A stretch of 56,567 nt of DNA. It comes from Gnetum montanum. Lineage: Eukaryota > Plantae > Gnetophyta. Both the position numbers and the translations under genes were made by a program. Below are positions 1-56,567 of the stretch, piece after piece (position 1 is the first letter of the stretch; each line of letters begins with the position of its first letter). A model generated the notes under the pieces. It was not told the origin of the DNA. It was given only the letters and a program-made list of their open reading frames with translations, and made no database searches. Where the stretch lies: positions 349,914-406,480 of the forward strand of contig MNCI01001334.1 of assembly GCA_015680685.1 (NCBI GenBank), in the 5' to 3' direction.

Positions 1-100
1 GAAGGACACGATATCGCGTACGCGATATCGCAGGGGATGCGATATCGCGTCCTTCCCTACGATATCGCGTACGCGATATCGCGGCCGACGCAAACCGCGT
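1..100. repeat. CG-rich array of palindromic CGATATCG units
   Basis: CGATATCG at 9, 23, 40, 60 and 74; the perfect 22-bp palindrome CGATATCGCGTACGCGATATCG occurs at 9-30 and 60-81. Confidence 0.9.
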
Positions 101-339
101 CTCATCAATTTTAAAAAAATTTCTATTAATTGTATTATATTTTGTAAAAAATAATTATTCTAATTTTCACAATAACTTTTAATGTTTACAATTCTATAAG
201 TAAAGGACTATTCAGTTCAACAAACACGACCACAAAAAAAACATGAAATACCAACTCTACATAGAAAAAACCAACTCATAAACCCAACACATTCACGCTT
301 CAAATTCAAATCGATGATTTATCAAAGAGGCCTTGCATG

Positions 340-2618
340 ACTCACAATTCACAAAAAACTTCCACATTCCCTCATGAAATAATATTCAACTTGTCCAAGA
401 CAAAACAACAAATATCCATTAATAATTAAGATGTAATAAAGGTTTGAAATACACATCTCTATGACAACACACTTCATGCTTGTGTTGATTATATAATAAC
501 ACTTAAAGTCCAATCATGAGTTTTTTAAGCAATAACAAATCAAGTTAAGCAATTCGTAAGAACTTCTATTTGTAAAGATGTGAATAATCTCGAGAACAAT
601 CGTGACTCTTTATGAAAATAAAGTTTAGACGAAGATCCATGAAAAAGTGAGAAGTGTGATGAGGAAACATAGAAGAAGTGGAAGAATAACAAGAAAAATA
701 AGTATGTGAAAAAATGAAGTCTCAGAATAATAAGTAGACTTTATTCAAGAAATAATTCAAAATAATTCGTATTGGAATATCTCTTAGTATCTAATTGATT
801 AGGAATACTGAGATGATGAAGAAGTTTATCAGTTTCATCTAAAAAATTGATAAGTTTTGTAGGAGATAGGTATGATCCTTGTAGTGTAGGATCTAGTTTT
901 TGCCCAATGTAACCTGGTTCAATTTCTTAAAGAAGAAGAGAAGACCATCTAGAAGGTTGCAATGGAAAAGGAAGAACAAGACTTATGAAGAAGTGTTTCA
1001 TAAGGTGATAAGCTAAGACAAGAGTGACTTAACAAAGTATGAAGAAGTTGGTGCAGTTAAAGTTTGGAAGGAACTTAATGAAGCACCATAGTCAAAGAAG
1101 AGTTAAATTGAAGAATATAATTCGTAACAATGAAAGTTACAAGTAATGGTTATAAGGAAGAAGGTCACTTAAGAATCCTTACAAATGAGATTTGCAAAGA
1201 GCATGAATGTGATAAAATTATTAAGTTAATAATATGAAGATTAAGCATAGTGTCAGAATATGAATCCTAATAATTAGAGTTGTTGAAGAATGTAAAAACA
1301 TACCTACTTGTAACAACTTGGGTTGATGTTTAGCTAACAACCTAAAAATATCAAGTTAGAGGAGCAACAAAAATCAATCACTAAAGTCCCACAAATTAGT
1401 CACACACAAGTTAAGGTTTGACTAGAACAACCTTTCAAAACAACCCCAAGTGAGCAAATAGTAGCAACTTCCCAACCATACAAGATTAGCCCTAGGTTTA
1501 GCTACAAAAAATACAAGGCTAAAATAAGCAAGGAAAAGCCTTATGCTTCTCCTTTCTCTCTCTCTCTTTCTTACTCATCAAACTAGCATAGTCTCTCCTT
1601 ACTTGGTAAATAAAGTAAAACAAAAGAAAAATCCCCATAATTAATAAGATGAAGGAGACCTCAAGGCTTGGGCAAAGACTTGTATACAGAAGTTTATATA
1701 ATGGAGAAGTCTAGACAACATATTTGTCAAAAATGTGTTTTATTCATGACATGATGGCTACTTAACTTGGGCAAGCAACATCATGAGTGAGTGGACATGT
1801 GAGAGTGATAACACCCAAGAAAGTTTCAATTTCCTATTAAATAAATTCTTATTATCTTTTCTTAGCAATTAATATGAAGTGGACAATATATATATTAAAA
1901 TTAGATGTTATCATGAGAATGTCCAAAAAGTAACATCAAGAATACATTACCATTCTACCTAGTTTTCTCATTGACTTTTCACTTATGCCCCACAATTTAA
2001 ACTTTTTGAAAGTCATTTTAACTTCATAATGCTAAGAGGGTTTTTAATTTATTTTTGGCCCTTTGTCTATTTTTCACAATTTCCATATTTTGGCTAGTAA
2101 AAGACACTAATATAAATTTTTTACACATATGATGTTTTACACATTTTGAGCTAGTAAAAACAAACACAAACATGCCATAGCTACCTAGGAAAAAATTAAA
2201 AATTTCATTGAACCAAAGAAAATATAGGCTTGCAATGCTCTTTTTTTTATTGTTTAACATTAAAATTTTAAAATTTAGAAGCCAAATGAAGAAAATAATT
2301 AAAGTTTTATACTTTACATGTAAAATCAAGCTAGTCCACCACATTTGAGTGTAATTTGATAACTTTGAATTTTTTATATAATTTTAGGAATTAAATATGT
2401 AAATAAATTAAAATTTCCACTAAAACAAAAAAAATAAACATGGATTCTATTTTGATTAATTTCAATAATTATGGATAAATAGTAACTAAATCACCGAATC
2501 AAAAGTTTTCATATCAACTTAGAAGTATTAGACACATACACAAGCTTCTAAGTATTTAATTACTTACAAGATATAAAATAGAGTATTAAGGTCACATGTA
2601 TAAATGCGGGGTAGTATA
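340..2618. mobile_element. Decayed LTR relic (Ty3/gypsy-like), same family as 6603-8213
   Basis: Shares blocks with 7060-8213 (caacttgtccaagacaaaa; gatgaag.agacctcaagg; terminal gtattaaggtcacat.tataaatg.ggggy..ta.a); left boundary approximate. Confidence 0.6.
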
Positions 2619-2639
2619 GTCATTAAGTATTCAACTATT

Positions 2640-3240
2640 TTCTTGAAATAGCTATTAGCTATTAGAAGATCATAGGCTTGAGTGAACTCAAGAATAGACT
2701 TTACTATCTCATTTCTCTCTTTGATGTGCCCTTTGTAACCCTTTCATAACTTGTTCTTGTTGTTCCCACATGTCCCTTTGAAATCTCCTTTGATAAGGAT
2801 ACTTTTATGCTTTGATATTTGTTGCATGTGCATTTTTAAAATCCTATAAAGTTCTGTTAACATGATCATTCGAACCAACCTGAGCTGCATACACACTAAG
2901 GATATTAATTAATAACTTCTTTTCTCAAGATAAGCTTAATGCCCATGATCATATCACCTTGTCTAGTCATTTTAACTACTTTATCCTTCAATTTTTGATC
3001 AACCACTCTCTGTACTCCATTTCTAAAGTTGTCTCTCCATCCACAATAAAAGAGCTTAAATCCTTTACCAATGTCCATTGCTTTCTCTCCCTTCCACTTA
3101 GTTTCCTACAAGCAAGCTATGTTGACTTGTCTCCTTGTCATCAAATTCATAATTTTGTTGGTCTTCTCTATTAATTAGCCTATGTTGCATAATGCCATCC
3201 TATCTCCCACCTCTTATGTTCAACAACCACTTATGCATAG
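2640..3240 (-). mobile_element. RTE-clade LINE AP-endonuclease fragment
   Basis: Minus strand reads VNIACL*ETKWKGEKA..IGKGFKLFYCG ... GDFKGHVG. Confidence 0.75.
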
Positions 3241-3365
3241 TTGTTTAAGCCATGTTTTTTTTTTCAAATGTACAACTAACAATTTTTTGGTTGGTTTGAA
3301 ATAATGCTGAACATTCCAACATGTCCAAAACCTATTTATTAAATTTAATTTCATTGTGGCTATAG

Positions 3366-3479
3366 TTTTGCAGTCCATGGAGCCAGAAGCAAGGAAGGAC
3401 TTAACACCTTTGAAATTGAGAAAAAAGGCTGCCCACATTTGCCTTGAAGACTATCAACATTTAGCGTAATTCCTTTAAG
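3366..3479 (+). pseudogene. OVA2: IleRS exon (VLQSMEPEARKDLTPLKLRKKAA..FALKTINI*RNSFK)
   Basis: tatag acceptor; +1 frameshift near 3434; TAG at 3462-3464; donor GT changed to AT at 3480. Confidence 0.85.
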
Positions 3480-3810
3480 ATATTTGTGGTGTTAAAAGCT
3501 TATAAATGTTAGCATGGAGTGCGCCATTACCCAAAACTAAGGGAATTGAGGTGTTCCTTTGCACCTTTCTAGAACTAAAATCACATTTAACATGAAACAT
3601 AGGTATTACAATGCCCCCATCATAACTTGTGTTTGCAACTTGTTGGTTGATAAACAAACAAATTAGCTGGTTTATTTATTAAAACAAGAAAATATGATTT
3701 TATTTATTTGTACTATTCTTCATTGAATAATGATTACGTAAGCTATTTTTGTGATGTTAGATAACATTTTTTCAAGCTGTATTTCAAGTCATATCTATTA
3801 TCTGCTGCAA

Positions 3811-3879
3811 AGATATGGAGTGTGGGGAGACTAGGATAATTCTTATTTGACACTTTCTCTAGATCATGAAGTTGCACAG
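3811..3879 (+). pseudogene. OVA2: IleRS exon (RYGVWGD*DNSYLTLSLDHEVAQ)
   Basis: Acceptor CAG changed to CAA; TGG changed to TAG at 3832-3834; gt donor at 3880. Confidence 0.85.
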
Positions 3880-6602
3880 GTTCAGCGAATTATTTTTCTT
3901 TGCTTATAGATTGCCCCCTTCATATTTCTTAGACTGTTGTAATCTATAGCATGTATTCTTTATTTCAATAGATATCATTTTAAAGGCAGATTGCTTCGGG
4001 GCCAAATGCCTTGACAATGCCAATACTCTGGTATTATGTCTAGAAGGATGCAAATATAGTCCACTGGTGTATTTTAGGATACTGTTTTTATTCCATATTT
4101 GAATTACAAGTGCAGCACAGTTGCTGATGTAAAAGATTTGCCATTGCTAATCCGTAGGGTTTCAAGGGTTGCATGGTTTGTGAGTATTGACAAGGAAAAG
4201 GTGAACCATAATCGGTTTGTGGAAATGCTAATTGTTTGAAAAGCTGAATGAGATTAAATTTAGTGCTGGTGAAATCTAATGATCATGCACGTAGTTATTT
4301 AGGCTAAGAAATTATTGGTTGAGCTACAATACTATTGGTATAAAGTACAAGTAAATTTAAAAAAAGAAAACTAGTGAATTTGGAGTTAAACTGAGTGAGA
4401 GAAACCTATATTCAATGGAATCTATAGGAGCCTTCATAATCAACCTCCAAAATTTCACTACAATTTTCATTTCCAAAATTTTCAAAACATCAAGCTAGAC
4501 TTTAGCAACTAATAAGAGTATGACAACATAATGGTAGGTTGATTGCAAGGCCTAGGTGACTTCTAACCTTCATTGACCTTAACATGTTGATGACATAGAA
4601 CTTTTTCTACCTTTCATAATTCTAAAAATTATGAATCAATTGTGTATTATCAATCTTCACTAGTACTATGATAACTCAAAGAGTTGCTTAGCCAAAGGTG
4701 GTGACTATCACTTCTCATCACCTATTTCAAGTTTTGTTTTACAAGTAACACTAATGAATGTGGTTGGATGTTATTCTAATTTTCTACTATGTTTTCCCTA
4801 AACAAGATAATTTAATTTATAAAGGCTTTAAAAAATGCCTAGGGATGAAAAATATATAGGCTTCAAAAACATTGCCTATGCAATGTGGTGTTGCATTCTC
4901 ACATTGAGGGCTCTCTAACTTGAAAAATCTGGTTGCCATCTAGTTGTGAGTTGAGCTAGTTTTTATTTTCTATACTACACAAATAAGGCTTGACTTAACT
5001 ATTATTTTTAGAATACGCTTTCATATAACCCCAAGATAGGTGACTAGGGATCATATGTGAGGTGGGTACACACTTATGAATCATGCTTGCATCATTGAAA
5101 ACCTTCGCGTCTTGTGCAAGTCAACCTCATGGGTCCAACAACTTAGGATATTATGCCTAGGTAAACATATATATATAGGTAGGGTTGGATAGTGGTGCTT
5201 ATTTCTACTTCTAAGGTAGGGTGTTTATAAGAAAATAAATAATGCAACCCATCCATTCAGGGTAGGGAAATGAATATATTATTCAAAAAAGTATTTAAGG
5301 TCCCCTAAAATGGTACATACTTCATAGAAGGCACACCAACCAAATGCATCATTTTCCTAGTTACTAGTTTAGTTTTATAAAAGGCAAGTCAACATACTTG
5401 TATATTTTCTTTCTCTTCTTTGCCCACATAAAAGAACATTTTTGCTAGTAAATTTAGGGATTAGTACATTAAAACAAGAATAAATGAATAATGAATTGCT
5501 TGCATAAAAGGAAAGTCTAACTATGACAAAATTTACAATGCACTGTCATTAGCATTTCAAGAAAATACTTTAAGAAATTTTTAATATTTCATATTGCAAC
5601 TATCATCCGTTCTGATAGAAAGAAAACAACTTTGGATTCTACTTTTCAAATGTTAGCCAGAGCACAAACACATGAAACAAGGAAGAGGTATCATGATCAA
5701 AAATTGCTATATTTTGTCTTAGCATTCATTAGGAGTTGAAGTTCTATGGATTGGGAAATTGGATGATTATTTTGTTTCTTTTGTTTTCTCAAGTTTTGAA
5801 AATGTAAAAGGGGAAACAACACTTTTTTTTTATTTCTTTTTTAATTGCAACAACAAGGTCTATTCATGTGTCACACCAAAGATTATGACTAATTTTTTTT
5901 AACAATTCAAATAAGGTAATAGGAATTAAACAGTGATTTCCTCCATCATACGACATTCTACGATCTAAATTTTCTTCTCTAAATGAATCTGAACTTGTCT
6001 TCTTTCCCTAATGTCTTATAAAGAACTTCACATAGACCTTAGAACTTCCATGACAACTGAAAGCCTATACAGTATAAAAGGGGACATCAAATGTTGTTCT
6101 CTTTCACACTCTGATTTTCCCTCTATTTTTAGCAGGTTTTGTCTCTAAACTAGGAATCATCATAATCAAGGAACTAAATTCTGATTTGAAGTAAACAAAA
6201 TAAGTAAATTCCATGTAATCTTATGCCAAATTTAAAAGAGAGAACAACAAAAATCTGAAATGTACCAAACTTGATTACCATGATGGATTAACATGGTGCC
6301 AAAGTTTTGGAATCTTCATTATTAAATTTTGTAGCTTCATATTTTCACATTGAGAGAAATGTGAGCTTAAACAAAGGACCAGTTAACAATAAATTGGAAC
6401 TTGACAACTCTCTCAACAAATCCCACAAAATTGACCATGACAATGCTCAACAAAACAAAACTTGTCCACTCCACTTTTCATCATGCAAAAGACACAATCA
6501 ATCATCAATATACATAATTCCCTTTTTATTTTAATGAATGCTCAATGGACCCTTTGGCCATTCAGTTGTCACACATTATGTACCTCCAACACTAGAGCAT
6601 CT

Positions 6603-8213
6603 TGTAGCCCACACAAGAAATCACCAGACTTGGCTAGAATGATGGGGGGACATTCATTAATAATGTTCACAAAAACATAAAATACCTAGTGCACATAAAT
6701 AGGATAATCACCTAAAGCATCAATGCTCATCCTACCAAGTAGGGTCTTGGAAGGTTCGGTGGATGAGTGAAAGCCTAACCTTTTCAAGTGGTTGCACCCA
6801 AGCTCAAACCCATGTCTTTGAACTTGAGAAGCAAACAGCTTACAATCACTTTAAATGATGGTCCCTACAATGTGTCAAATTAGCATGGGAATTGAACTTG
6901 TGACTTTCGAATCACAAGTTTCATGCTTTAACCAACTGAGCAAAAAAATACTAACTCATAAGCCCATTACATTATTGCCAAAAATCAGATCTATGACTGG
7001 TGAAAGATCCTATGCATGGCTCACAATTCACAAGAAATCCAACATGCCCCGATGAAACAATCCTCAACTTGTCCAAGACAAAAAACAAACAATCACCAAT
7101 AATTTAGGCACAACAAAGGTTTAGGATACACCCTCTAGAAATGGGTTGATTAGTTTTGGTTAGAAGAAGACACTTCAGGCTTGGGTTATTATCCAGTCAA
7201 CAGCCTCAAGAATCAAGTCAAAACAACAAACCCATCGTGGAGCCAGAAACCTTTAAGAACATCAAAGACAGAGATAGATAGTCCTTAGAGTCAACCTCTA
7301 CATTCTCCAAAATTTGCCACAAATAGCCTCTAATAGTGGTAACAAGTTCAGCCTCCCAAGCATCAATTAAGCACTCACAAGATCACTCAAGATAGTCCAA
7401 AAGATAGATTGAGAACAAGCAAGGAACATGTACCTTTTCTTTTCTATATCTCCTTTGCTCCTCAAATTAACATAGTCTGACTCACTTGACAATAGGTGAA
7501 AATAAGAGCAAAGTATTCACAATTTATAGGATGAAGAAGACCTCAAGGTTTGGGTAAGATTTGTGCACAAGGGGTTACACAATGGGCAAGGATTGGACAT
7601 CCTATCCACCACAAATCCCTTTTTTTATTCCTAACATGATGATTATTTGATTCAAAAAAGCAAAGTCTTAAGTAAGGAGATATAAGTGAGACTGACAATA
7701 CCTAAGAGAGCCATGTGCCCTATTAAATGAGCCATTTGTCTTTTTTTCAATCATTAATACAAAGTACACAATACAGATATGAAATTAAGGAAAATTGGAT
7801 CCATAATCTAATTTGATGTTTTTTAATTGACATGCAATGCATAACCCCCCCCCCCCCCCCGGGGGGGAGTGCTTGTCGTTTATGGTGCCAGATTTTTGCA
7901 TGGGGGCTTCCACCCCCCCCTCCTGTGCGGGCCATTTCTGATGACCCTCGAAATGTATACTCTTGTACTATAATTTTTCAGTAATATACTCCCGAACATT
8001 TTCTCAAAAAAAAAAAATATTTTCTTTCTGAAAATAATAAATAATTTGAAATAAATTATTAATAATTAATAAATTTTAATAAATCACCTAATAAAAAGAA
8101 TTAATTTAGATGCATTAGTTACATTTGCAAACATATACAGGCTTCAAAGCAAGTTTGAGTTTAAGTATCTAATAGAAGTATTAAGGTCACATTTATAAAT
8201 GTGGGGCACTACA
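6603..8213. mobile_element. Probable solo LTR (TGTAG...GGGGCACTACA) in IleRS intron
   Basis: TG..CA inverted termini; homologous to 340-2618; no convincing TSD; left end uncertain. Confidence 0.55.
6735..6941 (-). mobile_element. tRNA-derived SINE-like remnants
   Basis: 6880-6941 minus strand reads GCTCAGTTGGTTAAAGCA...GTTCAATTCC (A/B-box-like); 6740-6835 is similar to 20790-20890. Confidence 0.5.
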
Positions 8214-8794
8214 GAATCCAAACAAACAGTATCTACAATAGGGGAAAATGTGGTAGATAAAAGCTTAATGATTTCATGGTCCAATCATTGGCAGTGTTAG
8301 ACAAAAATCTTTATTAGCAAGCATTATCATAATAAGGATAAACCAAAACTATGATAATCTTATAGCATATTTAGTATAATGACTACTTTTAAATCAATTT
8401 GTTTCATTGTTGAAATTAATGATGCTTTGAATTCTCTAGACAAAGCCTCTTTTTGGGTTGTCAAATCTTACTTGAGTATTCTAGAGTCACATGTCACATG
8501 TCAAGAATAGATCAACTGGTTTAGGTTTAGGCATAAGTCTCTAACTACTACAAATGGCTATCCTAGATATATTATTTTTGCATGCATCTAGCTTAAAATC
8601 TTTGTCATGACCCCATGTTTTAATTTTAAATTAACAAACTATAATTAATGTCTGATTTGTTTTTCCTTACTAATTAAAGTGCTAATAATCAAAGAGGTTT
8701 TCTAACTTATGAAATGATGTTGAATGTTTTATTACATAGTAGAAATGCCATTATCTAATTGATGATCAACGTGATTCCTTTATGATCCTATCAG

Positions 8795-8902
8795 ATTGAA
8801 TTATTTGGGTGGATGGCTTTGCTAGGCCATATATATAGAGGTAGAAAGCCTATTCATTGGAGCCCTTCATCACAAATTGCACTTGCTGAGGCTGAATTGG
8901 AG
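8795..8902 (+). pseudogene. OVA2: IleRS exon ([36 protein letters not shown])
   Basis: ag/gt bounded, 108 nt, open frame. Confidence 0.9.
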
Positions 8903-9307
8903 GTTTGATTACTTTCATAATTTTTTGAGTGCATACTTTTTCGTTCTCTTGTTATGTTGATAGTTGATAGTTGATGCCATTACTTATTTAAATGTTTTCC
9001 TTTATGGATACCACCTCATGGAGAATTAGAAAAAAGTTGTTTGATATTTAATTTAAGCATGACACAATGTCCCATTTCTTCTTAGTTTATTTATTTTCAA
9101 TTTTATTTTGGTATCAATAAGAGGTCTTTCCTCAAATAGGTTTCTCATCTACCATGATGCCTTAATTGATTTCATAATACATGACATATTTTAACAAGCT
9201 ATTAGTTTATAATTAGGTTTTATGAACATATTCTAACCCTGAATTTGGTAACAGCTGTAATCTTGAATTATTTTATGTCCTTAATTTGTTTTGTTTTTCT
9301 TTTTTAG

Positions 9308-9459
9308 TACCCAGAAGGTCACATCTCAAAAAGCATCTATGCTACTTTCAAGCTTGTCAAAGTACCTGATGGTGTTTCTAAAGTGTTAAAAGGAATTTCT
9401 CCCAAATGTAGGTCTAGCTATCTAGACAACAACTTCCTAGACAATCCCTAGGAATGTTG
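9308..9459 (+). pseudogene. OVA2: IleRS exon (YPEGHISKSIYATFKLV...LAI*TTTS*TIP), start of CP1 editing region
   Basis: ag/gt bounded; +1 frameshift near 9390; both Trp codons of WTTTPW are TAG (9423, 9438). Confidence 0.88.
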
Positions 9460-9999
9460 GTAAGCATTGGCTACAAGATACCCTTTTCTCACAATTTTGA
9501 CAATTAAGTACTTTGAATTTTACTTAAAAGTACTCCAAACAGGTATTCATTGCATGTGTTTTTACACATATGGTGCAATTAGACTACATGAGTGCTATTG
9601 GTTTTTTTTTTTTTTGGATTGTCATTGCAAATAGAATGCTATTTTGATATGTATGTTTTTAGTCCCACATTTCACATTGATCTATTGATATTTCTTTATT
9701 GTTTCCAAGGGATATTTGAATAACCTTTATTGTGGAAGACATTCCATTAAAATTATATCTTTTACTTGAATAGTTGGGTTGCTTGTCAATTAAAAAATCA
9801 AGGTTATCTATTTTTGAATAAGCAAAAGGAAGATTCTTCTCATCTTGTTGCCTTTATCCCATCAACATGGTCTAACCTGTTTGGATAGGCAAAGGATTTG
9901 ATGTTGTTTTTCTATGGATTGGTATTTATGTAATGTTATGCTCCTAAACATATATTTTAACTATGCTCTCAGGTAGCATGTGTTTCAACATGCCCTTGG

Positions 10000-10830
10000 A
10001 ATCAAACTTATGACTTGCACAACCATAAGCTACCTGTTATAACCGAGCTATGCCTTATTGACAAGGAAAATGAAGATTCTATTAATCATAAAATTTTGGA
10101 TTACATCTAGAAAATATTTGGGATCTTAGAGATCTACCATGGAATTTAAAGTATTAGTCTTATAACATCAAATCATTTCTGAAATTGGTTTACAACCTCC
10201 TAAATCTTGCTAGTTTCAATGCTTCAGGTATCATTAATGCACATGCTCTCCCCAACCTGTCTCTAGGCTATTTTCACTATATTGAAAGGTTTGGTGATTT
10301 CCTTCCTTATTCTAAAAGACACATTTTCTAGCAAAGCAACCCAACTTTTATTTGTGCATTGTTTTCCACCAATACATATGTGGTCCAATAATATTGCTAA
10401 TGTGCCAATAAATTGGTCCATCTAAAAATTCTATAATATAATTGAAATACTTCTTTGTCACTTGGATCTGCATTATATGCTTATCGTTAACCCTCATGCT
10501 AGCATTCCTAAAAATTCCATATTTTTCTAATGCAGTCTTTTAAGCCTAAGCAACACGTTTTCATGGACAGCATACTTTGGTACAATATATAACGGGTGAG
10601 TTTCCCTTTACCCTTTCCAGGATCCTGCAAAAGAGTTTTATTTCAAATTTTGACGTTATTGGTAGCCAATAAGCAAGACATTGAAATCATTGGAGCAGCT
10701 ATATTAAGAAGCTTACCTTACCAGTCAATCAATCTTTGAACCAATGTGTGCAAAAACTCTAGCCTACTTATTATTGTAATTTGTTCCAAGAAATAATGGC
10801 AGAGTCAGATATTTGCCTCAAGGACCAGCT
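10000..10830 (-). mobile_element. Highly decayed L1-like ORF2 fragment
   Basis: Weak residual similarity to L1 RT and post-RT motifs; boundaries approximate. Confidence 0.3.
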
Positions 10831-11055
10831 AATTTATGTCACAATGACATTATTAATATTTTGTTTCTCTGAATGATTGACATAATTATTTTAAAGCCAT
10901 TTATATCACATCTGAAAAGTTAATTTAAAGAAGTTTGCTTTTCTATCTCAAGCATTTTTTTTGTCTCCACATGGTTTGATTAAAGACATCTGTCATTTAT
11001 CTTATCTGTCATGTGCCTTTAGACTAATCATTAGTTCACTTTTGTGTTATCTCAG

Positions 11056-11280
11056 CTGTTGCAGTGAATGACAAGCTGACTTATGTAGTGGTTGAGATAT
11101 GCCCTTCACAAAATATAACTAAAGAAACAAAAAAATCAACCAAAAAGAGATGCTGGAAAATAGTTTGATGAATCAATACCTTGTCATAGCAAAAGATCTT
11201 CTTTCTGTTCTTCAGAAAAAGTGGGGTGTTGGTCTTCATATTAAAACAACATTTCCTGGTTCCACTCTTGAAAATTGCGG
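11056..11280 (+). pseudogene. OVA2: IleRS exon (AVAVNDKLTYVVVE...KWGVGLHIKTTFPGSTLENC)
   Basis: ctcag acceptor, gt donor at 11281; frameshift around 11120-11165. Confidence 0.85.
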
Positions 11281-11924
11281 GTATACATACAAAATTCTTC
11301 TGGTACAACGAGGGCAAAGTATGGTCAAACTGTTTAAAATGTAGATATATTTGTATGGAGATTGTGTATCTATTTTGAATATGATTCAATAAGGTATCTT
11401 ACTACCTTTTGTTTTCAATATGTTCTAGCCCTTTTGTTCTATTGTTATTTGTTGGGACTTGGAACCATAGGATAAGTCAGGTTTACATTCCAGAAACTGT
11501 GATACTATTTTAATGATGGTTAAAATTGTATCCAAGATCCAAATGGTTTCCATGGCTGTGATTAATAACATCATTTTCAGTTTTGCTTCAGTTTCAATTT
11601 TTAGACATAGAAGAATGGGTTTCTCTGCTGTTGGGTTCAAGTCATAGACATGCTACCTAGGAACACAACATAGATATCAATGTTGTACCAGGCAAGAAGC
11701 CTACTATAAAATATAAATATGTTACCAGGTTATAACAAAAGAGTCCAAATTTTGTTTGACAGGGTAAATGTTAAGTTTCCAAGATAACAGAAATTGTGAT
11801 TTATGAAATACCTTATATTTTGAAAATACGCTTGAGCGTATCCTGGGACAATGAGAGGATTTTAGTGTGCATCGTTTTTATCATCAAATCATTTTATTTA
11901 AGGGTTTGTATTTTGATGTTCTAG

Positions 11925-12211
11925 TTATATGCATCCCAGTGAAAGTCGGGAGTGTCCAGTTGTAATTGGAGGGGATTATATCACAACAGAATCAGGAACA
12001 GGGTTGGTACATACTGCTCCTGACCGTGGCCTGGAGGATTTCTCAACAGGTATAAAATACAGTCTTCCGGTTCTATCACCTGTGGATGAACGTGGGATGT
12101 TTACTGAGGAAGCTGAACAATTTTCTGGTTTGGATGCCCTTGGAGATGGAAATTTGGCAGTAATGAATGCAATGGATCAGAAATTGTCATTCATAATGGA
12201 GGAAAGTTATG
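11925..12211 (+). pseudogene. OVA2: IleRS exon (YMHP..CPVVIGGDYITTESGTGLVHTAPDRG...MEESY), CP1 editing domain
   Basis: Matches ORF 11929-12267; APGHG degraded to APDRG; donor GT changed to GG at 12212. Confidence 0.9.
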
Positions 12212-12529
12212 GGACGATGCTTTTTTCTTCATTATCATATATTATTGTTAATGTATCTCATTTATAGTGAGTAGAAGTGTTTTGCTGATGTAAAAATCCA
12301 TGGATAAAAGCCTTGTGAGCATAATCAGTATTTTGTCATGTTAATTATTTATTTGTATTTTTAAAATAGTTTGATCAATAATATTAGGTAGCTAACTTCC
12401 CATCCAAATTGATGCTTCACTTTACGGATGGACCTCCAACACAATGATTTTTAAGATTCTTCTGGTGTGAGATTTTCTAGCGAGCATGTAGTAGCTACCT
12501 TCTGGGTTGTTCTATAAAAACTCTTTCAA

Positions 12530-13010
12530 CTTGATATATAAGTGTGCCTTTTTTTCACGGTACAATTGTTATGAATCATTGGGCAACGTTTATTAAAAAA
12601 CTAGGAGGCTGGCAAGCAAAGAAAGTCACAGATGCACGTAAGACTGCAATTAATCAAGGCCTGTAGGAATGCAATGCCAGTGTATCTTATGTCATCTCTT
12701 AAATCCCCAGTGAGTATTATTATCAAAATTGAAATATTAGAGGTATCATTTCTTTGGAGGATGTTTTGTTCGGGCCATCAATAGCATACTATTGCCTGGG
12801 GTGACGTTTGTAAGCCTATTACTATTGGAGGTTGGGTCTTAAAGAGCAAAAACAATTCTTATTAAGTTAGCCATTCAAATTATCACGAACGATGACAAAG
12901 ATTGGGTTGAAGATATAAGGCACAAGTACCTGTACGGAAATGTGCCTCTATTCAACTATGCTATTAGTGTAAATGCTGCATTTTGGAGAAGCATTGAAGC
13001 AATGAAACTT
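12530..13010 (+). mobile_element. L1-clade LINE ORF2 post-RT fragment
   Basis: KKLGGWQAK..., NAMPVYLMS, FLW, IAWGDVCKPITIGG.GLK motifs across frameshifts. Confidence 0.7.
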
Positions 13011-13359
13011 ATTGCTCAGCAAGCAATTGTAAGACTAATTAATCTTACTGTTATGTTAGTGTAATATTTGATAAGTCTTGAAGTAGAACACTGCCTGTGT
13101 ACACCTTTAGTGGAATTAAATATTAATGTTGGCACCATAAACATAGGCATATGAGCTTTTCATGAGCATTTTGTTAAAATTGTCTATTTCAACTTCATTT
13201 GTAGTTTTGTATTTGTGCAATGGCTCACATAGTAAAAACGACTCCCTTTTTTGGTTAAGAAAGGAAATATACTCTTAATGCAAATTAAATTGATCATTTC
13301 TAGGTTAGTACTTAATTGTTAAGTACTGTTGATATAAAGTTCAGTTAATGGTTTTGTTT

Positions 13360-13543
13360 GTGGAGGGCACATTAAATGTACAGATATTGTAGATAAACTA
13401 CGTGAATAGCATTTTAGATGGGTTGGTCCTTAAATAATGAATCTTTGAAAAGAAGGTTGCTACATCACAACTTTAGGAAGTCAATCAAAAGAAGTAATGT
13501 AGCCAACGCTATATTGTTAGGGAAAAGTTATGATGATGATGTT
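13360..13543 (+). mobile_element. RTE-clade LINE 3' fragment with (GAT)n tail
   Basis: DKLRE..RW.G remnant; shares ggttgctacatcacaa with the 17587-17894 copy; ends atgatgatgatg. Confidence 0.65.
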
Positions 13544-15579
13544 GGCATCAAATGCACGAGAATTGAGATATTTGTTAGATGTTGGTCATATACAATGGGT
13601 GACTATTTGTCATTCAGTGCTTTCTGATCTCAAGGCTATAAATAAGGCTTCCTTGCTAAGAATCATGTGTATTGGTGAAAAGTTATTTCTATGGATGAGG
13701 ACAAGGTTTTGGCATAGTTTGTGTTTGTCCTTTGACATAAGGAAATATTTAAAATATTCACTATGTTGCTTTACTCTATCCAAGTTTGCAAGCTTTCTAA
13801 GAGCTTATTTTTAAAAGTATTTTATATTTTGCAAACTATCATGTGGACATTGTTTACTCATTATTTTTATTGACTTCCAAAACAATGCTTATTATTGACC
13901 TGGTCCTGTTTTTGTAATTTAATGTTTTCTATTATTTTTTTTTTCATTTTCAGACAGTAAATAAGCTTTAGTTTGTTCACGGTAACTCATCCTTTTGATG
14001 ATCCTTTTGTCAGGTTTGACTTGGCTGTATAAGCAGTCTTCTGCCTATACTTTGACATATGTTACCATCACATATTAGTATAGAAGCTATCCTGTAAGAT
14101 GACAAAGTCTAATTCATGATTGGATTTGTTTGCATATCCTGTAAGATGGCTGAAATGAAGATTGGAATTTGATTATGTGGCATTAGTGTGGATGACAACT
14201 GTGGACATCTGAGTTACCACATTTGCAGATGGATGGTTGTATCTCTCATGAACGTTCCCATTTGCTAATGTTGTGATCACTGGTTAATAATTTGTTTTAC
14301 AATTTCTGCTGGTACTCAAATCCAACTCTCTTGCAATCCACAGTGATGGACTTATGTGTGTTTGGGCATTTGAAGCTAGTATAATTTAACCTCCAAAGCT
14401 CATTAATAGAATTGATGGAATGAAATTGAGTATTTTAAATTATAAAGGCCATTTCTGTTATGAATATATTTATAGAGATACACTGTATGAAGCTGGTTTT
14501 CATACTAATGGAGCAATGTCATAAATGAATGTAAGCAGGTAAGCTGGGAAGTTAACATGTGACTCGCTGCTTATCTACTTACCTATTTTTGCACACTATT
14601 TTTGATACTACAGTCAATGGAATTCAAAGGAAGATATTGTATTCTTTTTTGGAATAGCAGGAATTATAAACACTAAAAAATTACTCTACTTAGATAGGCG
14701 AATCGTGGGAATCTCGTAGTGCCTGTTAATTTGAAATTCAGAAATGAATAATGTGAAATGTCCATTTAATTGGCTAAAGGAATAGGATCAATTGGGTTAG
14801 TTTTTGGAGTATGTCTACTATATAGGAATGACATAGCATATCCACAATGATAGATTTTTGAAGCATCACTTTTACTAATGTGTTGAAATATATTTACTAT
14901 GTTTCTTTATATTTGCATGTGTTGTGCAAGAGTGGCTTTGCTATGTTTAGTTAAATGATTTTTGAGCTAGCAGTATTTTTGTTTACTGTAAGGCAACGAA
15001 AAAAGTGATTTAAAAATATTTCCCTTTGTTATGCTAGTGACTCAATAGTTTTTGATAGAGGATCTTACCTGGCTAAGCTACTAGAATATAGTAACCCTTG
15101 AACATGTATAGCTGAGAACTACTTTCATCCATGAGTATGTTATAATAATTGATAAACTCTCTGTTAAGATATAGTAATTTGGTAATTCATTTGCACAAGG
15201 GATGCTTCATATAAATACTTTTAATTTTATATATAGAATGCTTCCTTTGTCTACATGCTCTGTAGGCTTATATTTTATTGGGGTGATTACTTTAGAATTT
15301 CTGTATCATAGTTAAACAACAAACTAAAATGCTTTTATAAGAAGGATAAGAATATTTGAATATTTTAAGATGTTATTAAAATAGATGATATCATAGCCAG
15401 CCATCTGGCTGCAAGATATTAACCAAATTCTTTTTCATTATTTAGTGAGAATGTCTTTTCATGTACAACATTAATAATACTATATATTTATTTGTGTTTT
15501 ATGATTTTATATATTTTGATACTATATTTGCATGATCATGCCATGAACTATATATGGTTTTGGGTATGATCAACTACAA

Positions 15580-15716
15580 AGCATAAATATCCATATGATT
15601 GGAGGACTAAAAAGCCCACAATTTTTAGAGCAACAGAACAATGGTTTGCATCTGTGGAGGGATTTCATCAAGTTTCTTTAGAAGCAATTAAACAAGTAAC
15701 CTGGATACCATCTCAA
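15580..15716 (+). pseudogene. OVA2: IleRS exon ([28 protein letters not shown]...WIPSQ)
   Basis: Highly conserved motif; acceptor CAG changed to CAA; gt donor. Confidence 0.9.
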
Positions 15717-17166
15717 GTATTTTGAAAATTACTAGATTGTATGCAACTTGTCTATCATTGTTTTAGATGTGCAAATGCTTTGTTATGCTACCAAGAACTT
15801 TCATTGCTTATTGGATATGTATTTGCTTCCTTATTTATGACCCTGCACATAGATTTTAGTTGTCATGGATTTTTTTTTAAAAAAAATTTGAACAGTTAGA
15901 AAAAGAATCTATTGATAAAATTAGATTCAAAGTACAATGAAATTTGTCTTGGGACCTTAATGATTAACTAAGATGGTAGAATTAAATTTTTAATAAATGG
16001 TGGGCATTACCTCTAATATACTATGGCATTCATTGTACTAGGAATTTCACTTTGCTTTTTCTTACAATATGCTACTTCATAACCTTCTTTAAGATTCAAT
16101 ATAATGAAAAAACATTTTATATGTTTAAACCATTACTTCATCAATGCAAGGACTTTAAACATTCTTTAGAGAGTGCTATAGTCCCAATGAACCAAGGAAT
16201 AGCCACTAGCTGCTTGATGTACCAACTTTTTAAAGAAAAGCATTTCATTGACATGGAAGATAAAAACGTTAGGAAAACAATATTTTGGCTACATGAAGAA
16301 ATGTGAAAATTGAAAAATTTGGCAAACATCTGGGAAACGTTGAGATAGAAAAATCTACACATGCAAATAAGAAATTTTGAAGATTTTTTGATTTAAAGTT
16401 TCAGACACTAAGTAAATGAAAGATACATAAGCATAATAGTAACCACACGATTAAATAAACATACTAGGCTGTTGTGCCATGCTTTAACACAACATGTGCC
16501 ATTTTAATCAAAATTAGGTTTGTAATGTAAACCTACATCATCTATGTTGGTTTTCTTTCCTTTTCTTCTTTGTTGTATGTGTGAGTGTTTTTATTTTATT
16601 TTATTTTTTATAGTGGGGTCTTTTTTAAATAAGAATTTGTAATGGTACTAGAAATTACTTGGGTTCTTAGACATCAATGACCAAAAAAAACTAAAACGGT
16701 TTTATGTTCCAACTTGACACTAAAATGAAATTGCATTTGATTCAAATCACTTTCATCTTCATTCAAAAGCACAGGAAATTATCAATATATAAATATTTTC
16801 TTAAATTTTTAAGTCTAAATTTAAATATGATAATGTTCTAACATTAAGATGTGATAATAGGGCATTGCGTGCATTAATCTGGAGTAAGTAAACTATGTTT
16901 GTGAGCCTTGGTTAGGCTGGTCTTTATTACAACTAAATATTTTAAGTCTATTGCTTAAACTATTGTTATATGGAGCTTTGAGTCTTTTGTCTTTTGCAGA
17001 TAGGATATTTTAATTAAATCTTGGTTATTTAGGTCAAATATGTACATTTTGAGGCTTTATTTTTGGTTTAACTCTTGATGCTTCTGCCTCTGTTGTGCAT
17101 CTCTCTAATTTTGCATGATTGTGTCTATATCACTAGTTTATATTGATTTTTCACATTTTGACAAAG

Positions 17167-17313
17167 GGTGAGAACTGGATTACATCAATGACAACTAGTC
17201 GATCAGATTGGTGTATATTGAGACAAAGAACATGGGGTGTTCCCATTCCAGTATTTATCATGTAGATTCTAGTGAGCCATTGATCAACAATGAGACAATT
17301 GCACATATTAAGT
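17167..17313 (+). pseudogene. OVA2: IleRS exon ([32 protein letters not shown]...IAHIK)
   Basis: ag/gt bounded; 1-nt deletion near 17255; DWCISRQR changed to DWCILRQR. Confidence 0.9.
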
Positions 17314-17586
17314 GTGAGTACACTGTCTAATTATATAGCATATTGTACCACACATAGCTTGTAATTTTCTATTTTTACAAGATGTTTCAACATGATACTA
17401 GATTCATCCTTAGTTGCAATTGATTTTTCAAGGTTTAGTGAAAGAATAAAAAATGCTGAAGTTAATGGCTAGTTTGAGATAGTGGGTAATGCTTAGTTTG
17501 GAAATAAATATATATATAAATAAATAAATAAGAATTACCCTTTTGAGTTCCAATGGCTAATTTTAAATGAGTAATGGTTGGAAAAG

Positions 17587-17894
17587 CCAGAAGAGAAACT
17601 ACATAATACAAACATTAGGGGAAGACTTGGAGTGTGCTACAAGAATGATAGTTTAGATGGTTTGGACATGTGTAAAGACGACCAGACAATGAGCCTATAA
17701 ATAGAGGTTGCTACATCACAATTGCAAGAAAGTTACTGAAAGGAAAACCAAAGAAGATATGGTTAAAAATGATTAAATATGTTTTAAAGAAACTACAAAT
17801 AAACAAAGATCTAGCTCTTCATAAAGGCATATGGTGAAAAAGAACTCGTATAGCTCACCATATTTTGTTGGGATAAGGCTAGGATGATGATGAT
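17587..17894 (+). mobile_element. 5'-truncated RTE-clade LINE with (GAT)n tail and target-site duplication
   Basis: LRWFGHV*RRP...GKPKKIWLKMIK; ends ttgggataaggctaggatgatgatgat; flanked by agtaatggttggaaaag and agtaatggttagtaaaag. Confidence 0.8.
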
Positions 17895-20130
17895 AAGTAA
17901 TGGTTAGTAAAAGACATTTTCAATATTACAAGAAAATATAAATATTTAAACTATGTAAATAAAGGGATAAACAAATGTAAGGCTAAGAGTTAAATAAAAA
18001 CATAGGTGGGGCTAAGTAATGTGGAAATTAGATCATTTACAAAATGGTAAAAATAGGCAATAAGGAATGGATTTGATTAGACCAAAAGTTTGAGAGAAGA
18101 CCCCTATGTTGTATCATGAAATGTAGTGGTTCCCATCACTTCTGTTTGTTTGTTTGTTTTTTTCTCAACTGATTTAGTTGATTTCGTTTTTCTTATTTCT
18201 GCCTTTTCTTCACTAGCCATGAAATTCTTAATACTTTTATTTTTATTTCTTTTGGACTTATAGATTTACATTCTTTCTGGTTATACCTACTTGACAAGTT
18301 TATAATAGCTTTCTCCAGAGGTTCATATGATCAGTTTATAACATATCTTGATTCTTAGTTGGGTGCCTTAACCACTTCCAGGGAACACATGCAAAGATTT
18401 TAAATGCTAGAAGATGACTGAAACTGGAAAATACTGTGAAGATTTTCTAAGTTGACCTTTAAAACATGCTATGTACATATTAATTCCGGTTGTAGGAAAA
18501 CCTCACATAATTGTAATTAAAGATAAATTTTCAATTGATGGAAAACCTTGAGCATGAATGTGATTCTGCAATTGCATGCTGTGGTTGCAAAACAGATGGA
18601 TTGGGTAATCATTAGATTAAATGATTAAAGAACATATGGGTGGGTTTGTTTCTTAAGGAATTTTGCAGGACGTCATTACCTGCTGATTTCTTCTAGATGA
18701 TGAAGGATCATTCCAATGAGTATATGCTCTTATAAATTCTCAAGTAACAGTGAAACTGATTTGAAGGAAGCCTTGAAAATGTTCTTATTGCTCTTTTATT
18801 TACCTGGACTAATAGGGATGAGAACCCATGGTCTTTAAAAGGTATAAACAATGCTTCATTATCTGCTGATTTATTCTTGATGAACATTCGTACCCAGGGA
18901 GTTAAAACTATTATTCTCATTTAAGCATCATAAGGCATTTCACCCTGCTTAAATTTCTGAGGCATTTAAAAAATGAAATTAAACTATTCCAGCCCACATT
19001 ACCTCAATTGCAGTACATTCTTGGCTGCCTTTGTGCTGCAACATTGCATTTTTGAGATTCTCCATTACAAGGTCCAAGGTGTGTGTCGTACTCATTGCCC
19101 ATTTGCTTCTGCATTGATGCTTTTCATGAAGTTGTGATTCATTATTTTCTTTTTAGTTTTCATGGAATATTTTTAGTAAATTTGTATTAATGAGACTTAA
19201 AGGCCCTGTCACGAAATTATGAGCTAACAAAATCATTGTTGTAAGTTGCCACTTCTTTCAAGTGTGTATGATTGATCTAGAAATCTGGTTGCTGAGAGGG
19301 TCATATGCAAGCGTGACACCTCTAGTTTATGGTTTGACACTTGTCTCTCATCTGCTCAAATTCCTAGCATCTTCATTTGCATCATGAGCAACCTGTATGT
19401 AGGTACCACTCATCCCATTATGATGCCACATGTTCCTTCTCTTCTTCTTGTCCTTTCTCCATTTCTGATTTTACTATCTGTCTCAGATTGCTTATGATGT
19501 CATTGTTTACTTTGATTTTCTAAATATTGATCTTGCATGATCTTAATCTATAAAATATGATGAACCAAAAAATCCATATATGGACTCTGTTTCAGCATGC
19601 GGCCTGATGATTTTAGGTTTTTAAAAGGTTTCTCAGTACAATATTGCCATCATGGATTTATTGTCAATGATGGACTCTTTCATGAGTAAAAAAGCAAACA
19701 CCAGGTACAAATGAAAACAACATAGGAATGGTTTAATATTCTTTTTTTAAATATTCGTTCATTTATTTGTCCGTAAGAATTTTTCTATCAATATTGGAAA
19801 CAATAGTACCATACAACATGCTTGAATGCAGTAACAATTTATCTTAGAACAATGAACATTTCCAAGAAAGTATGAATTTTGATGGAAGTGTGATAATCTT
19901 GCAGCTTTTCTTAGTTATCTACATAATCTCTGTTATTTTCCAGGCTATTAATTATCTTTATTGTTAGGCATTTGGTGACAATACTATAACCCATATTTGA
20001 TGCCATCTGTATTTATTTAAGGCGACATGGAGATGTCTAGATTTTAGTATTATTTTTATTATATTTTGGTTTTCATTTGAAGCATCACATAAAATTTAAT
20101 TGAATCATAGTTATCTTTGTTTTTGCGTAG

Positions 20131-20262
20131 CCATCATTTCTCAGAAAGGCAGTGATGCTTGGTGGTATATGAGTGTCAAGGAGCTTCTTCCTGAAAGATA
20201 TCATGCAGAAGCACATAATTATAGAAAAGGAACTGATACAATGGATGTGTGGTTTGATTCTG
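20131..20262 (+). pseudogene. OVA2: IleRS exon ([20 protein letters not shown]...[11 protein letters not shown])
   Basis: ag/gt bounded, open, within ORF 20100-20324. Confidence 0.92.
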
Positions 20263-20739
20263 GTTTGTACATCTTTTCCTTTCTTACGGACAAAACTTCA
20301 TTTGTACCTATAATTAATTACTAACACTTTTACTTCTACATGCATATATAACATATAGTATAATAAGCACTTTCAATTGAAGTTTATGTAAAAATTAAAA
20401 TTTGAAAATATTTTATAACATGTTATTAACAATGCCATTTGTCCATAGTGGAAGTCCTTTTTGATGGGATTTTAAATAAATGGGTGCATAGAGAAGGGAG
20501 TGATTCAAAAATCCAAAACTTCTAGTTTTGTTTTACATAAAAAAAATGTCAAGATTTGTGTTTATTATGTCTGCATTTTGCTTTTTGCAAGATGGTTTGA
20601 ATAATGCTTGATTCCTCATCATTTATGATTGATTAACAATGATTAGAGAGAGTAAATAGTTCCAATGGTTCATTACAATGTATTCCTTGAGAATTTTCTA
20701 GAGGGTTAAATTTTTAGACTCTAGGCTAGGATTTCATTG

Positions 20740-20895
20740 GCCATTCCTTGGATGCGAGGATCACTTGGAGCCACAGTGCTTATTTTGCTAAACAGGTCCT
20801 GGGAGGGTTGGTAGATAAGTGAAACTTTAACCTCTTCGAGTGGCTACATCCAAGCTCGAATCTAGGTCTTCGACTTGAGAAACAAGTTGGTAGAT
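20740..20895 (-). mobile_element. Au-like / RTE-associated SINE remnant
   Basis: Minus strand has a B-box-like gattcgagc and caaccctcccaggacctg; second copy at 6740-6835. Confidence 0.45.
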
Positions 20896-21288
20896 GGTAA
20901 TTCATACACTGTCTTGATTCATATATCATTGTTTTGTTAAGTCAGTTGGGTCATAAGAGTATGTTACGATTTGTAAGGTATTTATTTATGAATCAATTCT
21001 TACAACTTGTAAAGTGTTTGTAAGATCAGTTACTATTATCGTAACGAAGTGTTGTGTCGATTATGATGAGTCATAACCTTTCATCATGTTAAAGGTCTCG
21101 CCAATACCAAGTTAGTGTGAGTACTCATAGTAAAAGTGATAACCAAAAGTACAAGTATAATTGTTCATAATTAAGGAACAAATGGTTACGACCAAAAGGT
21201 CCAAGAATACAAAATTGCAAAAGGAAGTTATCCGAAGAAAAGAAAAGATTTTTGATTACAAAATTACTTTATTGAATATTTTAACATA

Positions 21289-24200
21289 TTTTTTTTTTGG
21301 AAAACTTCAGGGTTAAATTAAAGAAAAGGCATATGTACAATCATAGCAATAGCAAAAAGAGGGGAGAAAGCATCTCGCCTCACCCCCAAAACTTAGGGGG
21401 ATGTGGGAACAGTCTTCCCCCCCGCCTCCCCCCACCCACAATCAGAATTCCCTATAAGGATTTAAGACAACAACAAAAACATGGAGAACAAAAAATCTAC
21501 AAAACCTAGAAGAAGAAGAAAAACCAAGATTTAAAGATCCATGCCCTTCCAAACACGTCTACCCCCTAGCAACATAGACCCCCACAACCGATCAATCTAT
21601 AGACATAAAGGGAGAGTCCAGCATTGGTAGTAGGGCCTCTCCTAACTATGGAGGGCTTCCAGCACCTCTTGGTACAACTTTGTTGCCACGAAGGCTGTAG
21701 CCTCCTACAATTCTTTAAGGCTCTTCTGCTTGCACATGTGTTCCTCAATAGTCCCCCTTCCATTTGGGTATAGCCTCTGACTCTCATGGCGAATATGGTG
21801 CCGAAGCAGAGCCCATGGCACAATATGCCTGATCTTTAGAGTCATGTAGGGGCATCTCTCCTTCTCTAGCCACTTGTGAATGCAATCCTCATGAGCTCAA
21901 TCTAGGCAAGCCTGGATCTCTGACTCCTCTTGCTTCTCTTCCTTGTGCTACCGTTATGCCTCCCTTTCCTACTCCTCCTAGAGCCTAACTTCCTCCTAGA
22001 GTCTTTGTTAAATTTGCTACCTTAGCTCCTCCTCCAACTACAACTTGGCCATTGTGTCTACGAAATTCCATCGCATCCTCTTCATCCTTGCCTCCTCTCG
22101 TAGTTGAGCAAGTTCCTATTGGAACTCCTCATCCCTACGTCTTAGCTCTTCCAGCTCCTATTGGAGCTTCTCCTCCTAGCACTACAACCTCTTCACCCAG
22201 ACTGCTTACATCTCCTCCAAAGCTCACTCCACCTCTCCCATCTTTGCCCATTGCTTGGATGTTCCCGATGGCCTTCCCCCTTCCACTAGCCTCCCCTACA
22301 TAATCAGAACTCCCTCCCCTCCCTACCCAACTTAGGGCCCTTCTAGCCTCCCTTGGGATTGCAACGACTCCCCAACCTTCATCTCCCTAGTCACCCCATG
22401 GTCCAAGCTTCCCCCCTAGACATCCTCTTCATACTCACTTGTATTGGTAGAAATGTCCACCATAGATGGTGGTACGTAGTGCCTCCTTCTGCTCCCATAG
22501 ACCACCCATACCCTTGAGGCACTAGGTTGCATAGGAATGTACCCCATCATCCCTCGTCCCCTCTCCACTTGCTAAAGCATGTGAATAAGGCCTAAGTGAG
22601 TCCCCTGCCTCCTCCAGCATAGTGCCACCAAGAAAAAATGAGCTAGATTAACCCCAATTTCCCTCCAAAGATAGCAAAGGAACTCAAAGTGTACCCCCAA
22701 TAGCTTCTAGGTGTTGCCAAAATGAATAAAAAATCTATCCACCAAAATTACTATATCCTACCAAATGGGTTCCAAAGCTGCTTTGGGAACCTACCCTCTC
22801 ATTGTCTTGGGCACCTTCCTCAAGAAGAATTCACATGCATCTTGTAGCCCTTTGCCCTACACCCCCACCTCCTCCCCTTCCATTGGTGTATGTAGATATC
22901 TAGCAATGGCCACCTCAATGAGCGTACTTCTCACCCCCTTGAACAGAGTAACATCCCCAAGCCAATTAGTATAAAATGGTCCATCCTTAAGCTCTGAGTC
23001 CCCCCCTTAGCTTCTTCAGCATTAGAGCCTAACCAACCTTGCCCACCAGTTATCTCAGAACTAGATTACATTGGCACTCCTCCCATAGTAGCTCAAACAT
23101 TGAGGTTATCCCCATGGCCACCTACGCTTCCTTCCATGTTCAAATTCCAGCAATTGCCACTTGTGTTGGTAATGGAGGATGAATGTTCCCAAAAACCTAG
23201 GAGTTTTTGACCTACCACAATTGCCAAAGAATAGTAAGGGTCAATGAATCCTTGTTCAGTGTAGTCGGCATTCAAATGCATGCAGCCTACCACACTCTCT
23301 GTGAATAAGTGCAATGTCATGCAAAATGTTCCATGGTTTCCCCCCTCGCCATGCAAAGCGGACACGTGTCATTCACCTGTGACCCCTGCCTTCACAACAT
23401 GTGTCGCATAGGTATAGCACTATGTTTTATCAACCAAAGAAAATATTTGATTTTCTCTAGGAGGCTATCCTTCCATAATTGCAACCACCCCCTAACAATG
23501 GGATACTTATGTTGGAGTAGTTGCTTTAGCTACACATTTGTCAACCCACCTGGTACAAAGCCTTGTATGTGTGAAACTAACACCTACCAAAAATTTGAAT
23601 CGTTGATAGTGGCCTCCCATTGCCTATACTTTTGACCCATAATCTGTACCCACAGAGCACGAATCTGCTAGAGTAACCAGTGGAGGCCCACAGCTCAAGC
23701 ATTCTCAAAACTTAGCAACCTGAGACCCTCGCCTGCTTCAATCTAGCCACCTTATCCCACACAACAAGGTGCATCCGACTATCCCCTTTACCCCCAACCA
23801 AACAAGATTGCACACAATGCAGTCAATTTTCTCAGTTGCCCTGGTTGGGAGGAGGTGGCAGATGCAACAAATCGAGCCATAGCCTATAAAATTGACCCTA
23901 CCAACATCAACTTCCCTGCATTGGACCTCGTCCGTCGAAGCAAGTGCATCACCTCCTACACTAGCAAAATCTAATCCTGCAGAAATCTACCCTAAACAAA
24001 GCTTGCCTATTGTTCTCCCATGAGGTGCTACATCATGGGCCCCATCCATGCAACCAACATTTTCGAAAAGAGCCTAATTAGAGTGTTGCACACCCCAAGA
24101 GGAAAAAATTTTGTATGACTCAATGGATTGGATGACTTCAGGATTACTACTCGTCGTAAGCAGTTAATCTCCCTTCTTACCTAGCCCCACATCAATATCT

Positions 24201-25265
24201 CATTGAAGGCGTCTAGGATATTTCCCCCTAGTTCCTTAGTAAATGTTCAAAAAAGTTCCACAAGTCACCCATTCGGTCTTGGTGCCTTGCCTCCTTTCAT
24301 AGATGCTAGTGCCCCCTCCAACTCCCCCCTAGTAAAACATGTCAACAACTTATAATTGTCCTCCTCCTCTAAAATCCTCGGAATATCAATAGAGATCAGT
24401 TTGGTCTCCCGCTATTGCCAAATGTCAACCCAGTACCTCAAGAGAGGTTTTGCAACCTCTTGCTTCCCCACAACAACCTTTTCTTCCTGAATGGAAGGTA
24501 TCCTCTTAGCCAAGCAAGCTACTGCAAAAAATAAATGTGTATTCCTATCCCCCTCCCTCAGCTAATGAACCTATCCCCTATGTCCCCAATATGTTTCCTC
24601 CTCTTTGTCAAGTGCCTATAGCTCCCACTACACCTCCCCCTCGATATCCTCTTGCTCTTGATCTAGCTCCTGAGCCCGCTTTATCCACTCCAGACATCAT
24701 ATAAGCTTCCCCTGACAATATTGAAACAAGAATTTGTCCTTAGACTTGATCCCATGAATATGCTATTTGAGTGAACTCAGCCCTTGTTTTAGAAATTCTC
24801 TGGGATCCCTACCTTGTCGGTAGGATCCCCAAATATCCTCCACCAATGGTCTCAACTAGGGCTTCATCAGCCATAACTATTTGAATCTGAAATGGCATGG
24901 CTCCTTGTCTTTTGGATGCCCAATCATACAAACCAAAGGTCTATGATCTGACATGACTCTTTCTTTGCCAATGATGGACACCCCTTTACCCATCAACATG
25001 TTTAGTCTCATCCAAATATGATCAATTTTGGTAATGAGTTTGTCCTACCCCTTTCGTTGGTTACACCACGTGAATTGATACCCCTTGACTTCCATATCCA
25101 CCTGCCCGTGGGCTGTTAGAAAATCCTAGAACTGTTGACTCCTTGGAGGGTTTGAAAAGTCCCCATCCGACTTCTCCCACAAATGGAGGCACTAGTTGAA
25201 ATCCCCTAGCAAGATCCACTACCTCCAATCAGCAATCATGGGTGCAATTCATTCCAAAACCCTAT
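21289..25265 (-). mobile_element. L1-clade LINE (5'-truncated, RT partly deleted) with extra 3' coding module and poly(A)
   Basis: WILLGDFN (~25200), FTWCNQR and SDHRP endonuclease motifs; KAPRPNG (~24280); ETMEH zinc-finger remnant (~23330); T10 at 21289-21298 is the A-tail. Confidence 0.85.
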
Positions 25266-25570
25266 AAAGAACTTTTGAATGATATTGCATTAACTTTAAT
25301 ATAAGCACCTTACCATCACTCCAGATGATGGTCCCTTACCATTCCTTGGATGCAAGCAAGTTAATAAAACTTACTCTTTAGCTAGAGGTATTGCACCAAA
25401 TGGCAACTATGAAACCTATTTTGAAGTAGAAGCCCAATATCTGTGAAGTGCTGCTTGTTCTCAATTAAAGTTAATATTAGATAGAAGCATGCCCTTTGGT
25501 AGTTCTTTGATTTTGTAAAATACTATTTAATGTGCTGCACCATATTTTGTTTTTTTTTTTACTTTACTAG

Positions 25571-25699
25571 GATCTTCTTGGGCTGCTGTGGTGGAGCACA
25601 GAGAAGGCCTTGTTTGGCCTTCTGATTTGTACCTTGAAGGGAGTGACCAGCATCGAGGGCGGTTTTAGAGTTCTCTATTAAATAGCATTGCTACCAGAG
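25571..25699 (+). pseudogene. OVA2: IleRS exon ([28 protein letters not shown])
   Basis: ag/gt bounded; CAG changed to TAG at 25666-25668; RGWF changed to RGRF. Confidence 0.9.
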
Positions 25700-26142
25700 G
25701 TCATGTCCACATTTTCATAACCAGAATTGTCTTCAAGATATCAATATGATTTTGACACAAAATAGTATATACTATAAAATACGATTCGAATTTATAAGTC
25801 TGGCATGGTTGAATGACACCCATTCCAGTTTTTTCCAAATCATATTTTTTATTACCTGTCTGTATAGATTGAAATTGAGTTGACAATATAGCATAGGAAC
25901 ACCACCATTGGCTTCCTTTAGGTAGTTCATGTTGTTGGCTTATGTTGAATTCAAATAAGTGTTAGGTTATTGTGTTAAGCCCAAACAAATGGTGGGTTGT
26001 GATTAACTAGCTCACGTCTTGGCTTCTGTTAATTTTTGGGAGATCTAGTTCTATTTCAAATTTTTATTTTGTGAACAGTCAAAGGCATTCCTATTCTATG
26101 ATTTCCTTGGTAATCAGATGTTTCTGTTATCTATTTTTTCAG

Positions 26143-26266
26143 GTAAAGTGCCTTATAAGAATGTGTTAACACATAGGTTTGTGTTGGATGAGAGAGGACA
26201 CAAAATAAGTCACTTGGAAACGTAATGGATCCTCTGGTTGTGATTTAGGGTGGCAAAAATCAGAAG
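26143..26266 (+). pseudogene. OVA2: IleRS KMSKS exon, motif destroyed
   Basis: KVPYKNVLTHRFVLDERGH, then AAAATAAGTCA (4-nt deletion in the K-M-S-K-S codons), then SLGNVMDP; TAG at 26246. Confidence 0.9.
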
Positions 26267-26345
26267 GTTTGTTCTCTTCTGGTGTTGAACTAAATGATTT
26301 ACTTAATTTCTTCATGAATACATGTCAGCTTATTCTTCTTGATAG

Positions 26346-26510
26346 GAGGAACCAGTATATGGAGCAGATGTACTGCAACTCGGGGTGTCAAGTGTTGATT
26401 ATACTAGTGATGTATTGATTGGTCCTCAAATTTTGAGACAAATATCAGATATATATCGAAAATTGCGTGGAACTGTGAGATATCTCCTTTCAAATCTTCA
26501 TGGTTGGAAA
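26346..26510 (+). pseudogene. OVA2: IleRS exon ([52 protein letters not shown])
   Basis: ag/gtaagt bounded, open frame, overlaps ORF 26385-26657. Confidence 0.92.
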
Positions 26511-26678
26511 GTAAGTTTCATTAAAAATCATATATTTATATTTTTAAGCCCTGTGAAATGTTTGGCTAAAATTAAATACGAATTAAATTATCATGGAAAT
26601 ATTGCTTTCTATTGCTGTTCGTTATACTTTGTTGGTTCCTGTAAATGCTTATATTAGCTATTGTTTATAATTTTGTGG

Positions 26679-26804
26679 ATTGAGATGGCAATTCTATATG
26701 ATACCCTGCCTATGATAGATAAATATGCTCTATTTCAACTAGCAAATGTCATAAGAAATATCAAAGATAGTTACGTGTGTTATCAATTTTATAAGATATT
26801 CCAG
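26679..26804 (+). pseudogene. OVA2: IleRS exon (..YDTLPMIDKYALFQLANV...YQFYKIFQ)
   Basis: Acceptor AG changed to GG (ttttgtgg); gt donor at 26805. Confidence 0.85.
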
Positions 26805-28289
26805 GTATGATGGCGTTGTTTCATTAATAGCATGTCTCGTGTTGCAGACTCTTCTCTAATTAATGAGCTTTCTTAATAATCCATCTATAGTGATTAAAAT
26901 GGAGATTTTAATTTTAAGGTAAATGGTTTTTCAGGATTTATTTTAGTTTTTCTTAAACCATCTTGAGAATGATGTGGTGTTATTCTCTAAATCCATTTTG
27001 ATTCAAATGTCCATGCAAATAGTCTTGCTTTAGTCTCCATGATTTAAAATCAAAATGGATTCAAAGAATAACACCATGATATAACAAATTATTTGCATGA
27101 TCTGGAATCTTGCTTTAGTCTTCATGCAAATAGTCTTGCTTTAGTCTCCATGATATAATAAACCATCTTGAACATGATATAGTTATAGGCTTAATGAATT
27201 TTTTTTCTGACCTACACGTATATCTATATGAAACTGAAACCAAAACTAAAACTGAACATTTATTTTGTCCGAAGACCCATAGGATCTATTGGATAGATAT
27301 TACATTTTCACGAAAAATAAAGACAAACTCTACAAATTGACCAACCACCAATTGGGGCAACAAAAATAATTCATACAAGTCTTTTGTTGTAACATTATAA
27401 TGCTATCTCAAATGTTGTAACACTAAGCTAACACCTCATTGTATATATAAATGATCACTCAATTACAACTATCAGTAATAAATACTTGCACACTGAGGTA
27501 CAACAGTTGTACCATTGTCATTAATTACAACTATCAACTCATTGCATGTTTATTGCTTCTTTCCATCCCATGCCATTTAATGTTAGCCTATGCAGTTGAG
27601 TAAATATTTGCTTGGGGAAACTTGGTGATAAATTTAATGGGCATCAAACCACATTGTTATTCAAATTTAAACCTTCAGTTGTACATTTCAGTTAGTTTAG
27701 ATGATGGCATGTGACTTTTTAGTTAAGATGTGTGCTTTGCATCACCCAAGTTACAAGTTTGATTTCAGTGGGCTACCTTCTGAGATATTCGAGCAATATG
27801 TGAAAGAAAAGGGTTTGAAATTGAACCATTCCAAAAGGATATTGTGAATGATTCTGGGTCTGTCATGCAATGTGAACAAGCTTAAAGGCATGTGCAAGTT
27901 CTTCTGAAGGGTTAATTATATGGTTAGAAGTTATAGTTCAAGCTTGCATTACATAAGTTATAATTTGTATGGACTCTGAAGGGTTAATTAATGTGGATCC
28001 CAGAGAAACACACTCTCAAATAGGACCACCATTTATCTAAAATGAATGGAAAATCACTCAACCATAAAAATATTATCTTGTTCGATGCTTATTTTTGTGC
28101 TCTCTTAAAATATTATAAGAACTTATATTGTACTACCATAGTGTTATATTACAGTAGTCAATTTAAAATTTTTCAAAGAATGTTCATACTTTTATATAGG
28201 ATCAGAAATGTTATTTCTTATAAATAACAATTGTGATCAAATTTGAAAAATTGAAAAATGAAATTGTGAGTTTTGGTGGATTGACTAAG

Positions 28290-28950
28290 ATTTTTGAAAT
28301 GGGTGGAGGGAGCAAGGCATGGGACGAAGGCAGAGAGAATGAGGCAGGGAGTGTGAATGGGTGAGGGTCACATGGGGGAGGTTGAGACCATGGCGGACCC
28401 ATAGGGGGAGGATCTAGTGTAGTTGGTTCGAAGGGAAGCCCCACAGAGGATGGAGGTCCTATGGAGCTTGGGGGAGAAGGCCCTAGGGGATTTGGCTCAA
28501 GTTGGGAGTAGTTGGCTAGGGGGGGCCATTGAAAAGGCTTGGAACCTTGGTGATGGTGGCATTAAGTCCATCTCCTGGTTGGGAGGAATGCTAAGATTGC
28601 AGGTGAAGGGGTCGTTTCAAGATGGACTATGCACTATGGAGTTAAGCTCTATTGGGAAGTTTGTCTCTTCTAAGTCATGACCAAGGCTAGATCTAATTAA
28701 GTGTTGGGTTATTGCCTCGTGGGTCATGGGGGAGGTCTAGGTCCAATCACTCACTAAGGATATGCTACTATTCATTTTTCAAACTTTAGAGGAAAGAGAC
28801 TGAGTTTTGTTGGGGGTCTGTGGTTCTTTGGGGCCAGGGGCCAAGGGTGCATCGGGAGGCTTGGCTTTTCTCATGGATGCCCATTTGGGTTAGGGTCTTG
28901 CAGGTGCCTTGGGAGCTCTAGAACGAGGATTTCCTAAAGGCTCTAGTGGG
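28290..28950 (+). mobile_element. L1 ORF1 (DUF4283-like) 5' fragment
   Basis: PRLDLIKCWV..W...V*VQSLTKDMLLFIFQTLEERD*VL.G.WFFG, preceded by a G-rich leader. Confidence 0.65.
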
Positions 28951-31212
28951 CCACTTTGGGGAGTTTATCTACTTTGATAAGTTCATGAACAACTTCTTGA
29001 GTTTTTGCATTAATAATTGTAATAGTCTTTCTATGTGTTTGCATGCATGGTTTGTTGTGAGGTTGTGTATGTGCTTTGCTTGGACTATGGTGGAAGTGAT
29101 TGATTGGAATAGTAATAAATTTGTTGGCTTGATTTTTTATATGTATTAAGACTAAATGTTTAAATACTTTATTCATAAGAAATATGCTTTAAAATACATG
29201 CTAGGAATGTTTTAGAAAAATAATAAATATATGGGAAAACAAATTATTTTTTGTTCTATTTGAACAAAGATGTTGAGAAACAAAATAAAAACAAAGGGAG
29301 ATATGCTAAGGTGTACCTCAAGAGCTGAAACACATATGTTGAGATGTAAATGATTTAAAAAGGAAATGCAAAAGAATGCTCATTACTAAGGAACTTGACC
29401 TATGAATCAAGTTGGAGGAATCTGACCCATGAATCAAGGATATTGTGCGCAAATATCATAGCTTTTATTTTATTTTTTGTAAGCATATGAAATATTTCAT
29501 GTGATGCATTCTTCTTTTTAGTTTAAAATAGTAGAATATAAGTACCCTCTCCATGGTTATAGAAAGGTCACATGATGACCTTTTAAGCCTCAAAAGACGA
29601 TGGAAAAATTCACATCATTGATTACTTCAATAAAAAGGTGTCTTATTTGATTATGTATTCTAAACTTGCCCTTATCATGACTATATTTTGAAAACTCTTT
29701 CCTGCATCTTATGACAATCCTAAATGGTACAGAGATGGATATTATGCTTGAATGTTTTGTAATTATCAAGAGGAATTGAACCTAAGATTTAGCAAAATTT
29801 GAATTCTGAAATATCGAAAGCTATTGATTTAGGAATTGAACCTACAACCTGGGAATATACATATGTTATTGGATTTTGATAGTGATCATGGAAAGAATTG
29901 AATGCATGACTCATTGATGTGAGGGAAAACAAGAACTTTAAAAAGAAAAGAAAAGGAAACAAATAGTTTCAAAGAAAGAGTCAATTACAAGAAACAACCC
30001 ATTATCTTTTATTCCACAAACAAATAGGGAGAGAAGGAGAGGGAAGAGACACATGAGGCAAAAGTAGCTAAGCAGGACCAAGAAAAAAGGGATACAATAG
30101 CAAGGAGTGTGGCTAGGAAGGGAGAGAAGATTGTGGCTGGTATAGGAGATAGCATAAAGAAAGAAAACTAGTGTTGCATATCATTCCAACATTCTGATAA
30201 TTCCTCCTAGTAAGTAAGAAATCTGGGCAAGGAGGTAAAATGATCTATCTTTGTTCTATTTGATAATGACTAGCAAGGCTAATTTCCTCAACTTCTCTTC
30301 TTGCTTGCTTAATCACCTTCACAATGCTTGTATGAAATTATCAAGATTGTTGTTGTAAGCTTGGATTGTTGAATCCTTTATTGCTATTTTGGATCTCTCC
30401 ACCTGTCCTTTAAACTCTCACACCTAAATCACACGGATGAGTGTTTTTTTTTTTTAACAATTTACAAACACATAATGATTTGGGACATTTTTGGCAAAAG
30501 ATTGCCAATAAGGGCCAAGGATCCCTAATATGAGGATTGGTACTATTGGCAAAAAGTGAGAGTAGACTTGAGCCCATGGATAATTGTGAATGTTTTACAA
30601 TTGTTGAATTCTTGGGTTTTGGTTGAAATTTGGTTGATGAACCCTTCCCCTTTGAATGCATAAATCTTGGGTTTGAGTCTTGATTTATAATTTTTTTTCT
30701 ATATCTTTTTGTAAGTCTGATGAAGTGGGGGAAAACCTAGGATGTTAATTTATGGTTATGATTTATCTATTAAAACATATGAGTTGCTTGATTGATTATT
30801 AATGGTATGATGGTTACAAAAGTTAAATTCAGATGATCATGTTTTGCGAGTGTTGCTGGAAAATATATAATATTATATGCCATCGAACAAATCTAAGATT
30901 ATTGATTTATCTACCTTTTGTGGTCATTTCTTTGGTTTACAAATGTGTAGATGATTCTAATTAGATATTTCTTTTTAGGTTGAATAAAAAAAAGAGCTTG
31001 ATTTTTAAATTTGATGAATCTTGCACAGTTTTTTACTGTGGTAATTTCTTTTCAAAATTATTTCTTAATTCTTAAAATTAATATTGATTGACTTGTTGCA
31101 GAGCTAGATCTTGGGGCTACTGATTTTGCTTTAATTTTATATGTTAATGTCAGTTTTATTATTGTAAAAAGAAAGTCACTTATGCATTTTCTTCTTTCAA
31201 CTGATTTTTTTT

Positions 31213-34200
31213 GCGGCTTCGATTGCTAGCCCTTGCTGCCTATGAATGGGTGTTATAGAGGTTCTATGTTTGGAGGTCGTTGTCCTCTATCGAATTGTTG
31301 AAGGAGGTCATCCTAGAGCTACCATTTGGAGAAGAGAAGCTTGTGGAATATAAGAACGTCCCCTCCAATGATCCAATCTTGGTTTTTCTACATTGTGGAC
31401 CCCTGACAACATGTGAGACCTACAATAAGGGTAACCACACTACTAAAGATTATAAAGTACGTTCTAGAGATGTTGGGCTGAATAGATGACCAAATGTTGA
31501 GGGTTGGGTGTTGATGGAAAAAAAGGAACACCCTTCTTCTTTACCTTCTTCCCTATGGTGTTTGGGAGGGGGTGTGTGTGTGCGTGCGAAGGGGGNNNNN
31601 NNNNNNNNNNNNNNNNNNTGGGGGGTGGCAAGGGGGATGGGGGAAGATCTTATGTCTCAAGAAACAAATCAAGAATCTATGGACTACAAAGAAGTATTCT
31701 TTTAGAATAGCTTAGATGGTCCTCCAACAGAGAGTTTTGGACCTTTAGGCCCGACAGGAGAATGGTGAACCTTTGGAGAAGGAAGAGCATGACTTAATAG
31801 TTGAAATCCAACTATTGGATAGAGAAGAGGAGCAATACTAGAAAGAGAGATCTAGAGGCCTATGGCTTAGGGAGGGGGACAGGAATCCCTACTTCTTTTT
31901 TGCTACTGCAAAAGCCAATAATCAAGCCAAAAAGATCCACCACATTCTTTAGGGGAAAACCCTCTTGCATGATATGTAGAACATTCCTCAAGAGATACAG
32001 AAGCATTGGGCGAGGATTTGAACTAGGGGAGATTCCTCCCCTATCTCCATCCAAATTTAAAAATTTATTGGAAAGGGGGATAACAATAGACTAGTTGCCC
32101 TATAACCATGTTGGAACTCTTTGAGGCTATGGCTTTCCTCAAAGCTACTAGGACCCCAGGGCCTGATGGTTGGCCCATCGAGTTCTTCTAGGAATTCTTT
32201 GATATCCTTAATAACATCCTAGATGCCTTCAACCTTATGCTAAAGTAGGGACAAGTTCCCCACAAAATCAATTGCTAATTAATTGTGCTCATTTTGAAGA
32301 TCCCAAACCCCATGGTGCCCATGCACTATAGACTAACTGCAGTGTGTAATACATTACTCAGACTCTTCACCAAAATCCTTGTTCAATGACTACAACCATT
32401 GATGTTGTGTTTGGTTGGTGCTCATTAGGTTGGCTTTGTTAAAGGAAGATATATGCAAGACTAGATCTTGTTGCTTTAGGAAACCATGCACTCCATACAA
32501 AGAGGTTGGCTCCCTAGTATGTGTATCAAACTTGATATTGCAAAGGCCTATGATACCATTCAATGGGATGCTTTTTGAGACATTACGCTCATGAAGGGAT
32601 TTCACCCAAAAGTTTTGGTTCTCTGCATCAACCTGCAAGCCACAGGGGCCTAATCCGTTGATTTAAATGCTTGGCTTTGGGGGTTTTCCTCCCCAAAAAG
32701 GTGATCTTCTTTCCTCCTATTATTTTATCATCACCATGGATACCATGAAATTTTATTGTAGGGAGGAGAAGGTCAAAGGATAAAACATTAAAGGGTTTAC
32801 TTGCATTATGGAATATTATGCCAATGACACAATTCTTATGACCAGATGACACAATTCTTATGATCCACGTGGTTGTGCCATAGGCCCTGGCTATCAACAT
32901 GGCTATGGATAGGATGGTAAAAGAAATTGGCTTGAAGTTGAATAAGGAGAAATCAACAATACACTTCCTTCATATGGAAGGATCAGTTCAAAGGCAAGTT
33001 TGTCAAGAGCTTGGAATTTTGAAGTGTACCATTCAAGTCTCTTATCTAGGGATGCCCATGTTTGCCTAGGGTAGATTGGCGACCTTGACTCATTTGATTT
33101 AGTGGATCTAGTCCTGAGTAGGTTTGTAGACCATGTGTTTTCTAATAAGAAAAGGGAAAATGATCTTGGCCACATTTTTCCTCTTGGCTATTGCTAGATA
33201 TGTTGCCTCTATTGCTACACCACCAAATGGTGTCATCAACAAAATTGACCAAATTATACGAAACTTTATTTGGTGTGGAGGTAAGGGTTGAGAACCCTGC
33301 ACCTTGTCTACTAGGACAAGGACTCATTCATATGGCAGAACTTTTGCAATTATGCCCATAATATAACTTAATGGGGGATGATGGGGCCTAGCTATGCAAA
33401 CTTATAAAATTTAAATATCCAATGGAGCATGGCTATAGAAAATTAAATGTTTCGGTTGGCTTGTGTTGTAGGGCATGCTACTTGTTCGTGCCTACCTGAA
33501 GGCATGGGGAATAATAAATGAGGATAGTTGCCCCCTCTGCAATGTTGACATAGAAACTGTGCAACACCTATTTCTATAGTGTTCTTATGCTTCAGACGTC
33601 TGGCCTTCTGCTACCATTCTCCTATCTCTACAAGTGCATGGGGATTCGCATGCAACGGTGGTTCTATGGTGCATTTGGAAAATCAGGAACATAGATTTTT
33701 TAAACTAGGTTGCCCCCTTCATCATTGCAAATGGCTCTCTCAACTACTTGGTTGTGGAAGGAGGCTATTGCGGTGATGGGGGTGACAACGACATACAAGC
33801 TTGATGCAGACAGATTCTGCAATAATTAGGAATTGTGGGCTTTGATTGTGTAGATGTGGTGGGATGATCTACTACCGTTGGTGGAGAACCCCAACCTCGT
33901 TGATGCCAACTTCTACAAGTGGTGGAGGGGGGACTCCACCACTTTTTGTGAGGTGTGGATTAACCTCATGGATTTTTCTTTGGTAGGGTACCTAGGGGTG
34001 CATGCAACAGGGAAGATGGTGTTGCTGATTGGTTGGAGGTTGCAGAACATGGAGGGCTTCTTCCAGGGGCTGGTGCCGATTGGTAGTAGCTAGGTCCCTA
34101 GGTCAATGCTCTTGCTACTTTGGTAGGCAATCACAAAGCTTTTCAATAGATACTTCATCCAATTTGGGAATGTATGGAAGCTGCAAGAGGTCCATTTTGC

Positions 34201-35470
34201 GTTCTTGCGATGCATGTGTTTGGGTCAGCCTACCAATATCCCTAAATTCTTCTTAGCTTCCCTTCAACAGGAAAGGTAGGGGAAACACTTTGGTCTTATC
34301 TTGGCCCTTTGGTGGGTGGTGTAGCCAAGTGATCTAGGGCTTGTCTGGCCCTCAGTTTTTTCATGTCTATTTACGAACAATGTAGCCCTGTTGAGGAGGA
34401 TTTTTTCTCCTCGGACCTTGTGCTATGGAATGACATGACAGTGCTAGGCGAGAGGTCCACTTAACCTCCAGATTTTAGGAAGAAGATTCTCCTGGCTTAG
34501 AAGGTTGTGCACTAGGAGTTGCAAGCTAGTTTCCAAGAGGAGTTCGCAAAGGCAACAATTGAGTTTGAAGAGAGAATATGCAAAGAGGAGCAGGCTAAGT
34601 GGGAGGCCATGCTTCTCAAGTGGGACTAGCAAGACTAGGCTACGACAATGGAGGAAAGTCAGTGCAACAAAGAAGTAACTAAGGAAGAAAGAAGGCACCA
34701 TTTGGAACGAGTTGGAAGAACAGCTATGTGCGTAGATCTGAGAAGACCTACTCAGGGAGGAGTAGGAAAGGAAGTTGCAAGAGGAGGAACAACAATACAT
34801 TTGGACTTGCTTGAAGAATAGCAAGTTAAGAGTTGCCTGGACACTGACCATGAGTCTAATGGTTGCTGTTGGTTCCAGAATGGAAGATGCTCATATGTTG
34901 TACTAGGTATCAATGGAAATGTTGCTTGGACTGCTTTATGACACTACATTTGAATTACTTTCACTAAGCTTTTTCCTAACGAGACCAAAAGTCTAGTGCC
35001 TGAGGACAAATAGAAGAGTGAAGACAAGTACAAGGAATTCCAAGAACCAGCTATTTTTATGACCATTGAAAACTACAGGTCTATCCTAGAAGTGTTACAC
35101 TCCCAAAAAAAGGCTAGATGTGCATGTACTAGGTTGCTGCACTCCATCCGACAGGGTTTCATTGTCAATCTATTGTCAAGGGTGCTAGGTTGTCTATTTA
35201 GGGCCTTTCCCTTTTGGCCTTGGTTCTCCAGGGTTTTTTTGGGGTGGCTTTTGTTCTGCCCCAGTCCCATACACCCCGACATTAATTTTTTTTTTCTTGT
35301 TTTGCCCTTGGGGAGGGCTTCCTGAAAAACATTTTGCCTGGTTCTACTTGGTGGGTGTTTACACCCTAGGAATTTGGCTTGGGGGTGTACACTGCCCAAG
35401 GTAATTGTTCATAATCTGTTTGAATCTTAATACAACCTGACCTTTTCTTAAAATAAGAAAAAGAAAAGAG
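31213..35470 (+). mobile_element. L1-clade LINE: ORF1 zinc-knuckle remnant, RT, zf-RVT, extra 3' coding module, A-rich tail
   Basis: VEYKNVP..CETYNKGNH (ORF1); TPGPDGWPIEFF (~32155); KLDIAKAYD (~32530); YANDT (~32820); LKLNKEKS; CPLCNVDIETVQHLFL*C (~33530); A-rich end 35450-35483. Confidence 0.88.
31596..31618. other. Assembly gap (N run) between G-tracts
   Basis: 23 Ns flanked by ggggg and tggggggtgg. Confidence 0.95.
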
Positions 35471-35705
35471 AAAAGAAGAAAAAGCTATGGTAAAATCCTA
35501 GAAGTTTTTTTTAAAAAAAAATTGGTTATATTATTATAGCAAGCATGGTCATTGATTGTGGAATTTGTTCTTTAGAAATGCTAACTCTAGAGTATCAACC
35601 TACAAATATAAAACAAAGTTTTCTACTGTTATAAGTTTGTTTGAAATGAATTGCATTTTCCTAGAGAGAAAAGTAACTGTTCATATTATCTCTGTTTGAC
35701 TACAG

Positions 35706-35777
35706 ACCATGCAGGTTTGCAATTGTTGACTTGTCAAACTTCTATTTTGATGTTGCCAAAGATCGGTTGTATGTTGG
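35706..35777 (+). pseudogene. OVA2: IleRS exon (TMQ/FAIVDLSNFYFDVAKDRLYVG)
   Basis: ag/gt bounded; 2-nt deletion (CAGAGG to CAGG) near 35714. Confidence 0.88.
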
Positions 35778-37050
35778 GTACGTACAATAGTTACGAATAC
35801 TGTTAGCATCATCCTTTTTATAGAGCTTTTTCCAGGCAGTCTCTGTAAATTTCAGATTGGGTTGATTTATTGTTGTAAAGCATAAATTTCACTATTTTCG
35901 TTCTACACATGACAAAAGAGAGCAGCCATTTCATCTTAATGTTGTCAGAATGCCACTCTCTTTTGCTGCATCTCCAAATATCTCCAAATATCCTAAAACT
36001 ATGAATCTTTTCGTACTGTTTTCAGAGGCCAAATGCCTAAAGCACCTCTTTGAGAAAGCAGTCTTGGTATATGGTTTCAGTTGGAAAGAGCAGCTGTTAT
36101 ATTTTTTATGTTTAACTGTATGATGGTGAGAATCCCAAAGTTATTCATTTTTTATTATCTTAAAACATCACTATCGCTCAACCAAGATGAAAAAGAATCC
36201 AATACCAGCCTAGCATTTAAATAATGCATGCTGGCTAAAGAATTCAGCCATTTCAGCTAATTGCTGTTAACAATTGATCAGCCTTATAATTGTAGAAAAG
36301 ATTTCATCATTTCGGGGTCAAATTTTTCCATTAAGATTTAGCAATATATCTATAGCCACCCACTGGACCATACATTTCAACTGTGCCCTTCAGATCACAT
36401 TTACACTGAGACTCAAATTACTAAGTCATGCTACGTCAATATGGCTACCTAATACTATATTTCCTTTTTTCCCGATCGAATAAAGAAGCCGAGTCAAAAT
36501 TGATGAGATACAGGCCAAGAGAGTTTACCTTCTATTTTATAATATGCACTAACAATTTTCCATGTGCACCGAATTAACTGTAAAATATCATCATAAAAGG
36601 AATGACGAAATCCATCAGTTAGAATTGCATATCATACATTTAGATTTTGGTGCACTCAAATACCTGAGACATTGTCTAATAGAAGACCTTGCTAAAACAG
36701 AAAGTACATGAAATGCTTAGTTTTAGGAAGGCAAGGAAGTTTCCAAAGTCTTCTGAAGTTAGTATGCCATCACCTTTCAGAATCATGGTGATCAAAATTT
36801 ATTGCATCTAACAGCAATCCAAACTCCTAAGTATGCCATTGCCTTTCAGAATCATAGTGAACAAAATTTATTGCATCTAAAACTCCTGAGTTTAGCCAAA
36901 AAATATGCTTTGCAAGTACTATATGGAAGAACATGTTTCAGACACCTATGTGTATATGCCAAAGCGTTGAACATTCTGTTACTTCATTCCTTGTTATTTC
37001 CCCTAAATGCCTTACATTTTTATTTGTTTATACATCTCTACATCTAACAG

Positions 37051-37300
37051 GAGTAAGAATAGCCTTACAAGGAAGAGTTCTCAAACTGTTCTAGCAGAGA
37101 ATCTACTTTGCATTGTAAGGACCACAGCTCCTATTCTCCTTCACATGGCAGAGGATGCATGGCAGCACCTGCCATTTTCATACATTGGTCATGATGGCCG
37201 TGCGGCAGAATTTGTTTTTGAAGCTTGTTGGCCCAGAATAGATGGCAAATGGTTGTCATTGACAGAAAATGATGTTCAGTTATGGACAAAGATCCTTGAG
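37051..37300 (+). CDS. OVA2: IleRS anticodon-binding domain exon, undisrupted
   Basis: ag/gt bounded, open: TRKSSQTVL..APILLHMAEDAWQHLPF...LWTKILE. Confidence 0.75.
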
Positions 37301-37892
37301 GTCTCCTTCTCTCACATTTGTTCTTAAAATAATAGATTGGAATTTTGAATGACTTAAGTATTGAGCTTGCTGAGTTGATTGTTTGACACTGTAAAAGTCA
37401 TGATAAATAATTTGGATACTCTAAAACAATGAAGGAATAGTTCCATATGGCATGATGCTTTTTGACAAAGTTTGTAACATCATATACAGGCAGAGACTAA
37501 TTTGTGGACTAAACGTTGCCAAATTACAGCTTTCAAAAGTCGTGTAAATGAAACATCAAATATTAGTGAGAGATTTGCTTAGTTACATGCAACCGGTAGA
37601 TGGACATCATATGCCACCCACTCCAAACATACCGAATTATCTAATTGCCAGAACCGGGTGTATAGATGGTTCCATTTTAAAGACCCTAATTACAGTCACC
37701 AGATGCGGATTCATTCCTACTGTTGCATAGCATAGAACTGAATGAACATGACCAAACCCTTGATGAATAGTCAGTTAACGTGACCGTATTACTCTAGTTT
37801 CAGTGCCTCAATAATCAACTTCAGTCTTTACGAGTAGACAACTTGATTAGTTGAATGGGTATTACATTCTAACAAAGCATCCGTTGCTGCAG

Positions 37893-38072
37893 ATAAGGAC
37901 AGAGGTTAATAGAGTGTTGGAGATGGCTAGGACAGGAAAATTGATTGGAGCTAATTTGGATGCAAAGGTTTATTTATACTGTTCTGATGAACAACTTCAA
38001 GGACAATTGCAGGAAATGTCACAACCTGGAGACGATGCAGACAACTTGAAAAGGATCTTCATTACGTCACAG
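37893..38072 (+). CDS. OVA2: IleRS penultimate exon, undisrupted
   Basis: ag/gt bounded, 180 nt: IRTEVNRVLEMARTGKLIGANLDAKVYL...LKRIFITSQ. Confidence 0.78.
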
Positions 38073-38157
38073 GTTCTCTGTCATAGTATTACAAGTCTCG
38101 GGAGCTGTCTGGTAAGGATTTGACTGAACAGTTGCCAATGCTGCATCGTGAATGCAG

Positions 38158-38400
38158 GTTGAAATCGTACCTTCCATGGAGCACACACAAAGTATAAGCA
38201 CTTCCTATGCTGAAACCTATTCTACTCAAGGACTAGGCGATTTGTGGGTTGGAGTAACACGTGCAGAGGGGAGCAAGTGTGAGAGATGCTGGAATTTCTC
38301 AGAAGCTGTGGGTTCCTTTGCAGAGCACCCCACAATCTGTGAGCGATGTTGGAAAGTAATCACAACTGAAGCCACCCAAGAAGTTGCAGTGGCTGCATAG
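38158..38400 (+). CDS. OVA2: IleRS terminal exon with FPG/IleRS-type zinc finger, undisrupted
   Basis: tgcag acceptor; AEGSKCERCWNFS...HPTICERC; native TAG stop at 38398-38400. Confidence 0.8.
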   Translation, partial: VEIVPSMEHTQSISTSYAETYSTQGLGDLWVGVTRAEGSKCERCWNFSEAVGSFAEHPTICERCWKVITTEATQEVAVAA

Positions 38401-39129
38401 TTACAATATGGTCTGTACCTTGTCCTCTGCAATGTCTTGGCATCCCAAAAGCTACTCTGTTTTTATCGGGTTCGATGTCAGATTTTGGTTTTCTAATTTT
38501 TGGAAAAGTGCTTATAAAGCATAACTGAACTGAGACTTATTGCCTCAGTAAAGAATGGTTATAATATTTTATTGCCTCCTTCTTGCAGATACATACAAAG
38601 TTATTAATTAGCAGCAATTCTTTGTCTGCATTGTTCTTTAAAAGTAGCCCAATCTGATTCTGGAGTTCAAGCCTCCATATTTTGTAGCTCAGTCCATGCC
38701 ACATTTGCATTTTGTCAAGATATTAGTGTCTTGCTTGTCACGATATTAGTGCATTGATATGTTAGGGTTGTTAAAAATGTAAATGTAGCGAATTTAGATA
38801 ATTGTTCAAATTTCATACCTTGTATATCGAGCATCTATAGGCACCAATACTGTTGCAGATATATTTTTGGAATTAGCAAGAATCTTGATTTTTTTGTGTT
38901 TGAGAGCACTTGATGAAATATGCATGTTGAGAATGAGGACGATTACATAATAATACTGAGCGATGAGCACTAACCCTAGTATTTTAAATTTTTGATAACC
39001 TGATCTTTATCATATGCCCTTTTTGTTTAATGGTCATCCCTTGATTTAATGGTCTGAAACTCGTTAAAATCACTTAACAATCAATATTTGAAAGGTTACA
39101 CCCTTAGCAATATTTGAAAGGTTTCCAAA

Positions 39130-40320
39130 ACCCCCTAATCTTTTCTATTTTGGTTGGGAGGAAGGAAGACTTGGAGAGATTGACACCATTTCCAAATGTA
39201 TTGAGAGAATGAGCAATCCCAAAAGACATGTTAAAAAGAGTCATCCGCTTTACAAATGAGGCATTTAGGATGATCAATTCCTAAAAAATGAAGCCTATGT
39301 CCGATGGGAAGACCTTGATGAACCAAGGACCAAAAAAAGAAATGATGCTTAGGTTGGGCCTTAGAAGTTCAAATCCAACGAAAAATAGTTTTCCACTGAT
39401 GGTCCTCAAGATGTAAACTCCAACGTCTATTTAGAGTGGAGAATTGAAAAGCTTGCACATGAAACCAAGAATTGTCTTTAGAGATGCGTAAAGAGCGAAG
39501 ATGGGAACCGTGAGCCCAAAACCAATCTTCATACCAAGGAGTATTAGTATGCAACTTATGCACAGCAAAGTTGGAAAGAAGTTGCTCTATGTGTTGGTAA
39601 ATGATAATATCTTGTCTTTGAAACCCCCATTTTACTTTCACCTGTGTCCAAGAGAGGGTAGGAGAATCATTTCTAACAGTATATAATTGATCAATACGGT
39701 GGAGATCGTGGTCAGCAAAACGATTGGCTCTATGAGAGAATTCATCATAAAGACAACCTCCATTCTTTTTAAGGATAGGGGACCACCAGATCGAGTGTGT
39801 CGACAGAGAGTGCAAGCTTATCTGGGAAGGTTTCCATTGCAATAAATCTCTAAGTTGGCTCCAACACCGTCAAATTTGCTTAAACCAGAAAGAACCTTTG
39901 ATCTTCTGAGAGCCTTCACTAATGATCCAATTGCTCCAATGAGTATTTTGCCATCTATGATGGATACCAAGACAAGAGATGTTATGCCTAAAAAGGATCT
40001 TCCAAGCTTCATCTCCTTCAATACACCGAGTCACCCATTTGGAGGCCAAGAGAATACTCTGGTGCTCAATAGAGGCAAGGCCTAAGCCCCTGTGTTCTTT
40101 ACTTAAAGTGCAAGTATCCCAAGCTACTTGATGAAAAGCTTTGTGATCATCCTTATCCCCCCAAAGGAAATTCCTAAGTATGTTGTTAATGCATTGAAAG
40201 GAAGATTTGGAAGGAGCCATAAAGGAAGAGTAATAGACATGAGTGGAGCTCAAAATATGATTAACTACGATAAATCTACTTGCAAGAGATAAGGGTTTAA
40301 AAGCTCATTTCAAAGCTTTA
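39130..40320 (-). mobile_element. L1-clade LINE ORF2 C-terminal fragment, relatively well preserved
   Basis: ORFs 39870-40253 (LRNFLWGD..FHQVAWDTCTLSKEHRGLGL..LASKWV) and 39369-39842. Confidence 0.85.
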
Positions 40321-41329
40321 TGTTTCCATTATGTTCAAAAATAGGATGTTAGTTTGATCAATTACTATTAGTTTCCATTATGTTCAAAAATAGGATGTTA
40401 GAAAAATTTCAAAATGGACATTCCTAGCTCCCATGACTAATAAGTGTAACTTCAAAAGCACATAAGTTTTTGAACAATTAAAACCAAAGATCTAATTCAA
40501 AATATGGTCAAAAAGTATTAATGGATATGGAAATAGAGAAGTAGCAAAAATTAATAAAATAGATGCAAAGTAGTCCCAAAATCATGCATAAATTCAAAAA
40601 AACCATCACTAATGTTTTAGAAGATGTGAAGGTTAGTTCAAAGCCATGATTAACAAAAGTTATGCAAGTGGATCCTCCCCAAAGCAGGCTCCTCCCATAA
40701 TGCCCTTACATAACCACTTCTATAGATGTCTGTGGGTACCCTAGAAGTTAAATGTAGATCTTGCCTTTGTTCCAAACAACACATAATTGCTATGGTTAGG
40801 ATGTTGCATGATACTAAACAAAACCAAAAGGCTCATAACCGCATGCAGCAGTGAGGTCAATAGGATGAGAAGGGATTGCAAAGATCAAGATGTAAGATAC
40901 TTGACCATTTCCACAACAAGTTCTTGTGAAAAATGTGATTAAAAGGATTAGCAAACCTATTTGTCCAAGTTTAGACCAAGTCCATACCATGAACAATTAC
41001 CTTGCATTGATGTGTTCCATTCTACCAACCACCATGAGTCCACAACCACCTCAAAGAACAATCATCACTCCAAAAAGAGAAGAAAAGAGAAGGAAGGGCC
41101 TTAGTTAAAGGGGTGCCTTTAGGCATAGGTAACATGTATTTCTAACCCCATAACTAGTACTTGTAGCCCATTATTGTGTCTAAAGGATGTGCTCTAAATT
41201 TCCATTATTGTTTTTTTTTATTTTTTTCTAACAAGGTTCATCAAAATAGGCCCATAACATTTTCAAACATGCCAAAACTCCACAAATATATTCCATAAAT
41301 TGAAAGATGTTACTTTGGCCTATGTCATG

Positions 41330-43920
41330 TCCATGTTAGATATCCCATGGGCATGACATTGAAGGAAACATTTCCTTCATGTTAACAAACCAAGCTACAA
41401 ATGTTTTAAATTCAATGTCAAATATCTTTTCTAGGTTTTGCAACTCCTAGTAGTCATTTATCCTTCTTGCTAGATTCTCAGCAATAGATCATTCATCAAT
41501 GAACTTGCTTTTGAGAACTTCAAGCTCTGTAATGGTTGTCTCCAACTTTTGTTTTATCTCTTTGTAGAGCTTGAATTTCACCTCATAGAGAAGGTAGGAA
41601 CTAGCAACTTATTTCTCCAAATTAGATCTTGGTCTCCCCACTATTAGCATTACCAAGTTTTCATAATGGAGATTGGCAAGCACCACACATTTTATCTTTT
41701 TGATCTGTAACTTCTTCAAATAGATTTCTACCTTATTGTACATATTTAGTCCATCAAAGATGGGTTGCCATACATTGCCTCATTGTTGAAGTTGTTGGAG
41801 GACCTCATTCATCTTCATCTTTGCCATTTGTATCTTTTTCTCATTGACCTCCATTAGTAGCCTAACCTAGTCCCTATAATGATTCTCCACTTATTCAAAC
41901 TTTAGGACCTTATTCTTCTAGGAGGCTACCTCAATTGTGGTTTTCTAGTGAAGAGCATGAACTTCCTTCATCAAGAGATTGTGAGTTTTTGTTGCCAGCC
42001 TTCTCAAATCCATGTAATTGACCAATCGGTTCTTCTACTACTTAGCATTACATAGGTGGTTATTATCCTTGGTAAGAACCAATTTTTCCTTGCAAATATA
42101 TGTTAGGTCATTGTCAATGCTATTACCGATGACATTTGACAAGGATTTGTTAAAGATCATCATCTCCTTTACATTCTTAGCCTTTTAGTATTTATGTTGA
42201 AGCTATTGGAAAGCTTCATTCGTAGTAAGCTCAAGCTTAAGAATGACAAGGTTGAAGAGACAAGCTCTCAACTTGGCAACTTCAGTGACCAACTAGTGAT
42301 CTGCTATGATGTCCTCCTCAAATTGTGCATTTGCAATTACCAATTTTTCCTTTATCTTGAGTAGTTGCAACTAGTTTACTGTAATTTTGTCCAAAAGATC
42401 AAAGATCTTTGAAAGTGGATGTCCTGCTCCTACCAATCTTTTCAACACTTCCATATGTTGGATAACACTCGTTTGACCACTTCTTGCTCCTACAAATGCA
42501 TGAATGTCTGCAATGACAACAATGTCTAGTATAAAAATTTCAAGAGCACTTAGGACCTACGCTACCCTATCAAACATCATCTCTACTACTATCTTCTAGC
42601 CCTTATGTTGCATAATCAGGACTATTGCCCCTTCTCCTTCCTCTAACATGATAGAGAAATCTACAGCATTTCCTAAAATCTCAAGAAATATTTGTTCAGG
42701 AATGAACACCGTGATCTCTCTAGTACTTGGATTAGGCCTTATGGGTACCTGAAATCTCTATGTGGAGAATAACCTAGTCATTTCATTATCCAAATAACTG
42801 ATGGTTCTTGCGACCTCATTCAGATGACTCATGGCTAGATGGTAAAGGGACAACTTCCGACCACCTATAGAGCTTTGATGTTGCTACAATTGCTACTCTT
42901 GAGGCTTCCTTAGTCATTGTGTAGATGTAAGTATCTTTGATGTAGTTTTAGGTGGTGGTGGTAATTACTTTTCTTCTTGAAACTTTGTCATTATCTTCTT
43001 CTTCATCATCTCCTACTAGAATGTGATAGAAGTGCGACAAACCATGTCATTGGAATAACAAGCTATTCCTCTTCTTTTTCATAATTTGTTAATTAAACAT
43101 GGAAATGGGAGTGTCTTCCTACCCTTCTCATTTTCCTTGAAGCATTTTCAATCTCTATGAAAATGAGTTGGGATAGGTTAACTATGAATTTCCTACTCAA
43201 AGTGGAACATGCCCAAGTGAAGAAGGGTATTACCTTACTAGGCCTCATAGTTGTGTTTTGGTGGTAGGCCACAATCTTGAAGTATGCTTTCTCCACCTTT
43301 GTTAGGGCACCGTACTCCTTATAGTCCACCCCATAGCATCGTTGGACCCACTCCTTCTTAGGTTTTAGCTCCACTTGTGTTGATATTAGCCAACTTTGCC
43401 CTTAGGTAAGGTAAACTAAGGACCTCTGCAATGGCCTAAACTAAGTAGGAGATGGTTATATCCTTGATCTTTATTTATGCATCTCCTTATCAATTGTTCC
43501 AAAATAAATAAGTCTTCCCCATGAAATATTCCCTACTATTAGACAAAATAGGACCATAAGGGAGACCCTTGCAACTGTGTGTGGACCTCCTTTAGTGCTA
43601 GTTCAAAGAAGGATCCAAGGTTTAGCTCTTAAAGGATAGAAATTTGGACCTTCTTGGTTTCAATGCACTCCAAATAGGCCTCTCTGAGGGTGACCTCTAG
43701 GTTAGGCCTTAGCCTACCTAGATTAGTTCGTTTCTACTATGGAAATCTGTTTGATAGATTCCACTTCAAGTTCTTACTAGAGAGGTCCAATTGCATGTGT
43801 GCCCTAGACTAGTATCTCTTGGGGTTATAGTTACTATTATTGTTGATCCCTTCCTCCCTAAGGACGCTTTTACCTTGGTTGTGATGGTTCTCCCACTTGT
43901 GATCATTACTTAGGTGCCAT
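41330..43920 (-). pseudogene. Extra (env-position) ORF of the Ty3/gypsy element, decayed
   Basis: Starts ATG GCA CCT AAG (MAPK..SQVGEPSQPR) at 43920; ORF remnant 43093-43374; acidic patch near 43000; K/E/L-rich C-terminal half; 3' end approximate. Confidence 0.6.
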
Positions 43921-45849
43921 CTATGATCATATACATAACCCATGATTAGAGTTTTAGTTCATAACCCTTAGTTATTTAATACATTTCTTCATTAGATTTG
44001 GTTATTTTAATTTATGGATTATTAAAATTTAATAGTTAATGATTGTTTAGGATCGTAGGCCAAATTTATTATTTTATTTATAGCTATCAAAGTTTGTGTG
44101 GTGGTCTTAATCCTTCATGGTCATTAATTTTAATATTATTTTAATGGGTTGACCATGAGAAGTTAGAAAAATTTCAAAAACTTTTGCCAAAAACCAAAGG
44201 TTTATGTCTCCCATGACATAAAGCTTATCTTTGGTAGCTTGAGGATTGAAAAAAGAGTAAAAATGAGTTAGTGGTTTGGAAGTTAGGATAGTTCGAAGAT
44301 TCTTAGGCTTTGAAAAATGACAAGAACTCCTCTAGCTCTTAGGGAAAATGATGCAAAATGAGATAACTTTCACTCATATTTATAAAATTTTTGTGCTATG
44401 TCGATGGGGCTACATTGTCTCATCCCATTAAATCGACAGGGCTATGTTGACACAGTGGTTTATAGTGATATTTTGCATTTGTAAAATGGATGAATTTTAG
44501 CAAATTTTGGGATGAAACAAGAGCCCAATAGAAGCCAAAAAGATGCAAAAAGATAGCAACAACATAGAAGTAGGTTCTCTTGAAAGTTGGCCTATGTACT
44601 TGATGCCCTTGCATGCCCTCCTCATAAGAAGTCTCTAGGCACTGAGGATGATTAGTGGTCATTTTATGTAAAACCTATATTCATTTGAGGAATTGTCTAA
44701 GGATTATGTAAGCATGAAAACCAAACTTATTAATTGGCCATGATATGAGGTAGTGAGGTGATATATCATGAGCTAAAAATGATGGTAGATAGAGAATGCT
44801 AGATAAGTTATTTGCATCTAGGTCACATGAGATCCTTGGGAAATTTGTGATTAAAATGATCTAATACCTTCATGTCCCAAGTCTAGACTAAGTCCTTTCT
44901 ACTTTTAGTGATCTCGCATTGACATATGCCTTCTCTTTGACCATCAAGAGTTTCTAAAAAATCCCAAAGGATAGTCACAAATCTAAGAGAAGAAGAAAAA
45001 TGAAGAAGGAAGAAAGGACCTTAGTTAGAGGGGTACTTTTAGGCATGAGAAACGTGTCTTTCTACCCCATAACCAATGCTTCTACTAGCTCATTATTGTG
45101 TTTGATGAATGTGCATTAAATTTCCTTTTTTTTTTTACAAGGACCACACCATGCAAAGACATGCTTATTTATGGTTGACGATAGGAGTGGTGATATATTA
45201 ATGGAAAATCATAAAACTTGAGAAGAAGGTTAAGAAGAAAATATAACAAGTTTCCTTGAGATCACACCCTTTTCCATTTCTACTTGGTCCATTCCATGTC
45301 TATTGGATAACAAGATCATTTTTAGCTCTAATGTGGAAGACTTCATGCTCCCATGATACAAAGTTTCCATGGAGTGAATGGAATAGATGGATGACATGAA
45401 CACACTATTTGATACCATTCAAAAATTGATAATATGTTAGTAGAGGACATGATTGAAAGATAAAATTTGACCATTTGGTCAATTAATTATACATAAATAA
45501 CTACATTAATTAACTTCCAAAGTTGACTATAGTAATAAAAAAATCAAATATTTTCCATAAAACAAGTTTAAATTAAGAAAGAAGAAAAGGAAAAAAATAT
45601 AAAATAATCAATAACATATTCAAGAAAATAAAAAAATTATAAAGAATGGTGTAAGACAAAAAGGTGTAAACTGGGTTAACATTATCAAGGTGTTAGTATG
45701 GATGGCCATCTCTCCCATGATTGAGTTAGGAGGAGAAGATCAAAAAAATAGAGCATGCTTGCTTATGCTCTGAGGTGTTAGAGTTGTTGGTTACTTTGGG
45801 TTTAAAAAATGGCTTAACTTATTGGATGTTGATCAACAGACATTTTCAA

Positions 45850-46930
45850 GGCATAATTGATGGTAAATAATCATGACACTGGAAGAAAAAGTTGCATGAA
45901 TTATGTAAGATCCTTCCCATAGCATTTGAAACTTAATGTCATGTGGTACCTACATGGGATTCTAGTAAAGGATCTTATCATCAAGTTGACATTTAACTCT
46001 TCTTATCCATGCATCATGACATAGTTTAGAGTGTGTCCTATGCACTTCATTCATCATTAGGTCTACCTATTAGTTCTCATCTAGCACATTTAGTGAGATT
46101 AGGTGCTCCTTTTATGCTAAATTGATGTCAAGGTTAAGCTTATAGGAGGTTGAGGGTATTTGTAGCTCAGCTTGGATTGAAAATGTTGGAAATTTTCCAT
46201 ACACTAACTTAGAAGGAGAGTAACCTATAGGAAGTTTCCAAGTTGATCAATATGCCCAAAGAGCATAGTTGAGTTTTGTACTAAAGTCCTTCCTATATCT
46301 ATTAATAGTTTGTGTTAGAATCCTAGTTATCTCGCTATTAGTAAGTAACCTCAGCTTGTCCATTCACTTGGGGTGATAAGGGGTTGTACTTTTATGTTGC
46401 ACTTCTAAGTATTGCATCAGTATTTAAAAATTAAACCCTATAAAGTAAGTTTCATTATCTAAAATAAGTGACCTTGGCACACCAAACTTGTTTTCCACCT
46501 ATTGTTGAACAAATAGTGCTGTAGTGGAAGATAGATAGTCAGAGATGCCTATAGCTTCAGTCCATTTCATGTAGTAGTTAACAATGATGATGATGTAGGC
46601 CTTCCCATTTGCATGGAAGTGATGGGTCTAATGAAGTTAATGCCCTAGAGGTTGAAAGGCTCTACTGGTTCAATTCACTATTGAGGCCTTTCCATTTGCA
46701 TAGTCATTCTTCCATCTCTTTTGTAATGCTTACTCAAACAAGAAAAATGGTAAGCATCTCTTAAGATTGTTGATCAAAATTACCCTACCATGAAAATCTT
46801 CATACCTGTCCTCCTTCCTGCAGAGTGGTCTCTAGAAGGATCTTCATGAGTGTCTTAGAGGATTTATGATTGATTAGCATCAGGCACACACCACTGAACT
46901 AAGCCATCAACACAAATCTTGTAAATGTTA
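45850..46930 (-). pseudogene. Retrotransposon integrase, decayed
   Basis: HED...HSAG, GINFIRP, VNYYMKWTEA, KFGVPRSLILDN, TTPYHPQVNGQAE, WAY motifs. Confidence 0.85.
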
Positions 46931-47149
46931 CCTTTGATTTCCATATAGCACTTGATTGGATAAAGAAATTATTGTTTCTTCTTATTGTCCCATTTTGCTA
47001 GAGTCTTCCAAGTGAGAAGATAGAAGAGGAATTCATTATACTAAAAGGTAGCATTAGGTCTTTGAAATTCATTGGATTTAGGAAAGAGGATTTCATTGGG
47101 AAATTAGTCATATAAGGGCTCCTCATTCTTTTCGCAATCCCATCTTATT

Positions 47150-48430
47150 CGAGATAAATGATTAACAACTATGTTCTCAGTTCCTTTCCTATCCACCATG
47201 GTCAAGTTGAATTCCTATAAGAAAACTAGCCACCATATGACATGGGGGCTCATCATTTTCTTATTCATTAAGAAATAGATGACACTATGATCAATGCGTA
47301 TAAAAACTTGATATCTAGTCATATAATCCTTAAATTTCTCTAAGGCATACACCACTACCATAAGCTTCTTTTCAATGATGGTGTAATTCAGTTGTGCATC
47401 AATAATGCTTCTACTTGCACAATGGATATAGTATGAACATCTTTGGTCATCCAATTATGTAAGCACCACTCCCAATGCATAGTTTGATGTATTTTTCATT
47501 ATGTGAAATGATCTATACCAATTTGGAGCATGTAGAATTGAAGTTTCTATAAGCTTTTACTTGATTTACTAAAATGCTTGCCCACATTCCTTGGTCCATT
47601 TGAAAGCTACATCTTCTTTGTTAGCTCCACTAGTGATTTGGTAATTTTGGAGAAGTTCGCATTAAAGTGCTGATAGTATCCAATGTGACCAAGGAATGAC
47701 CTCACATCCTTTACCATTTTGGATTATCTGGTAATTTCTTGAATGGCTTGTACTTTTCCTAGATCCATCTTAATCCATTGTTCTAAAATTCAATGCCCCA
47801 AGACTATGTTCTCTTAGACCATCAAATGGATTTTTTGCTAATTGATCCTTAAGTTTATCTTTACAAAAATGCTTTAGCACTTGGTTAAGATGGTCCAAGG
47901 CTTGCTTAAAACTAGTAACATAGGTGAAGAAGTTATCCATAAAGACTTCCACACCACTACCAATTTTTTGCTAAAATATGCTAAGCACTAGACGTTGGAA
48001 AGTTGTAGAAGCATTATAAAGGTCATGTTATTTTTTGCTTAATCTTCTAGTGCTACTCCGATTTGGTTATAGCCACTATAACCATCTAAAAAACTATAGT
48101 AGTTATGCCCTACGATGGTATATAGGACCTGGTCCACAAATGATAATGGAAAATAATATTTGAAGGTTTCCATGTTCAATAGCTTGAAGTATATGTAGAT
48201 TCTTCATTTTCCTCCTTTCTTTGATACAATTATGAGTGGGCTAATCCACTCACCATCTACAATGGGATAAATGAACCTTGCCTTAAGAAGTTGTTTCACT
48301 TCTTCCCTAACAACTTGCTTAAGTTTTGGACTCAACCTTCTTTCCAGTTGCCTCTTTGGCTTGATGAAGGAGTTTTTGTAAATTTAATGTTAGCATATCA
48401 ATGGATCTATCCTTGTTCACTCATGATATG
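47150..48430 (-). pseudogene. Retrotransposon reverse transcriptase / RNase H, decayed
   Basis: WISPL.IV.KKGGK, SGYNQI, EVFMDNF, SFLGHIGYY, NYTIIEKKLMVVVYALEKF. Confidence 0.88.
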
Positions 48431-48853
48431 ACCAAACAAAGGCTTTTGAGCATTTTTTTTACCACTTTTAGCAACCTGCTTTTTTGATCTTAAGTGAGAT
48501 TGACATTGATAATTACCAACTTGACATTGTCAAGAAAACCATACTCTAGAGTTGCTAGTAAAGTCTTGAGTTCAAGGGACTCATGCTTAAAATGATCAGG
48601 GATTTTCAACTCTTCCCAATCCATCTTATTCTATGCATGGGAGAGTTAGTTATGTGTGACATAAATGTCATAAAAATACGATTGCTTAATTTATCACTTT
48701 CATCATTTTCTTAAATAATATAATGGAACATTTTCTTACATAATATTATGGAAAATCATAAATACTTAATAAATGAATTAACTAGTAAATAAAAATTAGT
48801 ACTATCAAATAAAAAAAGGAAAATAGAAAACTTTTATTAATAGGAGAGAGTAC

Positions 48854-49179
48854 TGTAACACCCTCTAGGTTATCTTCTTATGTCACTTAAGCCTTACAGG
48901 CAATCTAGCACTACCACCATGGTTAGACTATCTAGCCAAAGAGGTGATCAATCCCTTCTTGTCCCGCTTCACCTAGCTACTATCACTTGCCTTTCCTATC
49001 TCTACAACTCCATGCCCAACATGACCTCTAAACCCAACCTTAAATGACATAGGTTAAACCCTTTTCTGAGGGATACATGAATAATCGTAACTCCTCATAA
49101 CAAGGTTTCCCTTCATTTTTGAAGGTTAATTACATTGTTTACAATTGTTTCCACCCTTAATGAGGAATGAGATGTTACA
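48854..49179. mobile_element. Short solo-LTR-like insertion nested between PR and RT
   Basis: Termini TGTAACAccc...gaTGTTACA (7-bp inverted repeat); no matching TSD. Confidence 0.5.
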
Positions 49180-49529
49180 TTATAGATCTACTCTATTTCA
49201 CTCATATTATTAACATAAGTACTTCTGAGGCTCTCTACTGGTTCAATGAATACTTTTGAATTAGATATGATATTTGTTGTCAGCGACTAGACACTTTCCT
49301 ATTTGTTAGTTGCTACATACAAACACCTTTGAACATATGACACCTCAGCATACTTATTGCAAGATTTGAAAGATGTACTTTACATGGCTCATATACTTTT
49401 CACGCAATGGCACCTTATGTTGGTGTATGCGATGCATGGAACTAACTTCTTCTCTATTTTCTGAATTTGTTTTCCTTAGAGATTTCTAAGGAAAAATCTC
49501 TAATTCCCATCTTGACATTAATTAGACTA

Positions 49530-49830
49530 AGCCAAGCCCTTCCCATGATAATAGAGATTTCCTTCTTACAATTATCCACATGGATCACAAGGAAATCTAT
49601 TGAGTAAGACCAACCATAAATGAACACTATAATGTCTTAAACCAATTCCAAAGGGATAGTGATGGATTGATCTACAAGCTTTAATGTGATATTGCATTTA
49701 TTAAGTGGAGATAGGTTCAAGTTCTTGTACATCTCTTGAGAAATTAAGTTCACTCTAGAACTTAAATCCAGTAGAGCCTTGTATGGATTATTTCTTATGT
49801 TCTACTAATAAATTAAGGAACTTGCAAGAT
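49530..49830 (-). pseudogene. Retrotransposon aspartic protease, decayed
   Basis: ALLDLSSRVNLIS..MYKNLNL....ITLKLVDQS...DFLVI, the Athila-type protease pattern. Confidence 0.8.
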
Positions 49831-50999
49831 TAGATCATTTCTTGAAAAGGAAAACTATCATGATCCAATCTATAACTACATGGGTTAACATGATAGTATC
49901 AAAATTAGAGGATTTTTGGTTTGAGGGTGGCTTGAGAGTAATTTCAAAAGTAGGAAAAGTAAGGTTAGTAGCTATGAGTGTCTGTGAGGGTTTTTATGGA
50001 ATGTTTGTTCTAAAGAAAGTCCTCTTTCAAGTCTTATGCTTAGAACCACTCAAATGGATAGTCATATATAAATTAACTTCCCTTAAGCAATTTTGTTGCT
50101 ATGGTTATGGTGAAATCTCTCCTTACATAGATGAAATAGATGGTAAGGGTGTGGTGTTAGATGGTGCAAGGTGTGTTGGTGGATATGAAGGATGAGTGAA
50201 AGGAGACTCATTTCTTAGAGTATGCATTCTATAATATTTAGAAGGGTAGTAGTGATGCAAGAGAAAGAGTGTGGCTTATAAAGCCATGAGGAGATACAAG
50301 TTACTAGACATAAGATCCATCAAGGTCTGGTTACCAATAAGGATATTACTACTACAGTGGTGGCATCCCCTAAGATTGTGATTTTTTCCATTGCTAATAC
50401 TACTCCTAAAGTTAAGGAGGTGCTTCACTTGGATAATATAGTGTTTGGTGGAACTACTACCTGTAATTGCCTTATGGGTAAGGCAATCTTCTAGGTGTTT
50501 GTTTCTTTGCAAAATTTGGGTTTAAGACATACACCCCAGATTTCTATAGATGTGATAACATAAGAAAACATCCTTTGGAATGTTTGTATTGGAAAATATC
50601 ACATCCATCATCATCCATTTCTGAATTTGCAACCTCATTAGCAACTAAAACCTTACCTTTTGTTGATAATAAACCCTTTCTGTGTCTTTCTTTCTCCTTC
50701 TATCTTAATCACTACTTTCCTACTTTGTCTTCTCCTCCAAAACTTTAAGAGTAGTTTGGAACTTCTCATCTAATGAGTCATACATTTTATCTACCTTGGT
50801 AGATATTTCAGTAACATATTTTTATATCAATAAGATCTTCCTTTGCATCACTTCATCTAGTGGTGCCTCCTCCTTTGAATCTCAAAAACATACCTCCCTC
50901 TTGCAAATGAAGGGGATCCCTATTGTATTTCTCTACACTTTCATGTTTTCTTAGCTTCTCCCCCCCCCCTTTTGCCATCTATTCAATCAACTTTTGAAT

Positions 51000-51480
51000 A
51001 AGATGGGCTCACATTTCCAAAAGTCTCTCTTGGCCATAAACCCTGATAGTTTCTTTAGTTTTTTTAAAGACCATCTATAATATAGTAAAGATACTCCCTT
51101 TGAGAGAATCCATGGCCTAAGCATTGATGCAAGAGAAAGTAGTACAAGCTGAAGGCTACATCTAAGGATTCATGATTTCTTCATTTCCATCATTGAATTT
51201 GCTTTTTCAGGTTGGACACTTGGGAGTACATTTGGTACTTTTCATTGAATAGCTGTAACATGGTTCTCCACCTACAAATGGATTTCAGTTCCAAGGATTG
51301 GTACCAACTTTCTACTTCCTTGATGAGTGTACTTTGGAATAGTTTGAGGTTTTTTTATTCATTCTCAATGTTTTGTAAGGTGCAAGCATCATGGAAAGCT
51401 TGCAAATGATGTTCGTGATTAGCATTATATCCTCCTTCAATCTTGGAAATATTGTTCATATTCAACTATTTAATCCTACT
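51000..51480 (-). pseudogene. Retrotransposon gag core, decayed
   Basis: HLQAFHDACTLQNIENE*KNLKLFQSTL..EVESWYQSL...I..W..ML.LFNEKY. Confidence 0.75.
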
Positions 51481-52830
51481 ATCCTTTTAGTGCCTAGTGG
51501 GAATTAAAATTTCTTTTAAAATTTTAAGCATGTTTCCAATAGCTAGAAATGACTCATTATAGTCATTACATTCATGGTGGCCCCCTATCCTGGCCATGCT
51601 ATATATGATGATTCCTATTGTGCCTTCATTGCCAGTGATGCTCCTGGTGATGCTCCAATTCCCTTTCCTCTTGTGGTTGTCTATGCTCCTAGCTTCTATT
51701 TCTATATTGTGATCTCTGATCATCTTCATCTCCATCTCAATCCTAACCACACCTTCTTCTGTCTTAGCCATAACTCCTCAAATTATACTTTGATGATGAG
51801 AAGGATGGTAAAGATGAAGGACAAGGATTATGGTGCCTACTAGTTCTTCTCTTATGGTCCCTTTTGCATTCTCTTTCCTTGTCTTTGTCTTGTTCTTTTT
51901 CTTTAGATGAACGACTATGAGATCTTTGCTTTGATGTTCTTTGGGCCTTGTGCTCCATCCTTCCCTCACCTTGGTTGTTGTTCAATGTGGACTACAACCA
52001 TTGGTAAAGATTTTCATCCTCAATAAAAGGAGGGGAATCTATATTTTGAGATAGACTTAAGAAAAGATCAAGGTCCTCTTTTTGTGGTTGTAGAAATAGG
52101 ATGAACAACTATGAGACTTGTCTTTTGAAGTTCTTTGACCCTTTAACTCTATCCTCACCTCACCAAAGTTCTCCAAGGTTGACTATAATCTTTGGGAAAG
52201 GGTTTCCTTCTTAACAAAGGGAGGAGAATCTGTGTACTAAGAAAACCATGAGAAGAAATCATTTCCCTTCTTTGGAAAATGTCGAAATGATGGTGTTGGG
52301 ATACCTTTACCCTTGGAGGCTTTAGAGCATGCATCAATGCATTTGTCTTTCTAGATATATGCTTCTGTAGGTTGATAGTCCCTAGGCACTTAATACATTG
52401 TCTCATACTTAGGCATTGTTGCTTCAATGTGTAGTCTAATGAATTGGGTCATGCAAATGGCAAGAATAGATCGATTGAGAGGTAGCATAATGCTACCTCA
52501 CATGTCTCTCTAGCATAACTACTCATCATGATGGAGGATGAAGATGAATTCTAGATAAGAAGGATCCAAATGGGCATAAATCACCCTTAACTATTGAGGC
52601 TTCTCATCGGTAGTCTTTTAAGTTCTATCTTGTTGTTAATTAGATTCATCGGTGCATGGTGAAGATTCATTCCTACGAGCAAAAGCCATATTAGTAATAT
52701 GTATTAAGTGTGCCTTTGAGATCATTTTGTTATTATTTTGTATTCGAAAAATATCTTTGTTATGTTTCCCTTACAACGATTTTGTATGAATTCATTAATT
52801 AATAATATTTAGCACACTTAGTTAAACTAA

Positions 52831-52850
52831 ATCCCTAGAAATGACACTAA
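52831..52850 (-). promoter_or_regulatory. Primer-binding site (tRNA-Asp type) adjoining the 5' LTR end (..CATCA)
   Basis: Minus strand TTAGTGTCATTTCTAGGGAT versus the Athila-type TTGGCGCCGTTGCCGGGGAT; nearly all differences are C>T or G>A. Confidence 0.65.
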
Positions 52851-54334
52851 TGATGAATGAGAGGTACCTACTATGTCCAACCATATAAATCACAAAGATT
52901 CACTAGTGATCTCGTCGAATTTTGTAGAGTTAGTTATCTAAGTTGCTAATATTTTTAAATAATGAATTGAGTAGTTGCAAGTTGTTGTCTTTTGAATCCA
53001 TACTTGTGTTTTAATTGTATGTATGGTTAAGTATTGTTAAAGCATAGGATATTTATTTTCATGATTATTTTCTCCTAATTGCTAGGTGATTAAATGAAAT
53101 TTTAATGATTAAATTATTTAAGTAATAAAATATATCATTAACTAATTCTCCTAATGTGGAGTATCTATTTTCACTTACTGTACATATCCTAAACTATATT
53201 TTTGTTGTTGGGTTACCAAGTGTATACTACTAGGCATACCAAATATCGACTACTGTAATTACTAAGTGTTAATACATTATGCTCAAAATGGTCATCCTCA
53301 TGTGCTTATAAATAATGACATTAATTAATTAATTAAGAACACTAATGTAATGTGCATGTAATGTAAAGTACTAAAAAGAATCAAGAAACTAGTCTAAGTG
53401 TTGCAATGGATGTAAGAAATCTTGATTTTATTCTTGATTATGCCAATGTGTTTAGGTACATGAGCACTCAAATAAAACTTTGTAGAATCTCATATATCCA
53501 TGCTATGGGCACTTAGAGGGAAAATATGCTAACCTCAAGGGAAGAAATTGTAAGATTTCAACTAACTCTACAATTGAAAGGTGCTATAAATGTGAGGGGT
53601 ATACATATTTATATTGGCAATGACTATGTTAGTGTCGACATATTTGTGTCAACACATCTTAGCATGCATCAATGGGGTTGCATCAACGGGCATGCATTGA
53701 CACTTCCTATCTTATTAATGTTTCATCACCATCACATAACTAGGGAACGTTAATCTATCGATTTGGTTTGTAGAAGTGGTGGGGATGGGGTTCTATTAAG
53801 TTTAAAATTCAAAGTACATTATATATCCCTTCAATAACAAAGAAGCTCAAAAAACAACAATGAAAAGGAAAATCCCATCCTTTTAATAATAAAGAAGCTC
53901 CAAAAATAGCAATGAAAAGAAAAGGTCTAATAGGTTTAACAATTCACTTGCAAGTGTTTATCCTTCTAACCAATCCTCAAAGGCTTCCCTTGTGTGGTAG
54001 GAAAATTATTGCCTTGGCTTTGTTTAGAATGCCTTTGTTGTTTTCACTTCTTACTAAATACTTATTAACAACCACAAAGAGTGAAGAAAAAATGTAAGCA
54101 ACAATGGTAATTCAAGGTTTCATCTTATGTGAGTGCAAAGTAATTAGAGGTTACTGAAGAAGAAGCAATGCAATTGGAACAAACAATGTATAAAAGTATT
54201 CTTTTGGATAGACATAACTTGGGATGTCCATGTCACATAAGCTAGGTTCAATGTGTCATATCATGTTTTTTGAAAAAGACAAAGGATGTAGCCAAAGACA
54301 CTATGACATTTGATGGCTAGTATGTCATATGACT

Positions 54335-54972
54335 CTGCCCCACACATGGAGAGTTTACTACCAAGTGAGGTTGTACAATCATTTCCATAAGTTCATTGTA
54401 TAGAAATTCTTAGAGTGCACTCATGCTCCCCGCACATGGAGAGTTGACAAGCTCTCAACTAGTAAATGAGCTTGTACAATAAGTTCACAATACAAAAATT
54501 CATAGTTTACCTAATAGTACATGGGTATGAGCTTGCTAGCCACTATTCATGCTGAGCTTTCTACCATTGGAAACCATTTTTATTTAACTTTGTTGAAAAT
54601 AATAAATTTTGTGGTCTTAAAATGCTCCATGTCATAGTAGGTTAACCAGAAAAAGCTCATGGGAATTCTCCATGTGCATATTACCGAGATCTGAGTTTGA
54701 TGTAACTACTGCATTAGAGTTCATACAGGACAGAACTCAGCTCAGATGAGTTGAACATATGCAAGGGGCATCAATAGCTCATGGGTATGAGTTTACTAAC
54801 CACTATTCATACCCTTAATATCCTTTTTATTTGACTTCAGTGAGTTTTTTAAATTTTGTAGTCCAAAAAATCTCTCATATGAATTCTCTATGTGCATACT
54901 ACAAAGATTTGAGTTTGAGATGACTACAGTATCAGACTTCATACAAGACAAAACTCAGCTTACAGAGCATCA
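54335..54972. repeat. Two nested tandem duplications
   Basis: ccc.cacatggagagtt..ttgtacaat at ~54338 and ~54428; catgggtatgag...catac.gac..aactcagct at 54520-54745 and 54780-54962. Confidence 0.75.
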
Positions 54973-56099
54973 GTTTTCACTTCCTCCTCCTACATATTGA
55001 ATGCCTTCAACTACTGTTCTTAGCCACTCTCCTTGTTTCTGCTTTCCATCTCCCATGCTGTTGGGTTTGCTCAAAAGTCTCAATGAATTTTCTGAGAATA
55101 ACCTGTTTACTATTCACACAATTTGTAGTTGATCTTTTTTGTAACATTTTTGACAGTGGTAGCACCTTCTAATGTAATGGTGCCAGATAGTTAGAGAAGG
55201 TTACCCAACTACACTGAGAGCTTGTCTGTCTCATGGTTAAGCTCAATGTCTGCAGCTGCAAGTCTTGCTAACATCCAGACTGTTACTGGAATCATGAGCA
55301 GATTTGGGAGTCCAGATCCCAAAACTTTCAGCAGCCGCAGCAGCAATGTTGAAGTGTGTAGATTGCAACCCAAAAAATCTTGTAGTTGAGGGATGTATTT
55401 GCTCGACGATGAGCCCTTGTGGATTATGCTCTGAGTTTTGACTGTCCACAATGTTGGGTGAGCCCACCTCTTATGCGACTGTAGACGAAGCTATGCATGC
55501 ATCGACAAATATCAAGCTCTTAAAAATCTTTTAGTTTAGGAATGTCTAAATCAAATTTAAATTCTATCAAACAAAAGTGAACAAGATGAAACAATCTCTT
55601 TATTAAAAAGAAATTTCTTCCATGTTGTCTAGAGCTCCCCTCCAATGAAGAGAAAGCAAAAATAACTTAATCTACAGTTTTGGATTTGTGTGAGGATCTG
55701 CAGCGTAGCTTATGCGATTGATGTCAAGCTACAAAAAAATAGACCACCTCAGTGGAACCAAATGCTAAAAATCAGCATGGGGTTTTGCTGGACTCTTAGG
55801 TCTGTTCTATTTTTTTGTCACCTACCAACATTCTTCCTCGCAATGATAACGAAACCGGTAATTTCTAGTTTCAGTTTCCAGTTACAAAATTTCCCGCTCC
55901 AAACCTGGCATTCAAATGTAAGTGGGAACATCCAAGGTAAACCTCTTTTGATCTCCCTTGACCTTTATGACCTTCCTAGCCTAGTTGACCGAAACAGTTT
56001 ACGTGGCAAAGCTTGCGCAAGGCATGCCATCATGTCCATATGAATGAACTTTTGGAATATGCATTGAGATAATAAAAAAAATTCATAGATATTGGAATT

Positions 56100-56267
56100 A
56101 TTATTTTTAGGTTAAATAGAAGATAATTCAAGGCTAGTAGTACAATCTTTACTCATACAAGGTAGATATTAGAATTGTTGCATGTTGATATTTGGTTTCA
56201 TCATGTCTTTCACCTTCATAGCAGACCCCATTTTGTTAAGACAATGCTAGGATGATGATGATGATGT
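56100..56267 (+). mobile_element. RTE-tailed SINE/LINE remnant with (GAT)n tail
   Basis: catagcagaccccattttgttaagacaatgctaggatgatgatgatgatg, same 3' end type as 17850-17894. Confidence 0.6.
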
Positions 56268-56534
56268 TTTTGTCTTTAATTCTCAATATTTTGTTGGTAA
56301 AATTGAAGCTTTTTTTCTTTTTTCCTTTTTGGTATTTGTACTTCATTTTGCTACATCTCCAGAACTTTCTCTATAACAAGTTTCCAAGCTTATTCTAAAT
56401 TTAATATTCCATCAATATTATGGATATCTCAATTTTGTAACTAAAATCATCCTTCATGATGATTTCTCCTATGATCTTATTGTTATTTTTATTTCTTAAG
56501 TAAATATTAATAACTAATACATTTATTTAGCTTC

Positions 56535-56567
56535 TGATGAGTGGCGAGGTACCCCTACACTCAACCA
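56535..56567. mobile_element. Edge of another LTR related to the one at 52851
   Basis: tgatgagtggcgaggtacccctacactcaacca versus tgatgaatgagaggtacctactatgtccaacca (52851-52883). Confidence 0.55.

Follow-up and report, generated by a model that had tools for sequence, protein, structure and literature searches.

The ORF2 product of a LINE is commonly pictured as an endonuclease, a reverse transcriptase (RT) and a zinc finger in a row, with few additions such as RNase H in plants and a helicase in insects. What, then, is encoded between the zinc finger and the 3′ UTR of two decayed L1 LINEs in a 56,567-nucleotide stretch of contig MNCI01001334.1 from Gnetum montanum (hereafter the window)? A sequence-only reading of this DNA had proposed that both copies carry a homologous coding frame there, consisting of a coiled coil and a Cys/His domain, possibly metal-binding. 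Several questions are raised. Does the frame belong to the element? Has it been under selection? What kind of domain does it end in? The features on which the answers depend are as follows, in window coordinates.

About 25040 to 21290, minus strand: copy A, a decayed plant-type L1 LINE.
24880 to 25044, minus strand: remnant of the endonuclease C-terminus of copy A, a stop-free piece with an SDHxP motif spotted by eye.
23932 to 24771, minus strand: L1 linker (LREGDRNT..FF motif) and N-terminal RT blocks of copy A, from blastp against copy B.
23176 to 23529, minus strand: zf-RVT region of copy A, from Pfam PF13966 on 23395-23529 and a blastp block against copy B.
22566 to 23048, minus strand: accessory domain of copy A, about 155 aa, from blastp and tblastn against copy B.
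21909 to 22181, minus strand: charged helical, coiled-coil-like stretch of copy A with 11 stops, from composition; it lies within the tail block.
21645 to 21908, minus strand: terminal domain of copy A (CLD..HE..W..RC, then a J-like part), from translation, tblastn, hhalign and AF2.
21289 to 21644, minus strand: TAG stop (21644-21642), 3′ UTR and A10 tail of copy A, read from the letters.
31656 to about 35500, plus strand: copy B, a decayed plant-type L1 LINE.
31596 to 31618, no strand: assembly gap just 5′ of the start of copy B, bridged in sister-species contigs.
31656 to 32503, plus strand: L1 linker and N-terminal RT blocks of copy B, from blastp blocks against copy A.
33433 to 33717, plus strand: zf-RVT region of copy B, from Pfam PF13966 on 33472-33576.
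33857 to 34318, plus strand: accessory domain of copy B, from blastp and tblastn against copy A and from family contigs.
34579 to 34833, plus strand: charged helical stretch of copy B, from a blastp block and composition.
34834 to 35103, plus strand: terminal domain of copy B, from translation, tblastn and alignment with copy A.
35104 to 35520, plus strand: 3′ UTR and A-rich tail (35450-35520) of copy B, read from the letters.

The core of both elements is recognizable in spite of decay. The linker and RT blocks of the two copies align in blastp with 29% identity over 147 aa (E 1.6e-10) and 48% over 131 aa (E 1.9e-25). The zf-RVT region of copy B exceeds the PF13966 cut-off of 27.5 bits (28.7 bits, E 2.1e-6), whereas that of copy A stays below it (21.3 bits, E 4.3e-4), and the two match each other in blastp with an E of 2.6e-13. 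On the copy A piece with the SDHxP motif, Pfam gave no match to an APE endonuclease. Copy B looks 5′-truncated near 31656. No claim made here spans the assembly gap, which is separated by 38 nt from the first A/B homology at 31656 and by 3 kb from the tail, both of them downstream. The true gap is short, since a sister-species contig covers 31300 to 31657 with 27 letters less than the window and in another species 8 letters separate 31572 from 31624.

Does the frame beyond zf-RVT belong to the element? In protein, the two copies are colinear: blastp between their six-frame translations yields six blocks in the same order, with no block out of place. These extend from the RT linker up to the final codons, and a 3′ UTR of some 350 nt with a terminal A run comes next. 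The extension thus bounded by zf-RVT and the UTR amounts in each copy to about 500-510 codons, or about 1.5 kb. The last block pairs 22181-21612 with 34579-35136 (194 aa, 26% identity, E 7.5e-13), and the accessory domains pair with 37% identity over 161 aa (E 1.6e-17 by blastp; 1e-18 by tblastn). Searched by tblastn against the whole window, each tail retrieves nothing beyond itself and its counterpart in the other copy (105-108 aa, 31-32%, E 1e-12 to 3e-13), and the similarity is confined to one frame pair. Both tail translations quoted in the sequence-only reading are reproduced exactly, one frame each, and its central observation, a homologous coding frame 3′ of the RT and zinc finger in both LINEs, is thus borne out.

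Conservation is in the protein, as that reading had also supposed, since the tail DNA of the two copies shows no similarity by blastn even at word size 7. Identity at codon positions 1, 2 and 3 is 0.49, 0.59 and 0.30 in the terminal domain, compared with 0.38, 0.62 and 0.37 in the zf-RVT block and 0.61, 0.70 and 0.33 in the RT block; third positions are saturated in the tail and likewise in the RT blocks. This resemblance to the RT and zf-RVT blocks agrees with the past selection suggested earlier. The tail goes back to the split of the two subfamilies, because the copies agree in it at about as many amino acid positions (0.34) as in the zf-RVT block (0.33). These results support a LINE lineage, here with two subfamilies, in which a genuine coding extension past zf-RVT has long been conserved. 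The stops that hide the frame had been attributed to a simple rule, TGA at Arg positions and TAG at Gln positions of the other copy. The TGA stops of copy B at 34939 and 34951 do stand opposite CGG and CGC of copy A, and CAA is the copy B counterpart of the copy A TAG at 21707. The rule does not account for two others: TGA at 21899 in copy A pairs with ACT, and TAG at 35011 in copy B pairs with ATG.

The copy B family was sampled in contigs from four runs of three related species, in all three of which it is multi-copy. The contigs lie piecewise on copy B with 80-95% likeness and cover both the accessory domain and the tail, where their depth is 17-185. Among the listed indels, several span 3 nt and preserve the frame (GGA at 32209, an AAA insertion at 34077, 3 nt missing at 31833), and the stop of copy B at 34091, within the accessory domain, is peculiar to it, all other family contigs having C instead of T. 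The extension, then, belongs to the element, has evolved under purifying selection while two subfamilies diverged, and is multi-copy in three related species.

How is the extension organized? The blocks are best explained by the following order: an accessory domain of roughly 155 aa, a linker with little conservation, a highly charged helical stretch and an all-helical terminal domain of about 90 aa; in copies this decayed, the whole may represent either an ORF3 or an extension of ORF2. The sequence-only reading had found the tail but missed the accessory domain, the better conserved of the two, between zf-RVT and the coiled coil. The extension pieces between zf-RVT and the stop match no Pfam family, RNase H (RVT_3) included, and the accessory domain of copy A in particular has no Pfam match; its AF2 models are unreliable (one of five with pLDDT 67, the others 35-46). 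The proposed coiled coil is plausible in copy A, where 56% of the stretch is E, K, R, D or Q and both Pro and Gly are absent, but weaker in copy B.

Comparable additions to ORF2 are known in two groups. In some plant L1 LINEs, ORF2 ends in an archaeal-type RNase H (Smyshlyaev et al., 2013, as summarized in PMC5203782 and PMC4686597). They belong to the same clade (plant L1 with zf-RVT) and acquired the domain at the same site, the ORF2 C-terminus after the zinc finger; unlike them, the present elements give no RVT_3 signal and have about 510 aa in three parts with no recognized catalytic motif. Insect R1 LINEs have a C-terminal tobamovirus-like SF1 helicase behind a spacer of >300 aa (PMC4686597). 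They too place a foreign or novel domain at the ORF2 C-terminus after a long spacer without known homology, but differ in LINE clade, host kingdom and added domain.

What, then, is the terminal domain? We consider, with a probability of about 0.5, that this is a plant L1 lineage with a selected extension of about 510 codons whose terminal domain is a diverged relative of the J-domain. The J-domain is an Hsp70-recruiting module with His-Pro-Asp (HPD) in the loop between helices II and III. It occurs also in viruses, as in polyomavirus T antigen, and “J-like” domains lacking HPD exist, e.g., Pam16/Tim16 and plant ARC6. When the A+B tail was aligned by hhalign with a profile of 25 bacterial J-domains, the score was 16.1 (P 0.02), compared with 7.5 for the reversed sequence, and five of 400 column shuffles reached it; these P values of 0.01-0.02 apply to one pre-chosen hypothesis, the register having originally been found by eye. 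The program picked that same register, gap-free from helix I to the loop, which puts Y..L.I on YxxLGV, YPN on HPD and KE.QEA on FKEixEA. Scored without gaps, the block of 32 columns that runs from helix I through HPD places copy B 43rd and copy A 101st among 112,938 window positions, and a shift by one codon lowers its score by 17-25 bits. An AF2 model of a 63-aa stop-free piece of copy A, poor as it is (pLDDT 60), has helices at 16-22, 28-42 and 50-62, where J helices I, II and III would be expected, with YPN in the loop between them; the stop cuts off helices III and IV. The family letter at 35047 (C>G) changes Pro to Ala at a position where J-domains have a conserved Ala; a further family difference is A>T at 35091.

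The terminal domain thus resembles the DnaJ/Hsp40 J-domain (PF00226) in length, helix layout, Y..L.I register, basic helix II, x-P-x loop and KE..EA, but differs from it in lacking a significant profile match and in being preceded by a Cys/His-bearing helix. The helix II core Leu-Ala of J-domains (RkLAlkyHPD) is not kept. Above all, HPD itself is absent: the loop reads YPN in copy A (21770-21762) and FPN in copy B (34972-34980), and other family contigs, with A for T at the middle base 34973 and T kept at 34972, imply Tyr, that is, YPN. Because neither change sits in a CpG, YPN is probably the state of active elements. What the sequence-only reading had written as LxPN in its shared pattern falls on this loop, provided that the J-like register, with its modest statistics, is accepted.

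Most searches for relatives of the tail used the 63-aa piece of copy A. With it, phmmer found 0 matches among 1.84 billion representatives, BLASTP gave no alignment to the J-domain of E. coli DnaJ, and residues 14-63 matched nothing in the Atlas; a shared-word search for homologous proteins returned no candidate for this piece or for the C-terminal piece of copy B. The tail pieces matched neither Pfam DnaJ nor anything relevant in NCBIfam at E≤10. In the PDB, phmmer with the copy A piece and hmmsearch with the A+B profile found no J-domain, only chance aldolases (E 0.1-0.3). Searching the six-frame translations of the window by hmmsearch --max with a custom J HMM did not rank the tails, and a deamination-tolerant scan raised the background so far that nothing was discriminated. 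The Foldseek comparison suggested by the sequence-only reading gave no match for the AF2 tail model, nor was the best VIA match (Z 3.9) a J-domain. These negatives weigh little, because a domain as certain as the RT is missed too on such decayed pieces: Pfam finds nothing on them, and when a two-sequence profile of an RT piece was searched against the PDB, it matched only R2 retrotransposon RTs, over RT motifs 1-2, at E 0.6-0.8.

Could the extension be real and selected and yet end in a lineage-specific helical domain without J-domain ancestry? We hold this to be somewhat less likely than a J-domain origin. It would explain why no search recognized a known family, why HPD is missing in both subfamilies and why the helix II core is not kept. 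Such a domain may open with a small metal site made of Cys and His, C-x4-H-x4-[HC]-x7-C, for which four aligned columns could supply ligands, and it could serve nucleic-acid binding, RNP assembly or oligomerization together with the charged helix. Against it stand the gap-free hhalign register with its shuffle control and the 32-column block, which for either copy is among the best 0.1% of window positions. As to the metal site, only C1, H6, C19 and one H/C column are invariant between the two copies, and some family contigs have Phe for the first Cys (34835 G>T). The Cys/His domain and metal binding of the sequence-only reading are accordingly not upheld, conserved ligands being too few and the one match in their favor being a sub-threshold RING-H2 hit over 15 residues. 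The J-like reading fits the terminal domain better than the Cys/His reading, with modest statistical support.

That the tail is foreign to the LINE is very improbable. L1 elements are able to transduce 3′ flanks, and the tail might be a host gene fragment so acquired or an unrelated repeat adjoining both copies; in favor of this, the stretch that links the accessory domain with the coiled coil is unconserved and of low contig depth. But two subfamilies, equally diverged in the tail and zf-RVT, carry the tail in the same order, the UTR and A tail come after it and not before it in each copy, and the codon-position pattern speaks of long selection within the element lineage. Moreover, contigs of 632-646 nt over 33657-34299 (depth 29-53) run across from the zf-RVT end into the accessory domain, and others connect the tail with the UTR. 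Least credible is a RING-H2-type zinc finger at the start of the terminal domain, with the tail as a ubiquitin-ligase-like module: over residues 1-16, the copy A piece does resemble Pfam zf-rbx1 (E 0.044), zf-RING_16 (0.18) and zf-RING_2 (0.2), and the best Atlas match of the whole piece is a RING-H2 cluster (0.79), but the 14.5 bits fall far short of the 31 required, an Atlas score <0.9 counts as no more than a lead, the match takes in just the second half of a RING while the upstream C-x2-C...C-x-H is missing, copy B has no such match and both copies have Tyr at the last ligand position, so that the eight ligands in C3H2C3 spacing are not there and the reading is nearly refuted.

If the terminal domain is indeed J-derived, its working can be outlined. 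A short helix I (RC.Y..L.I) would be followed by a long, basic helix II ending in the YPN loop where J-domains have HPD, and by a helix III starting with [LY]KE[LF]QEA, comparable to FKEixEA of DnaJ. The tail would dock the LINE protein or its RNP on Hsp70-type chaperones, or on another partner, with the charged helix as a spacer or oligomerizer. Since Tyr and Asn replace His and Asp, the tail would probably not trigger ATP hydrolysis by Hsp70 in the canonical way; in this sublineage it may be a J-like adaptor without HPD, unless YPN is shared decay. Somewhat more tentatively, then, we propose an L1 lineage, in at least three related species, with a permanent chaperone-docking module at the C-terminus of ORF2. 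It would be built from the 155-aa domain, the charged coiled coil and the J-domain relative and, the catalytic HPD having turned into YPN in both subfamilies, would serve as an HPD-less J-like adaptor or decoy. In the literature searched, no LINE ending in a J-domain or with a J-like adaptor layout was found.

A long selected extension kept through subfamily divergence implies that the element needs an extra activity. Should its terminal domain go back to a J-domain, the element would do what some viruses do, recruiting or mimicking the Hsp70 system of the host, and this would offer a handle on the folding, traffic or silencing escape of LINE RNPs in plants. For annotation, about 1.5 kb of coding sequence escapes both ORF finders and Pfam in decayed copies and would pass for 3′ UTR. 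The genuine 3′ UTR of copy A, which closes with the A10 run at 21298-21289, contains a G-rich run (21437-21417) that forms a G4-like motif.

Copies A and B, two decayed elements lying on the minus strand at about 25040 to 21290 and on the plus strand from 31656 to about 35500, are plant-type L1 LINEs. Pfam recognizes zf-RVT (PF13966) in both of them, with E-values of 2.1e-6 for copy B and 4.3e-4 for copy A, and a LREGDRN..FF motif upstream, together with an SDHxP motif in copy A, can be read by eye in the stop-free pieces. The reverse transcriptase (RT) was missed by Pfam on every short stop-free piece of both copies, and a two-sequence profile of one RT piece had two PDB chains as its sole matches, each an R2 retrotransposon RT, over motifs 1-2 and only at E 0.6-0.8. 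This domain is certain and yet falls below threshold in decayed, fragmented copies, and it was therefore taken as a measure of search power.

A sequence-only reading had proposed that both elements encode a 3′ module consisting of a coiled coil and a Cys/His domain, and both translations that it quoted were reproduced exactly. When the three sense frames of 20500-28000 (minus strand, copy A) were compared by blastp with the three of 28000-36500 (plus strand, copy B), six protein blocks were found in strictly colinear order, with no other match at E<0.01:

Protein blocks shared by copy A (minus strand) and copy B (plus strand), from blastp
24771-24343 (minus) with 31656-32096 (plus): block 1
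24324-23932 (minus) with 32114-32503 (plus): block 2, 48% identity over 131 aa
23460-23176 (minus) with 33433-33717 (plus): block 3
23196-23089 (minus) with 33695-33802 (plus): block 4
23048-22566 (minus) with 33857-34318 (plus): block 5, accessory domain, 37% identity over 161 aa
22181-21612 (minus) with 34579-35136 (plus): block 6, tail, 26% identity over 194 aa, E 7.5e-13

Compared as DNA, the copies gave only two short blastn matches (word size 7), both in RT, and none between the tails. Thus the earlier impression that the module is conserved in protein beyond DNA was borne out, the similarity of the tails being present in one frame pair only. In a tblastn search of the whole 56.6-kb window, each tail matched only itself and the other copy, with E 1e-12 to 3e-13.

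In copy A a TAG (21644) closes the shared frame, and about 345 non-coding nt then lead up to an A10 run (21298-21289). For copy B, the homology stops at 35103 and an A-rich stretch (35450-35520) lies about 350 nt further on. The presence of a UTR and an A run beyond the shared frame in both copies places the module within both elements, downstream of zf-RVT and upstream of the 3′ UTR. About 1.5 kb, roughly 510 codons, separates the end of zf-RVT from the last shared codon, and the reading frames shift several times by decay in both copies. Three of the five G-quadruplex-like motifs in the window are on the sense strand of copy A (minus; 21437-21417, 22328-22312 and 22877-22848), including one in the 3′ UTR of that copy; copy B has none in its own 3′ UTR. 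The interval 22001-24000 has a GC content of 0.47 and a GC skew of -0.33.

The tail described in the sequence-only reading is real, but that reading overlooked a roughly 155-aa accessory domain (33857-34318 in copy B, 23048-22566 in copy A), which has an E-value of 1e-18 and 37% identity between the copies and is conserved better than the tail. No Pfam family matched it, and its AlphaFold2 (AF2) model is unreliable. It is followed by a non-conserved linker, a charged stretch and a terminal domain of about 90 aa. The charged stretch consists of 56% E/K/R/D/Q without Pro or Gly in copy A; its copy B counterpart has 42% E/K/R/D/Q and includes seven Pro or Gly residues. Antisense to the latter runs an ATG-initiated ORF of 135 aa (34444-34851, minus strand), one of the two ORFs of at least 130 aa in the window, which is probably a by-product of purine-rich codons leaving few stops on the opposite strand.

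Nucleotide identity at the three codon positions of the terminal domain is 0.49/0.59/0.30, a pattern like that of zf-RVT (0.38/0.62/0.37), the accessory domain (0.55/0.60/0.36) and RT (0.61/0.70/0.33). As the protein-guided alignment behind these values is biased to positions 1 and 2, more weight was given to the E-value and to the saturation of third positions. The terminal domain and the zf-RVT block are equally conserved in amino-acid identity (0.34 and 0.33), so the tail already existed when the subfamilies separated and has since diverged as fast as the rest of ORF2. Logan contigs from four DNA runs under three species labels cover copy B piecewise at 80-95% likeness. Among the regions covered are the accessory domain, by 632-646-nt contigs across 33657-34299, and the tail plus UTR (e.g., 34896-35274). 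Several of the indels listed are of 3 nt and in frame (GGA at 32209, AAA at 34077, 3 nt missing at 31833); there are also indels of 1 nt and longer ones. At 34091, where copy B has a stop, all other contigs have C, and the differences are by far mostly transitions, as deamination decay predicts. We are confident that the extension, from the accessory domain to the terminal domain, is real, that it was under selection, and that it is intrinsic to the elements of this L1 lineage.

The proposal that stops in the module face Arg or Gln codons of the other copy, as deamination would predict, holds for three of them: TGA at 34939 and 34951 in copy B face CGG and CGC in copy A, and TAG at 21707 in copy A faces CAA in copy B. 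TGA at 21899 in copy A, opposite ACT, and TAG at 35011 in copy B, opposite ATG, are not explained by this Arg/Gln rule.

As for the terminal domain, its part beyond RC can be aligned by eye with the J-domain, gap-free: Y..L.I corresponds to YxxLGV, a basic helix carrying the two Arg positions to J helix II, L-[YF]-P-N to y-H-P-D, and [LY]KE[LF]QEA to FKEixEA. Using a profile of 25 J-domains (E. coli DnaJ, 14 diverse plasmid-borne ones and ten close DnaJ relatives), hhalign chose this very register for the X-masked A/B alignment with a score of 16.1 (P 0.02; P 0.08 with a narrower J profile), a score attained by 5 of 400 column shuffles; the reversed alignment scored 7.5. An ungapped block of 32 columns from helix I to HPD, the His-Pro-Asp loop tripeptide of J-domains, ranks 43 (copy B) and 101 (copy A) among 112,938 window positions and loses 17-25 bits when displaced by one codon. 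In the AF2 model of a 63-aa copy A piece (pLDDT 60), helices are predicted at 16-22, 28-42 and 50-62, and YPN occupies the loop joining the second to the third, a helix order and loop that, as modeled, are the J layout. At 35047 the family letter changes Pro of copy B to Ala, in the column of a conserved J-domain Ala.

We regard the terminal domain as a J-domain relative, in these subfamilies an HPD-less J-like domain, with a probability of roughly 0.5. A less probable, though serious, alternative is a lineage-specific helical domain without J ancestry. Against the J reading, no database search recognizes the tail (Pfam, NCBIfam, PDB, Atlas, and phmmer against 1.84 billion representatives), hmmsearch with the J HMM leaves the tails unranked, fold searches with the AF2 model are empty, the Leu-Ala core of helix II is not conserved and the defining HPD is absent; for the J reading stand the hhalign register with its shuffles, the ranked block, the AF2 helices and the Ala at 35047. 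The HPD position reads TAC CCA AAT in copy A and TTT CCT AAC in copy B. All other family contigs have A at 34973, the middle base of the latter's first codon, which implies Tyr if 34972 stays T, and no T>C at 34972 is among the best-supported rows listed. Judged from sequence, the window holds two diverged L1 subfamilies that read YPN where J-domains have HPD. The codons for Tyr and Asn are not part of any CpG and both residues are common to the two subfamilies, so we think that YPN was the state of the active elements rather than a product of parallel decay.

The Cys/His domain of the sequence-only reading is a weak one: only C1, H6 and C19 are invariant, one further column holds His or Cys, and some family contigs have Phe in place of the first Cys (34835 G>T). 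A RING-H2 start of the terminal domain is unlikely; its sole outside support is a sub-threshold match of 15 residues (Pfam E 0.044, with 14.5 bits where the cut-off is 31; Atlas 0.79), the first half of the RING is absent, and Tyr occupies the last ligand position in both copies. An origin of the tail by 3′ transduction is unlikely too.

LINEs are known to acquire domains at the ORF2 C-terminus: plant L1s have gained an archaeal-type RNase H there (PMC5203782; PMC4686597), and insect R1 has gained a viral SF1 helicase behind a spacer of >300 aa (PMC4686597). In the literature searched in full text, no LINE or other non-LTR element with a J-domain or DnaJ is described.

Between the two copies, 28386-28934 (plus strand) holds stop-free pieces that are G-rich and translate into Gly-rich sequence, along with a G4-like motif (28830-28856); it matches no Pfam family beyond a weak DUF6316 (E 0.012). 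A run of N (31596-31618), set in G-rich sequence, ends 38 nt short of where the A/B homology begins, and no claim reported here spans it. Contigs of sister species bridge it, one covering 31300-31657 with 27 fewer letters and another having 8 letters between 31572 and 31624, indicating that the gap is short or absent. Upstream of it nothing resembles the endonuclease end of copy A, and copy B thus looks 5′-truncated near the gap. Contig depths of 43-98 show that the sequence just upstream (31300-31595, plus strand) is itself present in many copies; unrelated to copy A, it probably represents a different repeat, into or next to which copy B was inserted. The junction of this sequence with copy B is also present in one sister-species contig.
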